DNA of 64,000 nucleotides. Origin: Gemmatimonadetes bacterium 13_2_20CM_2_65_7 (GTDB lineage: Bacteria > Gemmatimonadota > Gemmatimonadetes > Gemmatimonadales > GWC2-71-9). The stretch is from positions 1,132 to 65,131 of the forward strand of contig MNDR01000039.1 of NCBI GenBank assembly GCA_001915025.1. Reading direction: 5' to 3'. Every line of letters begins with the position of its first letter. Positions within the stretch are counted from its first letter, which is position 1. Positions 1 to 64,000 of this stretch are shown one piece after another. The position numbers and the translations under genes are program-made. A model generated the notes under the pieces. That model saw only the letters and a list, made by a program, of their open reading frames with translations, made no database searches and was not told the DNA's origin.

Positions 1-456
1 GACGTCAGCCTGGAAACCGGTTCGGGCGACATCACGGTATCCGGAACCAGCGGTACGCGTCTTCATCTCAACACCGGCTCGGGCGGCGTCACGCTCCGGG
101 ATGGCAAGGCGAGCGACTTGAAGGTCGAAACGGGTTCGGGCGACATCGAGGCGACCAACACGTCGGGTGACGAGGTGTCATTCGAGACGGGCAGCGGCAA
201 TGTCGACGTTGCGCTGGTCACCACGTTCCGCTCGCTGCGGATCGAAACCGGCTCCGGCGACGTCACACTCAAAGTGCCGCAGACGCTTGGCGCCCAAGTG
301 GATCTCGACACGGGCAGCGGTGACATCGATCTCGGTGGGCTGACGCTACAGGTCCGACGCCTTGAGCACGATCACATCACCGGGACGATAGGCGACGGCA
401 GTGGCCGTCTCTCGGTCGAGACCGGATCAGGCAACGTGAGGCTGCAGAAGCTCTAG
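1..456 (+). CDS. DUF4097-like repeat protein (putative adhesin / beta-helix repeats), 5' partial
   Basis: Frame +1 is open from nt 1, and tracked ORF 118..456 is its C-terminal part. It has repeated ~20-aa units (V/L)ETGSGD(I/V)... typical of DUF4097. The start lies outside the window. Confidence 0.7.
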   Translation, partial: DVSLETGSGDITVSGTSGTRLHLNTGSGGVTLRDGKASDLKVETGSGDIEATNTSGDEVSFETGSGNVDVALVTTFRSLRIETGSGDVTLKVPQTLGAQVDLDTGSGDIDLGGLTLQVRRLEHDHITGTIGDGSGRLSVETGSGNVRLQKL

Positions 457-884
457 ACGTCTCCTTCTTCGAGCCGCCGCAGCTCGCGGCGCTCTTTCTT
501 TGTCGGCCGGCCCTTGCCTGTGTAGGCGGGGGCCGGTGCCATTTTGTGCTGTTCGGCGAGCCGTTCCCGCGCGGCGCGGCCTTCCGGCAGCTCGTCGTAC
601 AAGAGCTGCGCGTCGCGTGCGGAGCCCCGGCGTTCCGTTATCGCGCGCACTATGACGAGCCACTCGTAGGGGCCGACGCGCACACGGAGGTTGTCACCTA
701 CCTGCACCGGCTTGGCGGGCTTGGCGCGATTGCCATTGAGCTGGACTTTCCCACCGGCAATCGCTTCAGCAGCAAGGCCGCGCGTCTTGAAGAAACGCGC
801 GGCCCAGAGCCAACGATCGAGGCGAACCGACTCTACCGGCTGCGGAGCTTGCCGAGCAACCGTAGGATCTCGAGGTAGAGCCAA
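453..884 (-). CDS. hslR: Heat-shock protein 15-like, S4-domain RNA-binding protein
   Basis: The C-terminal ~127 aa of tracked ORF 453..1421 (VRLDRWLWAARFFKTRGLAAEAIAGGKV...KKERRELRRLEEGDV) matches the HslR/Hsp15 S4 motif (E. coli VRLDKWLWAARFYKTR). The rest of the tracked ORF is out-of-frame read-through across the next gene. There is no ATG or GTG near the domain start; the nearest canonical start is TTG at 884, so the start is uncertain. Confidence 0.75.
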   Translation of the reverse strand: MALPRDPTVARQAPQPVESVRLDRWLWAARFFKTRGLAAEAIAGGKVQLNGNRAKPAKPVQVGDNLRVRVGPYEWLVIVRAITERRGSARDAQLLYDELPEGRAARERLAEQHKMAPAPAYTGKGRPTKKERRELRRLEEGDV

Positions 885-1564
885 ATCAGCGTCACCATCA
901 AGCCGAACGCCCCGTACCACTCCATGAATTTCGGCGCGCCCTGCTCGGCGCCCTGCTCGATGAAGTCGAAATCGAGTACGAGGTTCAGCGACGCGATCAC
1001 CACGACGAACAGACTGAAGCCGATGCCGAGCGCGCTTCCCTCGTGCAGGAAGGGAATGCGGATGCCCCAGAAGCTGAGCCCGATCGCGACCAAGTAGAAA
1101 ATCGCAATCCCGCCCGTCGCCGCGGCGACGCCGAGCCTGAATTTCTGCGTCACGGAAATCAGGTGAGCGCGATACACGATCAACAACGCGAACAGCGTTC
1201 CGAACGTCAGTGCCACGGCCTGGACGACGATCCCGTGGTAGGTCGCTTCGAGGATCGCGGATAGCGCGCCGAGTGCGAGTCCTTCGAGCGCCGCGTAGAC
1301 CGGCGCTGTGATGGGCGCCCACGCGGGCTTGAAGATGGTGACCAGCGCGACCGCGAAGCCGCCGAGTAGGCCGGTCCAGAGATATCCCCCAACGGGTACG
1401 CCGGCGAAGGTCTGCATCCACGTGTACGTCGCGGTTGCGACGAGCAGGAGGAGCAGGAAGCCGGTGCGATTGACGGTTCCTTCGATCGTCATCCCTTCGC
1501 CGGCGGCGATGGGACCGAAGCGTTCGAAGGTTTTAGCGTTCAGTGCTGGATTGCTGGTACGCAT
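833..1564 (-). CDS. Bax inhibitor-1/YccA family membrane protein
   Basis: 243 aa with about 7 hydrophobic helices and the BI-1-like C-terminus ...WLYLEILRLLGKLRSR. A GGAG-like SD lies upstream of ATG 1564. Confidence 0.7.
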   Translation of the reverse strand: MRTSNPALNAKTFERFGPIAAGEGMTIEGTVNRTGFLLLLLVATATYTWMQTFAGVPVGGYLWTGLLGGFAVALVTIFKPAWAPITAPVYAALEGLALGALSAILEATYHGIVVQAVALTFGTLFALLIVYRAHLISVTQKFRLGVAAATGGIAIFYLVAIGLSFWGIRIPFLHEGSALGIGFSLFVVVIASLNLVLDFDFIEQGAEQGAPKFMEWYGAFGLMVTLIWLYLEILRLLGKLRSR

Positions 1565-1594
1565 CGATTTCCCCTCTAAGGAGCGGACTGCAAG

Positions 1595-2905
1595 CTAGTG
1601 ATGGGCCGTCAGATAATCTACCGCCGCATGCGCAAGTGCCCGCACACCAACAGGAAACGCCGCTTCGTCGACGTAGAAGCGGGGCGAATGGTTCGGCGCC
1701 ACTTTGCTCGGATCGGTGCCGGCCGGAGTGATGCCCAGGAAGAAGAAAACGCCGGGCACGTGCTGCTGGTAGCGCGAAAAATCCTCGGCGGCGGTAATCA
1801 GCGGGGCGAGCGCGACATGACTCGTTCCCGCGACGGCGCGCAGTGTCGGCAGCAGCTTCTCCGTCAGCGCCGGGTCGTTGTACGTCACCGGGGCACCCGT
1901 ATCGATCACGACCACCGCCGATGCCCCAGCGCTCTGCGCGATTAATTCCGCGGTCCGCCGCACGCGATCGTGGACGTCGCGTCGCATGGCCGCATCGAAG
2001 GTGCGGATCGTTCCGATCATCACGACACTGTCAGGAATGATGTTGTAGCGCACGCCGCCATTGATCACGCCGACTGTAACAATCGTCGGCGCCGTCGTCA
2101 CGTCCACCTGGCGGCTCGCGATCGTCTGCAGCCCCAGTACGATTTGCGATGCGATCACGACCGGGTCGATGCCCGCCCACGGGATGGCGCCGTGCGTCTG
2201 GCGGCCGCGCACGGTGATATGGAAAGCGTCGGCGCTGGCCATGGTAGGGCCCGGACGGTAGCGAATTTCACCGGTAGGATACGGAAACACGTGGAGGCCG
2301 AATATCGCGTCGGGTTTGGGGTTCTCGAGCACGCCTTCGGCCACCATCTCTGCCGCGCCGCCCGTCTCGCCCGCCGGCTGTCCCTCCTCAGCGGGCTGGA
2401 AGATGAACTTGACCGTTCCCGGAAGCTCGGCGCGCATCCCCGCCAAAACTTCGGCGACCCCCATGAGCATCGCTGTATGCGCGTCGTGACCGCACGCGTG
2501 CATGACGCCGACTTCCTGGCCGTTATAGGTGGCGTGCACTTTGGAAGCGAACGGCACGTCGACCTCTTCCGTAACCGGCAGCGCGTCCATGTCCGCGCGC
2601 AGCGCGACCACCGGACCGGGGCGGCCGCCGCGCAGCACACCGACCACGCCAGTGTGCGCGACGCCGGTCGTCACCTCGATGCCGAGAGAACGCAGGTGCT
2701 GCGCGACGAGATCGGCAGTGCGGGTCTCGCGGTTCGAGAGCTCAGGGTGCGCATGGATGTCACGACGCCACGCGACGACCTTCTCGACGACTTGCGGGAC
2801 GCGCCGATCGACATCGGCGTCGAGACGGTTCGCTTGGGCGCCGAGAGACGGAACGGCGGCAAACGCGGCCAGGGACATCGAGGCAATGCGTAGGAGAGTA
2901 GTCAT
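1595..2905 (-). CDS. M20D family amidohydrolase (N-acyl-amino-acid amidohydrolase / hippurate hydrolase-like), secreted
   Basis: 436 aa with an N-terminal signal peptide MTTLLRIASMSLAAFAAVPSLGAQA. Carries the HAHPELSNRE and MHACGHDAHTAMLMG metal-binding motifs of the M20D family. Confidence 0.85.
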   Translation of the reverse strand: MTTLLRIASMSLAAFAAVPSLGAQANRLDADVDRRVPQVVEKVVAWRRDIHAHPELSNRETRTADLVAQHLRSLGIEVTTGVAHTGVVGVLRGGRPGPVVALRADMDALPVTEEVDVPFASKVHATYNGQEVGVMHACGHDAHTAMLMGVAEVLAGMRAELPGTVKFIFQPAEEGQPAGETGGAAEMVAEGVLENPKPDAIFGLHVFPYPTGEIRYRPGPTMASADAFHITVRGRQTHGAIPWAGIDPVVIASQIVLGLQTIASRQVDVTTAPTIVTVGVINGGVRYNIIPDSVVMIGTIRTFDAAMRRDVHDRVRRTAELIAQSAGASAVVVIDTGAPVTYNDPALTEKLLPTLRAVAGTSHVALAPLITAAEDFSRYQQHVPGVFFFLGITPAGTDPSKVAPNHSPRFYVDEAAFPVGVRALAHAAVDYLTAHH

Positions 2906-2933
2906 GACAATAAGCTAGCCCGAATCCAGGTTC

Positions 2934-3374
2934 CTAGACGCCGATATCCTCGTTCCACAGGTCCGGGTGCGCCCGGATGAATTCGGTCATGAGGCGGATG
3001 CAGGTAGCATCCTGCCGCACCTCGATCGCGACGCCACGGCTCGCGAGTAACTCCTCCTCGCCGCGAAACGTGCCGTTCTCGCCGATGATGACCCGCGGAA
3101 TTCCGTAGAGCAGAATCGCGCCGCTGCACATCGCGCACGGTGACAGCGTCGTGTACAGCGTCGCGTCGCGATAGACGGCTGCCGGCAGCCTGCCCGCCTT
3201 CTCCAGCGCGTCCATCTCGCCGTGCAGCACCGGACTGCCTTTCTGAACTCGGCGGTTGTGTCCGCGTCCCAGGATCTTGCCGCCTGAGACGAGCACCGAC
3301 CCGATCGGAATTCCTCCCTCTCGCAGGCCCTGCTCGGCCTCCGCGATCGCGGCCGCCAGAAAGGGATCGGTCAT
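2934..3374 (-). CDS. Nucleoside/cytosine deaminase (CMP/dCMP-type zinc deaminase family)
   Basis: The last 146 aa of tracked ORF 2934..3824, starting MTDPFLAAAIAEAE. Has the HGEMDAL and SPCAMCSGAI (H-x-E ... PC-x2-C) zinc motifs. ATG 3374 overlaps the upstream TGA by 1 nt (TGATG). Confidence 0.85.
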   Translation of the reverse strand: MTDPFLAAAIAEAEQGLREGGIPIGSVLVSGGKILGRGHNRRVQKGSPVLHGEMDALEKAGRLPAAVYRDATLYTTLSPCAMCSGAILLYGIPRVIIGENGTFRGEEELLASRGVAIEVRQDATCIRLMTEFIRAHPDLWNEDIGV

Positions 3375-4024
3375 CACCGTGCCGCTGCAGTCATGGCGTC
3401 GTACTCGAACACATTGGGTCCGCGCGGCGCTTCCAGCGCGATGCGCGTCATCGCGCGGGCGACGACGTCTGCGTGAATTGGTCGATAGCGCCGCAGTCGT
3501 CCCAACAGGAGCCACGAGAGGAGCGGAGCAGTCTTCATCGCGATGCGCTCGCCGAGGCGGAATTCCGCACGCTCGCCGAGCAGCAGCGACGGCCGGAAGA
3601 TCTGAGTCGCGGGATAGCGGAGTTTGCGGACGTCTGCTTCCGTCTCTCCCTTGACGCGGCTGTAGAACACACGCGCGGCGGGATCGGCGCCGATCGCACT
3701 CACGAGCAGGAATTGTGTTGCGCCGGCACGCAAACCAGCCTGCGCGAGTGCGATCCCGTAGTCGTGGTCGACACGCCGGAACGCTTCCTGCGATGCCGCT
3801 TTTTTGATCGTCGTGCCGAGGCAACAGAACACGTCATCGACGTGTGGGAGATCGGTGAGGGAATCGAAGTCGACGATTCGCTGCTCGAGCTTGTCGTGAC
3901 GTTGAGGGATAAGGCGTCGGCCGATGGTAACCACGCGGGTCCAGGCGCTGTCTGCGAGCAGGCGCTGCAAAATGTGACTGCCCACGAGGCCGGTCGCGCC
4001 GGCGAGTACAGCGGTGCGGCTCAC
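3374..4024 (-). CDS. NAD(P)H-binding oxidoreductase (atypical SDR, YraR/HTATIP2-like)
   Basis: 216 aa with a Rossmann motif VLAGATGLVGSH. GTG start at 4024. Confidence 0.7.
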   Translation of the reverse strand: MSRTAVLAGATGLVGSHILQRLLADSAWTRVVTIGRRLIPQRHDKLEQRIVDFDSLTDLPHVDDVFCCLGTTIKKAASQEAFRRVDHDYGIALAQAGLRAGATQFLLVSAIGADPAARVFYSRVKGETEADVRKLRYPATQIFRPSLLLGERAEFRLGERIAMKTAPLLSWLLLGRLRRYRPIHADVVARAMTRIALEAPRGPNVFEYDAMTAAAR

Positions 4025-4053
4025 GCTCGCTAAAGTAAGTTATTATCGCACCC

Positions 4054-4785
4054 GTGGTCACCTTCGCGATCATTCAATCCGGTTTGTCGAACGCCCTGCA
4101 ACATCAGCCGCTCGTTGCCGTGCCCCTGCTGTTTTTTGCCGGTCTTGTGACGAGCACCAATCCCTGCATTTGGCCGATGATCCCGATCACCATCGGTGCA
4201 ATCACCGGCGTAGGGGGGGGCACGCAGGGCGCGACGCATTCGCGCCGCCGCACGATTGTGCTGACGCTGACGTACGTCGCCGGGCTGGCGCTGTTTTACG
4301 CGATTCTCGGACTGATCGCGGGATTGAGCGGATCGATCTTCGGGACCATCAGCTCGAACCGATGGTCGCGCCTCGTCATCGGCAGTCTGCTGCTCGTGTT
4401 TGCACTTGTGATGTTCGACGTGATTCCGGTCCGAATGCCGGTGCGGTTGGCCGCGTGGGCCGGAAGTCTCGGCGGAGGATCGTATCCGGCGGTTTTTCTG
4501 CTGGGCGCCACGTCAGGAATCGTCGCGGCGCCCTGCGGTGCCCCCGCATTCGCGGTGGTCCTCACCTGGGTGGCGGCGACGCACAGTGGGACGTTGGGAT
4601 TCGTGTACCTGTTTGTATTCTCGTTGGGAATGACGGCGGTCTTGCTGGTCGTCGGGATATTCTCGGGAGTGCTTGCAATTCTGCCGAAGCCGGGTGCATG
4701 GATGGTGTGGATCAAAAAAGCCGCGGGCGTGGTTCTACTGCTCATGGCTGAGTACTACTTCGTCAAAGCGGGGCAAGTATGGTGA
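4054..4785 (+). CDS. ccdA: Cytochrome c biogenesis protein CcdA / DsbD-type transmembrane thiol-disulfide electron transporter
   Basis: 243 aa polytopic membrane protein with Cys inside helices (LVTSTNPCIWPMIP and IVAAPCGAPAF), as in CcdA/DsbD-beta. GTG start. Confidence 0.8.
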   Translation: MVTFAIIQSGLSNALQHQPLVAVPLLFFAGLVTSTNPCIWPMIPITIGAITGVGGGTQGATHSRRRTIVLTLTYVAGLALFYAILGLIAGLSGSIFGTISSNRWSRLVIGSLLLVFALVMFDVIPVRMPVRLAAWAGSLGGGSYPAVFLLGATSGIVAAPCGAPAFAVVLTWVAATHSGTLGFVYLFVFSLGMTAVLLVVGIFSGVLAILPKPGAWMVWIKKAAGVVLLLMAEYYFVKAGQVW

Positions 4786-5288
4786 CACCGTACGTCGTAC
4801 GTCGTGCGTCGTTCCTCGCGCTGTTGCTCCTGACGCCGGCCTGGTTGCGCAGTCAAGAAATAATTGGAATACCCGTCGGTGAGACGCCCCCCCCCGTCAC
4901 GCTGCAGAATCTGAACGGCGACTCCGTCTCGTTGTCCCAATGGATCGGGAAGAAGCCCGTCATTATCGAGTTTTGGGCGACGTGGTGCCCCATTTGCGCC
5001 GAGCTGTTGCCGCGGATGGAGGCGGCGCACAAGAAGTACGGCGACCGCGCCGAGTTTCTCGTGATCGCCGTCGCCGTGAACGAGAGCCAGAACACGGTTC
5101 GGCGTCATCTCGAAAAGCAGCCGATGCCGTTCACGTTCCTCTGGGACGGGAACGGCGCAGCGGTGCGCGCCTTTCAAGCCCCGAACACGTCCTACGTCGC
5201 TGTTCTCGACACCAAAGGGCGCGTCGTGTATACGGGGGTCGGGGCGGATCAGGATATCGAGGCGGCGTTACGGCGGGCGGTTCGCTAG
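4779..5288 (+). CDS. TlpA/ResA-like extracytoplasmic thioredoxin-fold thiol:disulfide oxidoreductase
   Basis: 169 aa with a signal/anchor sequence and the WCPIC active site (EFWATWCPICAELLP). Overlaps ccdA as ATGGTGA. Confidence 0.85.
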   Translation: MVTPYVVRRASFLALLLLTPAWLRSQEIIGIPVGETPPPVTLQNLNGDSVSLSQWIGKKPVIIEFWATWCPICAELLPRMEAAHKKYGDRAEFLVIAVAVNESQNTVRRHLEKQPMPFTFLWDGNGAAVRAFQAPNTSYVAVLDTKGRVVYTGVGADQDIEAALRRAVR

Positions 5289-5290
5289 AC

Positions 5291-5339
5291 GACGGGCCCG
5301 CTGCGCGACAAAAGACCGCAGTCGCTGCGCGGGCCCGTC
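5291..5339. terminator. Long GC-rich hairpin between convergent genes (possible bidirectional terminator)
   Basis: gacgggcccgc (5291-5301) pairs perfectly with gcgggcccgtc (5329-5339), and an inner 5-bp gcgac/gtcgc extension is present. There is no clear U-tract on either side. Confidence 0.35.
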
Positions 5340-5355
5340 ATGTTCGCGAACCTTC

Positions 5356-5937
5356 TCAGTGCGCCGTCGTATCGGCCGGCACCACCTTCGCGATCGCCGC
5401 CGCCAACTCCGTATATGCGGTCGGATCGATCTCCCGGAACGGCATCGCCCGGTAAGCGATCTTGCCGTCGGGTCCTACCACGAAGAGAGTGCGGTTGTCG
5501 AGCTTGTACTGGGCGTTGAACGCGCCGTACGCTTTTCCTACCGCCGAATTCGAATCGCTCGCAAAGAGGAAGGGATACTCGGCGTCCCGCGCCCATGAGG
5601 CGAGGGCGGTGTCCGGGTCTGCGCTGATGGCGATGAGAACGATGTTGCGGCCGTTTTTGAAAACCTGTGCGTACTGATCACGGTACGCATTCATTTGAAT
5701 CGTTCAGCCACGGGTTCGGGCTTTGAAGAAGAACGCGAGGACGACCGTCTTCCCCTTGTAATCGCTGAGGCGCACCGGGCCGCGGAGCATTCCGAATCGG
5801 GTTGCGCCGGGCACGGAGAAGTCAGGAGCTACTGTGCCGACCTCGGGTACCGGCGGCGAGGCTGGAGCGGCCGGCTGTTGCGCCGCGACGCCAGCCGCCA
5901 AAACGGTGACCGCACTAACCAACGCAAGCTGTCGCAT
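5356..5937 (-). CDS. Secreted AhpC/TSA (BCP-like) peroxiredoxin, probable selenoprotein (in-frame TGA 5704..5706 read as Sec)
   Basis: Tracked ORFs 5704..5997 and 5356..5694 share one frame and are separated only by TGA ACG ATT CAA. The joined product has signal peptide MRQLALVSAVTVLAAGVAA, then ...GKTVVLAFFFKARTRG-U-TIQMNAYRDQYAQVFKNGRNIVLIAISADP...FLFASDSNSAVGKAYGAF. That is a peroxiredoxin fold with the TGA at the T-x-x-C peroxidatic Cys position. Start taken at ATG 5937 (AAAGAGGA 8 nt upstream); ATG 5997 (TGATG overlap with the upstream gene) is an alternative. Confidence 0.7.
5668..5689 (-). promoter_or_regulatory. Candidate bacterial SECIS hairpin downstream of the in-frame UGA
   Basis: On the mRNA the sequence reads UGA-N14-UGCGUAC-CGUGAUCA-GUACGCA. 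This is a perfect 7-bp stem with an 8-nt loop containing GU. The loop starts 21 nt after the UGA, within the spacing usually quoted for bSECIS elements. Confidence 0.5.
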
Positions 5938-5996
5938 AGATGATCCTCTTTGGGGCCGCGACAATATATCTATTTCGCGAGCCGCTTCCATCTTCA

Positions 5997-6539
5997 TCAG
6001 TGACTCCCCGCTCCGACGCCGTATCGCGTTCTGAGAATCTCTACGTGATGCCGTTCATGCCCCGGAATCATGTACGCGATCGCCCGCACGCTGACGGGCT
6101 TGCCGCTCGCCGTGCCGCCCCGCCGCCACGCATCGGCATCGAATGTGCGCAACAGGGCGAGCGTCGCCGCCCGGGCGGTGCGCAGCTCGCCGACGAGATC
6201 GGTGAGCGAGCGGGTGTCGAACTTTGCAACCGGGACATACGCGTTCTCATCGAATCCCGGCAGCGGCGTGGTATCGCCGCGCGCGATCCGTAACGCCCGG
6301 TAGGCCATGATGCGCTCGATGTCGGCGAGGTGGCCGACGACTTCCTTGACGCTCCATTTACCGTGCGCGTAGCGATGCATCGCGTCCGCTTCGGAGAGCC
6401 CGTGCAGCAGCGCCGCCGTGTCCTCGATCTGCGATGCGCAAGCGATCACCGGATCCAGCTCGGGAACGCGCTTGATGTAACCGACGAAATGCGACGGCAC
6501 CTCGTCCGGCTCCGGCCGGCCGACCGTCCTCGCGTTCAT
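5997..6539 (-). CDS. DinB/YfiT-like family protein (putative metal-dependent thiol transferase/hydrolase)
   Basis: 180 aa with DinB_2-like features (HRYAHGKWSVKEVVGHLADIERIMAYR ... HERHHVEIL). Confidence 0.65.
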   Translation of the reverse strand: MNARTVGRPEPDEVPSHFVGYIKRVPELDPVIACASQIEDTAALLHGLSEADAMHRYAHGKWSVKEVVGHLADIERIMAYRALRIARGDTTPLPGFDENAYVPVAKFDTRSLTDLVGELRTARAATLALLRTFDADAWRRGGTASGKPVSVRAIAYMIPGHERHHVEILRTRYGVGAGSH

Positions 6540-7033
6540 GACGCCCTTCCGCCGAGCTCATTCAACGCCATCGCTTTCACAGTCTTTCCCTCTCCCGTCA
6601 GAATGCGCCGGTGATAATCCACCTGGCCGAGGTGGTAGGCGAGGTGGGTGGCGAAATGAGCGAGGAACGCGCCGGTGGTGGAGCTGACCCCGCCCACCGG
6701 CTCGGGATACGGCCGAGCGAGGTCGGCCTCGCTGATCTTGCCCATGCCGGTCTGGACCGCGGCGATCGCGTTATCGATCTCGCGCAGCAGCTCGACACGC
6801 GGGACGTCGCGGCTGCCGAACTCGGCGTCGCGATTGCGGACGTATCCGTTCTTGCCGAGCACGTGGCCGACGAAATACTGAAGATTGCCGGCGAGGTGAA
6901 GGGCGAGATTGCCGCCGGGATTCGCGATGCCGGGCAGAACTTCCCAGAGACCCTCATCGCTCGGGTACGACTCGATCTCGCGGCGCAGCGCCTTGAGCTC
7001 GCGGGTGATGACGTTGGTGATCCAGTCTTTCAT
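6536..7033 (-). CDS. DinB superfamily protein
   Basis: Start taken at MKDWITNV (ATG 7033, TGATG overlap with the upstream stop). A four-helix DinB-like protein with His motifs LALHLAGNLQYFVGH ... HLAYHLGQVDYH. Confidence 0.6.
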   Translation of the reverse strand: MKDWITNVITRELKALRREIESYPSDEGLWEVLPGIANPGGNLALHLAGNLQYFVGHVLGKNGYVRNRDAEFGSRDVPRVELLREIDNAIAAVQTGMGKISEADLARPYPEPVGGVSSTTGAFLAHFATHLAYHLGQVDYHRRILTGEGKTVKAMALNELGGRAS

Positions 7034-8313
7034 CAGATCCTCCCTATCCGCATGGCCACCGGCCAGCGGGCCAAGCGCGCCGACTGTGGAGCCCCCCACG
7101 GCCCTGCCAGCTTCGCGACGAGGGTGTCCACAGGATCCTGACGATGGTGTCTCATGAACGCGCGCGTCGCCGACCAGGTACGGATATAGCCCGTCACGTC
7201 GTCCAAGGTCACCTGTTGCTCGATCAGGAAGTTGGGTGCGGCAAATTCCGCAAACGGAAACTCAATGGTTCGGTAACGCTCCTCGGTGATGTGCCGTTCC
7301 GGCGGCCAGAACGGTCCTACGACGTCGCTGTAAAACTCGCGGACGATCGCGTCGATCTCGGGCGCAATCTCGAAGAGCAGGTAGGTCCACACCGCGACGA
7401 CGCCGCGCGGCCGCAACACGCGCCGCGCCTCCGCCCAAAACTTGGGCCGGTCGAACCAATGCAGGGCTTGCGCGGCTGCCACGAGGTCGACCGACGCGTC
7501 CTCCAGGCCGCTCGCCTCGGCCGGCGCCACGCGATACGTGATGCGCGAGTGGCGCAGCGCGTGCTCGAGCTGCGACTCGCTTGCATCCGTTGCGAACACC
7601 TTATGGAAGTGGCGAGCCAAGCCGATCGCCGCCTGTCCCGATCCCGTGCCGCAATCCCACGCGGCCTCCAACGCCGGCGCGGCACGAGTGAGAAAATCAA
7701 ACAGCGCATCTGGATAGCGCGGCCGGAAGGCGGCGTATGCGGCGGAAACTCCCGAGAAATGATCCGCGAAGCTCACAGTGTCCGAAGGAAGTTGTGCAGC
7801 GGGCAGGGTGAGAGGAAGAGCCTTGATGCGATACCGTACCTCGGGTATGGCGGTGTTGGGATACATTCGCTTCCCGCCATCAAGCGTGAAACCGTGTTTC
7901 TCGTAGAACCGCCGCGCGCTCCTGTTCTCTTCGAGTACCCACAGCGTCACTTCCGCAAAACCGCGGCGCCGAAACTCGTCGAGCACGTGATCTACCAGCA
8001 CACGACCGTAGCCGCGACCGCGCAAGTGTGGCAGCACATGCAGTGACGTGATGTGGCCGACGCGTGTGGGATCGTCATCAAGGTCTCGCGACGGAATCAT
8101 CTGACAAAACGCGAGGGCTTTGCCTGCTTCCTCGATCACGAACACCGGCCACTCACGGTCGGCGATGCGCACGGCCCAGAACCGCGTGCGATAGGCAAGG
8201 TCGGTCTTCGCAATGACGTCATCGGGCATAATGCCTCGGTAGGCGACGTTCCACGACTCGACGTGGATGTGCCCGACCGCGGCCGCGTCTGTCGTCAATG
8301 CGCGGCGGATCAT
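7033..8313 (-). CDS. Fusion protein: N-terminal GNAT acetyltransferase + C-terminal class I SAM-dependent methyltransferase
   Basis: The N-terminal ~170 aa are GNAT-like (LHVLPHLRGRGYGRVLVDHVLDEFRRRGF...EENRSARRFYEKHGF). The C-terminal half has methyltransferase motif I AWDCGTGSGQAAIGLARHF. Start at MIRRAL (ATG 8313, ATGA overlap). Confidence 0.75.
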   Translation of the reverse strand: MIRRALTTDAAAVGHIHVESWNVAYRGIMPDDVIAKTDLAYRTRFWAVRIADREWPVFVIEEAGKALAFCQMIPSRDLDDDPTRVGHITSLHVLPHLRGRGYGRVLVDHVLDEFRRRGFAEVTLWVLEENRSARRFYEKHGFTLDGGKRMYPNTAIPEVRYRIKALPLTLPAAQLPSDTVSFADHFSGVSAAYAAFRPRYPDALFDFLTRAAPALEAAWDCGTGSGQAAIGLARHFHKVFATDASESQLEHALRHSRITYRVAPAEASGLEDASVDLVAAAQALHWFDRPKFWAEARRVLRPRGVVAVWTYLLFEIAPEIDAIVREFYSDVVGPFWPPERHITEERYRTIEFPFAEFAAPNFLIEQQVTLDDVTGYIRTWSATRAFMRHHRQDPVDTLVAKLAGPWGAPQSARLARWPVAMRIGRI

Positions 8314-9215
8314 CGGCCCAGCTTCGCCTCCCACTCTTCAAGCGAGCGAGGCCAGTCGGCTTTGAGCAGTCGTGAAAGCGAGCGATCGGCCAGCACGCGA
8401 CCGCCCGTCTGACACGTCGCGCAGTAGTTCGCCTCATTGTCGGCATAGCGAATGCGCTGTACGGGCGAGCCGCACACAGGGCAGGGCTGCTTGTAGCGTC
8501 CGTGCACCGCCATTCCTTCCTTGAACGCGCTCACTGTTTCGGGGAATTTTGTGCCCCCTCCGGTCTCGGCGCGCAGCTTCTCGATCCAAAAGCGTGCTGT
8601 CTTCTGCGTTGCCTCGTACAGCCGCGCGATTTCTTCGTCAGTCAATTTTCCGGAGAGCTGAAACAGCGAAAGCTTGGCCGCGTGCAGAATCTCATCAGAC
8701 AGCCAGTTGCCGATCCCATCGAACAGATGTGGATCGGTGAGCGCGCGCTTCAGCGTGTGGGACTCCGATTGCAGCCGAGTGCGGAAGGCATCGAGATCGG
8801 CGGCCAGCACGTCGAGCCCGCCGGGATCGTGGGCCGCGAGCCCGGCTTCGCCTTCCACCACGTGCAGCGATGCGCGGTGCTTCGGGCTCGCCTCGGTGAG
8901 GAGCAACGTCCCGGTTGGAAAATCAAATGAGGCGAGCCCGACTCTGGCCGGCGGGCTGGTTCCCTGCGGCCGCCATTTGAACCGGCCCGCGATCATCAGG
9001 TGGAAGATGAGGAAGACTCCTCCTTCCATCTCCCACACGATGCGTTTCCCGACGCGTCTGAGTCCGACGACCTTTCGGCCTTCTGCCGCGGCCAGCGGCG
9101 GGTCGACTGTGCGCAACAGAGAGGGGCTCGTGATGCGCGCGCGCTCGAGTCGCTGGCCGACGATTCGTGGGGCCAGCGCCTCGAGGTAGATTGTGATGTC
9201 GGGAAGCTCCGGCAT
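8310..9215 (-). CDS. Fpg/Nei family DNA glycosylase / AP lyase
   Basis: 301 aa with N-terminal MPELPD (catalytic Pro2/Glu3), an H2TH region, and a C-terminal zinc finger CPVCGSPVQRIRYADNEANYCATCQ. Confidence 0.85.
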   Translation of the reverse strand: MPELPDITIYLEALAPRIVGQRLERARITSPSLLRTVDPPLAAAEGRKVVGLRRVGKRIVWEMEGGVFLIFHLMIAGRFKWRPQGTSPPARVGLASFDFPTGTLLLTEASPKHRASLHVVEGEAGLAAHDPGGLDVLAADLDAFRTRLQSESHTLKRALTDPHLFDGIGNWLSDEILHAAKLSLFQLSGKLTDEEIARLYEATQKTARFWIEKLRAETGGGTKFPETVSAFKEGMAVHGRYKQPCPVCGSPVQRIRYADNEANYCATCQTGGRVLADRSLSRLLKADWPRSLEEWEAKLGR

Positions 9216-9228
9216 TGCCGGATCAAAT

Positions 9229-11073
9229 CTACTGGAACACTTGCAGTGCCACCTCGACGCGTCCGAACGGCGCGCTTACCTGAACGCCCTGGACCATTTG
9301 CTTGACCCGCGTGAACATCTCACGCGCGATGGCCACGCCCTCCGCGAGCGCCGCTTCCTTCCCTTGCTCCTGCGCCTTCCTCATGCGCTGGAGCACTTCC
9401 TCCGGCACCGACACGCCGGGGACTTCGTTCGCGAGAAACTCGGCGTTGCGCAGGGAGATGAGCGGCCAGACCCCGGCGACGATGGGCAGCTTGAACTGAT
9501 CGATGCGCTTGAGAAATGCCTCGAGCTGGCGCACGTCGAACACCGGCTGCGTCACGGCGAATTCGGCCCCCGCATCCACCTTCCACGCGAACCGGGACAG
9601 CTCGCGATCCTGGTCGCCCGCGCCGGGATTCACGCCGACACCGATCGCCCACTTCGTGGCGCCGCCGAGCGGATTGTTGCCCGGATCGAGGCCCTGATTC
9701 AATCGATAGACGAGGTTCGTCAGGCCGATCGAATCGATGTCGAACACCGCCGTCGCTTCGGGATACGGACCCATCTTCGGCGGATCACCCGTGATGATCA
9801 GAATGTTGCGCAACCCCGCGGCGTGCGCGCCGATGATGTCCGACAGCATGCCGAGCAGGTTGCGGTCGCGGCAGCAGTAGTGAATCACGGTTTCGATGCC
9901 CACCTCGCGCTCGATCAGCAGCGCCGATGGCAGCACCCCCATGCGGCTTTGCGCGCGCGGGCCATCGGGCACGTTCACCGCATCCACACCGGCGGCTTTC
10001 AGCGCGCGACACTGCGCCAGCATCGGCGTCGGATCCACGCCCTTGGGCGGCACGATCTCGACGCTCGTGACCAGCTCACCGCGCGCGAGCTTATTGCCCC
10101 AGCCGGATTTCAAGGCGAGCGGGGTCGCCGTCACTCCCTCAGGCGCCTTCACCTGCGCGCGCGAGACGACGACGCTCGGCTGCCGCGGCACGACGCTCGC
10201 GACGTAGTCGCGGATCTTCTTGATGTGTTCGGGCGTCGAGCCGCAACACCCGCCCACAAAGCGGGCGCCCGCTTCGATCATGCGTCGCGCATAGCTCGCC
10301 ATGTACTCGGGAGACGCGAGATAGATCTTGCGGTCACCCACATCCTTGGGCAGACCCGCGTTGGGCTGCGCGGAAATCGGTTTGTCCGTCGCCTTCACCA
10401 TCTTTTCGACGGCCTCGAGCACGCCCGCCGGCCCGACGGAGCAATTCACGCCAATCACATCCGCCCCCCACGCCGTGAGCTGCTTGGTGAAAGTCTCCGG
10501 ATCGGTGCCGTAGTAGGTCAGGCCGTCGGTGCCGATCGTCATCTGGCAGGCGACAGGCAGATCGGTTGCGGCGCGTACGGCGTTCAGCGCCGCGTGCATT
10601 TCCTGCATGTCGCTGAATGTCTCGAGCACGAAGCCGTCCACGCCGCCGGCGAGCAGGCCCTGCACCTGCCGAGCGAACAGCGCTTGCGCTTCGGCTTGCG
10701 AGGTCGGGCCAAAGGGCTCGATGCGGATGCCGAGGGGGCCGATCGCGCCGACCACGCTCGCGCGGCCCCCCCCCCCGGCCGCGGCGGCGCGCGCCAGCTC
10801 GGCGGCGGTGCGATTGATCTTCTCGGTGTCGTCGGCCAGACCGTAGCTGTTGAGCTTCAGCGGATTCGCGCCGAAGGTATTGGTCTCCAGGATCTCGGCG
10901 CCCGCGCGCACGTACTCCGCGTGTACTTCCTGCACGAGCCGCGGCTGCTTCAGGTTCAGCTCGTCATAACAGACGTTCAGGAAGAAGCCCTTGCCGTACA
11001 GCATCGTGCCCATCGCCCCGTCGAAGACGTGGACGCGACCGTCAGCAATGAGAGATCGGAAGTCAGTAGGCAT
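9229..11073 (-). CDS. Bifunctional homocysteine S-methyltransferase / 5,10-methylenetetrahydrofolate reductase (YitJ-like)
   Basis: The N-terminal Hcy-binding domain has VFDGAMGTMLY ... FVGGCCGSTPEHI (zinc Cys motif). The C-terminal half is MetF-like (VEIVPPKG...HYCCRDRN...ITGDPP). ATG 11073 (MPTDFRSLIADGRVHVFDGAMG) is preferred over the tracked TTG 11115, based on N-terminal length relative to my recollection of YitJ-type proteins. Confidence 0.85.
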   Translation of the reverse strand: MPTDFRSLIADGRVHVFDGAMGTMLYGKGFFLNVCYDELNLKQPRLVQEVHAEYVRAGAEILETNTFGANPLKLNSYGLADDTEKINRTAAELARAAAAGGGGRASVVGAIGPLGIRIEPFGPTSQAEAQALFARQVQGLLAGGVDGFVLETFSDMQEMHAALNAVRAATDLPVACQMTIGTDGLTYYGTDPETFTKQLTAWGADVIGVNCSVGPAGVLEAVEKMVKATDKPISAQPNAGLPKDVGDRKIYLASPEYMASYARRMIEAGARFVGGCCGSTPEHIKKIRDYVASVVPRQPSVVVSRAQVKAPEGVTATPLALKSGWGNKLARGELVTSVEIVPPKGVDPTPMLAQCRALKAAGVDAVNVPDGPRAQSRMGVLPSALLIEREVGIETVIHYCCRDRNLLGMLSDIIGAHAAGLRNILIITGDPPKMGPYPEATAVFDIDSIGLTNLVYRLNQGLDPGNNPLGGATKWAIGVGVNPGAGDQDRELSRFAWKVDAGAEFAVTQPVFDVRQLEAFLKRIDQFKLPIVAGVWPLISLRNAEFLANEVPGVSVPEEVLQRMRKAQEQGKEAALAEGVAIAREMFTRVKQMVQGVQVSAPFGRVEVALQVFQ

Positions 11074-11132
11074 CGGTTGCGTGTCGTCCCAAAAGAAATC
11101 CCCGCCCAAGGCCAACGCCCTGTACGGGGTCT

Positions 11133-11185
11133 GGCTTTTTAGCGGTTGTTTAACGTGGCCGCAATACGCCGCAAATCGCCACGGC
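11133..11185 (-). promoter_or_regulatory. Candidate pseudoknotted leader RNA (riboswitch-like) upstream of the Hcy-methyltransferase/MTHFR gene
   Basis: The minus-strand RNA is CGUGGC-GAUUUGCGGCGUAUUGCG-GCCACG-UUAAACAA-CCGCUAAAAAGCC. A 6-bp hairpin is present, and its loop segment AUUUGCGG is complementary to downstream CCGC(U)AAA, giving H-type pseudoknot potential. The class is not established. Confidence 0.25.
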
Positions 11186-11232
11186 TCAATCCAGAAAATA
11201 ATCGCCTAGATGGCGCGTACTCTTAAATAGCT

Positions 11233-11745
11233 ATGACGCCCCACGCACGCAACGTCGCGGCGGATCAACTCCTCGCCGAGCACGCACCGGCGCTCCGCAA
11301 CTTCCTGGGCGCGCGCTGCCGCGACCCCGAGTTGGCCGCCGAGTTGCTGCAGGAGGTGGCCGCGCGCCTGGTTACGGCGAGCCCGCGGCTGACACTGAAC
11401 GGCAATGCGCGGGGCTACCTGTTCCGAATCGCCGCGAACGTGTGGCATGACTACTTGCGGCGCGAGCTGGTGCGCCGTCGCGCGGTCATGGTTGTTCGTG
11501 CCAGCGAGCCGGAGACGGCACCTCCAGCGGACACGCGACTCATGGAGAGCGAGCTGCGAACCGCGGTGCGCCGTGCCGTGGACTCCCTACCGCAAGTGCA
11601 ACGGGATGTCGTGTTACTCCGCCAGGATGCCGGCATGACGTTTCAAGCGATCGCCGACCGGCTGGGCCGGCCTCTCGGGACGGTGCTCACGCAGATGCGC
11701 GCCGCGCTCGCACGGATCAGCGTGGCACTGGAGAACTATCGATGA
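11233..11745 (+). CDS. ECF-type RNA polymerase sigma factor (sigma-70 family, group 4)
   Basis: 170 aa. Region 2 (LLQEVAARL...YLFRIAANVWHDYLRR) and region 4 HTH (QRDVVLLRQDAGMTFQAIADRLGRPLGTVLTQMRAALARI) are both present. Confidence 0.85.
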   Translation: MTPHARNVAADQLLAEHAPALRNFLGARCRDPELAAELLQEVAARLVTASPRLTLNGNARGYLFRIAANVWHDYLRRELVRRRAVMVVRASEPETAPPADTRLMESELRTAVRRAVDSLPQVQRDVVLLRQDAGMTFQAIADRLGRPLGTVLTQMRAALARISVALENYR

Positions 11746-12134
11746 ATCATCCGACCGAAGACGAGCTGTTGCTGCTCGCGTTTGGCGAACTTCCCTCATC
11801 TCAGGCCGCGGGAATCGAATCTCACACGGCTGCGTGCCGCGCTTGCCGAGAAACCCTTGCGCACCTCGAGCACGGGCGTGTCGCGCTGGACGTTGCCATG
11901 CCGCCGCGCCGGCGCAACGCGATCGTTTGGGCCACACTCACGCTTGCGGCAGCCGCCGTACTCGCAGGCGTCATGGTGACCAAATCCGGATCTTCTCGCG
12001 ATCCGGCTGAGCGCTGGACACCAACAACGACCTGGTCGGCGACGGCCGGCTACGTGGCGGGCGGCAAGGCAGCGGTAGAAATCGATGCGCAACTCACACG
12101 ACTCGAACAGGGATGGTCTTATGGTCGCCCGTAG
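11742..12134 (+). CDS. Anti-sigma factor (zf-HC2 type) with one transmembrane helix
   Basis: ATGA overlap with the sigma gene. Has the H-x3-C-x2-C motif (HTAACRAC) and the TM segment IVWATLTLAAAAVLAGVMV. Confidence 0.75.
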   Translation: MNHPTEDELLLLAFGELPSSQAAGIESHTAACRACRETLAHLEHGRVALDVAMPPRRRNAIVWATLTLAAAAVLAGVMVTKSGSSRDPAERWTPTTTWSATAGYVAGGKAAVEIDAQLTRLEQGWSYGRP

Positions 12135-12795
12135 TGTCGCGTTCGCCCTGGGTTTCACCGTCGCCATCGCAGTGCGTGCGAGCACGCAAGAGCCGAACGC
12201 TCAGGAGATGCCCAATCCGCAGGCGATGCAAATGCAGGCGCAACGCATCATGCAAGAGCGTCCACGCGAAGCCGAAGCGGCCGCCCGGGCATTCCTGATG
12301 CTGGTGGCACCGAGCCTCGTCGCTACGCTCGACTCCCTCAAGACAGGATCGATCAGCGGAGAGAACCAGCCGCTCATCGTGGTAGACGGAGTGCCGCAGC
12401 CTGGCTTGTCTGGCCGATGGCTCGGCGACCAATACTGGGCCGAGGTGGGTCAGCTGACGGTCCAGTTCGGGATGGTGCAGAACCTGAATCGGCGTGATAG
12501 CGTCCGCGCGCAGCTCGTAGGCAAGATGTTTGGACTCGAGGCCAACGCGCGTGCGCAACAGCGCGCCTACCGCAGTGCGTCTGAGTCTAACCGTGCAGCA
12601 ATCCGCAAGCAGATCGAGGCGCTGATCACGCAACACTTCGATCTTGAGGATCAACTACGGACGCGGGAAGTCGCGGATATCGAACGACGGCTCGCAGACG
12701 TCCGCGCCGAGACTCAGCGCCGGCGCGACAAGCGCGCGGAGTTCATCAAGTTTGCCGTGGACGACATAATCCGGGACGCCATCCGGCCGCGATAG
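12121..12795 (+). CDS. Secreted hypothetical protein (coiled-coil, Met/Gln-rich N-region) in the ECF operon
   Basis: Start taken at MVARSVAFALGFTVAIAVRAST (signal peptide), overlapping the anti-sigma stop by 14 nt. High GC3. I recognise no family. Confidence 0.55.
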   Translation: MVARSVAFALGFTVAIAVRASTQEPNAQEMPNPQAMQMQAQRIMQERPREAEAAARAFLMLVAPSLVATLDSLKTGSISGENQPLIVVDGVPQPGLSGRWLGDQYWAEVGQLTVQFGMVQNLNRRDSVRAQLVGKMFGLEANARAQQRAYRSASESNRAAIRKQIEALITQHFDLEDQLRTREVADIERRLADVRAETQRRRDKRAEFIKFAVDDIIRDAIRPR

Positions 12796-12811
12796 CGGCA
12801 CGCTGCGGGCG

Positions 12812-12854
12812 AATGATCAACGATCATTGGTCATTGATCATTGATCATTGAATT
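12812..12854. repeat. Tandem array of ~6 copies of a 7-nt unit (T)TGATCA, self-complementary
   Basis: The array reads atgatca acgatca ttggtca ttgatca ttgatca ttgaatt. It contains four GATC sites, is AT-rich for this genome, and lies between convergent genes. Confidence 0.8.
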
Positions 12855-12898
12855 GGGCTTCAGCCACGGACAAAACAGTCATTCGAAGAGCCCAATTC
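12850..12898. terminator. 10-bp perfect inverted repeat spanning the stop codon of the small membrane protein gene
   Basis: gaattgggct (12850-12859) pairs with agcccaattc (12889-12898), leaving a 29-nt loop. There is no strong U-tract, so the function is uncertain. Confidence 0.25.
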
Positions 12899-13034
12899 TT
12901 TGGGCCGCCCACCACGCAGCCACTCCCCCGGCAATGAAGCCGAGCACGGCGCCGAACGGACCAAACAGCTTGCTGCCGAGCGCGCCGGCGACCGTCCCGA
13001 CGACGAAACTGACGAGTGTCTTGAGAAGCTTCAT
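12879..13034 (-). CDS. Small (51 aa) Gly-rich hydrophobic membrane protein
   Basis: MKLLKTLVSFVVGTVAGALGSKLFGPFGAVLGFIAGGVAAWWAAQRIGLFE. ATG 13034 has a TGATG overlap with the yggT stop. The longer tracked ORF 12879..13397 is out-of-frame read-through. Confidence 0.55.
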   Translation of the reverse strand: MKLLKTLVSFVVGTVAGALGSKLFGPFGAVLGFIAGGVAAWWAAQRIGLFE

Positions 13035-13606
13035 CAGTACCTCAGGATCGAGAGAAGGATCTGCCGCAACAACATGAGCGCCAGCCACGCCACGATCGGG
13101 CTCACATCGAAGGCGCCGAGTGACGGGACGACGCGCCGAATCGGCTCGACGATCCAATCGGTGAGGATGTAGGCCGGCCGGATCCACCGCGAATAGCGAA
13201 ACATCCCGAACCACGCCGCAATCACCCGCACGATCAGCGCATACATCAGAATGCGGTAGACAATCTCGATCAGCAGCCTGAGCGTCGCGCGTGTACCGGA
13301 ATGCGCCGCGATGTTGACCGTCTGAAACGACCCCAGGAACCAGCCGATCAACGACACCAGCACAATGCCGCCGATTGCCGTCAGCACAATCAGCCAACCA
13401 CCGGCGTGTGTGGGATTGCCGCCCATGCGCACGAGTCGCCGTTCGACGGGGCGGAGAACGGGATCGGTGACCGACCGCAGCCCGCGTCCGAGTCCACCGA
13501 AGGGCGAGATGCGGCGCGTGCGCACGAGCCAGGAGCCCAGGGCGGCGACCGCCGCGAGCGCGACGACGCCGAATACGACGTACCGTACCACCGCGAACGC
13601 GTTCAA
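13034..13606 (-). CDS. yggT: YggT family membrane protein (two YGGT repeats)
   Basis: 190 aa with repeated motifs ...TDPVLRPVERRL... and ...TDWIVEPIRRVVPSLGAFDVSPIVAWL.... Confidence 0.75.
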   Translation of the reverse strand: MNAFAVVRYVVFGVVALAAVAALGSWLVRTRRISPFGGLGRGLRSVTDPVLRPVERRLVRMGGNPTHAGGWLIVLTAIGGIVLVSLIGWFLGSFQTVNIAAHSGTRATLRLLIEIVYRILMYALIVRVIAAWFGMFRYSRWIRPAYILTDWIVEPIRRVVPSLGAFDVSPIVAWLALMLLRQILLSILRY

Positions 13607-13609
13607 CTG

Positions 13610-16600
13610 TTACGAGCCGTAGGCGGCTGAGACGATGCGCTCCTGCTCTGCCTTGTGGGCCGCGGGGTAGCCTTCGGCGGGACTCGAGCGTTCCGGGCGC
13701 GACACATCGAGGAGCGCGACCGACTGCGGCAACGCCTCGCGAATCTTGGGCAGCACGAACTTGCGCGCGCCCATGTTGCGCGGCTCTTCCTGGACCCAGA
13801 CGACCTCTTTGAGATTCGGATAGCGGCGCGCGTATTCTCCGATCTCCGTGCCGGGGAAGGGATAGAGCAGCTCCAGCCGCCCGATTTTCACATGTGGCGT
13901 CTCAGTGCGGCGTGGCGAGGCGATGATGTCGTAGTAAATCTTGCCGCTGCACAACAGCAAGCGCGTGACTTTCTCGGGCCACGTCCGGTCGCGATCCCAA
14001 AGCACACTCCTGAACTGCCCCAATACGAGATCGTTGAGCTGGGAGGAGGCGGCCGGCAAGCGCAGCAAACTCTTGGGCGTCATCAGCACGAGCGGCCGGA
14101 TTTCCGTGTGCCGCGCCTGTCGCCGCAGCAGATGGAAGTATTGCGCCGGCGTGGTACAGTTCGCGACGCGAATGTTTCCTTCCGCCCCCAGCGCGAGAAA
14201 CCGCTCGACGCGCGCGCTCGAGTGCTCCGGGCCCTGGCCCTCGTAGCCGTGCGGCAGTAGCAGCGACAGCCGCGACGTCTCGCCCCATTTCGCAAGCCCC
14301 GCGATCAGGAACTGATCGATCACCACTTCGGCGCCGTTCGCGAAGTCGCCAAATTGTGCCTCCCACAGTACCAGCGCATCCTGCGCTTCGACGGCATAGC
14401 CATACTCGAAGCCGAGACAGGCGTATTCCGAGAGCGGGCTGTTGTGCAGCTCGAACGAAGCCCGGCCGTCGGGCAGGTTCTGAATCGGCGTATGTCGCGC
14501 GCCGGTGTGTATGTCGTGGAGCACGAGATGCCGCTGACTGAAGGTGCCGCGCTCGGTGTCCTGCCCGGTCAAGCGGATCGGTGTTCCCTCGATCAGCAGC
14601 GAGGCGAACGCCAACGACTCCGCGTGTGCCCACTCGATGCCGTCTTTGGACATGAGCACGTCACGACGCCGCTCGAGCTGCTTCTGCAGCTTGGGATGCA
14701 TCGCGAAGCCCTCCGGCACCGCGAGCAGCTGCTCGTTGAGCCGCTTCAGCGTCTCGGCGTCGACGGCCGTGGTGGGCTCGGGCGTGTTCTGGCGCTGGAT
14801 GCGCTGCGGCTCATCGGCGCGTTGTCCTGACTTCACCGCCTGCTGCACGGCCGCGAGCCTCTGGTAGGCGGCCTCCGCGTCCGCATCCGCTTGAGCGGCA
14901 GCGACGACGCCTTCTTGCGCGAGCTGCGCCGCGTACTTCTGACGGACGGATGGAGTCTGCTTGATCCGTTCGTACATCATCGGCTGCGTGTAGGCCGGCT
15001 CGTCGGCCTCGTTGTGACCGTAGCGGCGATATCCCACCAGATCGATCACGACGTCGCCATGGAAGTTGTCGCGGTACATCATCGCGAGCCGCACAGCCGC
15101 GAGACACGCCTCCGGATCATCGGCGTTCACGTGCACGATCGGCGCATCGAAGCCTTTGGCGAGATCGCTCGAGTAGTCGGTGGAGCGGCCTTCGCGCGGA
15201 TCCGTGGTGAAGCCGATCTGATTGTTGAGGATCAGATGGAACGTGCCGCCGGTCGTATAGCCGGGGAGTCGCGCGAGATTGAAGGTCTCCGCGACGACGC
15301 CCTGGCCCGCGAACGCGGCGTCGCCGTGCAGCAAGACCGGGAGCGCGACGTTCACGTCGAGTTGCACCGCCGCACCGCTCCGATTCGTTTGGTTCGCGCG
15401 GGCACGACCCTCGACGACCGGATTCACCGATTCCAGATGGCTGGGATTGGGCGAAACCATCACGGCGATGTCCTTGCCGCTCGCCGTGCGGTACACCCCC
15501 TCAGCGCCGTGGTGATACTTCACGTCACCGGTACCGGCGTTCCACCCTTCCGATTCAGCCGTCTCCTCGCGGCGGCCGCCCTCGAACTCCGCGAGGATCG
15601 TTTCGTACGGAACGTTCACGACGTGCGCGAGCACGTTGAGTCGTCCACGGTGCGCCATGCCGATGGTCGCCTGGCGCGTGCCGTGGGCCGCGGCGAGCTC
15701 CAGCGTGAAATCGAGCATCGGCACGGTCATGTCGAGGCCTTCGATCGAGAATCGCTTCTGGCCGAGGTATGCCTTGTGCAGGAAGCGCTCGAGCGTGTCG
15801 ACCGCCGTCAGCCGCGCCAGCAGCTGCCTCTTTCCATCCGCGGAGAGCGGCCGCCGATGCTGGCCCGATTCGATCACTTGCCTGAGCCACAGGCGCTCTT
15901 CGTGACTCCCGATGTGTTCGACCTCATAGGCGATCGTGCCGCAGTAGGTCGCCTGGAGATACGGCAGCGCGTCCGCGAGTGTCTTGCCTGGCACATAGAT
16001 GCGGAGCACTTCGGCGGGGATTCGCGCCATGATCTCCGGCGTGAGTCCCAACCGGCCGATGTCGAGGGAAGGATCGCCGGGCGGCTCGCTGCCGAGGGGA
16101 TCGAGATGGGCGGCGAGGTGGCCGAAATTCCTATGCGCCCGGACCAGCGCGTAGGCCGCAGCTACATGTTTAAGATCCTCGACACCCACGGCCTCCGGTT
16201 GGGGAAGGGGGACGGGGGAAGAGGGAAGGGTACTGCGGGGAGCCGCAGGAGTCGGAGGGGCCGCCGTGTACCCTTCCCCCTTCCCGCTTCCCCCTTCCCC
16301 TTTTGCCAGGCTCTCCGTCACCAGGTCGTAGAACCGTTCCTCTCCCTGCAACAGGGAATCCAGGTACCGCAGAAACATTCCCGACTCCGCGCCCTGAATG
16401 ATCCGGTGATCGTACGTGCTCGTGATCGTGATGATCTTCGTGCCCCCCCCGGTGATCTCGCGGATGGTGCCGGTCGCGATGATCGAGCCCTGGCCCTTCA
16501 TGAGACGCGGGACCGACGCCACGGTACCCAGCGTGCCGGGGTTTGTGAGCTGGATCGTGCCGCCGGCGAAATCGTCCGGCAGGAGCCGGTTGATGCGCGC

Positions 16601-17257
16601 CTTCTCGACGAGCGTTTCGTACGCCGCGTGGAACGCCGCGAAGTCCATCGACTCGGCGTGCTTGATCACCGGTACGACGAGCGCCCGGCTGCCGTCCTTC
16701 TTCTCGACGTCGACTGCTAGGCCCAGGCCGATGGCGCCTGGGTCGACGCGATGGGGCTTGCCGTCGATTTCCTGGAACGCGTGCGTCATGACCGGGAACC
16801 GCTTGGCCGCCTGCACGATCGCGTAGCCGATCAGGTGTGTGAACGAGATTTTCCTACCGCTTGCCGCGAGCTGGGCATTGAGCGCCTTGCGACGCGCGTC
16901 AAGGTTCGTGGCCGGGATGTCGCGGAAGGACGTCGCCGTCGGGACCGTCAGCGACTCCGTCATGTTGGCTACTAACCGAGCAGCCGGACCCGTCATGGGC
17001 ACGGCACCAGGAGCAGGGAGCATGGAGCGGGGAGCAGAAGGCGCTGGAGGAGAAGGCGCTGGAGCGAGAGGTGCGGGCGCGGTTACTGCTCCCTGCTCCT
17101 TGCTCCCTGCTCCCTGAATTATCGGCAGCTCCGCCAGCTTGCCGTTATCAAACAACTCCCGCCATTCCTGTCCTACGGAAGCCGGATCGCGGAGGTAGTC
17201 CTCGTACATCGCCTGGACGAAGGCGGCGTTGTGGGTGCCGAAGATGAATTCGCTCAC
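13610..17257 (-). CDS. sucA: Multifunctional 2-oxoglutarate dehydrogenase E1 with fused E2-type succinyltransferase catalytic domain (OdhA/Kgd architecture)
   Basis: The protein has an N-terminal 2-oxoglutarate-DH motif (NAAFVQAMYEDYLRDPASV) and an acyltransferase catalytic domain (TSTYDHRIIQGAESG). A TPP-dependent E1o follows (RLNVLAHV..., LLHGDAAFAGQGVV, LLLPHGYEGQGPEHSSAR). GTG 17257 (VSEFIFG...) is preferred over the tracked TTG 17290. Confidence 0.9.
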   Translation of the reverse strand: MSEFIFGTHNAAFVQAMYEDYLRDPASVGQEWRELFDNGKLAELPIIQGAGSKEQGAVTAPAPLAPAPSPPAPSAPRSMLPAPGAVPMTGPAARLVANMTESLTVPTATSFRDIPATNLDARRKALNAQLAASGRKISFTHLIGYAIVQAAKRFPVMTHAFQEIDGKPHRVDPGAIGLGLAVDVEKKDGSRALVVPVIKHAESMDFAAFHAAYETLVEKARINRLLPDDFAGGTIQLTNPGTLGTVASVPRLMKGQGSIIATGTIREITGGGTKIITITSTYDHRIIQGAESGMFLRYLDSLLQGEERFYDLVTESLAKGEGGSGKGEGYTAAPPTPAAPRSTLPSSPVPLPQPEAVGVEDLKHVAAAYALVRAHRNFGHLAAHLDPLGSEPPGDPSLDIGRLGLTPEIMARIPAEVLRIYVPGKTLADALPYLQATYCGTIAYEVEHIGSHEERLWLRQVIESGQHRRPLSADGKRQLLARLTAVDTLERFLHKAYLGQKRFSIEGLDMTVPMLDFTLELAAAHGTRQATIGMAHRGRLNVLAHVVNVPYETILAEFEGGRREETAESEGWNAGTGDVKYHHGAEGVYRTASGKDIAVMVSPNPSHLESVNPVVEGRARANQTNRSGAAVQLDVNVALPVLLHGDAAFAGQGVVAETFNLARLPGYTTGGTFHLILNNQIGFTTDPREGRSTDYSSDLAKGFDAPIVHVNADDPEACLAAVRLAMMYRDNFHGDVVIDLVGYRRYGHNEADEPAYTQPMMYERIKQTPSVRQKYAAQLAQEGVVAAAQADADAEAAYQRLAAVQQAVKSGQRADEPQRIQRQNTPEPTTAVDAETLKRLNEQLLAVPEGFAMHPKLQKQLERRRDVLMSKDGIEWAHAESLAFASLLIEGTPIRLTGQDTERGTFSQRHLVLHDIHTGARHTPIQNLPDGRASFELHNSPLSEYACLGFEYGYAVEAQDALVLWEAQFGDFANGAEVVIDQFLIAGLAKWGETSRLSLLLPHGYEGQGPEHSSARVERFLALGAEGNIRVANCTTPAQYFHLLRRQARHTEIRPLVLMTPKSLLRLPAASSQLNDLVLGQFRSVLWDRDRTWPEKVTRLLLCSGKIYYDIIASPRRTETPHVKIGRLELLYPFPGTEIGEYARRYPNLKEVVWVQEEPRNMGARKFVLPKIREALPQSVALLDVSRPERSSPAEGYPAAHKAEQERIVSAAYGS
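16201..16300. repeat. 100-bp imperfect palindrome inside kgd (E2-E1 linker), arms of CTTCCCC-like tandem units
   Basis: The left arm 16201-16233 (ggggaagggggacgggggaagagggaagggtac) matches the reverse complement of the right arm 16268-16300 at 30/33. The loop is 34 nt and has its own tgcgg/ccgca mini-stem. TTTT follows on the + strand. It encodes ...KGEGGSGKGEGYTAAPPTPAAPRSTLPSSPVPLPQ... in frame. Confidence 0.85.
17008..17116. repeat. 109-bp imperfect palindrome inside kgd (N-terminal linker), arms of CTGCTCC tandem units
   Basis: The left arm 17008-17037 matches the reverse complement of the right arm 17086-17116 at 28/31 with one indel. The 48-nt loop contains a 15-bp direct repeat agaaggcgctggag x2. 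It encodes ...QGAGSKEQGAVTAPAPLAPAPSPPAPSAPRSMLPAPGAVP... in frame. Confidence 0.85.
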
Positions 17258-17292
17258 GGGTTGGAATCTATAGGGTATCTTATTTCGCAAGT

Positions 17293-18201
17293 ATGCCGCT
17301 GCTCACAATCTCACTCTTGCTGATTGCGACTCAGACATCGGATAGCACGCTGCAAACGCGCGTGGAGGCGCGGATTGCCAAGACGCCGGCGCGCGCGGTC
17401 GGCGTTTATTATCGCGACCTCGCGGACCGCGACTCGCTAACGGTCGGTGCGGCAGCGCGGTTCCACGCCGCCAGCACGATGAAACTGCCGGTCATGATCC
17501 AGCTGTTCCGCGACCGCGACGCGGGACGCCTGTCGCTCGACGACTCGCTCACCGTCACCAACACGTTTCGCTCGATCGTCGACAGCTCGCCCTATCAACT
17601 CGATCTGACGGACGACTCCGATTCCTCGCTGTACAAACGGCTAGGTCAGCGGGTTTCGATTCGCGACTTGATCGAGCTGATGGAAACGGTGTCGAGCAAT
17701 CTTGCGACAAATCTTTTGATCGCGAAGGTCGGCGCGCAGCGTGCCAACGCCACGGCACACCTGCTCGGCGCAGATTCCATTCTTGTCTTGCGCGGCGTCG
17801 AGGATGGCAAGGCCTATCGCGCCGGGCTAAACAACACGACCACGGCCCGTGATCTGGGCATCCTACTCGCCGCCATCGCGAATGTTCGGGCAGCGTCAGG
17901 GGGATCGTGCCGAGATATGTTGGACATCCTCGGCCGACAGCAATTCAACGAGGGAATTCCAGCGGGACTCCCGCCAGGGACACGCGTCCACCACAAGACT
18001 GGTTGGATCGAAAAAGTCGTCTACCATGACGCGGCGCTTGTGCAACCTCCGGGCGACTCACGTGGTTATGTCCTCGTCGTGCTGACGGCCGGTATTCAGA
18101 AGAACGACGATGCCTACGCGCTGGTGCGTGATCTGTCACGCATCGTCTACGAATCGCGGACGCGTGATCAATCGACCGGAAGGACGGGAGGAAGCCAATG
18201 A
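17293..18201 (+). CDS. Class A beta-lactamase-related serine hydrolase
   Basis: 302 aa with the S-x-x-K (ASTMK), S-x-N (VSSNL) and KTG (HHKTGW) motifs in the canonical order. Confidence 0.8.
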   Translation: MPLLTISLLLIATQTSDSTLQTRVEARIAKTPARAVGVYYRDLADRDSLTVGAAARFHAASTMKLPVMIQLFRDRDAGRLSLDDSLTVTNTFRSIVDSSPYQLDLTDDSDSSLYKRLGQRVSIRDLIELMETVSSNLATNLLIAKVGAQRANATAHLLGADSILVLRGVEDGKAYRAGLNNTTTARDLGILLAAIANVRAASGGSCRDMLDILGRQQFNEGIPAGLPPGTRVHHKTGWIEKVVYHDAALVQPPGDSRGYVLVVLTAGIQKNDDAYALVRDLSRIVYESRTRDQSTGRTGGSQ

Positions 18202-18593
18202 AGCTGATCACCACCATCGTGCGGCCGGAGCGCCTGCCCGATGTGAAAGCGGCACTGTTTCGCGCCGGGATCACGGGAGTCACATTGAGTCGCGTGAGCG
18301 GGCACGGCGGCGAGCACGAGATCGTGAGCCAATATCGCGGCACGACGCTCGTCATGGAGTTCCACGAGAAGGTCAAGATCGAAATGGTCTGCTCCGAGCC
18401 CTTTGTGCAGCCCTGCATCGATGCGATTCTCTCGTCCGCGCGCACGGGTGAAGTGGGCGACGGCAAGATCTTCGTGCAGCCGATCGAGCGGGTGATTCGC
18501 ATTCGGACCGGCGAGCAGAACAATGAGGCGCTCACGGCCGTGAACGCCGATGAGGTGCAGCAGGCGGCATTGCGCGCCGCCGACGAAGCATGA
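18198..18593 (+). CDS. glnK: P-II nitrogen regulatory protein
   Basis: MKLITTIVRPERLPDVKAAL...GDGKIFVQPIERVIRIRTGE is the P-II fold signature. It has an ATGA overlap with the upstream gene and sits directly upstream of amtB. The T-loop reads QYRGTTLVMEF, so the Tyr51 equivalent is Leu. Confidence 0.85.
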   Translation: MKLITTIVRPERLPDVKAALFRAGITGVTLSRVSGHGGEHEIVSQYRGTTLVMEFHEKVKIEMVCSEPFVQPCIDAILSSARTGEVGDGKIFVQPIERVIRIRTGEQNNEALTAVNADEVQQAALRAADEA

Positions 18594-19933
18594 CGCAGAC
18601 GGCGGCGATCTCCGCCGGCGATACCGCGTGGGTGCTCGCGTCGAGCGCCCTGGTGCTGCTGATGACGGTGGGGCTCGCGTGCTTCTACAGCGGGCTCGTT
18701 CGTTCCAAGAATTCCCTCAACACAATGATGATGAGCATCGTCGCCATGGGCGCGATCGGCGTGCAGTGGGTGCTGCTCGGCTATTCGCTCGCGTTCGCTC
18801 CGGGATCGGGATGGCTGGGCGGGCTCGCGTGGGTCGCGTTGCGCGGCGTCGGCGCCGAACCGAATCCGGCATACGCCGCCACGATTCCTCAGCAGGCACA
18901 CGCGGTCTATCAGGCGATGTTCGCCGTCATCACGCCCGCGCTGATCTCCGGCGCCATCGTCGAGCGGATGCGCTTCCGCGCCTACCTCGCATTTCTCGTT
19001 CTCTGGTCGACGCTCGTGTACGCACCGTTGGCGCATTGGGTCTGGGGCGCGGGTGGCTGGCTGCAAAAGATGGGCGCGCTCGATTTCGCGGGAGGCACGG
19101 TGGTGCACGTCAGCGCTGGGGTGTCGGCGCTCGTCGCCGCCTGGTTCCTCGGACCGCGACGCGACTACCGCAGAGTTCCGATATCGCCGCACAATGTGCC
19201 GCTGGTCCTCATCGGCGCAGGACTCTTGTGGTTCGGCTGGTTCGGTTTCAACGCCGGCTCGGCGCTCGCGGCCAACGGACTCGCCGCCCAGGCATTCGTG
19301 AACACGAACGCCGCAGCGGCCGCTGCCGTGCTGACGTGGGCGGTCCTCGATTCGACCCGGACTGGGAAGATCACGGCTGTCGGCGCCGCGACGGGTGCCG
19401 TCGTGGGATTGGTCGGAATCACGCCCGCCGCCGGTTACGTCACCGCACCGGCATCGCTTGCCATCGGCGTGATCTGTGTGCTGATCAGCTATTTCGCGAT
19501 GCAGCGCCGCTCGAGAAGCCGGCTCGATGACTCACTCGACGTGTTTTCGTGCCATGGTCTGGCCGGCATGGCGGGCGCTTTGCTCACCGGTGTGTTCGCG
19601 ACGAAGCTCGCGAATCCGGGAGCGGCGAACGGTCTGTTCTATGGAAACCCGGGGCAGATGCTGGTGCAGCTGTATGCGGTCTTAGCGGCGGTGATCATCG
19701 CCGCGGTCGGCACGGTGGTGATTCTTGCGATCGTCCGCGCAACACTGGGTACACGCGCCAGGATCGCGGACGAGATGCTAGGGCTCGATCTCAGCGAGCA
19801 TGGCGAGGAAGCGTATTTCGGCGGCGAGGCGGCGCTGGGTGGAAGCGCGTTGGCGCAGAGCGTGATCGTCGCGGAGGACCCGGGTCCCCCGGAGCCTGAA
19901 CGGCGGGGGGGGGGCGCTGCAAAGAAGCGCTAG
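18590..19933 (+). CDS. amtB: Ammonium transporter
   Basis: 447 aa polytopic protein with Amt motifs (DFAGGTVVHVSAGVSALV, LLWFGWFGFNAGSAL, SCHGLAGMAGALLTGVFA). Confidence 0.9.
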   Translation: MTQTAAISAGDTAWVLASSALVLLMTVGLACFYSGLVRSKNSLNTMMMSIVAMGAIGVQWVLLGYSLAFAPGSGWLGGLAWVALRGVGAEPNPAYAATIPQQAHAVYQAMFAVITPALISGAIVERMRFRAYLAFLVLWSTLVYAPLAHWVWGAGGWLQKMGALDFAGGTVVHVSAGVSALVAAWFLGPRRDYRRVPISPHNVPLVLIGAGLLWFGWFGFNAGSALAANGLAAQAFVNTNAAAAAAVLTWAVLDSTRTGKITAVGAATGAVVGLVGITPAAGYVTAPASLAIGVICVLISYFAMQRRSRSRLDDSLDVFSCHGLAGMAGALLTGVFATKLANPGAANGLFYGNPGQMLVQLYAVLAAVIIAAVGTVVILAIVRATLGTRARIADEMLGLDLSEHGEEAYFGGEAALGGSALAQSVIVAEDPGPPEPERRGGGAAKKR

Positions 19934-21228
19934 CTGACGCGCCGTGTCTTCCTTCTCATGAAGTCCATCAAAATGAACTGGCCCAGCGTCATCGTGTTCG
20001 TGAAGTAGGCCTTCCCCCGGCAGATCGCCGAGACCTTCTTTACGAACTCGACCAGGCTGCGGTCGCGCGCGAGCATGAACGTGTTGATCAGGATGCCGCT
20101 GCGGCGGCACAGCGCGACCTCGCGGTAGGTCGCCTGGAGAATGTGCGGGTCGAGGCCCATCGAGTTGACGTAGATCCGGCCGTCGGGCTGCGTCAGCGCC
20201 GATGGCTTCCCATCGGTGATCATGATGATCTGCCGCATGTCCTTGCGCTGACCCATCAGGATCCGGCGCGCCAGCTTCAGCCCTTCCGTCGTGTTCGTGT
20301 GATACGGCCCCACCTGCGCGTGCGCCAACTGGCCGATCGGAATCTCCTCGGCCGTATCGTGGAACAGCACGACCCGCAGCGTGTCGCCGGGGAACTGCGT
20401 GCGAATCAGGTGCGTGAGCGCGAGCGCGACTTTTTTCGCCGGTGTGAAGCGATCTTCGCCGTACAGAATCATCGAGTGCGAGCAGTCGAGCATCAGCACT
20501 GTCGCGGACGACGAGCGGTATTCCGCCTGATGCACCATCAAATCGTCGTACTCGAGATTGATCGGCACGCCGAGACCTTCGCGCTTCAGTGCGTGCGATA
20601 GCGTCGCGTTGACGTCGAGGTTCAGCGTGTCACCATACTCGTAACGCTTGCTCGCGGCCTCGGCCTCGACGCCCGTCGCCAGGTGCTCCGTCTCGTGCGC
20701 GCCGAAGCTCGATTTGCCGATGCTCCCCAGCAAATGCTTCAGGGTTCGATAACCGAGAAAATCGATGCCTTTGTCGGTGAGATTGAACTGCACCTGCTGC
20801 GCGGCTTCCTTGGCCATGCCGCCTGGGCCGAGCACCGGCTGCTGCGCGCCGGGCATCTTCGGGGCCTGCTGCAGATTCAGATATCCCTCCTCGATCAGCT
20901 TCTGCACGATCTGATCGAGCAGCTCGGCAAGCTGGCGCTGCAGCTCCGCGTCCTTTTGCGCGTCGCCGGTCGAGTCGCCCCGCAGGACGTTGAGCATGTC
21001 CTGTGTGAGCTGGCCCGAGTCCATCAGCGCCTGGAGAATCGCCTGGCGGAGCGCGTCCAGTGAGCGGTCGGGATCTTCCTCGCCGAACTCGCCCCAGAAC
21101 GGATGCGAGTACGGACCGCCGGCGAACCCGGATTGCAACAGGAAGTCCGCGAGCTGATCGAGCAGCGCCTGGAGATTGAGCGTCTCGAGCAGACCGGGGA
21201 CGTAGCGGCTGTAAGTCGTGTGTCGCAT
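19930..21228 (-). CDS. VWA domain-containing protein (BchD/CoxE-like partner of a chelatase-type ATPase)
   Basis: 432 aa. The C-terminal von Willebrand A domain has a MIDAS-like motif [14 protein letters not shown]. The stop overlaps the amtB stop (CTAG). Confidence 0.7.
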
Positions 21229-21253
21229 CGCCCTCTAATCTAGCACCGATACA

Positions 21254-21898
21254 TCAGCCGATCGTAACGACGAAAGCATCAGGCTCCCGATGCACGTGCA
21301 TCGCAGTGAAATCGGGGATCGTGGCGTCGGCGTCCGTGAGCTCCTCTGCCGCGAGCATCGTGGTGAGCGCAATCACACGAGCGCCGGCGTTACGCGCTGC
21401 GGTGATGCCGGCTGGCGCGTCTTCGAACACGATACATGCTGCGGCGTCTTGTCCGAGGCGCTTCGCGCCCAGCCGATACCCATCCGGCGCCGGCTTCCCG
21501 TGTGCGACGTCCTCGCTGGTCACCACGATCCTCGGGATCGGCAGCCCGACAGACGTCAATCGCAGTTCCGCCAGCGCACGTCCGCAGGACGTCACGACGG
21601 CCCAGCTCGTTGGCGGGAGGGCGGCCAGGAGCTCTGGGGACCCCGGCACCGCGCTGAGGCCATCGATGTCGGCAAGCTCCACGGCGTCAATCCACGCCGC
21701 TTCCCGATCGGTCTCGAGATGGGGCGCTGCGGCCTTTACCGTGTCGCGCGTGCGACGCCCATGCGCGATGCGAAGGACTTCATCAGGGTCGAGTTGATGG
21801 CGTAGGGCCCAGCGGCGACAGGTCCGCTCGACGACCGCCCGTGAATCGACGAGCACGCCGTCCAGGTCAAAAAGCAACGCCGAGCAGCGGAATTGCAT
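21254..21898 (-). CDS. HAD-IA family hydrolase (phosphatase)
   Basis: Motif I LLFDLDGVLVDS, motif II VVTS, and a motif IV-type FEDAPAGITAAR. Confidence 0.8.
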   Translation of the reverse strand: MQFRCSALLFDLDGVLVDSRAVVERTCRRWALRHQLDPDEVLRIAHGRRTRDTVKAAAPHLETDREAAWIDAVELADIDGLSAVPGSPELLAALPPTSWAVVTSCGRALAELRLTSVGLPIPRIVVTSEDVAHGKPAPDGYRLGAKRLGQDAAACIVFEDAPAGITAARNAGARVIALTTMLAAEELTDADATIPDFTAMHVHREPDAFVVTIG

Positions 21899-21917
21899 AG
21901 TGCCTTAATTTGCTGCC

Positions 21918-23141
21918 ATGACGGAAGCCGCGCGACGCTACGGGTTCGGGGCTCTCGCCCACCGCAACTTCCGTCTCTTCTTCATCGGTCAGGGCATCTC
22001 CCTCGTCGGCACGTGGATGCAGAACGTCGGCGAGGGATGGTTGATCCTCACGCTGACCAACTCGCCGTTCTACGTTGGTCTCACCGCTGCCCTCAGCTCA
22101 CTCGGCGTGCTGCTGTTCAGCCTCTACGCCGGCGTGGTCGCGGATCGCGTCGACAAGCGTCGTGTCATCATCTTCATGCAGCTCGCCTTCATGATCGAGG
22201 CGTTCACCGTCGCCATCCTCGTCTGGACCGGCGTCATCGCGGTCTGGCAGGTGCTGGTCCTGGCGACCGTGCTCGGCATCGCGAGCGCCTTCGATATCCC
22301 GATGCGGCAGTCGTTCATCGTCGAAATGGTCGGCAAAGACGACTTGATGAACGCGATCGCGCTGAATTCATCGCTCTTCAACGGCGCTCGCGTGATCGGG
22401 CCCGCGATCGCGGGCTTCCTGATCGGTGCATTGGGCATCGCGTGGTGTTACTTCCTGAATGGCCTGAGCTACATCGCGGTCATCGCGGGCCTGCTTTTGA
22501 TGCGGCTGCCGGCGATGATCCGCCCGGCGAGGACGACGTCAACCTGGGGCGGCTTTCGCGAAGTCCTCACGTTTCTGCGCAGCGATCGGCGCATCCGATC
22601 GCTGATGATACAGACAGCGATTTTGAGCGTCTTTGGTTTTCCTTACATAGCAATGATGCCGGTCTTTGCACGCGATGTGTTGCATCGCGGCGCAGCGGGC
22701 TACGGCGCGCTCACGTCGTCGATCGGCATTGGTGCCGTCATTGGTGCACTCGGCATCGCATTGAGTGCGACGCGCCTGCGCGCGCGGGGGCGGCTGATGC
22801 TGGTTGGCGGGACCGCGTTCGGCATTCTCCTGATTCTGTTTTCCGCGTCGCGCGTGCTGGCGCTGTCGGTGGTGCTGCTCGCGCTCGCGGGATGCGCCAT
22901 GATCGTGAACAACTCGATCACCAATACGCTGCTCCAGACCGCCGCGCCCGATCATCTGCGCGGCCGGATCATGGGGTTCTATTCGTTCGTGTTCGTGGGA
23001 ATGGCGCCCTTCGGTGCGTTCCTATTCGGGCTCGTGGCCGAGCACGTGGGAGTCCCGCACACCCTCGCGGCGGGGGGCGCGATTGTCGCGCTGGCCGTCG
23101 TCATTACTGCGATCCGCGTCCCGGAGCTACGCCAAGCCTAA
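21918..23141 (+). CDS. MFS transporter (EntS/MFS_3-like)
   Basis: 407 aa with about 12 TM helices. The N-terminal FRLFFIGQGISLVGTWMQ and ADRVDKRRV loop are typical of this MFS subfamily. Confidence 0.75.
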   Translation: MTEAARRYGFGALAHRNFRLFFIGQGISLVGTWMQNVGEGWLILTLTNSPFYVGLTAALSSLGVLLFSLYAGVVADRVDKRRVIIFMQLAFMIEAFTVAILVWTGVIAVWQVLVLATVLGIASAFDIPMRQSFIVEMVGKDDLMNAIALNSSLFNGARVIGPAIAGFLIGALGIAWCYFLNGLSYIAVIAGLLLMRLPAMIRPARTTSTWGGFREVLTFLRSDRRIRSLMIQTAILSVFGFPYIAMMPVFARDVLHRGAAGYGALTSSIGIGAVIGALGIALSATRLRARGRLMLVGGTAFGILLILFSASRVLALSVVLLALAGCAMIVNNSITNTLLQTAAPDHLRGRIMGFYSFVFVGMAPFGAFLFGLVAEHVGVPHTLAAGGAIVALAVVITAIRVPELRQA

Positions 23142-23773
23142 CTCCAGCCGCGCCGTCTTACGTCGGCGACAATGAGTTCGGCTGCACCGTCGAACCGCAG
23201 CCGCTCTGCGTTCAACACGATGTCATACTGTGTAAGGTCCTGCCGATCGCGACCGTAACGGGTCTTGACGTACTCATCGCGCTGCCGATCGGTCTCTTCC
23301 ATCACTTTCTCGGCATTCGCGGGGTCGACGCCCAGTCTCTCGACGGCGATCTTCTTCCGGAACGCTTTCGATGCGATAACGTAGACGTGCAGCGCGTTCG
23401 GTCGCATCGCCAGGATTGCCTGCGCACCGCGTCCCACCAGCACCACTCGTCCCTCGTTCGCCGCCTCCGTGATGACGCGCTCGGTCATCTTGACGATCGT
23501 TTCCTCCTCGGTCTCGACGAGGGGCGGTGACCCGCCGGTGCTGACGAACATCTCCGGCGACGCGACAGCCAGCGTGCGTGCCAGCCGCTCCAGCAGACCC
23601 GGCGCGCGCTCTTCGCGACGCGCGACTTCATCCGGCGACAGCCCGGCGAGGCGCGCCACTTGATCGACGAACTCGTTGTCGATCAGCGTCCACCCCAGGC
23701 GCTGGACGACCAGCCGGGCGATCTCCGAGCCGCCGGACGCGTACTGCCGCGTGATGGTGACGAGCGGCTTTAC
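23138..23773 (-). CDS. Cytidylate kinase-like family protein (Cytidylate_kin2-type); start codon unresolved
   Basis: The tracked ORF starts at GTG 23659. The same frame stays open upstream and encodes the family's conserved N-terminus (V)KPLVTITRQYASGGSEIARLVVQRLGWTLIDNEFVDQ. There is no ATG, GTG or TTG between 23660 and 23773. GTA 23773..23771 overlaps the upstream TAA (GTAA). Confidence 0.6.
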   Translation of the reverse strand, partial: VKPLVTITRQYASGGSEIARLVVQRLGWTLIDNEFVDQVARLAGLSPDEVARREERAPGLLERLARTLAVASPEMFVSTGGSPPLVETEEETIVKMTERVITEAANEGRVVLVGRGAQAILAMRPNALHVYVIASKAFRKKIAVERLGVDPANAEKVMEETDRQRDEYVKTRYGRDRQDLTQYDIVLNAERLRFDGAAELIVADVRRRGWS

Positions 23774-24696
23774 GGCTGACGAAGATTGCGTCGGAGATCT
23801 CCGATATTGAGCATCGGAATGCCGCCCTGGGTCGGCACGAGAATCACGAGGTTGTTCGAAGACTTGAGCTCCCGCAGCACATCGAAGTACTGCCGCGTCA
23901 GCGCTTCCGGCGTGAGCGTCGTGTTGAGGAGCCGCTGTTGCTCGGCCTGCAGCCGGGCCACCTCGACGCGGTGACGTTCCGTCTCCACCTGCTGCTCCTG
24001 CGCGATCTTGTTGTTGATCGCCTGGACGACCTGCGCGGGTGGCTGCAGGTCGCGCAAGAAGAACGCCGTGACCTGCGCGATCCGGAATGGCGGGCCGCCG
24101 GCGCGCGGTTGGGTGACGAGCGCGGAATCGACGAGCGCTTCCATGGTCTGCGCGATCTTGGTGCGCTTGGAGATGTCGTTGATCGAGTACTGCACCATGC
24201 CGTCGCGCACGCCCTTGCGGATGGCATTGCGGACCGCGCTGTGGATCTGGTTCTCGTCTCCGATCTCCGTGTAGATGCGCGCTGCCTGCTGCGGATCGAT
24301 CTGCCAGCGGATGCCGACGTCCACGGTCATCCCCATCTGTTCGCTGGAAAGGGCCGCAATCTCCTCCACCTGATCGCCGGTGAATGGGTACTGCTCTTCG
24401 CGCGTCGTGAAGTGCTCGACCGATGACCAGGGTGTGACCACGCGGATGCCCGGCAGCAGCGGTTTCGGATCCACGAAGCCGAACGCATGGCGCACGCCGA
24501 CTTGGCCCGCGTTGATCACCACCAACGTCGATCCGAGGACGACCACCACGCCGACAAACAGCGCGACGTAGCTGAGAATGCGCAGCGTGCTGCCGATGGG
24601 GCGACCGGCGCTGCCCTCGGTGCGCACGGTGGCGGCGCCGAGGCGCAGGAAGAACGCTAGCGCGAGGAGTGCAAACCCAAAGACGAGCTGTCCCAT
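23770..24696 (-). CDS. SPFH/Band 7 (prohibitin/HflC-like) membrane protein
   Basis: 308 aa with an N-terminal TM region, an SPFH core (INAGQVGVRHAFG...) and a coiled-coil C-terminus. AGGAG lies 6 nt upstream of the ATG. Confidence 0.8.
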   Translation of the reverse strand: MGQLVFGFALLALAFFLRLGAATVRTEGSAGRPIGSTLRILSYVALFVGVVVVLGSTLVVINAGQVGVRHAFGFVDPKPLLPGIRVVTPWSSVEHFTTREEQYPFTGDQVEEIAALSSEQMGMTVDVGIRWQIDPQQAARIYTEIGDENQIHSAVRNAIRKGVRDGMVQYSINDISKRTKIAQTMEALVDSALVTQPRAGGPPFRIAQVTAFFLRDLQPPAQVVQAINNKIAQEQQVETERHRVEVARLQAEQQRLLNTTLTPEALTRQYFDVLRELKSSNNLVILVPTQGGIPMLNIGDLRRNLRQP

Positions 24697-24720
24697 GGCG
24701 ACTCCTGGATGTGAAAGGGA

Positions 24721-26196
24721 TTACGTGAAGAGGTTTGGTCCGGGGCTCGGCCCTTTGAATGGCGGCTTCGGTTCACTGCGCGCCCGGACATAGCCGAGCT
24801 CCTCGCTGCGCGCGATGCGTTTTTCAGCGACCAGCCCTTCGAGCACCAATTCGCACGCCGAAACCATCGTGGCGGGATCCTTCTTGCCGGCGAGACCGAC
24901 CTGATCCACCAGGTCGAGCAAGCCGGGAACGACGCTGAACCCCTTGAGCAGCGCCTCGGAGCGGTCGTCGGGCGTAATCTTCAACGCGCCGCCTTCGTCG
25001 AACCAGTGAACGATGTCGTCCACGTTGGCGCCACCGACGCGGCCTTCGAAGGTTCGACCCGCCGCGCGTCGAATCAAGTCTTTGGCGATCGTCTCCGCTC
25101 CCTGCAGCTCGCCTTCGTACTCGAGCTCGAGCTTGCCGGTGATGGCGGGAAGCGCTGCATACACGTCGGAGATTCGCGGCACGACGGTCTTCTCTTTCGT
25201 CACAATCGTGCGGCGCTCGGCATTCGACAGCACGTTATCGAGCACGCTGATCGGCAGCCGCTGCGAGACGCCGCTGCGGCGATCTACGCGCTTGTCGTCG
25301 CGCGCTTCGAACGCGATTCGCTCGATCAGCTCCGCCATGAAGTCGGGAACGCGAATCGAGCGACCGCCGCCGTTGCGCTCGACCCACGCCTCCTGTTGCG
25401 TGATCGTGGAGCCGAGCTCGACCGTGAGGGGGTAGTGGGTCGTGATCTCTGAACCGATCCGGTCCTTGAGCGGCGTGATGATCTTCCCGCGGGCCGTGTA
25501 ATCCTCGGGGTTGGCGGTGAACACGAGCGCCACATCGAGGTTGAGGCGAACGGGATAGCCTTTGATCTGGACGTCGCCTTCCTGCATGATGTTGAACAAG
25601 CCCACCTGAATCTTGCCCGCGAGATCGGGAAGCTCGTTGATCGCGAAGATCGCGCGGTTCGCGCGGGGCAAGAGCCCGAAATGCATCGTGAGCTCGTCGG
25701 ACAGCAGGTGGCCGCCGCGCGCGGCCTTGATCGGATCGACGTCCCCGATGATGTCGGCGATGGTGACGTCCGGCGTCGCCAGCTTTTCGACGAAGCGCAG
25801 CTCGCGCGCCAGCCAGGCGATCGGCGTCTTGTCGCCACGCTCGGCGATCAGCTCGCGGCCGTACTTGGAGATCGGCTCGAATGGATCGTCGTTGACCTCG
25901 CTGCCCGCGAGAATCGGAATCTCTTCGTCGAGCAGCGTGATGAGCTGGCGCAGGATGCGGCTCTTCGCCTGACCGCGCAGGCCCAGCAGAATGAAGTTGT
26001 GGCGAGACAGAATCGCGTTGACGAGCTGCGGAATGACGGTTTCCTCATAGCCCACGATGCCGGGAAACAGCGTCGCGCCGTTCTCGAGCAGGCAGATGAG
26101 ATTCTCGCGCATCTCGTCCTTGACGGTGCGCTGGCGGCGAGCGGGACTGGCCCACTCCGTTTGTTTCAGCTCAGCAAGAGTCGTTGCCTGTGTCAT
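24721..26196 (-). CDS. Mg-chelatase (BchI)-like AAA+ ATPase
   Basis: 491 aa with a BchI-like N-region [20 protein letters not shown] and a variant P-loop GLRGQAKSR. The Walker B / sensor region is [11 protein letters not shown]...[26 protein letters not shown]. Confidence 0.7.
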
Positions 26197-26214
26197 GGCT
26201 CGACGTTAATCCCT

Positions 26215-28980
26215 TCAACCCGTGCTCTGCAACCCTTGCGCTATCCCCCGCACACTTGCCAACAGCGCCCGAAACAGGTCGTTGTCGGGCCGGCCGCCGG
26301 CGCGCCACCGCTCCAACAGATCGATCTGGAGCAGACTCATCGGGTCCACGTAAGGATTGCGGAGTAGAATCGAGCGCTGCAGCGCCGGATCGGAGTCGAG
26401 CAGCGCGTTCTCCCGCTTCAACGCGAGCACGTTGGCCACGGTGCGATCGAACTCCGCCCGAATCAGCGGGAAGTAGCGTTCCCCCAACTCACCTGCGAGG
26501 CACGCGTAGCGCGCCGCGATGGAGAGATCCGCGGTGCCGAGCACTATCTCGACGTCGTCGATGAGCGCTCGCAGAAACGGCCACTCGCGGAGCATGTCAC
26601 CAAGCGTTGCCGTGCCGTTGCGCTCTGCTGCACGGTCCAGCGCCGTGCCCAGACCATACCAGCCGGGCAGCAGGTGGCGGCTCTGAGTCCAGGCGAACAC
26701 CCACGGGATCGCGCGCAGCCGCTCGATCTCACCGCTCTGTTGCTCCTCGCTCTGGCGTGACGCGGGGCGACTGCCGATTTCCATGCGCTGGATGACGTCG
26801 ATCGGCGTTGCCAGCCGGAAGTACTCCACGAAGCGCGGGTCGTCGTACACAAGAGCGCGGTACGCCGCGCGGCTGTCGCGAGCGATGTCGTCCATGATGC
26901 TGCTCCAACCGGTCTCGCGAGCATCAGGCGCTCGGGGAGGGGGCTGAGCGGTCGCGAGCGTCACGGCGCTCACGGTCTGCTCGAGCGTGCGCATCGCGAT
27001 GCCGCGCAGACCGTACTTCGCGTTGATGACCTCGCCCTGTTCCGTGACGCGCAGTCGTCCCCGGACCGATCCCACGGGTGCGCTCAGAATCGCGCTCGCG
27101 ATCTTGCCGCCCCCGCGGCTCACCGTTCCGCCGCGACCATGAAAGAATGTCAGGTCGACGCCAGACCGGTCCAACGTCTCGACGAGCGCCGCCTGCGCCC
27201 GCTGTAGCGCCCAGCGCGCCGCGCCGATCCCCGCGTCCTTGTTGCTGTCGGAGTATCCGATCATCACCACCTGGTGCATACCGCGTTCGGCGAGGTGGGC
27301 ACGGTAATAGGGGTCGTCCAGTAGTGCACGCATGACGTGCGGCGCGTCTTCGAGGTCGGCCACCGTCTCGAAAAGGGGCGCGACGTCCAGTGCGATGTGC
27401 TTCGTTCCCGGCTGCGCGAGCCCACCCCAACGGCCGAGGAGAAGGACCGCGAGGACGTCGTCTGCTCCTTGCGTCATGCTGATGATGTACGGCCCCACGG
27501 CGTCCGGCCCAAAGCGCGCGCGGCACTCGGCGATCGCCTTGAATACCTCCAGCGTGCGCGTGGCCGGCGTGTCAGGGGATGCCCCCCCCGGGGGCTTCTC
27601 TCCTTGCTCGAGCGCGCGGCGCAGCCGCGCGAGACGGTCAGCCGGAGCTCGGGTACTCCAATCGGGGTCGCCCAACAGGGTCGCGAGCACGTCGCGATGG
27701 ACATGCGCGTGTTGTCGCACGTCGATCGTGGCGAGGTGAAAGCCGAACGTCTCGACGCGGCGCAGCAGCCGCTGCACAGCGAACAGTCCCGCGTGCTCGC
27801 CGCGGTGTGCGCGCAGACTCGCGATGACAACGCCCAGATCACGCTCGAGCTCGGCCGCGGTGGGGTAGCCGTTCGACGGGGACTCATCGCGTCGCGTCGC
27901 ATCGAGGCGCGCCGCCATCAGACTGAGCAGCAGGCGGTATGGCATATCGTGATAGCGCGTCGGAATCGCGGCCAGCGTCTTGGGGAATTGGGCGCCGTAC
28001 GTCGCGACGCGCTCGCGCACGGCGTCGCTCACGCCGGTGCGCGCTCCCGACTGCGACAGACGGCGCGCCAGCGCTGCTGCCTCGCGGCGGTACAGCTCGA
28101 CTACCAACTCACGTTGGCGCGCCAGGGCGGAGCGCAGCGTCTCAGCGCCGGCGTTGGGATTGCCGTCCATGTCCCCGCCAACCCACGAGCCGAAGCGGAG
28201 GACCGGCCGTGCCGGTACCTGGATGTCGTACACGTTGCGGACGGCCTGCTCCAACTCTTCGTAGAACGGCGGGACGATGCGGTAGACGACGTCCGTCAGA
28301 TAGAAGAGCACGTTCTCGAGCTCGTCCATCACGGTGGGACGCGCCGAGGGCTGCGGATCGGTCTGCCACGTAATGGTGACTTCTTCGCGAATCCGCGCCA
28401 GCGCGGCGCGCTCTTCGTCGGGCGTGCGCGACGGATCGAGCCGCTCCACGAGCAGCCGGCCGATCACCTGTTCCTTCTCGAGCAGCGTGCGCCGGGTCGC
28501 TTCGGTCGGATGTGCGGTGAATACCGGCTCGATCCGCAGCCGTTGGAGCAGAGCCGCGATCTGAGGCGGCGGGATGCTCGCGGCCGCCAGCCGCCCGACC
28601 GTGGCCTTGAGACTGCCCTCCTGCGGATCGCTCGCGCTGCGCAGATAATCGCGGCGGCGCCGGATGCGGTGAATCCGCTCGGCGAGGTTGACGACTTCGA
28701 AGTAGGTCGCGAACGCGCGGACCAGTGTTTCGGCATCGCGCGGTGGCAAGCCACCCACCAGCGCATGTAGCTCCTGATCCGCTGAGGCGATCGCGGCGCG
28801 GCGGGCGCGCTCGACGAGCTGGAAGAACGTGTCGCCACACTGTTCGCGCAAAACGTCTCCGACGAGTGCGCCGAGCGTGCGGACGTCGTCGCGCAGCTGC
28901 GCGTCCTTGGGAGCAAACTTGACTTCGCGGCTCAGGGAGCCTCGGCAGGGATGAAGAGCCGGGCCGCGGCGACTCCCCAC
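26215..28980 (-). CDS. ppc: Phosphoenolpyruvate carboxylase
   Basis: 921 aa with PEPC motifs VFTAHPTE, GYSDSNKDAG, FHGRGGTVSRGGG and the C-terminal ...GIAQGLQSTG. GTG 28980 overlaps the next gene's 3' end by 49 nt, so the exact start is uncertain. Confidence 0.9.
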   Translation of the reverse strand: MGSRRGPALHPCRGSLSREVKFAPKDAQLRDDVRTLGALVGDVLREQCGDTFFQLVERARRAAIASADQELHALVGGLPPRDAETLVRAFATYFEVVNLAERIHRIRRRRDYLRSASDPQEGSLKATVGRLAAASIPPPQIAALLQRLRIEPVFTAHPTEATRRTLLEKEQVIGRLLVERLDPSRTPDEERAALARIREEVTITWQTDPQPSARPTVMDELENVLFYLTDVVYRIVPPFYEELEQAVRNVYDIQVPARPVLRFGSWVGGDMDGNPNAGAETLRSALARQRELVVELYRREAAALARRLSQSGARTGVSDAVRERVATYGAQFPKTLAAIPTRYHDMPYRLLLSLMAARLDATRRDESPSNGYPTAAELERDLGVVIASLRAHRGEHAGLFAVQRLLRRVETFGFHLATIDVRQHAHVHRDVLATLLGDPDWSTRAPADRLARLRRALEQGEKPPGGASPDTPATRTLEVFKAIAECRARFGPDAVGPYIISMTQGADDVLAVLLLGRWGGLAQPGTKHIALDVAPLFETVADLEDAPHVMRALLDDPYYRAHLAERGMHQVVMIGYSDSNKDAGIGAARWALQRAQAALVETLDRSGVDLTFFHGRGGTVSRGGGKIASAILSAPVGSVRGRLRVTEQGEVINAKYGLRGIAMRTLEQTVSAVTLATAQPPPRAPDARETGWSSIMDDIARDSRAAYRALVYDDPRFVEYFRLATPIDVIQRMEIGSRPASRQSEEQQSGEIERLRAIPWVFAWTQSRHLLPGWYGLGTALDRAAERNGTATLGDMLREWPFLRALIDDVEIVLGTADLSIAARYACLAGELGERYFPLIRAEFDRTVANVLALKRENALLDSDPALQRSILLRNPYVDPMSLLQIDLLERWRAGGRPDNDLFRALLASVRGIAQGLQSTG

Positions 28981-31889
28981 GCGGCGAGATCGAGCGAGGC
29001 CCGTCCGTCATTAGTCACTGGGATCGCCTCACCATTCTGTTCGACGAGATTGGCGCGCCGCGCGAGCTTGAAGGCGTACGCGGCGGGCCACACGCCAACG
29101 GCGCGGGCCTGCCCGGCGACGTCGAGCAGCTTGACGATCACGCCCTCACCATCGTCCGCTCGTTTTGCGCCGACGATCATCACGCTCTTATCGGCATAGA
29201 ACAGCGCGCGATCCTTGGCGATCAAGGGTCCCGGAGTGTCGTTTGTGTACGACGGGCTCACGTAGAGTGGATCGCACGCCGCCCAGCCGCGCCGCACCGG
29301 TTCGGTTAGATCACCGGGCGCGAGCAGCGACAGCCTGAACCGAAACGTCACGGGGCCCCCCCCGCCTTGTGATGCGGCGTAGTTCGTATGCCAGTAGTTG
29401 TTCATCGCGTAGGCGAACAGCGTCCCGTCGGGGACGATGCTCCGGCGCCACGCGCCCCGCACGAGATCGTTCAACGTGAACAGAGGAGTATCGGGTGCGC
29501 TCCACAACACCCCGTCCGCACCTTCGCGCAGCCAGACCCAGTGAGTGTGACAGTACCAGTCACGACAGCTGCCCGGCTGCTGGTCGCGATCGACGGTCAT
29601 GCGCCCCAGCGGTACTTCAAGCTCTACGGTCGGATTCGTAAACGAGAACGGGAAAGCGAGGTACAGCGCTTCTTTCGAGAGCGTCGGCAGCTTCACGATC
29701 CGATTCTGTATGTCGATCCACGGCAGCTCGTCGTACAGTGTCACGGTCGATGTGATCGAGGGAAACCCGTCGAGCGACCGGTCGACGACGAGCCGTACAC
29801 CGATTCCGGGGAGCCGCTCGCGCCGGCATTTGCCCAGCTTCGCCTGCGTGATGGAAAGTTGGGGCGGGTTCTTGAGATCGTTGCGGTCACCGGAGGTCCA
29901 CAACGCGCTGTGCTCACCACCGCGTGCGTAGACCAGCTGATTCAATCCCGACCACTCTGAGGGTCTCACGCGCTCCTTGCCGTCGGGTCCTGAGAACGAC
30001 CGAATGGCGCCACTTGCGGGATCGATGCGGACGCTGAAGCCACCGGCCGTGGCATCGAGCGCGTCCCCATCACCCGTTGCTGTGCGGGCTTCGCGATCGG
30101 CTTCAGTCATGGCCAGGTAGCCAACCGGCGGGACTTCGCGGAACAGCACCAGCGCGTCGCCATCCTCGAGATCCACGGACGGGAACTCGCGGCCTTCGTG
30201 CGTGAACGATTTGCCCGCGCCGCCCGGGATCCGCGCGACATCGCTGCGTTCCCAGGTGCCCGCGTTGAATACCAGGCGGCCTCGACCGGCCCGCGTCGCG
30301 CGGCCCAGTCTGGTGAGTCCATCGCGGAGATCGTCGTGGGCGGCGGCGGCGCCGGCATCGATGAATCGCTTCTTGTATGCCCACTGCGCGACGGTTTGAC
30401 GAGACGTAGGATCGGAGACGCTGACGTCGGCGCCCCAGGTGTGCTCGCCAAAGAGCAACAGGTCGCGCCACAGCGTCGCCCGATCGGTGGCGCGGTCGCG
30501 CCGCTTCTGGACCGCATCCTCGTCGTGCGGCTCGATGCGATCGTCCCAAAGCGCCACGATCTCGGCGGCACGAGCGGCCAGTTGCGCAGAGCGAAATGCC
30601 GCGAGCTCCGCCGCCGTCGAGGCTGCGCCGTCTTCCCAGTACGTCCCGGTATCACCGCGACGCACGGGGATGCGCGGTCCGTAGCGGCGTTCCACATCGC
30701 GGAAGAATTCATCAGGGCGGCCGGTGACGATGCGCGGGAAGACATAACGGCGGCCGAATTCCTCCACATTCGCGACCATCGCTTCTTTCATAGGCGCGTT
30801 GTCCTGCCAATCGGCGCCGTACAGCAAGGCGGTGTCGTAGGGCCAATCCTGCGCCAGCAATGCCGGTTGATTAAGGAGCCACTCGGAAAGACGATGGGCC
30901 ATTTCATCGGGGCCGGCGTCGAACCCGAAGCGCGCGCCATCGCCATAGTGATGCGCGCGCCAATGCAGCACCCGGCTGGCGTCCGGTCCCTCCCAGTAGT
31001 AGAGCTGCGGGTAGACGGTCCCCCCCCCCTCGCCGCGAGCACTTGGCGGCAGCAACGGCGCGGCGCGTTCGGGATTGGCGCCGCTGGCCAGGTACTTCAC
31101 GCCGCTCGCGGCGAGCAGCATTGGAAAGGTCAGCGTTTGGCCGGGAACGTCGGTAATCTGCGCCGTTGCGAACGTGAGACCGCGCTCTCTCGCGAGTTTT
31201 CCCGCCGGCCACACGAGCCGCGCGAACGTCTCGTGATCGAGAAGGCCCGTGAGCATGTTCGCGAACAGCGCTTGCCATCCGACTTTGCCGTCACGGATGG
31301 CCTGCAGGAGTGCGTCACCTGCGTCGCTCGATCGATTCTCCAAATAGGAGAGAACCTGCAGCGCGCACTCGGCGGTGAATCGAAAATCGCGATGGCTCGA
31401 GAGCCGCGCGACCGCCGCATCCAGGTTGCGGCGATGGATCTCGAGCGCGCGTTCCTGGAGATCGGTATAGCCAACGTCGGTGTGAATCGAGGCGAGCCAG
31501 TACAGCGTCCACCGTTTCGGCGGCGTGACGCGCACGCGCCGCCGTGCCGCGCGGTCGCGTCCGATTTCGACGTCGACTTGATATTCCGATGGCTCGGAGA
31601 GCGGCACCCAGAGTTCGCCGCTCAACGTCGCTCCTTCCGGCGAGGGGAGTAGCCCGGCGGTGCCGACGAGCGCACCGTGCCGATCCGTGACGCGGGCGCG
31701 TGCCGCCGGTGCGCTCAATCCCGCGACGGTGATGCGCGCCAGGTTCTTGCGGCCATCAGGTTGTTGAAACAGCGCGGTGGGACGGACTTCGATGACCGGT
31801 TGTTGCGACGGCGTTCCAAAAATGGAACGGCGCAGCGCCGGCATTATCGCGGCCAATGCAAGGAACGAGCGCCGATCAAAATTGGGCAT
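28932..31889 (-). CDS. Glycoside hydrolase family 38-like (alpha-mannosidase-like), Tat-signal bearing
   Basis: 985 aa. The N-terminal twin-arginine motif is DRRSFLALAAIMPAL. Its size and a WLASIHTDVGYTD (H-x-D) metal motif are consistent with the GH38 N-domain. Confidence 0.6.
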   Translation of the reverse strand: MPNFDRRSFLALAAIMPALRRSIFGTPSQQPVIEVRPTALFQQPDGRKNLARITVAGLSAPAARARVTDRHGALVGTAGLLPSPEGATLSGELWVPLSEPSEYQVDVEIGRDRAARRRVRVTPPKRWTLYWLASIHTDVGYTDLQERALEIHRRNLDAAVARLSSHRDFRFTAECALQVLSYLENRSSDAGDALLQAIRDGKVGWQALFANMLTGLLDHETFARLVWPAGKLARERGLTFATAQITDVPGQTLTFPMLLAASGVKYLASGANPERAAPLLPPSARGEGGGTVYPQLYYWEGPDASRVLHWRAHHYGDGARFGFDAGPDEMAHRLSEWLLNQPALLAQDWPYDTALLYGADWQDNAPMKEAMVANVEEFGRRYVFPRIVTGRPDEFFRDVERRYGPRIPVRRGDTGTYWEDGAASTAAELAAFRSAQLAARAAEIVALWDDRIEPHDEDAVQKRRDRATDRATLWRDLLLFGEHTWGADVSVSDPTSRQTVAQWAYKKRFIDAGAAAAHDDLRDGLTRLGRATRAGRGRLVFNAGTWERSDVARIPGGAGKSFTHEGREFPSVDLEDGDALVLFREVPPVGYLAMTEADREARTATGDGDALDATAGGFSVRIDPASGAIRSFSGPDGKERVRPSEWSGLNQLVYARGGEHSALWTSGDRNDLKNPPQLSITQAKLGKCRRERLPGIGVRLVVDRSLDGFPSITSTVTLYDELPWIDIQNRIVKLPTLSKEALYLAFPFSFTNPTVELEVPLGRMTVDRDQQPGSCRDWYCHTHWVWLREGADGVLWSAPDTPLFTLNDLVRGAWRRSIVPDGTLFAYAMNNYWHTNYAASQGGGGPVTFRFRLSLLAPGDLTEPVRRGWAACDPLYVSPSYTNDTPGPLIAKDRALFYADKSVMIVGAKRADDGEGVIVKLLDVAGQARAVGVWPAAYAFKLARRANLVEQNGEAIPVTNDGRASLDLAAWGVAAARLFIPAEAP

Positions 31890-31970
31890 AATTGCTATAA
31901 TTTAGCGATGCTTGACTGTGCGAATCCTCCGTGTACGTTTCGCCGTCCCCCAGCCCTCACAGGAGCTCGC

Positions 31971-32216
31971 ATGAAGCGCATCGCATTGGTCGTGGCGCTC
32001 GTCGTCATGGCCGCAGGCGCGTGTAAGAAGGCGCAACAGGGCGGCAGCATGGCTGCCGACAGCGCGCGAATGGCCGACTCGATGAAAATGGCCGATTCGA
32101 TGAAGATGACCGCGACGGACACGACGCATCACAAGGCCGACACGTCGAAGGCTCGCATGGATACCTCGCATGCGCGTCGTCCAGCTCGTCGTCCGACGAC
32201 CACACGGCGTCCGTAA
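31971..32216 (+). CDS. Small Met/His-rich lipoprotein (81 aa)
   Basis: AGGAG lies 6 nt upstream of ATG 31971. The signal peptide plus Cys is MKRIALVVALVVMAAGAC. An 18-bp tandem repeat encodes MADSMK MADSMK. High GC3, followed by a clean intrinsic terminator. Confidence 0.6.
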   Translation: MKRIALVVALVVMAAGACKKAQQGGSMAADSARMADSMKMADSMKMTATDTTHHKADTSKARMDTSHARRPARRPTTTRRP

Positions 32217-32241
32217 TCCGCTTGTCGTCTCGAAGGGAATC

Positions 32242-32275
32242 AAGCCCGGGTGCTCCCCGGGCTTTTGATTTTCTT
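32242..32275 (+). terminator. Rho-independent terminator after the small lipoprotein gene
   Basis: aagcccggg-tgctc-cccgggctt is a 9-bp GC-rich stem followed by ttttgattttctt. Confidence 0.75.
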
Positions 32276-33281
32276 AGACGTGTGTCGGCTGTATCGCCCG
32301 CGCAATCGCGACGCGGGCGTCAAACGGCGGCTCCCATCCCAGCTCATTCCGAATCCGATCCGTCGCGTACGGATTCTCACCCACAATGAATGAGACCGCC
32401 GCCGCGGCGAGGCCGGTGTAGCGCTGGGGCTGGAGCAGTCGCTGCAGCGTACTCCAGATCGCGACCCCGACGGCGGCGATGGTGATGGGAACGGGAACGA
32501 AACGGACTCGGATCCCCAGTTCCCGCGCGAACTGCCCGAAGAACTCACGCTGCGTCAGCAACGGCGGCCTGTCACGCGTGACGTTGTACGCGCGGAAACC
32601 CGTCGACGGCCGTGCATCGAGAGCAGCCAAAATCGCCGACGCGACGTTGCCTGCGTACACGCACGACAAGTGGTTCGTGCCCGGGCCGAAGCGCGGCAGC
32701 ACGCGGCGCCGCATCGTGGCAATGACGCGCGCCGTGAACAGGTTGTCGCGCTCTCCGTAGATCACGTTAGGCCTGACGGCTATGACGGACAGGCCGTCGC
32801 GCTCGGCTGCTGCGCGGATGATCTCCTCGGCTGCCCGCTTGCTGCGCGCGTAATAATCGTGCTCGGAAAGCGGTTGAAACGGGAAATCCTCGCCGCAGCC
32901 GCGCCCGCCGGCCGGCGGTTCGACAGAGCGCCCATAGACCGCGACCGTCGACACGTGGACGAGCGGGACGCGCAGCCGCCGCGCCGTCTCGACCGCGAGC
33001 CTGGTGCCGCCGACGTTGACGTGCATGAACTCATCGAGCGAGACGCGCGCAACGACGATCGCGGCGGCATGCACGATCGCTGTGACTTCACCTCCAGCGG
33101 CGGCGCGCTCCCACGCCCTGGGGTCTGTCACATCTCCGGTCACAGGCTCGGCACCAAAGCCCGCGACAATTGCCTGCGAATCGGGGCGCACGAGCGCCCG
33201 GACGCGTTCGCCACGGGCACGCAGGGCGTCGAGAAGATGAGTCCCCACGAGCCCACTGCCGCCCGAGATGAGGACGGTCAC
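32274..33281 (-). CDS. NAD-dependent epimerase/dehydratase (extended SDR)
   Basis: 335 aa with MTVLISGGSGLVGTHLLDAL (GxxGxxG) and a YARSK (YxxxK) catalytic motif. Confidence 0.8.
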   Translation of the reverse strand: MTVLISGGSGLVGTHLLDALRARGERVRALVRPDSQAIVAGFGAEPVTGDVTDPRAWERAAAGGEVTAIVHAAAIVVARVSLDEFMHVNVGGTRLAVETARRLRVPLVHVSTVAVYGRSVEPPAGGRGCGEDFPFQPLSEHDYYARSKRAAEEIIRAAAERDGLSVIAVRPNVIYGERDNLFTARVIATMRRRVLPRFGPGTNHLSCVYAGNVASAILAALDARPSTGFRAYNVTRDRPPLLTQREFFGQFARELGIRVRFVPVPITIAAVGVAIWSTLQRLLQPQRYTGLAAAAVSFIVGENPYATDRIRNELGWEPPFDARVAIARAIQPTHV

Positions 33282-34351
33282 GCCGGCCGGACGCTGGGAA
33301 CCGCGAACGGAAGATCGACGACGCGAGCCTCTCTGCCCGAGGCGCGCACGACGGCGCCTACCGGCACCTCGCGGCGGAGCACCGCCAAACCAATCCAGCG
33401 TCCCAGGAGCGAGCCGCCGCCGTCCGGCAACCAGGCGATGCTGGTGACGCGGCCGACCTCGCGTTCGTCATCCGTGACGGCACTCCAGCCGATCGCCGGA
33501 GCGGCCGGCGGATCCGTCTCGAAGAGCAGCCCACGCAGATGTCGGTTCGCGTGACCGCGGAAGTGCAGCCGGCTGACGGTTTCCTGGCCGGTGTAGCAGC
33601 CCTTCGTGTACGAGACACCGCCGATCTCATCGAAGCGCAGCTCCTGCGGGATCGTCTTCTCGTCGACTTCCGAGGCGAGTCGCGGCCACCCCGCGAGGAT
33701 CCGCGCCAGCTCCAGTGCGGCCGGCTGGCCTGGATGCGCACCACCGCGCACCAGCCGCTCTACCACGGCATCGCGATATTGCGAAGCGACCGTGATCTGA
33801 AGCAGGAAGGGCGCCGACTCGGGCGCGCGGGCGACTTCAAGCGGTATCTCGCCGACGGTCGTTTCGAGGACGCGATTCGGACCATGCGGCATCGGCAGGC
33901 CGGCGGCTCCCATCACTGCCGCGGCGTGTGCGCCGGTGATTCGCAGGACCGTCATGTCTTCGGTGCGATCCGCCGAGCGCGCGAGTCGCGGCGGCACCGA
34001 CCGTTGCAGGATCGTCAGCGCGCGGTCGCGCCCTTCCGTCGGCACGGTGAAGCGGACCCGCGACCCAAGGCGCGCGGCCCAGCCGTCCACGACGATCATC
34101 CCTTTCGGTGTGAGCAGCGCGCCGTACACGAACGCCCCGTCGCCCGGCTTTTCAATGTCACTCGTGAGCAATCCCTGAAAACAGGAGACCGCTCCCTCTC
34201 GGGAGCCCGCGCCGGTGAGATCGATGACGCCGACGTCGGCCGGCGCGACCACGGCGCCGGCGCGCAGCTGATCGACGATCTCGACCGGCACGTCGTCGCG
34301 ATCGAGGCGCACGACGGTGGGAGCAGACGCGGCGGGAAAGGTGTCGCTCAT
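33278..34351 (-). CDS. ygfZ: Folate-binding protein YgfZ (GcvT-like, Fe-S cluster repair)
   Basis: Start at MSDTFPAAS (ATG 34351, ATGA overlap). Carries the signature KGCYTGQETVSRLHFRG. Confidence 0.8.
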   Translation of the reverse strand: MSDTFPAASAPTVVRLDRDDVPVEIVDQLRAGAVVAPADVGVIDLTGAGSREGAVSCFQGLLTSDIEKPGDGAFVYGALLTPKGMIVVDGWAARLGSRVRFTVPTEGRDRALTILQRSVPPRLARSADRTEDMTVLRITGAHAAAVMGAAGLPMPHGPNRVLETTVGEIPLEVARAPESAPFLLQITVASQYRDAVVERLVRGGAHPGQPAALELARILAGWPRLASEVDEKTIPQELRFDEIGGVSYTKGCYTGQETVSRLHFRGHANRHLRGLLFETDPPAAPAIGWSAVTDDEREVGRVTSIAWLPDGGGSLLGRWIGLAVLRREVPVGAVVRASGREARVVDLPFAVPSVRPA

Positions 34352-35019
34352 AAGTCTGCGAGCTCGGCCGCGGTGTGTCCGGAAAATGAATCCCACACCA
34401 GCGCGGCGCCCCGGCCGCCGAATGTGCTCGCGGGGTAGTTCGTCGTCAGCATCACGCATGACATTCCTGCCGCGCGCGCCGCCTCGAGGCCCGGGCGGGA
34501 ATCCTCGATCGCGACGCATGCATTTGCCGCAACCGGTCGTCTCTTGTTGAAAGCGGCCTGGGCGGCGAGGTAGGCGGCAGGATCGGGTTTGCAATGCCGC
34601 ACATCATCCGCGGCGATGATGATCTCGAATCGATCCCCCAGCCCCGACTTGCGCAACACGACGTCAATCTCGCGGCGCAGTGCACCGGAAACGATTCCCA
34701 ACCGGTAGCGCCCGCCGGCATCGCGCACGAATTCGGTAGCACCCGGGACGAGCCGCAACGACTTCGCAACGAGCGCGAGATAGACGCGCGATTTGGCCTC
34801 GACGAGCCGATTCAAGATCTCGGTTGTCAGCGTGCGATTCGCGCGCCGAAACGCCTGAACGAATCCAGTGCGGTCGTCCAAGCCCAGATAGGCGGCGTAG
34901 TATTGCTCGCGTGACAGCGTGATGGCTTCGTCACGCAGGACGGCCTGGAGCGCCTCACAATGCTCCGCCTCATCGTCGACCAACACGCCGTTGAAATCGA
35001 ACAACACGGCTTCGGTCAC
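34348..35019 (-). CDS. HAD-IA hydrolase (candidate phosphoglycolate phosphatase)
   Basis: GTG 35019 (GTGA overlap). Motif I is LFDFNGVLVDDE, with IVSGALRREI, KPDPAAY and AIEDSRPGLEAARAAG also present. The long N-terminal part of tracked ORF 34348..35928 is out of frame relative to the next gene. Confidence 0.75.
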   Translation of the reverse strand: MTEAVLFDFNGVLVDDEAEHCEALQAVLRDEAITLSREQYYAAYLGLDDRTGFVQAFRRANRTLTTEILNRLVEAKSRVYLALVAKSLRLVPGATEFVRDAGGRYRLGIVSGALRREIDVVLRKSGLGDRFEIIIAADDVRHCKPDPAAYLAAQAAFNKRRPVAANACVAIEDSRPGLEAARAAGMSCVMLTTNYPASTFGGRGAALVWDSFSGHTAAELADL

Positions 35020-35897
35020 AGCGTCTCCTTCAGCCACGCGACCACGTTCGGCCAGCAGGACTGGCGCGCGCGGTCGGATAGCACCAGGCCACGATGCGTC
35101 AATCCCGGCTCGACCGCGAGCAGCTTGCGACGCGATCCGACGCGGTCGACGACCTGCCGGCACGCCGCTGGCGGCGCGAAGATCCGATCGGCGGTCCCCG
35201 CCACGCCAAGGTACGGGACGCTCACTGCCGCCAGGCCGCCAAAGTAGTCGAATCCATCCATCCCGAGCCACGCGCCGCGCACGTTCCACTCCATCCATTC
35301 GGCGATGATTTCCGCCGCCTCGTCTTCGTTGCCGAAGCGCAGCGCCCGCGCCGGGAAGCGACCCAACGCGCGCGACAGCGCAATCGTGGAGGCGGCGAGC
35401 GTCCTCCGTACGGGTCCGAGCCGGCGCGGGCCCGGCGTCCCGAGCGTGACGACCGCGGCAAGCGGAGCCGCCGCCGCAACGCGCGCCAGCCAGCACAGAC
35501 CCGCGGCGCCGCCTGCCGAGTGTCCGATCCACGCGAGTGGCGCGCCGTCGGTCTCTTCGCGCACGCGAGCAACCAATGTGGGCGTATCGTTCAGGACCCA
35601 ATCCTCGAACGTCCAGGCACCGCGTCGCGGTTCGCGCGCGCTTTCGCCATGATGTCGGAGATCGGCGAGCCAGACGTCCAGGCCCGCGGCGCCGAGGAAA
35701 TGGGCCATCCCCCCCATCCCCCCCATCCCCCCCATCCCCCCCATCCCTCCCGTGCCGTCTTCGGAGTGCAGCCAGAAGCGATGATTCGTGAAGGCGCCGT
35801 GGACCAGCAACACGGCGGGGCGGCCGTCTCGATAGGCGCGCATGCGATGCAGCGCCAGTTCCACGCCGTCGGGCGTGGAGATGAGGCGCGCCGTCAT
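35016..35897 (-). CDS. Alpha/beta hydrolase with in-frame (GMG)n insertion
   Basis: 293 aa with the HGAFTNHRFW oxyanion region and nucleophile elbow GHSAGG. The sequence GTGGMGGMGGMGGMGGMAH is encoded by the 9-bp repeat at 35707-35751. Confidence 0.8.
   Translation of the reverse strand: MTARLISTPDGVELALHRMRAYRDGRPAVLLVHGAFTNHRFWLHSEDGTGGMGGMGGMGGMGGMAHFLGAAGLDVWLADLRHHGESAREPRRGAWTFEDWVLNDTPTLVARVREETDGAPLAWIGHSAGGAAGLCWLARVAAAAPLAAVVTLGTPGPRRLGPVRRTLAASTIALSRALGRFPARALRFGNEDEAAEIIAEWMEWNVRGAWLGMDGFDYFGGLAAVSVPYLGVAGTADRIFAPPAACRQVVDRVGSRRKLLAVEPGLTHRGLVLSDRARQSCWPNVVAWLKETL
35707..35751. repeat. 9-bp tandem repeat (atccccccc x4 + atccctccc), in frame
   Basis: The 'a' residues fall at 35707, 35716, 35725, 35734 and 35743. 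On the coding (minus) strand this reads (atg ggg ggg)n, giving M-G-G repeats. Confidence 0.9.
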
Positions 35898-37162
35898 TCG
35901 TAGCGTCCCGCCGCGCGATAGGAGTCATCGAGCAGCTCGACCGGGTGACGCACGCGCGCCGGAACCCTGGCGGCCGCCAACCCAGCGCCGATTTGCATCA
36001 CGCAGCCGGGATTGCCGGTCGCGACGACCTGCGGCGCCGCGACTCGCAGCCGCTCGATCTTTGCCGCCAACACCGCGCGCGACATCTCCGGTTCGAGCAG
36101 TGTGAACAGCCCCGCGCTCCCGCAACACTCGGCGGCGCCGGGCACGTGCACGAGCTCGAGCAGCGGGATCGCCGCGAAGAGCTTCAGCGGCGGAACGGCG
36201 ACGCCTTGCGCGTGCAGGAGATGACACGGTGGATCGTACGCGACGTGCAGGTCGAGCGGGGCTCCCGGCACCGGTCCCTTGATCGCATCGCCGGCGAGGA
36301 GCTCGGTCACGTCGCGAACGCGCGCAGCGAGACGCTCGCATCGCTCGTCACCGAGGAGACGCCCGTACTCTTTCATCATGGCCCCACATCCGGCGCTGTT
36401 CACGACGATGGGTTCCTCGCCATCGCCGAATGCATCGACATTCTTGCGCGCCAGCTCGCGTGCCTCGTCGATCAATCCCGCGTGTGCATGCAGCGCACCA
36501 CAGCACCCCTGGCCCGAGACTTCGCGGACGTCGTAGCCGTTGATACCTAAGGTGCGCACGGTGGCATCGTGGACGTGGGAGAAGAGACCGTCTTGGACGC
36601 AGCCCCGGAATAACTGGACGGTAAGGGACGGTAAGGGACGGTAAGGGACGGTAGGAGTTATGCGCCTACCCTCACCGTCTCTTACCGTCCCATACCGTCT
36701 CTTACCGTCAGGTTTTGTCGCCGCCAGCATCCCCATGGCAAATCGGAATCTTCCCCAGCCAGCGAACAGTCGCGGGAGTCCGGTCGCTCTCAGCACGCGA
36801 GCGAACCAGTACACGACCGCACTCACTCCCGGCGTCGTCAGCGCCCAGAGCGCCATTCTCGCAAGGCGCGGAACGCCGCGAGCGGTGGTGAGTCGTGCGC
36901 GAGCCGCCTCGAGGCCATGGCCATACTGCACACCCGAAGGGCAGACGGGCTCGCAGCCGCGGCAGCCGAGACAGCGATCGAGGTGGTAGGCGAGCGCGGC
37001 ATCGTCGGCGGTCAGGTCGCCGCGCTCGAGGGCCCGCATCAGCTCGATGCGGCCGCGTGGTGAATCGGATTCATCTCCGGTGGCGAGGAACGTCGGGCAA
37101 GCTTGAAGACAGAAACCGCAATGCACGCATGCGTCCAGCCCTTCGAAGCCTCCTCGCGTCAT
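35894..37162 (-). CDS. glcF: Glycolate oxidase iron-sulfur subunit
   Basis: Start at MTRGGFEGLDACVHCGFCLQACPTF (ATG 37162, ATGA overlap). There is a second cluster motif CLGCRGCEPVCPSGV and two CCG-type domains (FRGCVQD..., PPCHLLHAQG...CCGSAG). Confidence 0.85.
   Translation of the reverse strand: MTRGGFEGLDACVHCGFCLQACPTFLATGDESDSPRGRIELMRALERGDLTADDAALAYHLDRCLGCRGCEPVCPSGVQYGHGLEAARARLTTARGVPRLARMALWALTTPGVSAVVYWFARVLRATGLPRLFAGWGRFRFAMGMLAATKPDGKRRYGTVRDGEGRRITPTVPYRPLPSLTVQLFRGCVQDGLFSHVHDATVRTLGINGYDVREVSGQGCCGALHAHAGLIDEARELARKNVDAFGDGEEPIVVNSAGCGAMMKEYGRLLGDERCERLAARVRDVTELLAGDAIKGPVPGAPLDLHVAYDPPCHLLHAQGVAVPPLKLFAAIPLLELVHVPGAAECCGSAGLFTLLEPEMSRAVLAAKIERLRVAAPQVVATGNPGCVMQIGAGLAAARVPARVRHPVELLDDSYRAAGRYE
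36614..36712. repeat. 99-bp imperfect palindrome inside glcF, arms of four GACGGTAAGG units
   Basis: The left arm 36614-36655 reads ctg(gacggtaagg)x3 gacggtagg. The right arm 36665-36712 is its reverse complement at about 85-90% unit identity, with a 9-nt loop agttatgcg. TTTT follows on the + strand. It encodes ...KPDGKRRYGTVRDGEGRRITPTVPYRPLPSLTVQ... in frame. Confidence 0.9.
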
Positions 37163-38367
37163 GAGCCTTCTGTGGCAACCACGAGCGCGCTGCCGGGATC
37201 GAACGTGCGGCGCAGTCCGGCTACGAGCGGGCCCACGCCTTCGCGATACGCGCCAAAGTGGCCGACGGCGCCGCGCAGCGGCCACGGCGCGCGCTCGAGC
37301 GTGAGCGGCACCTCGAGTCCCGCGAGCGTGCGGCGCAACCGCTGCAGCCGATCGATGGTGGCGTCGCCCGTCCACCGGATCGCGCCCGCCGCCGGCGACG
37401 CGGAGATCCATTCGTCGCCAAGCTGGTGTTGGAGCAGGTCGAGCAGCTCGTCGCTCGCCGACGGCACGCCGCCGATGCGGAACGTGACCGGCCGGACCGC
37501 AAATCCCTCGGCGAGACGCATCCAGAATGCGTGTGCCTCTTCAGCGCGCAGCGGCATGAACCGAGCGCCGCCACTCGCCGCTCTCAGCCCGGCCTCGTCG
37601 GCGGCAACCAGGGCCGGTGACCCGGCGAGTCGCACGCCGAGCACCCAGCGCTCGCGGCGGGCGAGCGCGGGTGAGACGAGCTCGAGGGCGGCCGGCGTGA
37701 GTCCGGCGGCCGCGATGTCTTCGCCAACCTGCGTGAGATCCTCGCGCGCACCCTCGAGCAGATAGGTGACGTCGGCGCGCGGCAGCGTGCGCAGTCGCAG
37801 GTGCACGAGGACGATGACGCCGAACGCGCCGAACCCGCCGGCCTGCAATCGTGTGAGATCGTAGCCCGCGACATTCTTCATCACTCGGCCGCCGCTCTGT
37901 ACCATGCGGCCATCGCCGGTCACGAACGTCACGCCCAGGAGATGATCTTTGATCGGACCGAAGCCATGTCGCAGCGGGCCGGCAGTCGCGGTGGCGACGA
38001 TGGAGCCAAGTGTGCGGCCCGCGAGGCCCGGCGGATCAATGCTCAGCCAGGCGCCGCGATCGGCGAGCTGTTGGCGCAGCTGGTCCAATCCGATTCCCGC
38101 TTCCGCCGTGGCGGTCAGATCCGCCGGTTCGACAGCGGGAATGCGGTCGAGCCGACGGGTGGTGAGTGCGAGGTCGGCGGGCGCGTCGCTCTGCAGCCAC
38201 GTGCCCGCCCCTTCGATGCGCACCCGCCAGCCTTCCTGATGGGCCGTGCCGAGCAGGAGTGCGACGGCGTCCGGAGATCCGGGAGCGATGCGGGGGACGC
38301 GGTCGGTGCTGGGCTCGAGGACGGCGCCTTCGCCCAACAAGGCGGTGACTTTCTCGAGGATGGTCAT
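37159..38367 (-). CDS. glcE: Glycolate oxidase FAD-binding subunit
   Basis: 402 aa with a PCMH-type FAD-binding domain, placed between glcD and glcF. ATGA overlaps occur at both ends. Confidence 0.75.
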   Translation of the reverse strand: MTILEKVTALLGEGAVLEPSTDRVPRIAPGSPDAVALLLGTAHQEGWRVRIEGAGTWLQSDAPADLALTTRRLDRIPAVEPADLTATAEAGIGLDQLRQQLADRGAWLSIDPPGLAGRTLGSIVATATAGPLRHGFGPIKDHLLGVTFVTGDGRMVQSGGRVMKNVAGYDLTRLQAGGFGAFGVIVLVHLRLRTLPRADVTYLLEGAREDLTQVGEDIAAAGLTPAALELVSPALARRERWVLGVRLAGSPALVAADEAGLRAASGGARFMPLRAEEAHAFWMRLAEGFAVRPVTFRIGGVPSASDELLDLLQHQLGDEWISASPAAGAIRWTGDATIDRLQRLRRTLAGLEVPLTLERAPWPLRGAVGHFGAYREGVGPLVAGLRRTFDPGSALVVATEGS

Positions 38368-39866
38368 GGAACAGGCTCTAATGTGGAATGCGAAATGGGA
38401 AATGCGGAATTGAACTGTCGATCGTCATTTCGCATTCCGAATTTCGCACTTCGAATTGATGTCCACTCCCGGCACGCGTGCACCGGTACCACCTTGCCGG
38501 GGTTCACCCGTTCTTTCGGATCGAACACCCGCCGCACCGCCTGCATTGCACCCAGAGACTCCGGATCGAAGATGAGCGGCATGTAGCGCAGCTTGTCGAT
38601 GCCCACGCCATGCTCGCCCGTGATCGTACCACCGGCGGCGATGCATGTCGACATGATCTCCGCGCTCGCGGCTTCGACGCGTTGTTTGAGCGCCGGATCG
38701 GTGGCATCGAACGAAATATTGGGATGCAGATTGCCGTCACCCGCGTGAAAGACGTTGCTGACGACGAGGTCATACCGTTTCGCGATTGTGCAAATCGTTT
38801 CGAGAACCTGCGGGAGCGCGGAGCGCGGCACCACGGCGTCCTGCACGACCAGGTCGCGCGACAGTCGTCCCATGGCGCCGAACGCCTTCTTGCGTCCCTG
38901 CCACAGTCGCTCGCGCTCCGCTTCGCTCGCGGCAATGCGCACCGAGCGCGCGCCCGATTTCCGCAGCAGCTCGGCAACCGCCTCGGTCTCCGCGATGACG
39001 CCGGCCTCGTTGCGGCCGTCCAGCTCCACGAGCAGGACGGCGGCGGCATCGCGCGGATACCCCGCCGCATACACAGAATCCTCGACGGCGGCGATGCAGG
39101 ATTGATCCATCATCTCGAGGGCCGCCGGCACGATGCCGGCGGCGATGATCGCGGAGACTGCTTCACCTGCCGTCCGCAGTCCATTGAAGTCCGCGAGCAT
39201 CGTTCGCACCGCGCGTGGCAGCGGCGTCAGACGCACGGTGATTTTCGTGGCGATGCCGAAGTTTCCCTCGGAACCCACGAACAGCCCGACGAGATCGGGA
39301 CCCCACGGCTCGCCGCCGGGGCTCCCGCTTTCCACCATCGTGCCGTCGGCGAGCAATAGCTCGAGCGCGAGCACGTGATTCGCGGTGACGCCGTACTTGA
39401 GACAGTGTGGCCCGCCGGCGTTCTCGGCCACGTTCCCGCCGATCGTGCAGGCGCTCTGGCTCGAGGGATCGGGCGCGTACTGCAATCCGTGTGGCTGTGC
39501 CGCTGCGCTCAGCTTCGCGTTCACGACGCCGGGCTCCACGATCGCTGCACGGTTGCCAGCATCCATCTTGAGAATCCGATTCAACCGTGTCAGCACGATC
39601 AGAACGGAGCCTTCATCTGCTAGCGCGCCGCCCGAGAGACCAGTCCCCGCGCCGCGCGGCACGAACGGAACGTCGTGCGCAGCGAGCAGACGCACGACCG
39701 CGATCAATTCTTCGCGAGTACCCGGAAGAACTACGAGATCGGGAAGGCGGCGATGAGTGGGAAGCCCGTCCATCGAGTATGTGACGCGCTCCGCGCGAGC
39801 TTCGCGAACGTGCCGAGCTCCAACAATAGAAGCGAGGTCCGGAGCCAGGTGAGAAAGCGAGGACAT
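38364..39866 (-). CDS. glcD: Glycolate oxidase subunit GlcD (FAD-linked oxidase)
   Basis: Carries FAD-linked oxidase motifs (VPFVPRGAGTGLSGGAL ... HAGDGNLHPNI ... GTITGEHGVGIDK). ATG 39866 (MSSLSHLAPDL) is preferred because the tracked TTG 39923 would overlap the upstream terminator hairpin. Confidence 0.85.
   Translation of the reverse strand: MSSLSHLAPDLASIVGARHVREARAERVTYSMDGLPTHRRLPDLVVLPGTREELIAVVRLLAAHDVPFVPRGAGTGLSGGALADEGSVLIVLTRLNRILKMDAGNRAAIVEPGVVNAKLSAAAQPHGLQYAPDPSSQSACTIGGNVAENAGGPHCLKYGVTANHVLALELLLADGTMVESGSPGGEPWGPDLVGLFVGSEGNFGIATKITVRLTPLPRAVRTMLADFNGLRTAGEAVSAIIAAGIVPAALEMMDQSCIAAVEDSVYAAGYPRDAAAVLLVELDGRNEAGVIAETEAVAELLRKSGARSVRIAASEAERERLWQGRKKAFGAMGRLSRDLVVQDAVVPRSALPQVLETICTIAKRYDLVVSNVFHAGDGNLHPNISFDATDPALKQRVEAASAEIMSTCIAAGGTITGEHGVGIDKLRYMPLIFDPESLGAMQAVRRVFDPKERVNPGKVVPVHACREWTSIRSAKFGMRNDDRQFNSAFPISHSTLEPVP
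38385..38458. repeat. 74-bp imperfect palindrome in the 3' tail of glcD, arms of four GGAATGC-like 7-mers
   Basis: The left arm is ggaatgc gaaatgg gaaatgc ggaattg (38385-38412). The right arm is catttcg cattccg aatttcg cacttcg aattg (38426-38458). In one register 38385-38397 pairs perfectly (13 bp) with 38426-38438. In another register a 24-nt imperfect stem forms. It encodes ...EWTSIRSAKFGMRNDDRQFNSAFPISH... before the ATGA junction with glcE. Confidence 0.85.
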
Positions 39867-39902
39867 GCTATATACTAGATGTACAGGCACACCGCGGTAA
39901 AC

Positions 39903-39942
39903 AGTCAAAAGGGGCCGGGACAATCCTGCATGTCCCGACCCC
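39903..39942 (-). terminator. Rho-independent terminator of the sigma factor gene
   Basis: The minus-strand RNA is GGGGUCGGGACA-UGCAGGAU-UGUCCCGGCCCC followed by UUUUGACU, an 11/12-bp stem. Confidence 0.8.
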
Positions 39943-39969
39943 TCAAGCCCTGTCTAGCCTTTGCCTGTC

Positions 39970-40863
39970 CTAGGCCGCTCGCCAGAATCCCTTTAGGGCC
40001 TTCCCGTCAGGCGATTCGCGGAGCTTCTCGAAAGCGCGCTCGCGAATCTGTCTGATGCGCTCACGAGTGACGCCCATCAGTGCGCCGATCTTTTCGAGCG
40101 TCATCGCCTCGCTGCCTTCTTCGAGTCCGTAGTAGAGATAGAGAATCTTGCGCTCGCGTGGCGTGAGGTACTTCTGGAAAATCCGGTCGATGAATTCGCG
40201 CATCAACTTGCCGTCGGTGCGCTCTTCGATCTCGCCGCCTTCCTGTCCCGCGAAGCGCTCGCCGAGCGTCGCCGCGTCCTTGTCGGTGCGATCGACGGGC
40301 GCGTCGAGCGACAACTCCGCGGCCGTCATGCGGCGCGCGGTGCGGACATTCTCGACGCTGTCTTCGAGTGCCTGGGCGATTTCGTTGTCGGTGGGTTCCC
40401 GGCCGAGCTCCTGTGAGAGATACGTCTCCGTTCGGCTCATGCGAATGAGCTGGGAATTCTGATTCAGCGGAATGCGAACGCTGCGCGTCTGCTCCGCCAA
40501 CGCTTTCAGAACCGCTTGCCGCACCCACCACACGGCGTACGAAATGAATTTGACGCCTTGATCGGGATCGAACTTCTTGACGGCCTTGAGGAGTCCTTCG
40601 TTGCCGATGGCGACCAACTCGGAGAGATCGAGTCCGTGGCCTTGGTATTTCTTTACGTACGAGATGACGAAACGAAGGTTGGCCGTTACCAAACGCTCGG
40701 CGGCTTTTTCATCGCCGCGTTGCACGCGGCGAGCGAGACGCCGTTCTTCCGCAGGGTCTTTGATGAGGGGGAGTTTTTGTATGTCTTGCAGGTACTGGTC
40801 GAATGCTCCGGAGGGGGTGGTGCGGAAAAACGCTTTCGCCTTGCCGCCATTCGACCGAGCCAT
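39970..40863 (-). CDS. Sigma-70 family RNA polymerase sigma factor, short primary-like (regions 1.2-4 present)
   Basis: Carries FDQYLQDIQKLPLI (region 1.2) and LVTANLRFVISYVKKYQGHGLDLSELVAIGNEGLLKAVKKFD (region 2). ISYAVWWVRQAV and a region 4 HTH (MTLEKIGALMGVTRERIRQIRERA) are also present. ATG 40863 (GGGAGAA 6-7 nt upstream) is preferred over ATG 40917. Confidence 0.85.
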   Translation of the reverse strand: MARSNGGKAKAFFRTTPSGAFDQYLQDIQKLPLIKDPAEERRLARRVQRGDEKAAERLVTANLRFVISYVKKYQGHGLDLSELVAIGNEGLLKAVKKFDPDQGVKFISYAVWWVRQAVLKALAEQTRSVRIPLNQNSQLIRMSRTETYLSQELGREPTDNEIAQALEDSVENVRTARRMTAAELSLDAPVDRTDKDAATLGERFAGQEGGEIEERTDGKLMREFIDRIFQKYLTPRERKILYLYYGLEEGSEAMTLEKIGALMGVTRERIRQIRERAFEKLRESPDGKALKGFWRAA

Positions 40864-40968
40864 GCGGGTTCTCCCAGACTGCCGTGTTGTGATCGGAACG
40901 GACGGCGCTGCCGCCATTTAGGCCAACGGGAACCGCGGCAATATAGGTTTTCCTGCCAATAGGTGCAA

Positions 40969-41139
40969 ATCTCCACGGTTATCCACATCACAAATTAATG
41001 GATATGTGAGCATTCCGTGGTTTGTCCACTATCCACATGCGCTGTGGAAACAGCTTTCCCACCCAGTGATTCCCCTCGGAACGGAGTCAATCCGAAGGAT
41101 GAGAAAAAGCTGTGGAGAGGTGGACAGGAATGTGGGCTA
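40969..41139. other. Cluster of DnaA-box-like 9-mers in a lower-GC intergenic region
   Basis: TTATCCACA is perfect at 40979-40987 and CTATCCACA (1 mismatch) lies at 41029-41037. Three boxes have 2 mismatches: TTGTCCACT at 41022-41030, and on the opposite strand GTTTCCACA (41044-41052) and CTCTCCACA (41111-41119). Three further 3-mismatch copies are present. An AT-rich stretch tcacaaattaatggatatgtgag lies in between. Confidence 0.5.
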
Positions 41140-42243
41140 TGTGTTGACCAGAATCTGACGCATCAAATCCTCGTCAACGGCTACAGTCCAGCCGTCCTGG
41201 TCGTTGCCGTAGGGCGTACCAATGGCGCGCGGGATCGCAACCCGAAGCTCCCCCGCGCGCACCTTCTTGTCCGATCGCATCGCCTCGATCAGATCGTCCA
41301 CCCGACTCGCATCCGGCCGCTCGATGGGCAAGTTGAGCCGCTCCAGGACCGCGGCGATACGCGACGCCGTACCGGCCGCTGCGATCCCGAGCGACTCGGC
41401 GAGCCGCGCTTCGTAGACCATCCCGATCGCGACCGCCTCACCGTGCAATGCCTCGTACTTCGACGTCGCTTCAATGGCGTGGCCGACGGTATGACCGAAA
41501 TTCAAGATCGCGCGCCGGCCGGCCTCGCGCTCGTCGAGCGCGACAATCGCCGCCTTGATCTCGACCGACCCGCGCACCAGCCGTTCCAGGGCGGGCGCGT
41601 GCTTTCCGAAGATTTCCGCGTATTGCCGTTCCAGAAAGCCGAAGTATTCCGCGTCGGCGATCGCGCCGTGCTTTACCGCCTCGGCGAGACCGGCGGACAG
41701 CTGCACGCTCGACAACGATCCCAGCGCATCGAGATCGGCGATGACGAGGCACGGTTGGTGAAATGCGCCCAACAGATTCTTCCCCGCCGCTACGTCGACG
41801 CCGGTCTTCCCACCGATCGATGAATCGATCATCGCGAGCAGCGATGTCGGCGCTTGGACCAGTGGCACGCCCCGCAGGTATGTCGCTGCCACGAAGCCAC
41901 CGACGTCGCTCACGACCCCGCCGCCCAACGCGATGACCGCGCAATCGCGGCCGAGCTGCGCGGCGAGCATGCGATCGCTCAACGATGCCCAGGTGTCGCG
42001 TGTCTTGTTCCATTCCCCTGCGGGAAACGTCAAAAGTCTCACCGTGACGCCGGCCTGCTCGAGCTGTGCCGCCAGAGGCTCCCCGTACAACTTTCCGACG
42101 TGCGAATCGGAGATCAGCGCATACGCCGCCGCTGGACAGTGGCGCTTCAGGAGCTCGTCCAGCTGCTGGAAGAGTCCGGGGGCGATGAGGATGTCGTAAG
42201 AAGCGTCCCGCTGTTCCTGGAGCGAGACGCGAATCGTCACCAC
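41137..42243 (-). CDS. aroB: 3-dehydroquinate synthase
   Basis: 368 aa with motifs GGGVVSDVGGFVAATYLRGVPLVQAPTSLLAMIDSSIGGKTGV and FGHTVGHAIE. Confidence 0.9.
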   Translation of the reverse strand: MVTIRVSLQEQRDASYDILIAPGLFQQLDELLKRHCPAAAYALISDSHVGKLYGEPLAAQLEQAGVTVRLLTFPAGEWNKTRDTWASLSDRMLAAQLGRDCAVIALGGGVVSDVGGFVAATYLRGVPLVQAPTSLLAMIDSSIGGKTGVDVAAGKNLLGAFHQPCLVIADLDALGSLSSVQLSAGLAEAVKHGAIADAEYFGFLERQYAEIFGKHAPALERLVRGSVEIKAAIVALDEREAGRRAILNFGHTVGHAIEATSKYEALHGEAVAIGMVYEARLAESLGIAAAGTASRIAAVLERLNLPIERPDASRVDDLIEAMRSDKKVRAGELRVAIPRAIGTPYGNDQDGWTVAVDEDLMRQILVNT

Positions 42244-42767
42244 GTGACGTCGGCGTGCCCCGTCTGCGCGTTGACGGCGCGCGCCAGCACGAACAGCAGA
42301 TCGGAAAGCCGGTTCAGATAGTGGATGACGGTCTGGTTGGTCGGCTGCTCGCGGTTCAAGCTCACCACCGCCCGCTCGGCCCGCCTACAGACCGTGCGCG
42401 CGACGTGCAACGCTGCCGCCTTGGGCGAACCGCCCGGGAGAATGAAGTTCTTCAGTGGCGTGAGGCCGGCCTCGTAACGGTCGATGACCTTCTCGAGCGC
42501 GTCGACGTCCGCGGCGTCAAGCACTTCGCGCAGTTTACCAGGATCTTTACTCGCGAGTTCGGCGCCCATCGTGAAGAGGTCTCGCTGGATCGCCTGCAGC
42601 AGGCTGGACTCGAAAGGAACGGGCTCCAGCGTCGCGGCAAATCCGAGCGCCGCGTTGAGCTCGTCGACTTCGCCATACGCGCGCACACGCAGATGGTCTT
42701 TGGGGACGCGGCCGCCGCCGAAGAGTCCCGTCTCACCAGAGTCGCCAGTCTTCGTGTAGATCTTCAC
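42237..42767 (-). CDS. PduO-type ATP:cob(I)alamin adenosyltransferase
   Basis: GTG 42767 begins VKIYTKTGDSGETGLFGG..., the N-terminal signature of PduO-type adenosyltransferases. 176 aa. The upstream part of tracked ORF 42237..43007 is read-through. Confidence 0.85.
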   Translation of the reverse strand: MKIYTKTGDSGETGLFGGGRVPKDHLRVRAYGEVDELNAALGFAATLEPVPFESSLLQAIQRDLFTMGAELASKDPGKLREVLDAADVDALEKVIDRYEAGLTPLKNFILPGGSPKAAALHVARTVCRRAERAVVSLNREQPTNQTVIHYLNRLSDLLFVLARAVNAQTGHADVTW

Positions 42768-42784
42768 GAGTCGGGAACGTACCG

Positions 42785-43726
42785 TCAGGGGCAACGGAGC
42801 GCGAGCGGTTGCTCCGCGATGACGGTGCGCGTGGCGGCATCCAGCGCCACGGCGCGGGAATCGCTGATGCTCACGTCCGCGATCTCGTCGACCAAGAGCA
42901 GCGTCCCGCCGCCCTCGCCGGCCACCGCTCCTCGCAGCGAGTAGCGCCGCGCACCGGCCGAAATCATCCCACCGACGAGCCGAGTGCGCTGTGGACGGAG
43001 GACCCACCGCAGGGCGCGCAACGCGGTGTCTGTGACGGCCACTCCCGTGATCAGCAACGTGTCCGCTGCGCGAACGAATCGTCCTCGGAAACCCACCGCG
43101 TAGGATGAACTGCTGCGGAACAGCGGCACGACCTCGCCGGCGTCCGACGCCTGGTCCGCATCGAGCACGAGCGGACGCAGCAATGCAGCAGGGCTCCCGC
43201 TCATACTGTCGGCGCGTTGAGCGACGCGGGTGACGAGATGAATCGCGGCCTGTCGAGAGAGTGACGACGACGGCGTGCCGGCGCCACCCGCGAACGGCTG
43301 CGCATTGAGAAGCGCGACGACGGGGACGTGAGACGGTGGCGTACTGTGACCCGCGGCACCTCCCGGCGGAAACGCGAATACGAGCTCCGTGACCGATTCG
43401 GCATATCCGCAGGTCTCGGGCGCATGAAAACGGGCGAGCACCAGCCGCGCCGGGGCCGCGCCGCTCGCCGACAGTACCGTCGCGTTACGTCGACTGTCGG
43501 GATCAACGGTGATGAGCGGTCTGATGCGCAACGAGTCGGCGAGATCGCCCCCCCCGCCCCCGCCGTTGCCTGTGAGCTGGTGGTACAGATCCCGCGCCAA
43601 TCGGTCGCCGGCGATGAAGACGTGGGCTTCGCCGCCGAGGCTCCAGCCGAGCGCGGCAGGCCGCCCGGTACCGGCGCATCCCACTAGGACCAGGACAAGA
43701 AGCAGGTTAGCGTTGGCCCGATGCAA
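42785..43726 (-). CDS. Hypothetical lipoprotein
   Basis: The C-terminal 313 aa of tracked ORF 42785..44296. TTG 43726 gives (M)HRANANLLLVLVLVGCAG, a signal peptide plus lipobox. GC3 is high throughout. I recognise no family. Its 5' end overlaps the divergent FNR start by 6 nt. Confidence 0.5.
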   Translation of the reverse strand: MHRANANLLLVLVLVGCAGTGRPAALGWSLGGEAHVFIAGDRLARDLYHQLTGNGGGGGGDLADSLRIRPLITVDPDSRRNATVLSASGAAPARLVLARFHAPETCGYAESVTELVFAFPPGGAAGHSTPPSHVPVVALLNAQPFAGGAGTPSSSLSRQAAIHLVTRVAQRADSMSGSPAALLRPLVLDADQASDAGEVVPLFRSSSSYAVGFRGRFVRAADTLLITGVAVTDTALRALRWVLRPQRTRLVGGMISAGARRYSLRGAVAGEGGGTLLLVDEIADVSISDSRAVALDAATRTVIAEQPLALRCP

Positions 43727-44743
43727 GACGCGAAAGATATCACCATCATCGGCGCCGGCCCGACGGGTCTGTTCGCGGCGTTTTATGCCGGCATGCGTGG
43801 CGCGTCCCACCGGCTGATCGATAACCTGGATCAAGTCGGCGGCCAGCTGACCGCGCTCTACCCCGAGAAATACGTCTTCGACGTTGCCGGCTTCCCGAAG
43901 ATTCTCGCCAAAGACTTGGTGAAGGGGATGGCGGAGCAGGGACTGCAGTGGAAGCCGCCGGTGCATCTTGCGCAGAAGGTGATCGGCCTCAAGCGCACAC
44001 AGGAGAATGGCCAACCGCTGTTCACGATCGTCACCGACAAGGATGAATATCCGGGCCGCACCGTCTTGATCGCCGGCGGGATCGGCGCCTTCACGCCGCG
44101 CAAACTGCCACTCAAAGACGTGGATCAGTGGAACGACAAGGGACTCCACGATCGCGTGCTCAATCTGCAAACCTTTGCGGGCAAGCGAATTCTCATCGTC
44201 GGCGGCGGTGACTCGGCGTTCGACTGGGCGGTGAACCTTCAGGGCGTCGCCAAATCGATCGTGATGATCCACCGGCGCGACGGCTTCCGCGCCCACCAGG
44301 CGACCGTCGACCAGGTGCAGGCGCTCGCCGCGGCTGGGAAGATGGAGCTGCGCACGTTCTGGGAGCTGAAGGCGATTAGTGGAGCCGACCGCATCGAGCG
44401 CGTGACCATCATCAACAACAAGACGAAACAGGAAGAGACGCTGCCGATGGACTGCGTGATCCCGCAGCTCGGCTTCGTTTCGTCACTGGGCGCGATCGCG
44501 GAGTGGGGGCTCGACATCGAGAAGGGTGACATCAAGGTGTCGCAGACGATGGAAACCAATATCCCGGGCATCTACGCGGCGGGAGACATCACGACCTATC
44601 CGGGGAAGCTGAAACTAATCGCGACGGGGGTGGCCGAGGCGTGTATCGCCGTCAACCACGCCGTGCACTTTCTCAATCCATCCGCCAAGTTCGAGCCGGG
44701 ACATAGCTCCAACATGGCGATTTTTGGACAGAAAGAAGATTAG
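43721..44743 (+). CDS. Thioredoxin-reductase-type ferredoxin-NADP+ reductase (YumC-like)
   Basis: 340 aa beginning ITIIGAGPTGLFAAFYAGMRG...GGQLTALYPEKYVFDVAGFP, with a second dinucleotide motif ILIVGGGDSAFDWA and no CxxC redox pair. Confidence 0.85.
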   Translation: MQDAKDITIIGAGPTGLFAAFYAGMRGASHRLIDNLDQVGGQLTALYPEKYVFDVAGFPKILAKDLVKGMAEQGLQWKPPVHLAQKVIGLKRTQENGQPLFTIVTDKDEYPGRTVLIAGGIGAFTPRKLPLKDVDQWNDKGLHDRVLNLQTFAGKRILIVGGGDSAFDWAVNLQGVAKSIVMIHRRDGFRAHQATVDQVQALAAAGKMELRTFWELKAISGADRIERVTIINNKTKQEETLPMDCVIPQLGFVSSLGAIAEWGLDIEKGDIKVSQTMETNIPGIYAAGDITTYPGKLKLIATGVAEACIAVNHAVHFLNPSAKFEPGHSSNMAIFGQKED

Positions 44744-46218
44744 CGCGCGAGTTGAACGACCACTGAGTCTATCTGCGCGAGCATCTGTCTGTTCGGCACA
44801 TCATGTGCGTTGGCTTGAATCGAAAACGTGATCACCCGCCCGTCCGCGCGCTCGATGTAGCCCGACAATGTGTTCACCCGGAAAATCGATCCCGTTTTCG
44901 CGAGCACGCGACCTTCCAGTGGCGTCGCGCCGAAGCGTTTCTGCAGCGAGCCGCGCTGCTCGGCGCGCGGCAACGCCGCAAGAAATGGCCGCCGCTTGGG
45001 ATGGCGATACATGTAGGCGAGGAGCTGCACGAACGTGTGCGGTGTCACGAGATTGCCCGCCGATAATCCCGAGCCGTCATCGAGCGCGAACGCCGTCGAG
45101 TCGACCTTCACCGAATCCATCAGGAATCGCTTCTCGACGTCTAGTCCCTTCGCCCAACTTCCCGTGTCACCGACCTCGCGCCCGAGAATCTTGAGCAGCA
45201 TTTCGGCAAACCAGTTCTGACTGGTATTCAGGATCGGGAAAATGATGTCGGACAGCGGTCGGCCGCGATATTCGACGATGGGGTTCACGCGTACGGCACG
45301 GTAGACCATCGAGTCGGTCGTGCTGGCTGCGCCCCCTTCCACCGACACACCCTTGCGCTGTAGAGACAGCTCGAGCGCGCGAGCGGCATAGAGACTCGGA
45401 TCCGGTAGCGCGAAGCTCTCGATCCACGGCGTGCGGCTCAGCGACACCGTCCCTTCGGCCCAAATGTCGAGTGTCCCCGGCTTGCGAAAGAAGTTGTCGC
45501 CGATCGTCGTGCTGGAATCCGGCGGCACCGTCCGCGCGCGGTTCTCGAACGTGAAAAGATGGAGGTCGGGATTCCAGGTGATGGATGGCGGCTGATCCAC
45601 CGCGCCGCCGGGCGTGATTTGGAAGTCGACGCTGTTGTCGTGAAACCCGAGCCCCGAGACGGGCGCCGCGTACCACCAGTTGAGGTCGAACGAGCCCCAG
45701 TTCCAGTGCGTCAGTGTCGGCTCGAAATACGATCCGTCCCCGACGATTCGGCCGGTGACGCGGCGCAGCCCGTGCGCCTTGAACGAATCGGCGATGGCGT
45801 CGACGGCGGTCCACGTCGAGTCACAAGCGCCCGGCGCCAACGTATCCACCGCGTAGCAGCGCTCGGACCACGTTGGATCGCCGCGCCCGTAGAGAATCAA
45901 ATCGCCCTTCAGCACGCCGTCCGTCACCGTGCCGTTCGCATACACGCTCGTTCGCACGCGATAATCGGCGGGGAGCAAGACTGTCGCGGCGGCGGCAACG
46001 ACGAGCTTGGTGTTGCTCGCCGGTACGGAGAAGTGATCGCCGTTGCGGTTGAACAGGACGTGCCCGCGATCGTCCTGGGCGTACACATTCCAGGTGGCGC
46101 GATCGAACGGCGGCTGATCGAGCAGCCGCGTGATGCGCTGCTGCAATGAGCCGCGGCTTTGCGCCTGGAGAGAAGCCGCGGCGCTAATCGTAAGCGACGC
46201 GAGGATCAGCTTTCGCAT
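44740..46218 (-). CDS. dacB: D-alanyl-D-alanine carboxypeptidase/endopeptidase (PBP4, peptidase S13)
   Basis: 492 aa with a signal peptide, SxxK (PASNTKL) and KTG (LAKTGS). The domain-insertion architecture is typical of PBP4. Confidence 0.8.
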   Translation of the reverse strand: MRKLILASLTISAAASLQAQSRGSLQQRITRLLDQPPFDRATWNVYAQDDRGHVLFNRNGDHFSVPASNTKLVVAAAATVLLPADYRVRTSVYANGTVTDGVLKGDLILYGRGDPTWSERCYAVDTLAPGACDSTWTAVDAIADSFKAHGLRRVTGRIVGDGSYFEPTLTHWNWGSFDLNWWYAAPVSGLGFHDNSVDFQITPGGAVDQPPSITWNPDLHLFTFENRARTVPPDSSTTIGDNFFRKPGTLDIWAEGTVSLSRTPWIESFALPDPSLYAARALELSLQRKGVSVEGGAASTTDSMVYRAVRVNPIVEYRGRPLSDIIFPILNTSQNWFAEMLLKILGREVGDTGSWAKGLDVEKRFLMDSVKVDSTAFALDDGSGLSAGNLVTPHTFVQLLAYMYRHPKRRPFLAALPRAEQRGSLQKRFGATPLEGRVLAKTGSIFRVNTLSGYIERADGRVITFSIQANAHDVPNRQMLAQIDSVVVQLAR

Positions 46219-47104
46219 AGAGCACGTCAGTGAGAAGGTTGACCAGCACGAAAATCACGGACAGGAACAGGATGCTGCCCTGGATCGCCGGTAGATCGCG
46301 CTTTTGAATCGCCAGCAACACGTATCGGCCCACGCCCGGCCAGGAAAATATCGTCTCGGTGAGAATACTTCCGGTGAGATAATTGCCAACGTCGAGTCCG
46401 AGCACGGTGATAATCGGGAGCAGCGCGTTCCGAAACGCGTGGCGGCCGATGACGCGCCGTTCCGGAAGACCTTTCGCCCGCGCCGTCCGCACAAAATCGG
46501 CAGGCAGCACGTCGAGCATCGCGCCGCGTGTCATGCGCGCGAGAAACGCGATCGAACGCGTGCCGAGCGTTAGCGCGGGAAGCACCAGAAACGCGATCCC
46601 GCCGTACCCCGACGGCGGCAGCCACTGCAACGCGACGGCGAACAACAGGATCAGGAGCAAACCGACCCAGTAGACGGGGAAGGATACGCCGACGTAGGCG
46701 ATGAACATGCTGAATCGGTCGACCGCACCGCCTGGCCTGATCGCCGCGAGCACGCCGAGCGCGATACCACACGTCGCCGCGAGCAACATCGCGGCTCCCG
46801 CGAGTTGCAGTGTCTTGGGAAATCGCTCGGCCAGGTCGCCGAGGACGGGACGCTGGGTGATGTAGGACCGGCCCAAATCGCCCCGTACGACGCCCCAGAG
46901 ATAGTGGCCGAACTGCACGGGCACCGGCTCGTCCAGATGCAGCTCGGCGCGCAACCGGACGATCGTGGCTGAGTCGGCCCGCTCCCCAACCATTTCGGCG
47001 ACCGGGTCTCCGGGGATGACGTTGAGCAGCAGGAAGGCGACGACGAGCACGCCGAACAGGGTCGGAACGATCGCCAGCAGTCGGCCGACGACGAGCCGGA
47101 TCAC
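46184..47104 (-). CDS. ABC transporter permease (peptide/nickel, DppB/OppB-like)
   Basis: GTG 47104 (VIRLVVGRLLAIVPTLFGV, GTGA overlap with the SBP stop). Has the EAA-like loop FVRTARAKGLPERRVIGRHAFRNALLPI. Confidence 0.8.
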   Translation of the reverse strand: MIRLVVGRLLAIVPTLFGVLVVAFLLLNVIPGDPVAEMVGERADSATIVRLRAELHLDEPVPVQFGHYLWGVVRGDLGRSYITQRPVLGDLAERFPKTLQLAGAAMLLAATCGIALGVLAAIRPGGAVDRFSMFIAYVGVSFPVYWVGLLLILLFAVALQWLPPSGYGGIAFLVLPALTLGTRSIAFLARMTRGAMLDVLPADFVRTARAKGLPERRVIGRHAFRNALLPIITVLGLDVGNYLTGSILTETIFSWPGVGRYVLLAIQKRDLPAIQGSILFLSVIFVLVNLLTDVLYAKADPRVAYD

Positions 47105-48681
47105 TTGGGGTGCGCTTTGATCCAGCGCTGGCCGTTGAAGATCACCGGCACGTCCCACCCGTCGAGGGAGGGCTGGGCCGCCCAGAGATCGATCGGAAAC
47201 CACAGGTAGATCCACGGCGCCGCGCGAAAGACTCGGGTCTCGATGCGGCGGTAGAGCGCCTCGCGCGCCTGCTGATCGACGGTGCGGCGCGCCGTGAGAA
47301 TCAGCGAATCGGTGACCGGATCGCTATAGAAGGAAACGTTGCCGCCGGGCCCGAAGCTGGTGCTGTGAAAGAGCGGATAGAGGAAGTTGTCCGCATCGGG
47401 ATAATCGGCCCACCAGTCCAGCAGCGCGATGTCGGTCTCACCCTTCCGCGCCGCTTCGCGCATGCTGGACGCATCGCGGGACACGATCTCGACTCGGATC
47501 CCGACGGCCGAGAGCTGCGCCTGCAGCGCCTGCGCAACGCGACCCAGCTCCACGTTCGTGCCCGACCGCCAGAGCTGCACGGCGAACCCGTCCGGGTACC
47601 CGGCGGCGCGCAGCAGCCGTCGCGCCTCGGTGGTGTCGTAGGCGTAGGGCCGGCGCGTCGGGTCGCTGCCGCCCAGCGCGGGCGGAATCGATCCCGCGGC
47701 CGCGATGCCGCGGCTGTTCCAGACGGTGCTGAGGATCTGAGGGATATTCACGGCGTGATTGATCGCGCGGCGCACGTTCGGATCGCGCAGCGGACCACGG
47801 CGATTGTTGAGCGCCACGTACACGACGCGCAGCGCGGCTTTGCGGTGCAGCCAGTCGGCGTGCTCGTGCTCCCACTTCATCGTCTCACCGAACGGGATTT
47901 CAGCAACCGAAAGGCGGCCCGCGAGAAATTCTGCCGCGCGTGTCAGCGGCTCGGGCACGATGCGAACGGTGAGCGATTCGGCGCGTGGCGCGCCGCCCCA
48001 GTACGACGGATTGCGCGCGAACCGGAGGTAGTCGTCATGCTCCCACGCGACGAATCGCCACGGACCCGTGCCAATGGGCCGCTGGCCGAAGTCGGGCGCT
48101 AGGGAAGACGGCACGATCGCGGCGACCGGCATGGCAAGGAATTTCGGAAAGACGGCGAGCGGCTGCGTCAGCGTGAAGACCACCGCACTGTCGCCGAGGA
48201 GCTCGATGCCGCGCACGCCGAGGGCGCGGCCGTCGGCATAGTCCTGAGCGCCGGCGATCGGCAGCAGCGGCCAGACTCGTCCGCCGTGCGTTGCGGGATT
48301 CAGAACACGCAGGAATGAGCGTTTGACGTCTGCCGCGACGAACGGATGGCCGTCGTGAAACGTGACTCCCGAACGCACATGAAAGACATAACGCTGCGCC
48401 CTCTTGTCGGCGGTCCAGCGATCGGAAAGGCCGGGCAGCAGTTTACCGTCGGGATCGAACTGCGTCAGACCATCGAACAACAGCGAGACCATCTCGCCCG
48501 TAGGCACATCAGTGGACAGCGCAGGATCGAGCGAGCGTGGATCGTTGCTTTCGTAGTAGACGAGTCCCCGTAGCTCGTTCCCGCCGCCTGACCTCGCGTG
48601 GCAGGCGGCGAGAAAACAGAGGAACAGGGCGCTCGTCGCGGTGTCGAAAAGGTTGACAGTGCGGAGCAAGTGTCGCAACAT
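47101..48681 (-). CDS. ABC transporter substrate-binding protein, family 5 (peptide/nickel), lipoprotein
   Basis: About 526 aa with the lipobox FLAAC and an SBP_bac_5-like core. ATG 48681 is preferred over the tracked TTG 48696. Confidence 0.8.
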   Translation of the reverse strand: MLRHLLRTVNLFDTATSALFLCFLAACHARSGGGNELRGLVYYESNDPRSLDPALSTDVPTGEMVSLLFDGLTQFDPDGKLLPGLSDRWTADKRAQRYVFHVRSGVTFHDGHPFVAADVKRSFLRVLNPATHGGRVWPLLPIAGAQDYADGRALGVRGIELLGDSAVVFTLTQPLAVFPKFLAMPVAAIVPSSLAPDFGQRPIGTGPWRFVAWEHDDYLRFARNPSYWGGAPRAESLTVRIVPEPLTRAAEFLAGRLSVAEIPFGETMKWEHEHADWLHRKAALRVVYVALNNRRGPLRDPNVRRAINHAVNIPQILSTVWNSRGIAAAGSIPPALGGSDPTRRPYAYDTTEARRLLRAAGYPDGFAVQLWRSGTNVELGRVAQALQAQLSAVGIRVEIVSRDASSMREAARKGETDIALLDWWADYPDADNFLYPLFHSTSFGPGGNVSFYSDPVTDSLILTARRTVDQQAREALYRRIETRVFRAAPWIYLWFPIDLWAAQPSLDGWDVPVIFNGQRWIKAHPK

Positions 48682-48706
48682 AGCCAAGACTGGCAAATCC
48701 CGTCAA

Positions 48707-50857
48707 TTGCGCGTCGCATCCCTCCTGCTGCTCGCCGCGCTCGCGGCGTCGACCGTTCTTTCCGCTCAGGAGCAGGAGCGGGTCGTGCGGGAGCTGTCGT
48801 TCGTCGGTAACCGCGCGCTCGACGATCTGACGCTCGAGAGCGCGATCGCGACGACCAAATCGAGCTGGTGGGCCCGGAGCCCGTTGGTGCGGTGGCTCGG
48901 GCTCGGCGAAAAGCGCTACTTCAGCGAAGTCGAGTTTCGGCGCGACGTCGTGCGCCTGATCCTGCTGTATCGTCAGAGCGGATTCATGAATGCGGTCGTC
49001 GACACCTTGGTGCGCCGTACACCTCGGGATGTCTACGTCACGTTTCGCATTCATGAGGGCGACCCTGTGCGGGTCGCCCGGCTCGATGTGAAGGGCGTCG
49101 CAGGAATCTTCAACATCGACAAATTGAAACACGACCTCCCGCTGCAGGTTGGCGATCCCTTCAACCGCTTTCTGATGCAGGCGTCGGCCGATACCATCGT
49201 TGCTCGGCTCCGCAATAACGGTTTTCCGTACGCTGAAGTGCTCCGAAACTTCGACTCGGAAGCTGGAGTGTTACGGGCCGAAGTGGAGCTGGATGCGCAG
49301 CCCGGCCCGCACACGCGGATCGGCGAGGTGGAGATCCGCGGCTTGCGGGACGTGGATACCGGCACCGTCCGGCGCGTCACGTCGGTACGACCCGGTCAGC
49401 CCTTCAAGCAGGACGCGCTCTATCAGACGCAGCGCGACCTTTATGGCATGGGCATCTTCAGCTCGGTCAATGTGGTGCTGATCGATTCGGTTGCGCCGCA
49501 AGAAACCACACCCCGTGACTCGACAGCTCGCGTTTTGGTGCAGCTGCTGGAGGGCCCGCGGCATCAGCTGCGCTTCGGGGGCGGATACGGCAGCGTGGAA
49601 TGTTTCCGCGTGCAGAGCGGATGGACCGCACACGATTTCTTGGGCGGCGCCCGAACGCTCGATCTCTCCGCGCGCGTCTCGAAGCTGGGCGGCACGCCCA
49701 AGGGATCGACGGGATTCGATCAATTTTGTAATCCCTTCGCGGGCAAGTGGACATTCGATACGCTCAATTACAGTCTCGGCATGACCCTGCGGCAGCCGGC
49801 GTTTCTATCCCGCTCGCACACTGGAACACTGGGCTTTCTGCTCGAGCGGCATTCGGAATTCAACATCTACACGCGCGAAGCGGTCGGCGGGAACGCCGAG
49901 ATGACTTTGAACACACGTGGCCGGCTCCCGGTGACGCTGGGCTACAGTTATTCGTTTGGGCGTACGAAGGCGAGCGCAGGCGTGTACTGCAGCCTGTTCC
50001 GCGTCTGCGTCGCGCAGAGCCAGGAGTTTCTGCGCAAGAAGCGGGGCTTTGGCGCGGCGACGATCACAATCGTTCGCGACCGTGTGAACAATGTCCTGGA
50101 TCCCACCGAAGGGAGCGTCTCGACCATCAACCTGCTGCATGCTTCCCGACTCATCGGCTCGGACAGCACCTACGAGTTCAATCGCGGCGAGGTCGAGGTC
50201 GCCAAGTACTATCCCATCGGTCGCCGCACGGTGTTCGCCTGGCGGGTGCGCGGCGGGACGATTCTTCCGCGCAACATCAAGATCGGCGCTCAGAAGGTGG
50301 GGTATGTGCCGCCGGATCAGCGGTTCTACGGGGGCGGCCCCAACTCAGTCCGCGGCTACGGACGTAACGAACTGGGACCGCGGGTTTACGTGCTCGTCAG
50401 CCCTGATACGACCTCTCCCGCCGCAGTCGACACGGCCGCGTCGCGCCGCGCCGGTGAAACGGTGTTCCGCAACGTGCAGACCCGGCCGACCGGCGGCAAT
50501 ACGGCGATCATCGCCAACGCGGAGCTGCGCCTGCCGTCGCCGATTCTGTCGTCGCGTATGCGCCTCGGAATTTTTGTGGACGCGGGCCAGGTCTGGGAGC
50601 GCGGCGAAGAAATAATCACGATCCGCGGACTGCGGGTGACACCGGGCGCGGGTGTCCGTTTCACGACGCCGCTCGGGCCGGTACGCATCGACGCGGCCTA
50701 CAATGGGTATGCGACCGAGCGTGGCCCGCTGCTGTACCAAACCAGCGATACGGCCAGCACGATTACCCAGATCCGCCAGTCGTATCCGCCGGTCCGAGCG
50801 AACAAGTCATTCTGGCAAAAAGTTGTGGTGCAGTTTGCCGTGGGACAGGCGTTCTAG
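48707..50857 (+). CDS. tamA: BamA/TamA family outer-membrane protein (POTRA domains + 16-strand barrel)
   Basis: POTRA-like repeats precede an Omp85 barrel that ends ...VVQFAVGQAF. It lies directly upstream of tamB. TTG 48707 gives a clean signal peptide (RVASLLLLAALAASTVLSAQ). The tracked GTG 48641 would overlap the divergent SBP gene. Confidence 0.75.
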   Translation: MRVASLLLLAALAASTVLSAQEQERVVRELSFVGNRALDDLTLESAIATTKSSWWARSPLVRWLGLGEKRYFSEVEFRRDVVRLILLYRQSGFMNAVVDTLVRRTPRDVYVTFRIHEGDPVRVARLDVKGVAGIFNIDKLKHDLPLQVGDPFNRFLMQASADTIVARLRNNGFPYAEVLRNFDSEAGVLRAEVELDAQPGPHTRIGEVEIRGLRDVDTGTVRRVTSVRPGQPFKQDALYQTQRDLYGMGIFSSVNVVLIDSVAPQETTPRDSTARVLVQLLEGPRHQLRFGGGYGSVECFRVQSGWTAHDFLGGARTLDLSARVSKLGGTPKGSTGFDQFCNPFAGKWTFDTLNYSLGMTLRQPAFLSRSHTGTLGFLLERHSEFNIYTREAVGGNAEMTLNTRGRLPVTLGYSYSFGRTKASAGVYCSLFRVCVAQSQEFLRKKRGFGAATITIVRDRVNNVLDPTEGSVSTINLLHASRLIGSDSTYEFNRGEVEVAKYYPIGRRTVFAWRVRGGTILPRNIKIGAQKVGYVPPDQRFYGGGPNSVRGYGRNELGPRVYVLVSPDTTSPAAVDTAASRRAGETVFRNVQTRPTGGNTAIIANAELRLPSPILSSRMRLGIFVDAGQVWERGEEIITIRGLRVTPGAGVRFTTPLGPVRIDAAYNGYATERGPLLYQTSDTASTITQIRQSYPPVRANKSFWQKVVVQFAVGQAF

Positions 50858-50858
50858 C

Positions 50859-53800
50859 ATGCGCCGCTCTTTGGGCGTCGCCCTCTGGTCGCTGGTCGGA
50901 CTGCTCGCCTGCTTCCTCGGCGCCCTCAACGCCCTGGTCGGCACGGAGGCGGGCCGGACGCTGCTCGCCCGCATCGCGAGCGCGGCGGTGCAAAATGCCG
51001 TGTCCGGCACGATTCAGGTCGGCGAAGTGCGCGGCTCGCTGCTGACCGGCGTTGTGCTCAGCGACGTCCGCATGTGGGATCCTGATTCGACCCTCGTGGC
51101 CTGGCTGCCGCATGCCGAGCTCGGTTATAACCTCATCGATTTCGCGGCCGGCCGCATTGTCTTCATGGAAGTGCGGCTCGACCGGCCGGTGATCAACATC
51201 GTCCAGCACGCCAACGGCAAGACCAACTTCGCCGAGCTGCTTCGCCTCGACGTGAAGGACACCGTCACGGTGGCGCGGCTCGGACCAGCGGGACCCCGGT
51301 CACTGATCCTGTTACGCAACGTGCAGATCGACGACGGTTCGCTCACGCTGCGGCTGCAGAAACACGGCCACGCAAGCGCGAACGAAGAAGTCGAATCGTC
51401 GGGTGAGGACGGCCGCTACCGCATTCGCCGCTTCGAGCATCTCAATGCACGGCTCGCGGCGCTGCGCATCCAGGCGCCGCGCGAGCGGGGGATTCGCATC
51501 GACTTCCTGCGGCTCGCCACGGAGAGCAGCGACCCGCGGCTCTCGATCGCGGATCTCGAGGGCCGGATCACGATCGACGGCCACAATCTCGACGTCGATC
51601 TGGCGCGCGTGCGCTTCCCCGGAACGCAGTTCAGCGCGCGTGGCACGGTGAAGTGGCCGCGCGACACGGTGCTCTGGAACCTCGCGATGCGCGCCGATTC
51701 AGCAACGCTGACCGACATCCGCTTCATCGACCCACGCTTTCCCGAGCACGCGGTGCTGCACGGGGGCGTGACGTTGTCGTCTCACGGCGGACGCGTGCTC
51801 GAAATCGAGCTGCGTCCGCTCGACCTCGCATTGGGCAAAGGCCGTCTTACGGGTCACGTCACCGCCTACAGCGCCGCCGACTCGGGATTGGTCGCGCTGA
51901 GACAGGGGGATCTGCAGGCCCGCGATCTGTCGCTCGAGCTCGTCCGCCCGTACCTGGATACGCTGCCGTTCGCAGGCCGTCTCACCGGGCAGACGATCGT
52001 CGACGGGCCGATGCGAGCGCTGAAGATCGAAACAGGATGGTCGTTCCGGGATTCTATGCTCTCCGGGTGGCCCGAGACACAGATCCAGGGCAAAGGCGAG
52101 ATCAACCTGTCGGGGCACGAGCTGGCCTTCCAGCCGTTTGCGGTCGAAGCCGGGCGCATCGATCTCGGCACGGTGCGGCGGCTCGTACCTTCCTTCGATC
52201 TCCAGGGCGAGCTCGATGCCACTGGCACGCTGACCGGTACGCTCAAGAACGCGAGCTTCAGCGGGACGCTGCGTCACCACGACGGCAACCGGCCCGTGAG
52301 TGTCATCCGTGGCGTCGTTGCGCTCGACTCGCGCACGCCGATCCTCGGCGTCTTCGCCGATGTGCATGCTGACTCGCTGGCGCTCGACGGCTTGAGCGGC
52401 AGGGCGCGCAACTTTCCTCTGCGTGGTTCGCTCGCCGGCACGATCCGCCTCGACGGCTCTCTCGCCGGTCTCGAAACCCATGCCGATCTCGCGATGCTCG
52501 GCGGCGGCGGCGCGATCCGCGGCGACGGGACCTTGCTACTCGGCGAGCCCACCACTCATCCCGTCTACGGCGTTCGCGGGTTTACCTTGCGCGCCACCGA
52601 CGTGAGCGTGCAGCGCTGGCTGGCGCACAATAAGAACATTCCACCGACGCGTCTCACATTCACGGCAAGCGGCAGCGTGGCAGGCGACACGCTGACGCCA
52701 CCCACCGGCAGAGTGTCCGTGAATGTCGCGCCATCGCTGTTCGCGGGAACGGTGGTCGACAGCGGTGGCGGCATGGTTCACTTCGCCGACAACCGTGTGT
52801 ACGTCGACTCGATGCGGCTGCAGCAGCCGGGACTGCTCACGCAAGGCCGGGGTTCCATCGGCTGGAAACGCCCCAACCGCGGCACGCTGGTGTTCGACTT
52901 CGACGCCGATAGCCTCAGCGTCCTCGATTCGCTGGCAACCTGGCTCGCGGGGAGAACGCTGACCGGTGGGCCCACGCCGGATGAGGCACTCAAGGGATCG
53001 GCGAAAGTTCGGCTGACGCTCGAAGGAGCCTTGGATTCGATAGCGTTGGGCGCCGAGGCACAGGTCGCCGATCTGCGGTGGCGCGGCTGGCACATGCCGA
53101 AGGGTGAGGGCTCGATTCTTTTTCAGCCGGGTCCGGTGCCGAGTTTCGAGCTGGACGCGAATCTCGACTCCCTCGGTTACGGCACCTTGGGCTTTGGCGC
53201 CGCCGCCGCCCAGGCCAAGGGCACGCGAGACTCACTCACCTGGTTTGCGCGCTCTCGCGTCGGCGACTTGGGCGCGTTCCTGGCCGGCGGTCGCTACGAG
53301 CGCCCGGCGGGCCGGTCTCTACAACACGTCGCCATTGATTCGCTCGCGGTCTTGTTACCGAGCGGTGTCTGGTTCCTCGAGCATCCCACGGCGCTCACAC
53401 TGAGCGATTCGATGCTGCGCGTGGACTCGGCATCGTTGGCCAACGCCGCCGGCTCGAGTCGCGGACGTTTGTCGATCGCCGGAGATCTGCCGCGCCACGG
53501 ACGCATCAACGCGCGCGTATCGCTGGACAGTTTCCCGCTGACCGGCGTCTATGCGCTACTGCAACAGGACACCGTGGGTGTTCGAGGCGCGCTGACCGCA
53601 TCGGTCGCGGCCACGGGCACGCGGGACAACCCTGCCTATACCGGCTCATTTGCATTCTCAAATGCATCGTTCGGTTCGTTCAGCGCGCCGTTCATGGACG
53701 GAAATCTCGACTACGGGAACCGGCGGCTGAACGGCGAGGTGCACCTGTGGCGGTCGGGGCAGCAGGTGCTCAACGTGACCGCCCACCTGCCGTTGGATCT

Positions 53801-55271
53801 GGCGCTCGTTCCTGTCGCTGACCGTCAGCTTCCCGATACGCTTTCCGTGCAAGCGCGCGCCGACAGCGTGGACCTCGGCGTGCTCGCTGCCGTCACGACG
53901 ACGGTCCGGCAGGTCGAAGGCGTGTTTACCGCAGACCTCGGGATCGGTGGCACCTGGGCGGCGCCGCAGCTGCGTGGCAGCCTCGAAATCGGCCAGGCCG
54001 CGGCGTCCATCCCCGCGCTCAACGTGCGGTACACGAATATCAACGGCCGCCTCTCCCTGCACGGGGACACGATCCGCGTGGATACGATTCGCGCGGTGTC
54101 GGATCGCGGGCGCGCCGAGTTGAGCGGGTACATGCGGCTCGAGCGGCTGACGAAGCCGGTGCTCGCGCTGAATATCGCGACGGCGGAGTTCAAGGCGCTG
54201 GACTTGAGAGGCTATCTCGCGCTCACCGCGAGTGGCCGCGTGTCGCTCACCGGTCCGGTGTTCGGCGCAACGCTGACGGGTCGCGGCACCGTTACCTCCG
54301 GCGTGTTGCACTTCGCCGATCTCGTGAACAAGCGCGTCGTGAACCTCGACGAGCCGTGGGTGCAGGACTTGATCGACACGTCGCTGATTCGGACGCAGCG
54401 ACTGGGCCCCGAATTCCAGAGCCTCTTCTTCGACAGCCTGCAGGTGCAAAATCTGCAGCTCACGATGGGCGAGGACGTGTGGCTGCGCTCCAACGAAGCG
54501 AACATCCAGCTCTCCGGCTCGGTGGCGGTGAACAAGGTGCGCAGCAACTACATCCTCAGCGGCACGCTCCAGGCGCCTCGGGGCACGTATCGCTTGATCA
54601 TCGGCCCGGTGACCCGGGAATTCACCGTCGATCAGGGGACCGTCCGCTACTTCGGCACTCCCGACCTCGACGCGGAGCTCGACATCGCGGCGCGGCACGT
54701 CGTGCATCCGTTGCCGGGGGCGAGTCCCGACAACAGGGACATCACTGTCATCGCGCACATCCAGGGGACGTTGCGCGTGCCGAAGTTGACGCTCGAAGCG
54801 GAGAACCAGGATCTGTCCCAAACCGAGCTGATCTCATATCTGATGTTCGGGAAGCCCACGTTCGAGCTCGGTGGCGGTGAAGGGCCATTCGTCCGCAGCG
54901 CGGCGGCGTCGCTGGTCGCGGGCGAGCTCGAACGGACGGCTGTCTCCGATCTCGGGTTGCCCCTCGATTATTTCGAGATTCGGCCGGGCGATCCCAACAA
55001 TCCCTTCGCCGGGGCGCAGGTCGCCGCGGGCTGGGCAATCGGCGCCAAGACATTCCTCGTGCTGAACGCGGGCTTCTGCCAGCAGAACCAGGGCCAGAGC
55101 CAGAGCCGCCTGACGAACACCCTGGGCGCCAGTCTGCAATTTCGATTCAGTCCCGAGTGGCGCACGGAAGCCAGCTTCGAGCCGGTGCGCAGCTGCGGAC
55201 TCGCCAGCGACATCCGCGGGCCCGTGTCGCGCCAAGTCGGATTCGACGTCTTCTGGGAGCGACGGTACTAG
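50859..55271 (+). CDS. tamB: Translocation and assembly module protein TamB (AsmA-like, DUF490 C-terminus)
   Basis: Start at MRRSLGVALWSLVGLLACFLGAL (ATG 50859, 1 nt after the tamA stop). A 1470-aa repetitive beta-rich protein with an N-terminal anchor and a DUF490-like C-terminal region (...ISYLMFGKP...GASLQFRFSPEWRTEASFEPV...). Confidence 0.8.
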   Translation: MRRSLGVALWSLVGLLACFLGALNALVGTEAGRTLLARIASAAVQNAVSGTIQVGEVRGSLLTGVVLSDVRMWDPDSTLVAWLPHAELGYNLIDFAAGRIVFMEVRLDRPVINIVQHANGKTNFAELLRLDVKDTVTVARLGPAGPRSLILLRNVQIDDGSLTLRLQKHGHASANEEVESSGEDGRYRIRRFEHLNARLAALRIQAPRERGIRIDFLRLATESSDPRLSIADLEGRITIDGHNLDVDLARVRFPGTQFSARGTVKWPRDTVLWNLAMRADSATLTDIRFIDPRFPEHAVLHGGVTLSSHGGRVLEIELRPLDLALGKGRLTGHVTAYSAADSGLVALRQGDLQARDLSLELVRPYLDTLPFAGRLTGQTIVDGPMRALKIETGWSFRDSMLSGWPETQIQGKGEINLSGHELAFQPFAVEAGRIDLGTVRRLVPSFDLQGELDATGTLTGTLKNASFSGTLRHHDGNRPVSVIRGVVALDSRTPILGVFADVHADSLALDGLSGRARNFPLRGSLAGTIRLDGSLAGLETHADLAMLGGGGAIRGDGTLLLGEPTTHPVYGVRGFTLRATDVSVQRWLAHNKNIPPTRLTFTASGSVAGDTLTPPTGRVSVNVAPSLFAGTVVDSGGGMVHFADNRVYVDSMRLQQPGLLTQGRGSIGWKRPNRGTLVFDFDADSLSVLDSLATWLAGRTLTGGPTPDEALKGSAKVRLTLEGALDSIALGAEAQVADLRWRGWHMPKGEGSILFQPGPVPSFELDANLDSLGYGTLGFGAAAAQAKGTRDSLTWFARSRVGDLGAFLAGGRYERPAGRSLQHVAIDSLAVLLPSGVWFLEHPTALTLSDSMLRVDSASLANAAGSSRGRLSIAGDLPRHGRINARVSLDSFPLTGVYALLQQDTVGVRGALTASVAATGTRDNPAYTGSFAFSNASFGSFSAPFMDGNLDYGNRRLNGEVHLWRSGQQVLNVTAHLPLDLALVPVADRQLPDTLSVQARADSVDLGVLAAVTTTVRQVEGVFTADLGIGGTWAAPQLRGSLEIGQAAASIPALNVRYTNINGRLSLHGDTIRVDTIRAVSDRGRAELSGYMRLERLTKPVLALNIATAEFKALDLRGYLALTASGRVSLTGPVFGATLTGRGTVTSGVLHFADLVNKRVVNLDEPWVQDLIDTSLIRTQRLGPEFQSLFFDSLQVQNLQLTMGEDVWLRSNEANIQLSGSVAVNKVRSNYILSGTLQAPRGTYRLIIGPVTREFTVDQGTVRYFGTPDLDAELDIAARHVVHPLPGASPDNRDITVIAHIQGTLRVPKLTLEAENQDLSQTELISYLMFGKPTFELGGGEGPFVRSAAASLVAGELERTAVSDLGLPLDYFEIRPGDPNNPFAGAQVAAGWAIGAKTFLVLNAGFCQQNQGQSQSRLTNTLGASLQFRFSPEWRTEASFEPVRSCGLASDIRGPVSRQVGFDVFWERRY

Positions 55272-55272
55272 A

Positions 55273-56226
55273 GTGACGCGCGCGCTGCTGATCACCAACC
55301 CCTTCGCGGCGCGCGCAGACGCGCGGGCCGTCACAGCGATCCTGCGCATCCTGGGTCGCGGCGGTTGGAATGTCGACCTGCGAACCACCACCGGTCCGGG
55401 CGACGCGCGCCGCATCGCCGAGCAAGCACGGGACGAGGGTTTTGATGTGCTGGTGAGCCACGGCGGGGATGGCACGGCGATGCAAGTCGCGGCCGGTCTC
55501 GCGGGCACAGGGATCGCGCTGGGCTTGATCCCGGGCGGCACAGGCAACGTGCTGGCGGGCAATCTCCGGTTGCCCCGAACCACCGCGCGCGCCGCACGCG
55601 CGTTGCTCACGGCTCGGCCACATCCGATCGATCTCGGCGTCGTCGAGCGAGCAGATGGCCCTCATTACTTCGCGGTCGCCGCGGGAACTGGTTTTGACGC
55701 GCAGCTGATGGCGGACACCGACCTCCAGTCGAAGCGCCGCTGGAAGCTCGGCGCCTACCTCGCGCGTGCCGCGCTCACGCTGACGAACGTGCGCAGCGCG
55801 ACCCACCGCGTGACGGTCGACGGCACGCTCCACGAGATTCGCGCGGCCATGCTGCTGATTCTGAATTGTGGGCAGCTGCCGCCGGGATTCCTGCGACTCC
55901 GAGCCGACCTGGCGCCTGACGATGGTTGGCTGGACATCGTGGCACTCGATGCGAACGGTGCGCTCCAGAGCGTCAGCGCGATCGTGCAATTGCTGTTTGG
56001 GACGGGCCATAACGGTTCGACGCGCGTGGGGAAGGCATCGCAACGCATCTGGTGGGCGCGCGGGCGAACCGTTCGTGTCGAAGTCGCGGAGGGGGAGCCG
56101 CGTCGCCTGGTGCAGCTCGATGGCGAAGTCACGGGCGCGACACCGTTCGAGGCTCGTCTCTTACCGGGCGCGCTTACGGTCTTGGTCGGATCGGCGTTTC
56201 GAGCGACCGAGGCACGCCATGGCTGA
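55273..56226 (+). CDS. YegS/BmrU/DAG-kinase family lipid kinase
   Basis: GTG 55273 lies 1 nt after the tamB stop. Motifs are LVSHGGDGTAMQVAAGL and GLIPGGTGNVLAGNL. Confidence 0.8.
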   Translation: MTRALLITNPFAARADARAVTAILRILGRGGWNVDLRTTTGPGDARRIAEQARDEGFDVLVSHGGDGTAMQVAAGLAGTGIALGLIPGGTGNVLAGNLRLPRTTARAARALLTARPHPIDLGVVERADGPHYFAVAAGTGFDAQLMADTDLQSKRRWKLGAYLARAALTLTNVRSATHRVTVDGTLHEIRAAMLLILNCGQLPPGFLRLRADLAPDDGWLDIVALDANGALQSVSAIVQLLFGTGHNGSTRVGKASQRIWWARGRTVRVEVAEGEPRRLVQLDGEVTGATPFEARLLPGALTVLVGSAFRATEARHG

Positions 56227-57562
56227 TACGTTGCTGCTCGTCGACGACGACGCGAGCGTGTTGCGCGCGATCGGCGAGTATTTCGAGCGCATCGGCTACG
56301 AGGTGTGGCGCGAGAGTACCGGTGCGCAGGCGGTCGACACGTTCCAGCGCGTCCGGCCCGACGTCGTTCTGCTCGACTTGCATCTTCCCGATTCGAACGG
56401 CCTGGTCGTACTCGAGCGGCTGCGTCGCGACGGCGCCGCGGTCGTACTGTTGACCGGGCAGGGCGACATCGAGACCGCCGTCCGCGCCATGCAGCTCGGC
56501 GCCGAGAATTTTCTCACCAAGCCGGTCGACATGAGTCACCTCGCCGCCGCGATCGCGCGGCTCACGGAGAAGGTGCGCCTCACCCGGCAAAACGCCCGGC
56601 TGCGTGCGTTGGACCATGAGGGCGAGAGCGCCGGATCTCTGGGTGTGTCGCCGGCGATGCACGAGCTGGCGCGTCAGGTCGAGCTGCTCGCGGCGAGCGA
56701 GCGGTCTACGGTGCTACTTCAAGGAGAAAGCGGGACCGGCAAGGGGTGGGTGGCTCGCGTCCTTCATAATCTCTCGCCGCGCTCTGCTGGCCCGTTCGTC
56801 GAAGTCAACTGCGCCGGCTTGTCAGCGACGTTTCTCGATTCCGAGCTGTTCGGTCACGAGAAAGGCGCGTTCACGGACGCGAAGGAACGCAGGGCCGGTC
56901 TGTTTGAGTTGGCCGATCGTGGCACGATTTTCCTGGACGAGATCGGAGAGCTGGCGCTCGAGCTGCAGCCCAAGCTCCTCAAGGTCCTGGAGACGAAGAC
57001 ATTCCGGCGCTTGGGCGGGACGCGCGAGCTCACGGTCGACGTGCGACTCGTCACCGCCACGAACCGCGATCTGGTGCACGAGGTGGAGGAAGGGCGCTTC
57101 CGCGAAGATCTCTACTACCGGCTCAACGTGATGCCACTCGTGCTGCCGCCGGTGCGCGAGCGCTCGCGCGAGGATCGGCTCGACCTGATCACGCGCATCC
57201 TATTCGATCTCAAGACGCAGTTGCCCGGCTGTCCTGCCGAATGCAGCAGCGACGTGCTCGATCGGCTGTTGTCCGCGGCATGGCCCGGCAACGTGCGCGA
57301 GATGCGCAATGTGCTCGAGCGGTCGATGATCCTCGCGCGCGGCCAGCCGACGATCGGAATCGAGCATCTGCCGCCCGATCTCCGGCAGCGCTCACCTACG
57401 GATCGGCGCTACCAAGCCCAGTCGCTGTCCGAAGTGGAGCGCCAGCACATCGAGCGCACGCTGCGTCATCACGGCGGTAATCGCACGCGTGCCGCCGTCG
57501 AGCTGGGAATCTCACGCGCCACCCTGATCAACAAGATCAAGGCGTACAGCCTGAAGATCTAA
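56219..57562 (+). CDS. Sigma-54-dependent response regulator (NtrC family)
   Basis: Has a receiver domain ([10 protein letters not shown]...[14 protein letters not shown]) and an AAA+ sigma-54 activation domain ([16 protein letters not shown] loop, [11 protein letters not shown]). A C-terminal Fis-type HTH is also present. The ATG overlaps the lipid kinase stop by 8 nt. Confidence 0.9.
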
Positions 57563-57972
57563 GCCACAAAGATTGCGATCCCCGTCAGAATCGCGATCAG
57601 TCCAAATACCACGCCTGCCCGAGGACCGAAGTACTTGAATCCGAGCAGAGAAGTGAGCGCGAGGCTGGCGAACGCGCCCCACGCAAGCGGGAGCAGCGCT
57701 GTTCTCTGAGTTGAGTCCAGGCCACCAAGTACCCAGAGCGCGATGATCGTGGTGACCATAAACGCGCTGACGCACAGTCCATTGCCGAGCCAGAAATCGA
57801 ACCACGTCGTGTCTGCGCCCTGCCATTTGAAGTGCACAGACTTCATCAGTGAAAAAACGTGCTCGGCCTCTGGTCCCGCCTTAGGTCCCCGCCGTGCTGT
57901 TCCCAGCATGCCGCCGAGCGTGTGGCCAACCGCCGCCAACAACAAGAGACCGGCGCAGATGCGGTAGAGCAT
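57559..57972 (-). CDS. Hypothetical membrane protein (4 predicted TM helices)
   Basis: 137 aa, hydrophobic, with high GC3. I recognise no family. Confidence 0.5.
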   Translation of the reverse strand: MLYRICAGLLLLAAVGHTLGGMLGTARRGPKAGPEAEHVFSLMKSVHFKWQGADTTWFDFWLGNGLCVSAFMVTTIIALWVLGGLDSTQRTALLPLAWGAFASLALTSLLGFKYFGPRAGVVFGLIAILTGIAIFVA

Positions 57973-58007
57973 CGGAAGCTCCCTTTGACAAGTGCTATCT
58001 TACGGCT

Positions 58008-58190
58008 ATGGAAAAGCCCAAGCTCAAAGAACACGACGGCATGGTGTGCCGGTCCTGCGGGAATGAGGAGCGAGCGTCGGAGGGCTACCCGTGTGCGGAC
58101 TGCGGGACGTTCATTTGCCTGATTTGCACGTTCCGTGGCGTTACCCGCTGCAAGGCCTGCGAGCAGAAGGCTCAGTCCAACAAGGCCTAA
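58008..58190 (+). CDS. Small (60 aa) four-CxxC zinc-ribbon protein
   Basis: MEKPKLKEHDGMVCRSCGNEERASEGYPCADCGTFICLICTFRGVTRCKACEQKAQSNKA. The CxxC motifs are spaced as two zinc ribbons. GC3-rich codons. It is the internal ATG of tracked ORF 57894..58190. Confidence 0.5.
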   Translation: MEKPKLKEHDGMVCRSCGNEERASEGYPCADCGTFICLICTFRGVTRCKACEQKAQSNKA

Positions 58191-58801
58191 CCGCGCCGTC
58201 GCTTCAACTCGGCCGCCAGTTCCTCGCGCGGCGCTCCCAACTCCTCGGCCAGCTTACTGAGCGCCGCCTCTGTGCCGCTCCAGTCGCGCGCGGCCGCGAG
58301 CGCGTCCAGAGCGATCTCCTCGATCGCGGTCGTGCGCTCCTCGAGATCGCGGGTGCGCACTGCCACTTCCCGCGCCAGCCATTGCTCCAGCTCCCGGCGG
58401 TCGACCTCCAATTGCCGCTGTCGCAGGGCGTGTAAGAGCGACACCTCCAGCTCATCGAGATCCACCGGCTTGATGAGATAGTCGTACGCGCCGAGCTTGA
58501 GACATTCGATCGCGGTACGCGGCTCGTCGATGGCCGTCAGCATGATGACGGCGAGATCGGGGTCCTGAGCGAGCACCTTCGGCAGTAGCTCGACGCCGCT
58601 GGTTTCTGGCATCCGGATGTCGCACAGCATCGCCTGCGGGTGATCGGCGCCCACGTACTTTAACGCTTCCGTGGCGTTCGCCGCCGCCAGTACCTGATAG
58701 CCGAGGCGCGTAAGAAAGCGGGTGAGCGCCTGGCGAATGCCGTCCTCATCATCCACCACAAGTACGGTGGTCCGGTCAGGCGGAGGGGTCATGGGCGTCA
58801 A
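58187..58801 (-). CDS. Response regulator: receiver domain + C-terminal coiled coil, no recognisable output domain
   Basis: REC motifs VLVVDDEDGIR, LCDIRMPETSG, MLTAID and YLIKP are present. The C-terminal ~80 aa are heptad-like (RQRQLEVDRRELEQWLAREVAVRTRDLEERT). Confidence 0.8.
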   Translation of the reverse strand: MTPMTPPPDRTTVLVVDDEDGIRQALTRFLTRLGYQVLAAANATEALKYVGADHPQAMLCDIRMPETSGVELLPKVLAQDPDLAVIMLTAIDEPRTAIECLKLGAYDYLIKPVDLDELEVSLLHALRQRQLEVDRRELEQWLAREVAVRTRDLEERTTAIEEIALDALAAARDWSGTEAALSKLAEELGAPREELAAELKRRRG

Positions 58802-58828
58802 CGTTGCCGATGTTATCTTGGCGCGTCA

Positions 58829-59767
58829 ATGAGCGTGCGACAGAATATCGCAGCCGTTCCCGGCATCACGGTCGGGCACGCGACACTCGAAGGGCATGGC
58901 ACCGGCTGCACGGTGATTCTGGGTCCGGAATCCGGTATGCGCGCCGCCGCCTGTGTGCGCGGCCGCGCGACGGGCACGCGCGAGATCGACGCGCTCGATC
59001 CTCGGCATCTCGTCGAGCGCATCGACGCGGTTTTGATCACGGGCGGATCGGCCCACGGTCTCGGCGCGGCAGACGGCGTGATGCGCTGGCTGCGCGAGCG
59101 GGGCCGTGGTCTTCCGGTGGGACCGGTCACCGTCCCGATCGTCCCCGCCGCGGTCATCTTCGACCTCGGCAACGCCGGCAAACCGGTCGGCTGGCCTGGG
59201 CCCGAGGACGCTTATCGCGCATGCGAGCAAGCGAATGCGGATGTGGCTGAAGGAAGGATCGGCGCTGGTACCGGCGCGACCTGCGGCAAAGCGGCGGGTC
59301 TCGACAAGATGATGCCCGCCGGCCTGGGTACCTCGGCCACGCGCTCCGGAAGTGGCGATGTCATCGTTGGTGCTCTGGTCGTCGTCAACGCCGTCGGCGA
59401 TGTGCGAAACGCGCGGGGTGAGATCATCGCCGGGGCGCGCAATCCCGACGGCTCATTCGTCGACTGCCAGCGGTATCTCGCGGAAGGCGGAGCGCCGTTC
59501 GCAGATCCGAGTCGCCTGACGCGCAACACGACAATCGCGGTGATCGCGACGAACGCAACGCTCGACCGAGTTCAGCTCCAGGCGCTCGCGTATTCGGCAA
59601 GCGACGCACTCGCCCGCCGCATCACGCCATACGGCACGCTGTACGACGGCGATGTGGTCTTCGCCGTGAGCACAGCGACAGTGTCTCCCCGATCGCCCCT
59701 GCAAGTCGAAGCCCTCGCCGCGATGGCTGTGCCGGAAGCAGTCGAGCGGGCAGTACAGCATGGATAA
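58829..59767 (+). CDS. P1/S58 family peptidase (DmpA/BapA-like aminopeptidase, Ntn fold)
   Basis: 312 aa with VPGITVGHATLEGHGTGCTVIL ... AVIFDL ... NTTIAVIATNA (self-cleavage/nucleophile region), typical of DmpA-like enzymes. Confidence 0.7.
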   Translation: MSVRQNIAAVPGITVGHATLEGHGTGCTVILGPESGMRAAACVRGRATGTREIDALDPRHLVERIDAVLITGGSAHGLGAADGVMRWLRERGRGLPVGPVTVPIVPAAVIFDLGNAGKPVGWPGPEDAYRACEQANADVAEGRIGAGTGATCGKAAGLDKMMPAGLGTSATRSGSGDVIVGALVVVNAVGDVRNARGEIIAGARNPDGSFVDCQRYLAEGGAPFADPSRLTRNTTIAVIATNATLDRVQLQALAYSASDALARRITPYGTLYDGDVVFAVSTATVSPRSPLQVEALAAMAVPEAVERAVQHG

Positions 59768-60752
59768 GGTCGAACGCGCGGTCGACGACATTCGCCGCAG
59801 ATGGGTGCCGGACGGCCGGCTCGGCGTCTTCGAGGTCTCCCTCCTGCCGAAGGGTGTCACAGGCGTGACCTCGAGTCGCGACGCGCGCGATGCGCTGCGG
59901 CGACTTGCCGGTGAACAGGAGCTGGTCGAGCAGGTGCGTCTGCTGCCGGACGAGACCGTCACCGACGCCGCCGCCATCGTCACCGCAGCACTGGCGCCGC
60001 TGCTCGACGCTCCGCAGCTGTCCGCGCCGCGCGTCAACGAAGCGCTGCACGGCGAATCACTCGATGTCCTGGAGCGCCGCGACGACTGGCTGCGCGTGCG
60101 CGCGCCCGACGGCTACGTCGCGTGGACCCACGCCGGCTATGTAGCGACGGGCGCGACGGATTGGGCGGACGATTGGCGCGAGCGCGCAACCGCGCGATCG
60201 CTGAGCGCCGACATTGTAACGACCTACAGCCGGCGTCGCCTTCCCACTGGCGCGCGCGTCGCGTTGCGGCGTGGGGTGGTAGAGCTTGCCGATGGGCTGG
60301 AGGGCGCCGTGGCCGGCGGCTACGTCCGCCGGGAGCAGGAGCTGCGCGCGGAAGCGCGGCACCTCGCGTTGCCCGAGCTCGCGCTCAAGTGGTTTTCCGG
60401 CGCGCCATATCTGTGGGGTGGCCGCACGGAGTGGGGCATCGATTGCTCGGGACTCGCGCAGGCGGTGTACGCGGCACGCGGCATTCGGCTGCCGCGCGAC
60501 AGCGATCAGCAATTCGTTGAGGGAAAGGAGCTCGCGATCGCCGCGGACGGGAAAGGCTACGAAGCGGGCGATCTGCTCTTCTTTGCTGAACGCGGTCGAG
60601 TCTCTCACGTCGCGTTGTGGTCCGGGGCTGGGCACGTCGTGCATGCCGCGCTCTCGCGTGGCGGCGTCGCCTCCGACCATTTGTTCGGTGATGAACCGCG
60701 CATGAGACGGCTGCGGGAAATTCTGGTGGGTGTGAGGCGGTTCGGCGGTTAA
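59760..60752 (+). CDS. C40 (NlpC/P60) peptidase with N-terminal SH3b-like domains
   Basis: The catalytic region is YLWGGRTEWGIDCSGLAQAVY...GDLLFF...SHVALW, giving a Cys/His pair. Overlaps the upstream gene by 8 nt. Confidence 0.8.
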   Translation: MDKVERAVDDIRRRWVPDGRLGVFEVSLLPKGVTGVTSSRDARDALRRLAGEQELVEQVRLLPDETVTDAAAIVTAALAPLLDAPQLSAPRVNEALHGESLDVLERRDDWLRVRAPDGYVAWTHAGYVATGATDWADDWRERATARSLSADIVTTYSRRRLPTGARVALRRGVVELADGLEGAVAGGYVRREQELRAEARHLALPELALKWFSGAPYLWGGRTEWGIDCSGLAQAVYAARGIRLPRDSDQQFVEGKELAIAADGKGYEAGDLLFFAERGRVSHVALWSGAGHVVHAALSRGGVASDHLFGDEPRMRRLREILVGVRRFGG

Positions 60753-60806
60753 GCGGTTAGGCGGTTCGAGATGCCGCCCGCCTAACCGCCCAACCGCTTA
60801 ACCGCC
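60736..60806. repeat. 71-bp imperfect palindrome of four GGCGGTTA units per arm, at the 3' end of the C40 peptidase gene
   Basis: The left arm is ggcggttc ggcggtta agcggtta ggcggttc (60736-60768). The right arm is ccgcccg cctaaccg cccaaccg cttaaccg cc (60774-60806), with about 26/32 complementarity. tatttta follows on the + strand, so it could be the intrinsic terminator of this operon. The stop codon TAA 60750-60752 lies inside the left arm. Confidence 0.85.
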
Positions 60807-60817
60807 TATTTTAGTCC

Positions 60818-61519
60818 ATGCGCCTCATCCTCTTCGACATCGACGGAACCTTGCTGTGGACCAACGGCGCCGGGCGGCGCGCGATCCATCGCGCCCTGCT
60901 CGACGAGATGGGCACCGCCGGCCCGATCGATGGCTACCGATTCGATGGCAAGACCGATCCCCAGATCGTGCGGGAATTGCTGGAGCTGGCCGGTCACCCC
61001 GACGCGCGGTCGGAGACGTGTGTCACCGCTGTGTGCCGCCGCTATGTCGACCTGCTGACCGCCGAGCTCGCCCAGCCGACACAAGTCACGAAGCTCTATC
61101 CGGGGATCAGCGAGCTGCTCACGGCGCTCGAGCCGCATGAAGCCGCCGGGCGTGCTGTCGTCGGATTGCTCACGGGCAACGTCGAGCATGGCGCGACGCT
61201 GAAGTTGCGCTCGGCAGGCCTCGATCCGGCACGATTCGTCGTGGGGGCGTTCGGCTCCGACTCGGGTCGCCGGTCGGACTTGCCGGCGATCGCCGCCGAG
61301 CGGGCGGGCCGGAAGACGGGGCACCGGTTTATAGGCGCTGACCTGGTCATTGTCGGCGATACGCCGGACGACGTCGCCTGTGGGCGGCCGATAGGTGCCC
61401 GCACGGTGGCCGTCGCGACCGGATTCTACGACGTCGCCGCGCTGCGGGCGGCCGGCGCTACGCACGTCTTCCAGGATCTGGTCGATACGCCCGCCGTGCT
61501 CGAGGCGCTGTTTTCGTGA
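60818..61519 (+). CDS. HAD family hydrolase (phosphoglycolate phosphatase-like)
   Basis: Motif I is LILFDIDGTLL, with LLTGN and VIVGDTPDDVACG also present. Confidence 0.75.
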   Translation: MRLILFDIDGTLLWTNGAGRRAIHRALLDEMGTAGPIDGYRFDGKTDPQIVRELLELAGHPDARSETCVTAVCRRYVDLLTAELAQPTQVTKLYPGISELLTALEPHEAAGRAVVGLLTGNVEHGATLKLRSAGLDPARFVVGAFGSDSGRRSDLPAIAAERAGRKTGHRFIGADLVIVGDTPDDVACGRPIGARTVAVATGFYDVAALRAAGATHVFQDLVDTPAVLEALFS

Positions 61520-62091
61520 CGGTCGTCCGCGACGAGTTGGAGCTCAAGGCGCGCATCGAAGATCCGGACGCGCTGCGGCAGGCATTGCTCACCGCCGGCG
61601 CGGAGCTGGTGTTCCGCGGCGCGATGTTTGATCGCCGATTCGACCGCAAGGAACGGCTGCAGCGCCGCGACGAAGTGGTCCGGTTGCGCGTGTTCCATCC
61701 AGCCGAGGGCTCGGCGGGGTGGGGCGTCTTGGGATGGAAGGGGCCGGTGGGAAAACGCGACGGGTACCGCCACCGCGAGGAGTGGGAGTCCCGCGTGGAC
61801 GATCCGCGCGCGGTGCTCGTCGTGCTCCGGCGTCTGGGCTACAAGATCGTGCTGCGCGTCGACCGCGCGGTCGAGCAGTATCGTCTCGGGGACGCGACCT
61901 TGCGGCTCGAATGGTATCCCGCGATGGATGTGCTGCTCGAAGTCGAAGGCGCCCCCGAGGAGATCGAGCGCGCGATTGCCGCGACGGGGATCGCGCGCGA
62001 ATCGTTCCTCCCCGAGTCGCTTCCATACTTCACCGCGGCGTACGAGGAGCGGACCGGACGTATGGCCCGCGTCGCGCGGATACGCGAGTGA
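61516..62091 (+). CDS. CYTH domain protein (class IV adenylate cyclase / triphosphatase family)
   Basis: GTGA overlap. Begins ELELKARI and has alternating charged beta-strands (VRLRV, EWESRVD, LRLEWYP, LLEVE) typical of the CYTH tunnel fold. Confidence 0.65.
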   Translation: MTVVRDELELKARIEDPDALRQALLTAGAELVFRGAMFDRRFDRKERLQRRDEVVRLRVFHPAEGSAGWGVLGWKGPVGKRDGYRHREEWESRVDDPRAVLVVLRRLGYKIVLRVDRAVEQYRLGDATLRLEWYPAMDVLLEVEGAPEEIERAIAATGIARESFLPESLPYFTAAYEERTGRMARVARIRE

Positions 62092-62813
62092 ACGCTCCGC
62101 TCAAACTGTTGATGCCGCTCCGCGTCCCCGAGCTGGCGCCTTCGCTCGGTCGCATCATCGTACCGCGCCGGCTCCTGCCGCCGTGGGTGCCACTGGACGA
62201 TATCCGTGAAGAGCTGGCGACCCGCGTGTTGGAGCTGGGGGCGGAGGGACGCGCGGCGCCGGTGCGCCGATCCATTCTCGAGACGACGGGCCGCGGCGCC
62301 TGGGCGGTCGCCTGGGACAACGCCGTTCGCCGCGCGGCGCTTCGCGTGGCCGACGCACTCGACGCTGAGATCATGCGCGCGGCGCGACGAGTGCGCCTGC
62401 CGCGCCGGCGCCTGCGCCGCCACTTGCTGAACAATGCGGAGAAGCGCGCGATTGTGGCGCGACTGGGGACGGGTGCGGGGGCGTTCGTTGCGGCGCTCGA
62501 TGAGCTGGAGGCCGCCGCCGGTCGCGTGGCCGATGCGACCGTGCTGGACAAAGACGCCTACGCCGCCTGGCAGGAAGCGCTGCGTACGGTCGCGCGACGG
62601 CTCGAGGCAGCCTGGCTTGCGCTCGAGAACGAAGTCGAAGCCGAGCAGCGACGGTGGGCTCCCGAAATCGACGCGATAGCCGCGTGGCGGCCGCCACTGT
62701 GGCCCGTTTTCGTCGTCTGGATTCCACTCGCGGTGCTACTCGTGTGGCTTGGCCTCATCGTCGGCGGGTACGTGGCCGCCCCTCCGTGGCTCGCGGCACA
62801 GCTGGGCTTCTAG
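62088..62813 (+). CDS. Hypothetical helical protein with C-terminal transmembrane anchor
   Basis: GTG 62088 (GTGA overlap). Ala/Arg-rich helical protein ending in the TM segment PLWPVFVVWIPLAVLLVWLGLIVGGYV. No family recognised. Confidence 0.45.
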   Translation: MNAPLKLLMPLRVPELAPSLGRIIVPRRLLPPWVPLDDIREELATRVLELGAEGRAAPVRRSILETTGRGAWAVAWDNAVRRAALRVADALDAEIMRAARRVRLPRRRLRRHLLNNAEKRAIVARLGTGAGAFVAALDELEAAAGRVADATVLDKDAYAAWQEALRTVARRLEAAWLALENEVEAEQRRWAPEIDAIAAWRPPLWPVFVVWIPLAVLLVWLGLIVGGYVAAPPWLAAQLGF

Positions 62814-62827
62814 CTCTCCTGATCAGC

Positions 62828-64000
62828 GTGACCTTCGCGGCCGGGGCTCCAGCGCAGCTGCGTCTGGTCGAGGTCCCGATCTCCGGCCGGGGCAGTCTGG
62901 ACTCGCTCGCGCGTCTCGGCTTCGAGGTGGCGGACGTGCGTTCAGTCGCTGGAGCGTTGCGCGCACTGATTGTCGTCTCGCCCGAGACGGAATCGCGGCT
63001 GACCTTGCGGGGATTTCGAGTCGCGACGCCCACGTTCGCCCGCGTGTCCGCGGGCGCGGTCGAGGACACCTTCCACACGTTCCATTCATTCGACAATCCG
63101 GCTAACGGAATTCGCGCGACCCTGAATGCATGGGCGGCTGCGGATTCCGTTATCCACGTCGATTCCGTCGGTGCCTCCTATGAAGGGCGTCCGATTTTGG
63201 CCGTAAAGGTCGGCGCAGCCGCGGATGATCCCGCGCGGCCGAACGTGCTCTTCATGGCGACGCATCACGCGCGCGAGTGGATCTCGACGGCCGTCGCGAT
63301 GAAGCTGATTCGCTGGCTCGCTGACTCCGGGGGGGGCGCCGCGCTCGCAACGCACGACGTGTGGGTGATTCCCGTCGAAAACCCGGACGGCTACCAGTAC
63401 AGCTTCACCACCGAGCGCTACTGGCGGAAGAATCGGCGGTCCAACGACAACGGCAGCTACGGCGTTGACCCCAACCGCAATTATCCAGCCTTTTGGGGCA
63501 TCGACGAGCTTGGGTCGAGCAGCTCACAGGATGCGGAGACCTATCGCGGAACGGCCCCGGCCTCTGAGCCTGAGACGCAGGCGATCATGGCGTTTCACGC
63601 GGCGCACCCGCCGGTGGTCGCCGTGTCGTATCACAGCTACAGTGGGCTGGTGCTGTATCCGTGGGGATTTCGCTCGGGCCAGCTGGCGCCCGACCTGCAG
63701 CGCTACCAGGCGCTCGCCGGCACCGATCTCGTGCCCGCGGTGCTCGACAGCGTGCCCGGATCGCCGATCGACCACTATCACCCCGGCCCCGGTTGGAATC
63801 TCTATCCGACCAACGGCGAGTACACCGACTGGGCATATCGCACCTACGGAACGATCGCGTTTACAACGGAGCTGACGAGCGGCTGCTGCGTCGCTGGTCT
63901 GTATTACGGGTTCGAGTTTCCGGACGACAGCGCATTGGTCGAACGCGTCTTCCGCGACAACCTCCCATTTGCTCGCGCGCTGATCGCGGCCTCGGGGGAT
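62828..64000 (+). CDS. M14 family zinc carboxypeptidase, 3' partial
   Basis: The frame is open from GTG 62828 to the window end, and it is absent from the ORF track because it has no stop in the window. Motifs are MATHHAREWIS (HxxE zinc site), ENPDGY, WRKNRR, VDPNRNY and SYHSYSG. Confidence 0.8.
   Translation, partial: MTFAAGAPAQLRLVEVPISGRGSLDSLARLGFEVADVRSVAGALRALIVVSPETESRLTLRGFRVATPTFARVSAGAVEDTFHTFHSFDNPANGIRATLNAWAAADSVIHVDSVGASYEGRPILAVKVGAAADDPARPNVLFMATHHAREWISTAVAMKLIRWLADSGGGAALATHDVWVIPVENPDGYQYSFTTERYWRKNRRSNDNGSYGVDPNRNYPAFWGIDELGSSSSQDAETYRGTAPASEPETQAIMAFHAAHPPVVAVSYHSYSGLVLYPWGFRSGQLAPDLQRYQALAGTDLVPAVLDSVPGSPIDHYHPGPGWNLYPTNGEYTDWAYRTYGTIAFTTELTSGCCVAGLYYGFEFPDDSALVERVFRDNLPFARALIAASGD

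Follow-up and report, generated by a model that had tools for sequence, protein, structure and literature searches.

In the 64-kb window (the whole stretch of DNA analysed here), the glcD gene of a soil bacterium ends in a low-GC palindrome that is translated shortly before the start codon of glcE. The locus raises the question of why a hairpin-forming sequence should be read, in frame, as the C-terminus of a glycolate oxidase subunit: as a regulator of the glc genes, as a functional part of the protein, or as a repeat that happens to be tolerated there.

The GlcD tail is an addition to the enzyme

The glc genes and the other genes at this locus all lie on the minus strand. The features that frame the question are the following:

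38364..39923, minus strand: glcD (FAD-linked glycolate oxidase subunit D), given as the open ORF; the likelier start is the ATG (M20) at 39866
37159..38367, minus strand: glcE; NCBIfam PRK11282 matches at 5e-38, under its curated cut-off
35894..37162, minus strand: glcF; its start forms an ATGA overlap with glcE
36614-36712: repeat-armed palindrome inside glcF, in frame
38364-38367, minus strand: overlap of the glcD stop and the glcE start, ATGA
38364..38471, minus strand: GlcD C-terminal tail past ...VHAC, made of REW, 32 more residues and the stop (108 nt)

The NCBIfam profiles PRK11230 (1e-148) and TIGR00387 (1e-141) match GlcD, although below their curated cut-offs (495 bits against 897, and 472 against 568), and the glycolate oxidase of PDB 9qgz matches at 3e-88. 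The glcD-glcE-glcF gene order and the match to a solved enzyme support the name at the family level. The matches to the curated GlcD profiles end at residue 477-490 of 519, and in the closest glycolate oxidase of solved structure the chain stops 5 residues past the NPGKV motif; the GlcD tail of some 30 residues is therefore extra. The preliminary description of this DNA was right that the conserved core stops before the tail, but conservation reaches ...HACREW, three residues beyond the end proposed there.

Architecture of the palindrome

The low-GC palindrome reported at the end of glcD is confirmed here, with an extent of 38380-38457. Its edges were set by paralogue alignment together with comparison with the 30-nt "empty" tails described below, and its parts are:

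38380..38457, minus strand: heptamer-armed palindromic repeat of 78 bp, AA subfamily, unit AATGCGR, recognised from the inverted repeat, 14-nt direct repeats and paralogue alignment
38427..38457, minus strand: 5' arm on the mRNA, AATTCGA AGTGCGA AATTCGG AATGCGA AAT
38411..38426, minus strand: loop of about 14-16 nt, where orthologues differ most (11 of 14 columns variable)
38380..38410, minus strand: 3' arm on the mRNA, AATTCCG CATTTCC CATTTCG CATTCCA CATT

The two arms are 31 nt each and 74% complementary around a 16-nt loop, forming an imperfect palindrome. Both display a 7-nt periodicity, visible as 14-nt direct repeats, with about four tandem AATGCGR heptamers per arm. The perfect 13-bp stem noted previously is present: GGAATGCGAAATG at 38385-38397 has its exact reverse complement at 38426-38438. 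Only three loci in the window have perfect 13-mer inverted repeats spaced by 60 nt or less, the mean in first-order Markov simulations being 0.4 pairs. GC content across the element is 0.42-0.45 (about 0.43), against 0.65-0.75 in the surroundings and 0.65 for the genome. The predicted RNA fold of 116 nt has an energy of -33.6 kcal/mol (z = -2.2 against dinucleotide shuffles), and an Rfam search of the element gave nothing above threshold, its one match, to a miRNA precursor (E = 0.12), being noise. In the glcD frame the element is read as ...SIRSAKFGMRNDDRQFNSAFPISHST... (26 codons), and it ends 16 nt from the glcD/glcE ATGA overlap; four of the six frames through it are free of stops.

A dispersed repeat family

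In the genome of the window (G000), the AA-type family comprises about 15 loci with sharp ends (AATGCG...CGCATT) and unrelated flanks. Exact matches to two AA units number 19 in G000 and 0-53 across 49 congeners. An AT-spelled subfamily reaches 120 matches in G018 and 0-30 in other genomes, and a CG-spelled one is common in G017, G023, G020 and G007; the single match to it in G000 is not credible (E = 0.78). The CG-type census, a pattern search allowing one mismatch and controlled by a rotation of the CG unit, is noisy in a GC-rich genome and is used only qualitatively. Several unrelated spellings coexist in G000 (AA, AT, a decamer in glcF and TGATCA-type units), and copy numbers are about 15-60 elements. 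The heptamer register is visible in about 30 paralogues, and nearly all aligned copies (from G000, G012, G004, G018 and G017) have four units per arm. The preliminary description made no mention of such a genome-wide family.

Most G000 copies are found at the ends of same-strand ORFs or at the junctions between them. Copies of the family also occur at tRNA spacers, between rplB and rpsS, at an LptF/G-like junction and, in frame, within an asparaginase-like gene; other copies likewise lie in translated frames or across gene junctions. The family copies show no preferred orientation relative to genes. Searches for a transposase, a target-site duplication or a target motif for the heptamer-armed elements found none, so the term "mobile element" refers here to their distribution only. 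Judged by its sequence, the stretch 38380-38457 belongs, as a single copy, to a dispersed, non-coding, REP/MITE-like repeat family of the Gemmatimonadales.

The glcD slot across species

Across 37 species of the genus, the GlcD tail ranges from 30 to 234 nt. Its contents are AA-type elements in nine species, AT-type in three, CG-type in six (one of them a 48-nt remnant) and REP-like sequences in nine, while the ten short tails (at most 48 nt) hold no recognisable insert. A hairpin-forming insert, either a heptamer palindrome or a REP, occupies the slot in about 27 of the 37 species, or about 70%. Tails of more than 60 nt have predicted folds of -20 to -128 kcal/mol; those of shorter tails lie between -1 and -31. 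A classical REP (TGACCCCGGG...CCCGGGGTCA), which in these genomes also flanks a Y1 transposase gene, fills the slot in G047, G061, G019 and G003, and in other genera the slot holds arms spelled AGTGCGG and AACGCGG. In G018 an AT element sits at the glcD junction and AT is the dominant spelling; G017 has CG at this junction and in several other slots. There are exceptions: G043 carries AA at the glcD junction, yet its AT matches outnumber AA, and the tRNA slot is spelled AT in G000 and AA in G017.

Other families of the order have GlcD tails of 30 nt, and the more distant Gemmatimonadales sampled mostly have tails of 21-54 nt. This comparison of tails shows an ancestral GlcD tail of 30 nt, relative to which the element was inserted, and bears out the idea, put forward in the preliminary description, of a repeat inserted at an intercistronic position. 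Every tail in the genus is in frame, with an ATGA or GTGA overlap in each species examined, and in a wider Gemmatimonadales sample the NTGA stop-start overlap is found in 73 of 77 tails, whatever the tail content. The suggestion that the reading frame is kept open through the element thus holds for the relatives as well. Comparison of GlcD C-termini revealed that tails without the DNA symmetry are short and unrelated (REWASRAVA and similar). Likeness of the peptide appears only where the DNA palindrome is present, and no relative lacking the symmetry conserves the tail at the protein level.

Turnover between close relatives

The sister species of G000, G047, has a REP-type glcD tail, with flanks 93-97% identical to those of G000 up to the insert. 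A 21-nt (3-unit) deletion separates the tails of G050 and its sister G056, and one tight clade contains three tail types: AA in G012, REP in G055 and 39 nt in G021. Eight other slots filled in G000 were looked for in G047: two are precisely empty, two are much shorter and lack an AA-type element, two have another unit spelling, one holds a shortened AA type, and for one the locus was not found. The glcF slot of G047 also carries a different unit from that of G000. Filled and empty alleles compared at site 1 (C87), site 4 (C50) and the glcD tail displayed no duplicated flank. Since a GlcD+GlcE protein tree did not resolve these relationships, nucleotide trees were used; their deep nodes are weak, and we argue only from well-supported sister pairs. 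Taken together, these alignments show that the slot content is replaced fast between species.

Two shortcuts to explain this turnover were discarded. Recombination with a G004-like donor is ruled out as the source of the AA insert: all the way to the insert border, the G000 flanks match G047 at 93-97% and G004 at only 77-88%. At the junction, the G004 copy (AA) and the G017 copy (CG) have nearly identical loops, but these were dropped as proof that arms had been rewritten around a conserved loop, because paralogues elsewhere share a short-loop consensus, about GAAMTGSAAGCGTC. In a permutation test covering 10 slots, loops at orthologous slots with different arm types were no more alike than expected (p = 0.29); with synonymous sites saturated, this result is compatible with both in-situ change and replacement.

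Selection on the peptide and on the DNA

Variable columns of the element fall at codon positions 1/2/3 in the numbers 10/11/13, and differing tail codons are nonsynonymous in 303 cases and synonymous in 99 (3:1); identity in glcE at the three positions is about 0.95/0.99/0.58. Because tail substitutions spread evenly over codon positions, this comparison shows no protein-level constraint on the tail peptide. AlphaFold gives the tail a pLDDT of 29-34, which is weak evidence only, since the whole model is poor (mean 64, from 24 sequences).

The DNA behaves differently. AA-type orthologues are 83% identical over the 78 nt (maximum 95%); for the same pairs of species the figure at the 4-fold sites of glcE is 55%, so the element is not in neutral drift. 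Across subfamilies, 9 of 18 predicted pairs are kept through changes on both sides (AU to CG, GC or UA). Something constrains this sequence: it may be the hairpin or the sequence itself, homogenisation between copies, or spread in the recent past.

Probably a tolerated repeat filtered by frame

Our preferred explanation, to which we assign a probability of roughly 0.7, is that a repeat element occupies a permissive slot and is filtered for reading frame by translational coupling. The slot would be the short run of codons that separates the conserved GlcD end (...HACREW) from the ATGA overlap. Ribosomes presumably must arrive at the ATGA for coupled initiation of glcE, and the inserts that survive would be only those with a length that is a multiple of 3 and no stops in the glcD frame. 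The hairpin would be translated because only such frame-preserving inserts persist, and GlcD would thereby gain a 26-residue, unselected and probably disordered appendage. We infer from the 4-nt overlap that coupling is the filter; the element itself would be a selfish or structural sequence and not a regulator specific to glc. A counterpoint is the occupancy of about 70% by hairpin-forming inserts, which could mean that a hairpin is favoured at this position.

The precision of the turnover also raises the possibility, which we hold only tentatively, that hairpins in fixed slots (junctions, linkers and tails) are repeatedly and precisely replaced by other spellings through an unrecognised, structure-directed copy-and-replace machinery. 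Such replacement would happen within about 5% divergence, with no footprint or target duplication, and often toward the abundant spelling of the genome. If true, the process would not be ordinary transposition followed by selection; the machinery could be a nuclease or transposase specific for hairpins, or template switching from one palindrome to another, and in-frame copies in essential genes would be its by-products.

The occupancy of the slot has a bearing on whether the hairpin is instead a selected cis-acting RNA structure in the last codons of glcD, setting the GlcD:GlcE:GlcF stoichiometry by slowing or gating ribosomes before the ATGA or by shielding the upstream mRNA from 3'-5' decay. 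REP hairpins set operon stoichiometry in this way in some enterobacterial operons. The prevalence of some hairpin-forming insert in the genus, the strong folds of the long tails, the conservation of the arms far above synonymous sites and the survival of pairing through double changes all agree with such a role, and the MFE fold pairs the AU of the glcE AUG at the base of an extended helix. We nevertheless consider it unlikely. Ten species of the genus and most of the more distant Gemmatimonadales sampled have tails of at most 54 nt, with no recognisable insert and weaker predicted folds, the slot filling differs between sister species, and copies are indifferent to gene orientation. Moreover, the same family sits at the unrelated tRNA, rplB-rpsS, LptF/G-like and asparaginase-like loci, so the conservation of the arms is a property of the family and not of glc. 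The earlier proposal that the hairpin modulates glcD/glcE coupling or mRNA stability fares poorly for similar reasons: the family recurs in many unrelated contexts, about 10 of the 37 species and most of the more distant Gemmatimonadales sampled have no recognisable element in the slot, and the sister species carries a different one.

The regularity of the arrays suggests another role, in which an abundant protein that recognises DNA or RNA, either a global regulator or a nucleoid protein, would bind the heptamers, the glcD copy being one site of many and the genome-specific spellings arising from co-evolution with that protein. Every copy has four phased units mirrored by four on the opposite strand, each genome has its own dominant spelling, the type in the glcD slot tends to track the abundant type of its genome (AT in G018, CG in G017), and sequence conservation exceeds the neutral level; Aklujkar et al. 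2009 proposed the same for look-alike elements (PMC2700814). Against this, no candidate protein was identified, G000 combines AA, AT, the glcF decamer and TGATCA-type units, and the spelling rule is broken by G043 and by the tRNA slot. A 7-bp phasing would also place successive sites on different faces of the helix, and we regard this role as quite improbable.

Finally, that the tail is a functional extension of GlcD (a contact with GlcE or GlcF, or a membrane anchor) with incidental DNA symmetry can practically be dismissed. An open frame and the occurrence of a similar peptide (..RNAKFGMRND..FNSAFHISHSALEPVP) in nine species of the genus speak for it, but codon positions are hit equally with nonsynonymous codons prevailing 3:1, sister species lack the peptide or have an unrelated sequence, any reading of the repeat in that frame yields the same motifs (as in asparaginase-like and MutY-like proteins), and no part of the AlphaFold model is less confident than the tail.

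Relation to known repeat systems

By its layout, the element belongs to the class of heptamer-armed hairpins catalogued in Xanthomonas and Geobacter: it has tandem units of ~7 nt, about four per array, in close convergent arrays, and forms a dispersed multicopy family found mostly at co-directional gene junctions. Heptameric repeats of Xanthomonas (GGGAATC; GGGGAYT in Nostoc) are scattered over about 185 loci in each genome (Rehm et al. 2015, PLoS One, PMC4692102). They include 70-75 convergent array pairs per genome capable of forming stem-loops, favour co-directional ORF spacers near stop and start codons, are intragenic in 7-11% of cases and share 83% of their positions among related species (PMC4692102). 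The Xanthomonas and Gemmatimonadales units have the letters GGAAT in common. However, unit spelling is constant between Xcc and Xac, whereas in Gemmatimonadales it varies by species and slot (AA, AT, CG, AG, AAC and unrelated units); copies are fewer (about 15-60 elements), and the glcD copy forms the in-frame C-terminus of a gene ahead of a stop-start overlap. The G-quadruplex reading of the Xanthomonas/Nostoc type does not apply, because the Gemmatimonadales unit (AATGCGR / GGAATGC) has GG at most and no G3 tract; the mRNA strand of the glcD copy is almost devoid of GG tracts.

In Geobacter metallireducens, "putative global regulator binding sites" of classes 1-4 and Gmet_H4 elements have been annotated (Aklujkar et al. 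2009, PMC2700814) as arrays of 3-5 tandem units of 7-9 nt, mostly in opposite-strand pairs with variable spacing. Like the Gemmatimonadales elements, they number tens of copies between and within genes, with several unrelated spellings per genome. They differ in phylum and units, are known from annotation only, without a cross-species comparison of slots, and no in-frame tail ahead of an overlap is reported for them (PMC2700814).

REP, BIME and REPIN elements are associated with RAYT (Y1) transposases (Nunvar 2010, PMC2817692; Ton-Hoang 2012, PMC3333891; Nunvar 2013, PMC3686654). The elements described here resemble REPs in being short, dispersed intercistronic palindromes with a species-specific consensus and uneven copy number among close relatives. 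They are longer (78-115 bp against a 20-40-bp palindrome), have internally periodic arms and lack the terminal GTAG/CGTC tag at their ends, CGTC being confined to the loop consensus. The genomes G000, G018, G017 and G014 contain Y1_Tnp genes; no heptamer array lies within about 1.5 kb of them, which led us to reject a RAYT link, and the Y1 gene of G018 is flanked by a classical REP of the CCCCGGG type. As in MITEs, terminal inverted repeats are present, the whole arms being inverted, but the sites compared (C87, C50 and the glcD tail) have no target-site duplication, and searches of G000 found no longer element sharing these arms.

In-frame insertion itself has precedents. Rickettsia palindromic elements of about 100 bp are described as in-frame inserts of housekeeping genes that are tolerated as additional peptide segments (Ogata et al. 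2000, reviewed in PMC10969869 and PMC3184786), and the glcD element is likewise an in-frame palindromic repeat in a protein-coding gene. The likeness to these elements is functional only: they belong to a different phylum, lack tandem-unit arms and encode peptides conserved as families, whereas the GlcD tail peptide shows no selection. One of these reviews also cites repeats by which genes are lengthened at the 3' end (Delihas 2007, in PMC3184786). Mycobacterial MIRUs are summarised there as intercistronic operon repeats with small ORFs overlapping the flanking stop and start codons (Supply et al. 1997, in PMC3184786). Translation continues through the glcD element as it does through MIRUs, but these are direct tandem repeats of 40-100 bp with separate mini-ORFs, and the glcD element is a hairpin that extends the upstream protein.

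Implications

For the glc operon itself little changes: the 26-residue appendage looks dispensable, and annotation pipelines should not treat the GlcD tail as a conserved domain. The repeat class is already catalogued, and the glcD copy is a translated, in-frame variant of it at a stop-start overlap. The value of the glcD/glcE junction is as a clean natural experiment, examined here in more than 60 Gemmatimonadales species, in which several heptamer spellings and classical REPs have passed through one slot of roughly 20 nt. The frame is kept in every insert and the 4-nt overlap in nearly every one, which speaks for the strength of the overlap-coupling filter, and the same junction reveals the quick turnover of the heptamer-armed class. 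In Xanthomonas, Nostoc and Geobacter this class is without an accepted function or mechanism of spread (PMC4692102, PMC2700814); slots whose alleles are filled in some close relatives and empty or replaced in others provide material for working out how it spreads.

The GlcD tail contains a heptamer-armed palindrome

38364..39923, minus strand: glcD, likely start ATG at 39866
37159..38367, minus strand: glcE
from 37162, minus strand: glcF
38364-38367, minus strand: ATGA shared by the stop codon of glcD and the start codon of glcE
38380-38457: imperfect palindrome of 78 bp, beginning 14 nt into the GlcD tail
38427-38457 and 38380-38410: arms of this palindrome, with a 16-nt loop between them
36614-36712: in-frame palindrome in glcF with arms of GACGGTAAGR decamers, between FAMGMLAAT and LFRGCV of GlcF

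The GlcD tail comprises 108 nt up to the stop codon and opens with the conserved codons REW. GlcD profiles stop at or just past NPGKV, and so does the solved glycolate oxidase closest to this protein, which makes the tail an appendage. The preliminary description of a low-GC palindrome forming the end of GlcD up to the glcE overlap was confirmed (GC 0.42-0.45 vs 0.65 genome-wide), and the 13-bp perfect stem it reported (38385-38397 with 38426-38438) is exact. On the coding strand, one arm (38427-38457) reads AATTCGA, AGTGCGA, AATTCGG, AATGCGA and AAT(G), and the other (38380-38410) AATTCCG, CATTTCC, CATTTCG, CATTCCA and CATT. The second is the mirror image of the four tandem heptamers of the first. 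Four of the six readings of the element are stop-free, and its predicted RNA fold reaches -33.6 kcal/mol (z = -2.2).

Just three loci of the 64-kb window carry perfect 13-mer inverted repeats separated by no more than 60 nt, where first-order Markov simulations lead one to expect 0.4 pairs. Apart from the glcD-tail stem, the window has two perfect inverted repeats reaching 13 bp or more, and no others: tandem units of the GGCGGTTA type form a palindrome at 60744-60806, and a GC-rich stem, TCGGGCTCGCCTC...GAGGCGAGCCCGA, lies at 8882-8941.

Different repeats occupy the same slot across the genus

The glcD/glcE junction was compared in 37 species of the genus and in a wider Gemmatimonadales sample of 77 loci. 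All genomes used are MAGs, those of the organism and its relatives being from soil Gemmatimonadales; that of the window (G000) is 82% complete. Past ...HACREW, the tail measures 30 nt in the order's other families and in those members of the genus where it is shortest; this length is ancestral. Across the genus the tail varies from 30 to 234 nt.

Content of the glcD tail in the 37 species (heptamer types are named by the first two letters of their unit)
AA-type hairpin, 9 species: G000, G004, G012, G022, G042, G043, G050, G056, G057
AT-type hairpin, 3 species: G018, G024, G049
CG-type hairpin, 6 species: G007, G011 (48-nt remnant), G017, G020, G023, G046
Classical REP hairpins (CCCCGGG...), 9 species: G002, G003, G013, G019, G045, G047, G051, G055, G061
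Short tail of at most 48 nt, 10 species: the remainder

In other genera, arms spelled AGTGCGG and AACGCGG take the same position. The tails of two relatives' loci, L029 (G003) and L147, of 234 and 168 nt, carry two CCCCGGG-type REP hairpins bracketing in-frame tandem repeats that encode a (GGLGGPGG)n-like peptide.

The reading frame had been described as kept open across the element, and throughout the genus species examined glcD does stay open up to glcE: its frame first meets a stop at the TGA within an ATGA or GTGA that overlaps the glcE start. Of the 77 loci in the wider sample, 73 end in the same way. Since a heptamer insert need be neither stop-free nor a multiple of three, this uniform frame points to a filter. 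The leading candidate is termination-reinitiation coupling at the glcD/glcE overlap, which we infer from what is established about 4-nt overlaps.

A dispersed family with genome-specific spelling

The 91 nt spanning the glcD-tail element are 76-80% identical to four further full-length loci in G000, plus many partial ones, and a profile built from five copies found about 15 loci in this genome. Some 30 aligned copies from G000, G012 and G004 share sharp ends (AATGCG...CGCATT) and four units per arm, around a loop of 13-45 nt and between unrelated flanks. Relatives harbor sister subfamilies whose unit differs in its first two letters: ATTGCGG (AT type), whose more than 50 loci in G018 match the glcD-tail copy of that genome at up to 93% identity, and CGTGCGG (CG type), found at tens of loci in G017, G023, G020 and G007, with essentially none in G000. 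In a set of 50 genomes of the genus, each genome has 0-53 exact two-unit matches of the AA type and 0-120 of the AT type. The heptamer-armed elements showed no association with Y1 transposase genes. In G018, three classical REP copies (ACCCCGGGC..GCCCGGGGTCA) adjoin a Y1_Tnp (RAYT-like) gene (locus L063, contig C354, ~1288-1453), and this REP type also occupies the glcD tail in several species.

Most G000 copies lie between co-directional ORFs or at their ends, and several are translated, partly or wholly. At contig C82:5085-5198, outside the window, an AA-type element sits in frame within an asparaginase-II-like gene and encodes ...NAKFAMRNAE...FRISHSAFRI... (LANAKFAMRNAELNGELDEANEPSDTFRISHSAFRIVEG), the site measuring ~133 nt vs about 40 nt in G004 and G017, and a MutY-like gene holds a half-element. 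The copy at C98:6173-6262 spans the junction of two LptF/LptG-like permease genes, and its loop contains their ATGA stop-start overlap, so that one arm encodes the C-terminal tail of the upstream gene and the other the N-terminus of the downstream gene. Between rplB and rpsS (C50:13138-13223), G000 and G012 carry an element, which G047, G017 and G004 lack and G018 nearly lacks; in the empty alleles read, those of G047 and G017, rplB and rpsS meet in a TAATG overlap, and in the filled alleles a new 12-18-nt spacer restores the rpsS start. An element between tRNA genes is AT-spelled in G000 (C77:13746-13836) and AA-spelled in the same G017 spacer, an exception to the rule that spelling follows the genome. 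The glcF slot holds a repeat-armed palindrome in nearly every species of the genus examined, with differing units: the decamer in G000, GTTGGAA in G047, AA in G004, CG in G017 and GGGCGGN-like units in others. Downstream of glcF, an alpha/beta-hydrolase ORF (~35700-35750) contains a (GGM)5 run from a 9-bp tandem repeat.

Slot content changes between sister species

A nucleotide tree of glcE and most of glcF, where the loci reach, resolved several close pairs, its deep nodes being weak. G000 (AA, 108 nt) and G047 (REP, 93 nt) are sisters whose flanks stay 93-97% identical as far as the insert. Among AA copies, that of G004 is the most similar, yet its flanks are only 77-88% identical to those of G000, which limits the swap to the insert and rules out import of the AA element together with its flanks. 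Content also differs within the pairs G019 (REP) with G046 (CG) and G051 (REP) with G052 (36 nt), and within one tight clade of G012 (AA), G055 (REP) and G021 (39 nt). Between G050 and G056 the difference is exactly three units.

Eight other G000 slots were followed in G047: two are precisely empty, two much shorter without an AA element, two differently spelled (TGATCAA and GGGATGC arms), one retains the AA type 21 nt shorter, and one locus was not found. The same slots mostly hold CG-type copies in G017 and AT-type copies in G018. The sister-species comparisons favour whole-element replacement at fixed slots. Neither a target duplication nor a target motif was visible in the aligned copies and the filled/empty comparisons. 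No rewriting of arms around conserved loops could be demonstrated.

Constraint acts on the arms rather than on the peptide

Among eight 108-nt AA orthologues, the element has 10 variable columns at first, 11 at second and 13 at third codon positions, and differing codons comprise 303 nonsynonymous vs 99 synonymous. Set against glcE, whose identity by codon position is ~0.95, 0.99 and 0.58, this even variation shows that the tail peptide is not under selection. AlphaFold gives the tail a pLDDT of 29-34 in a model that is poor as a whole, and the peptide is probably disordered.

The DNA of the AA elements, on the other hand, averages 83% identity (maximum 95%) vs 55% at glcE 4-fold sites in the same pairs. 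The loop is the most variable part, and stem columns covary across subfamilies (AA:UU, CG:CG, AU:UA), a comparison made partly between subfamilies and not strict orthologues. The constraint therefore lies on arm DNA or RNA; it is family-wide and not glc-specific. The heptamer arrays may possibly serve as protein-binding arrays, by analogy with the proposal for their Geobacter look-alikes.

Relation to known repeats and proposed origin

This architecture is already catalogued in Xanthomonas and Geobacter, as an unexplained class. Xanthomonas GGGAATC repeats prefer four units, form 70-75 convergent pairs per genome and sit between aligned ORFs, with 83% positional conservation in two species (PMC4692102); in Geobacter metallireducens, arrays of 3-5 tandem units, each 7-9 nt long and of several spellings, occur in pairs within and between genes (PMC2700814). 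Unlike these, the family described here has a unit without a G-tract, a spelling specific to species and slot, and replacement documented between sister species, and its glcD-tail copy is translated with the stop-start overlap preserved. In-frame palindromic repeats are known from Rickettsia, and repeat-encoded 3' extensions and MIRU mini-ORFs overlapping flanking genes are on record (PMC10969869, PMC3184786).

A regulatory role for the hairpin at glcD/glcE, as the preliminary description proposed, is possible but not needed: many congeners and most sampled distant Gemmatimonadales have short tails without a recognisable insert, and the slot content differs between sister species. On the best-supported reading, the glcD-tail element belongs among REP/MITE-like repeats and occupies a permissive slot, where the glcE overlap would filter inserts for frame and the tail peptide would be a by-product of repeat insertion.
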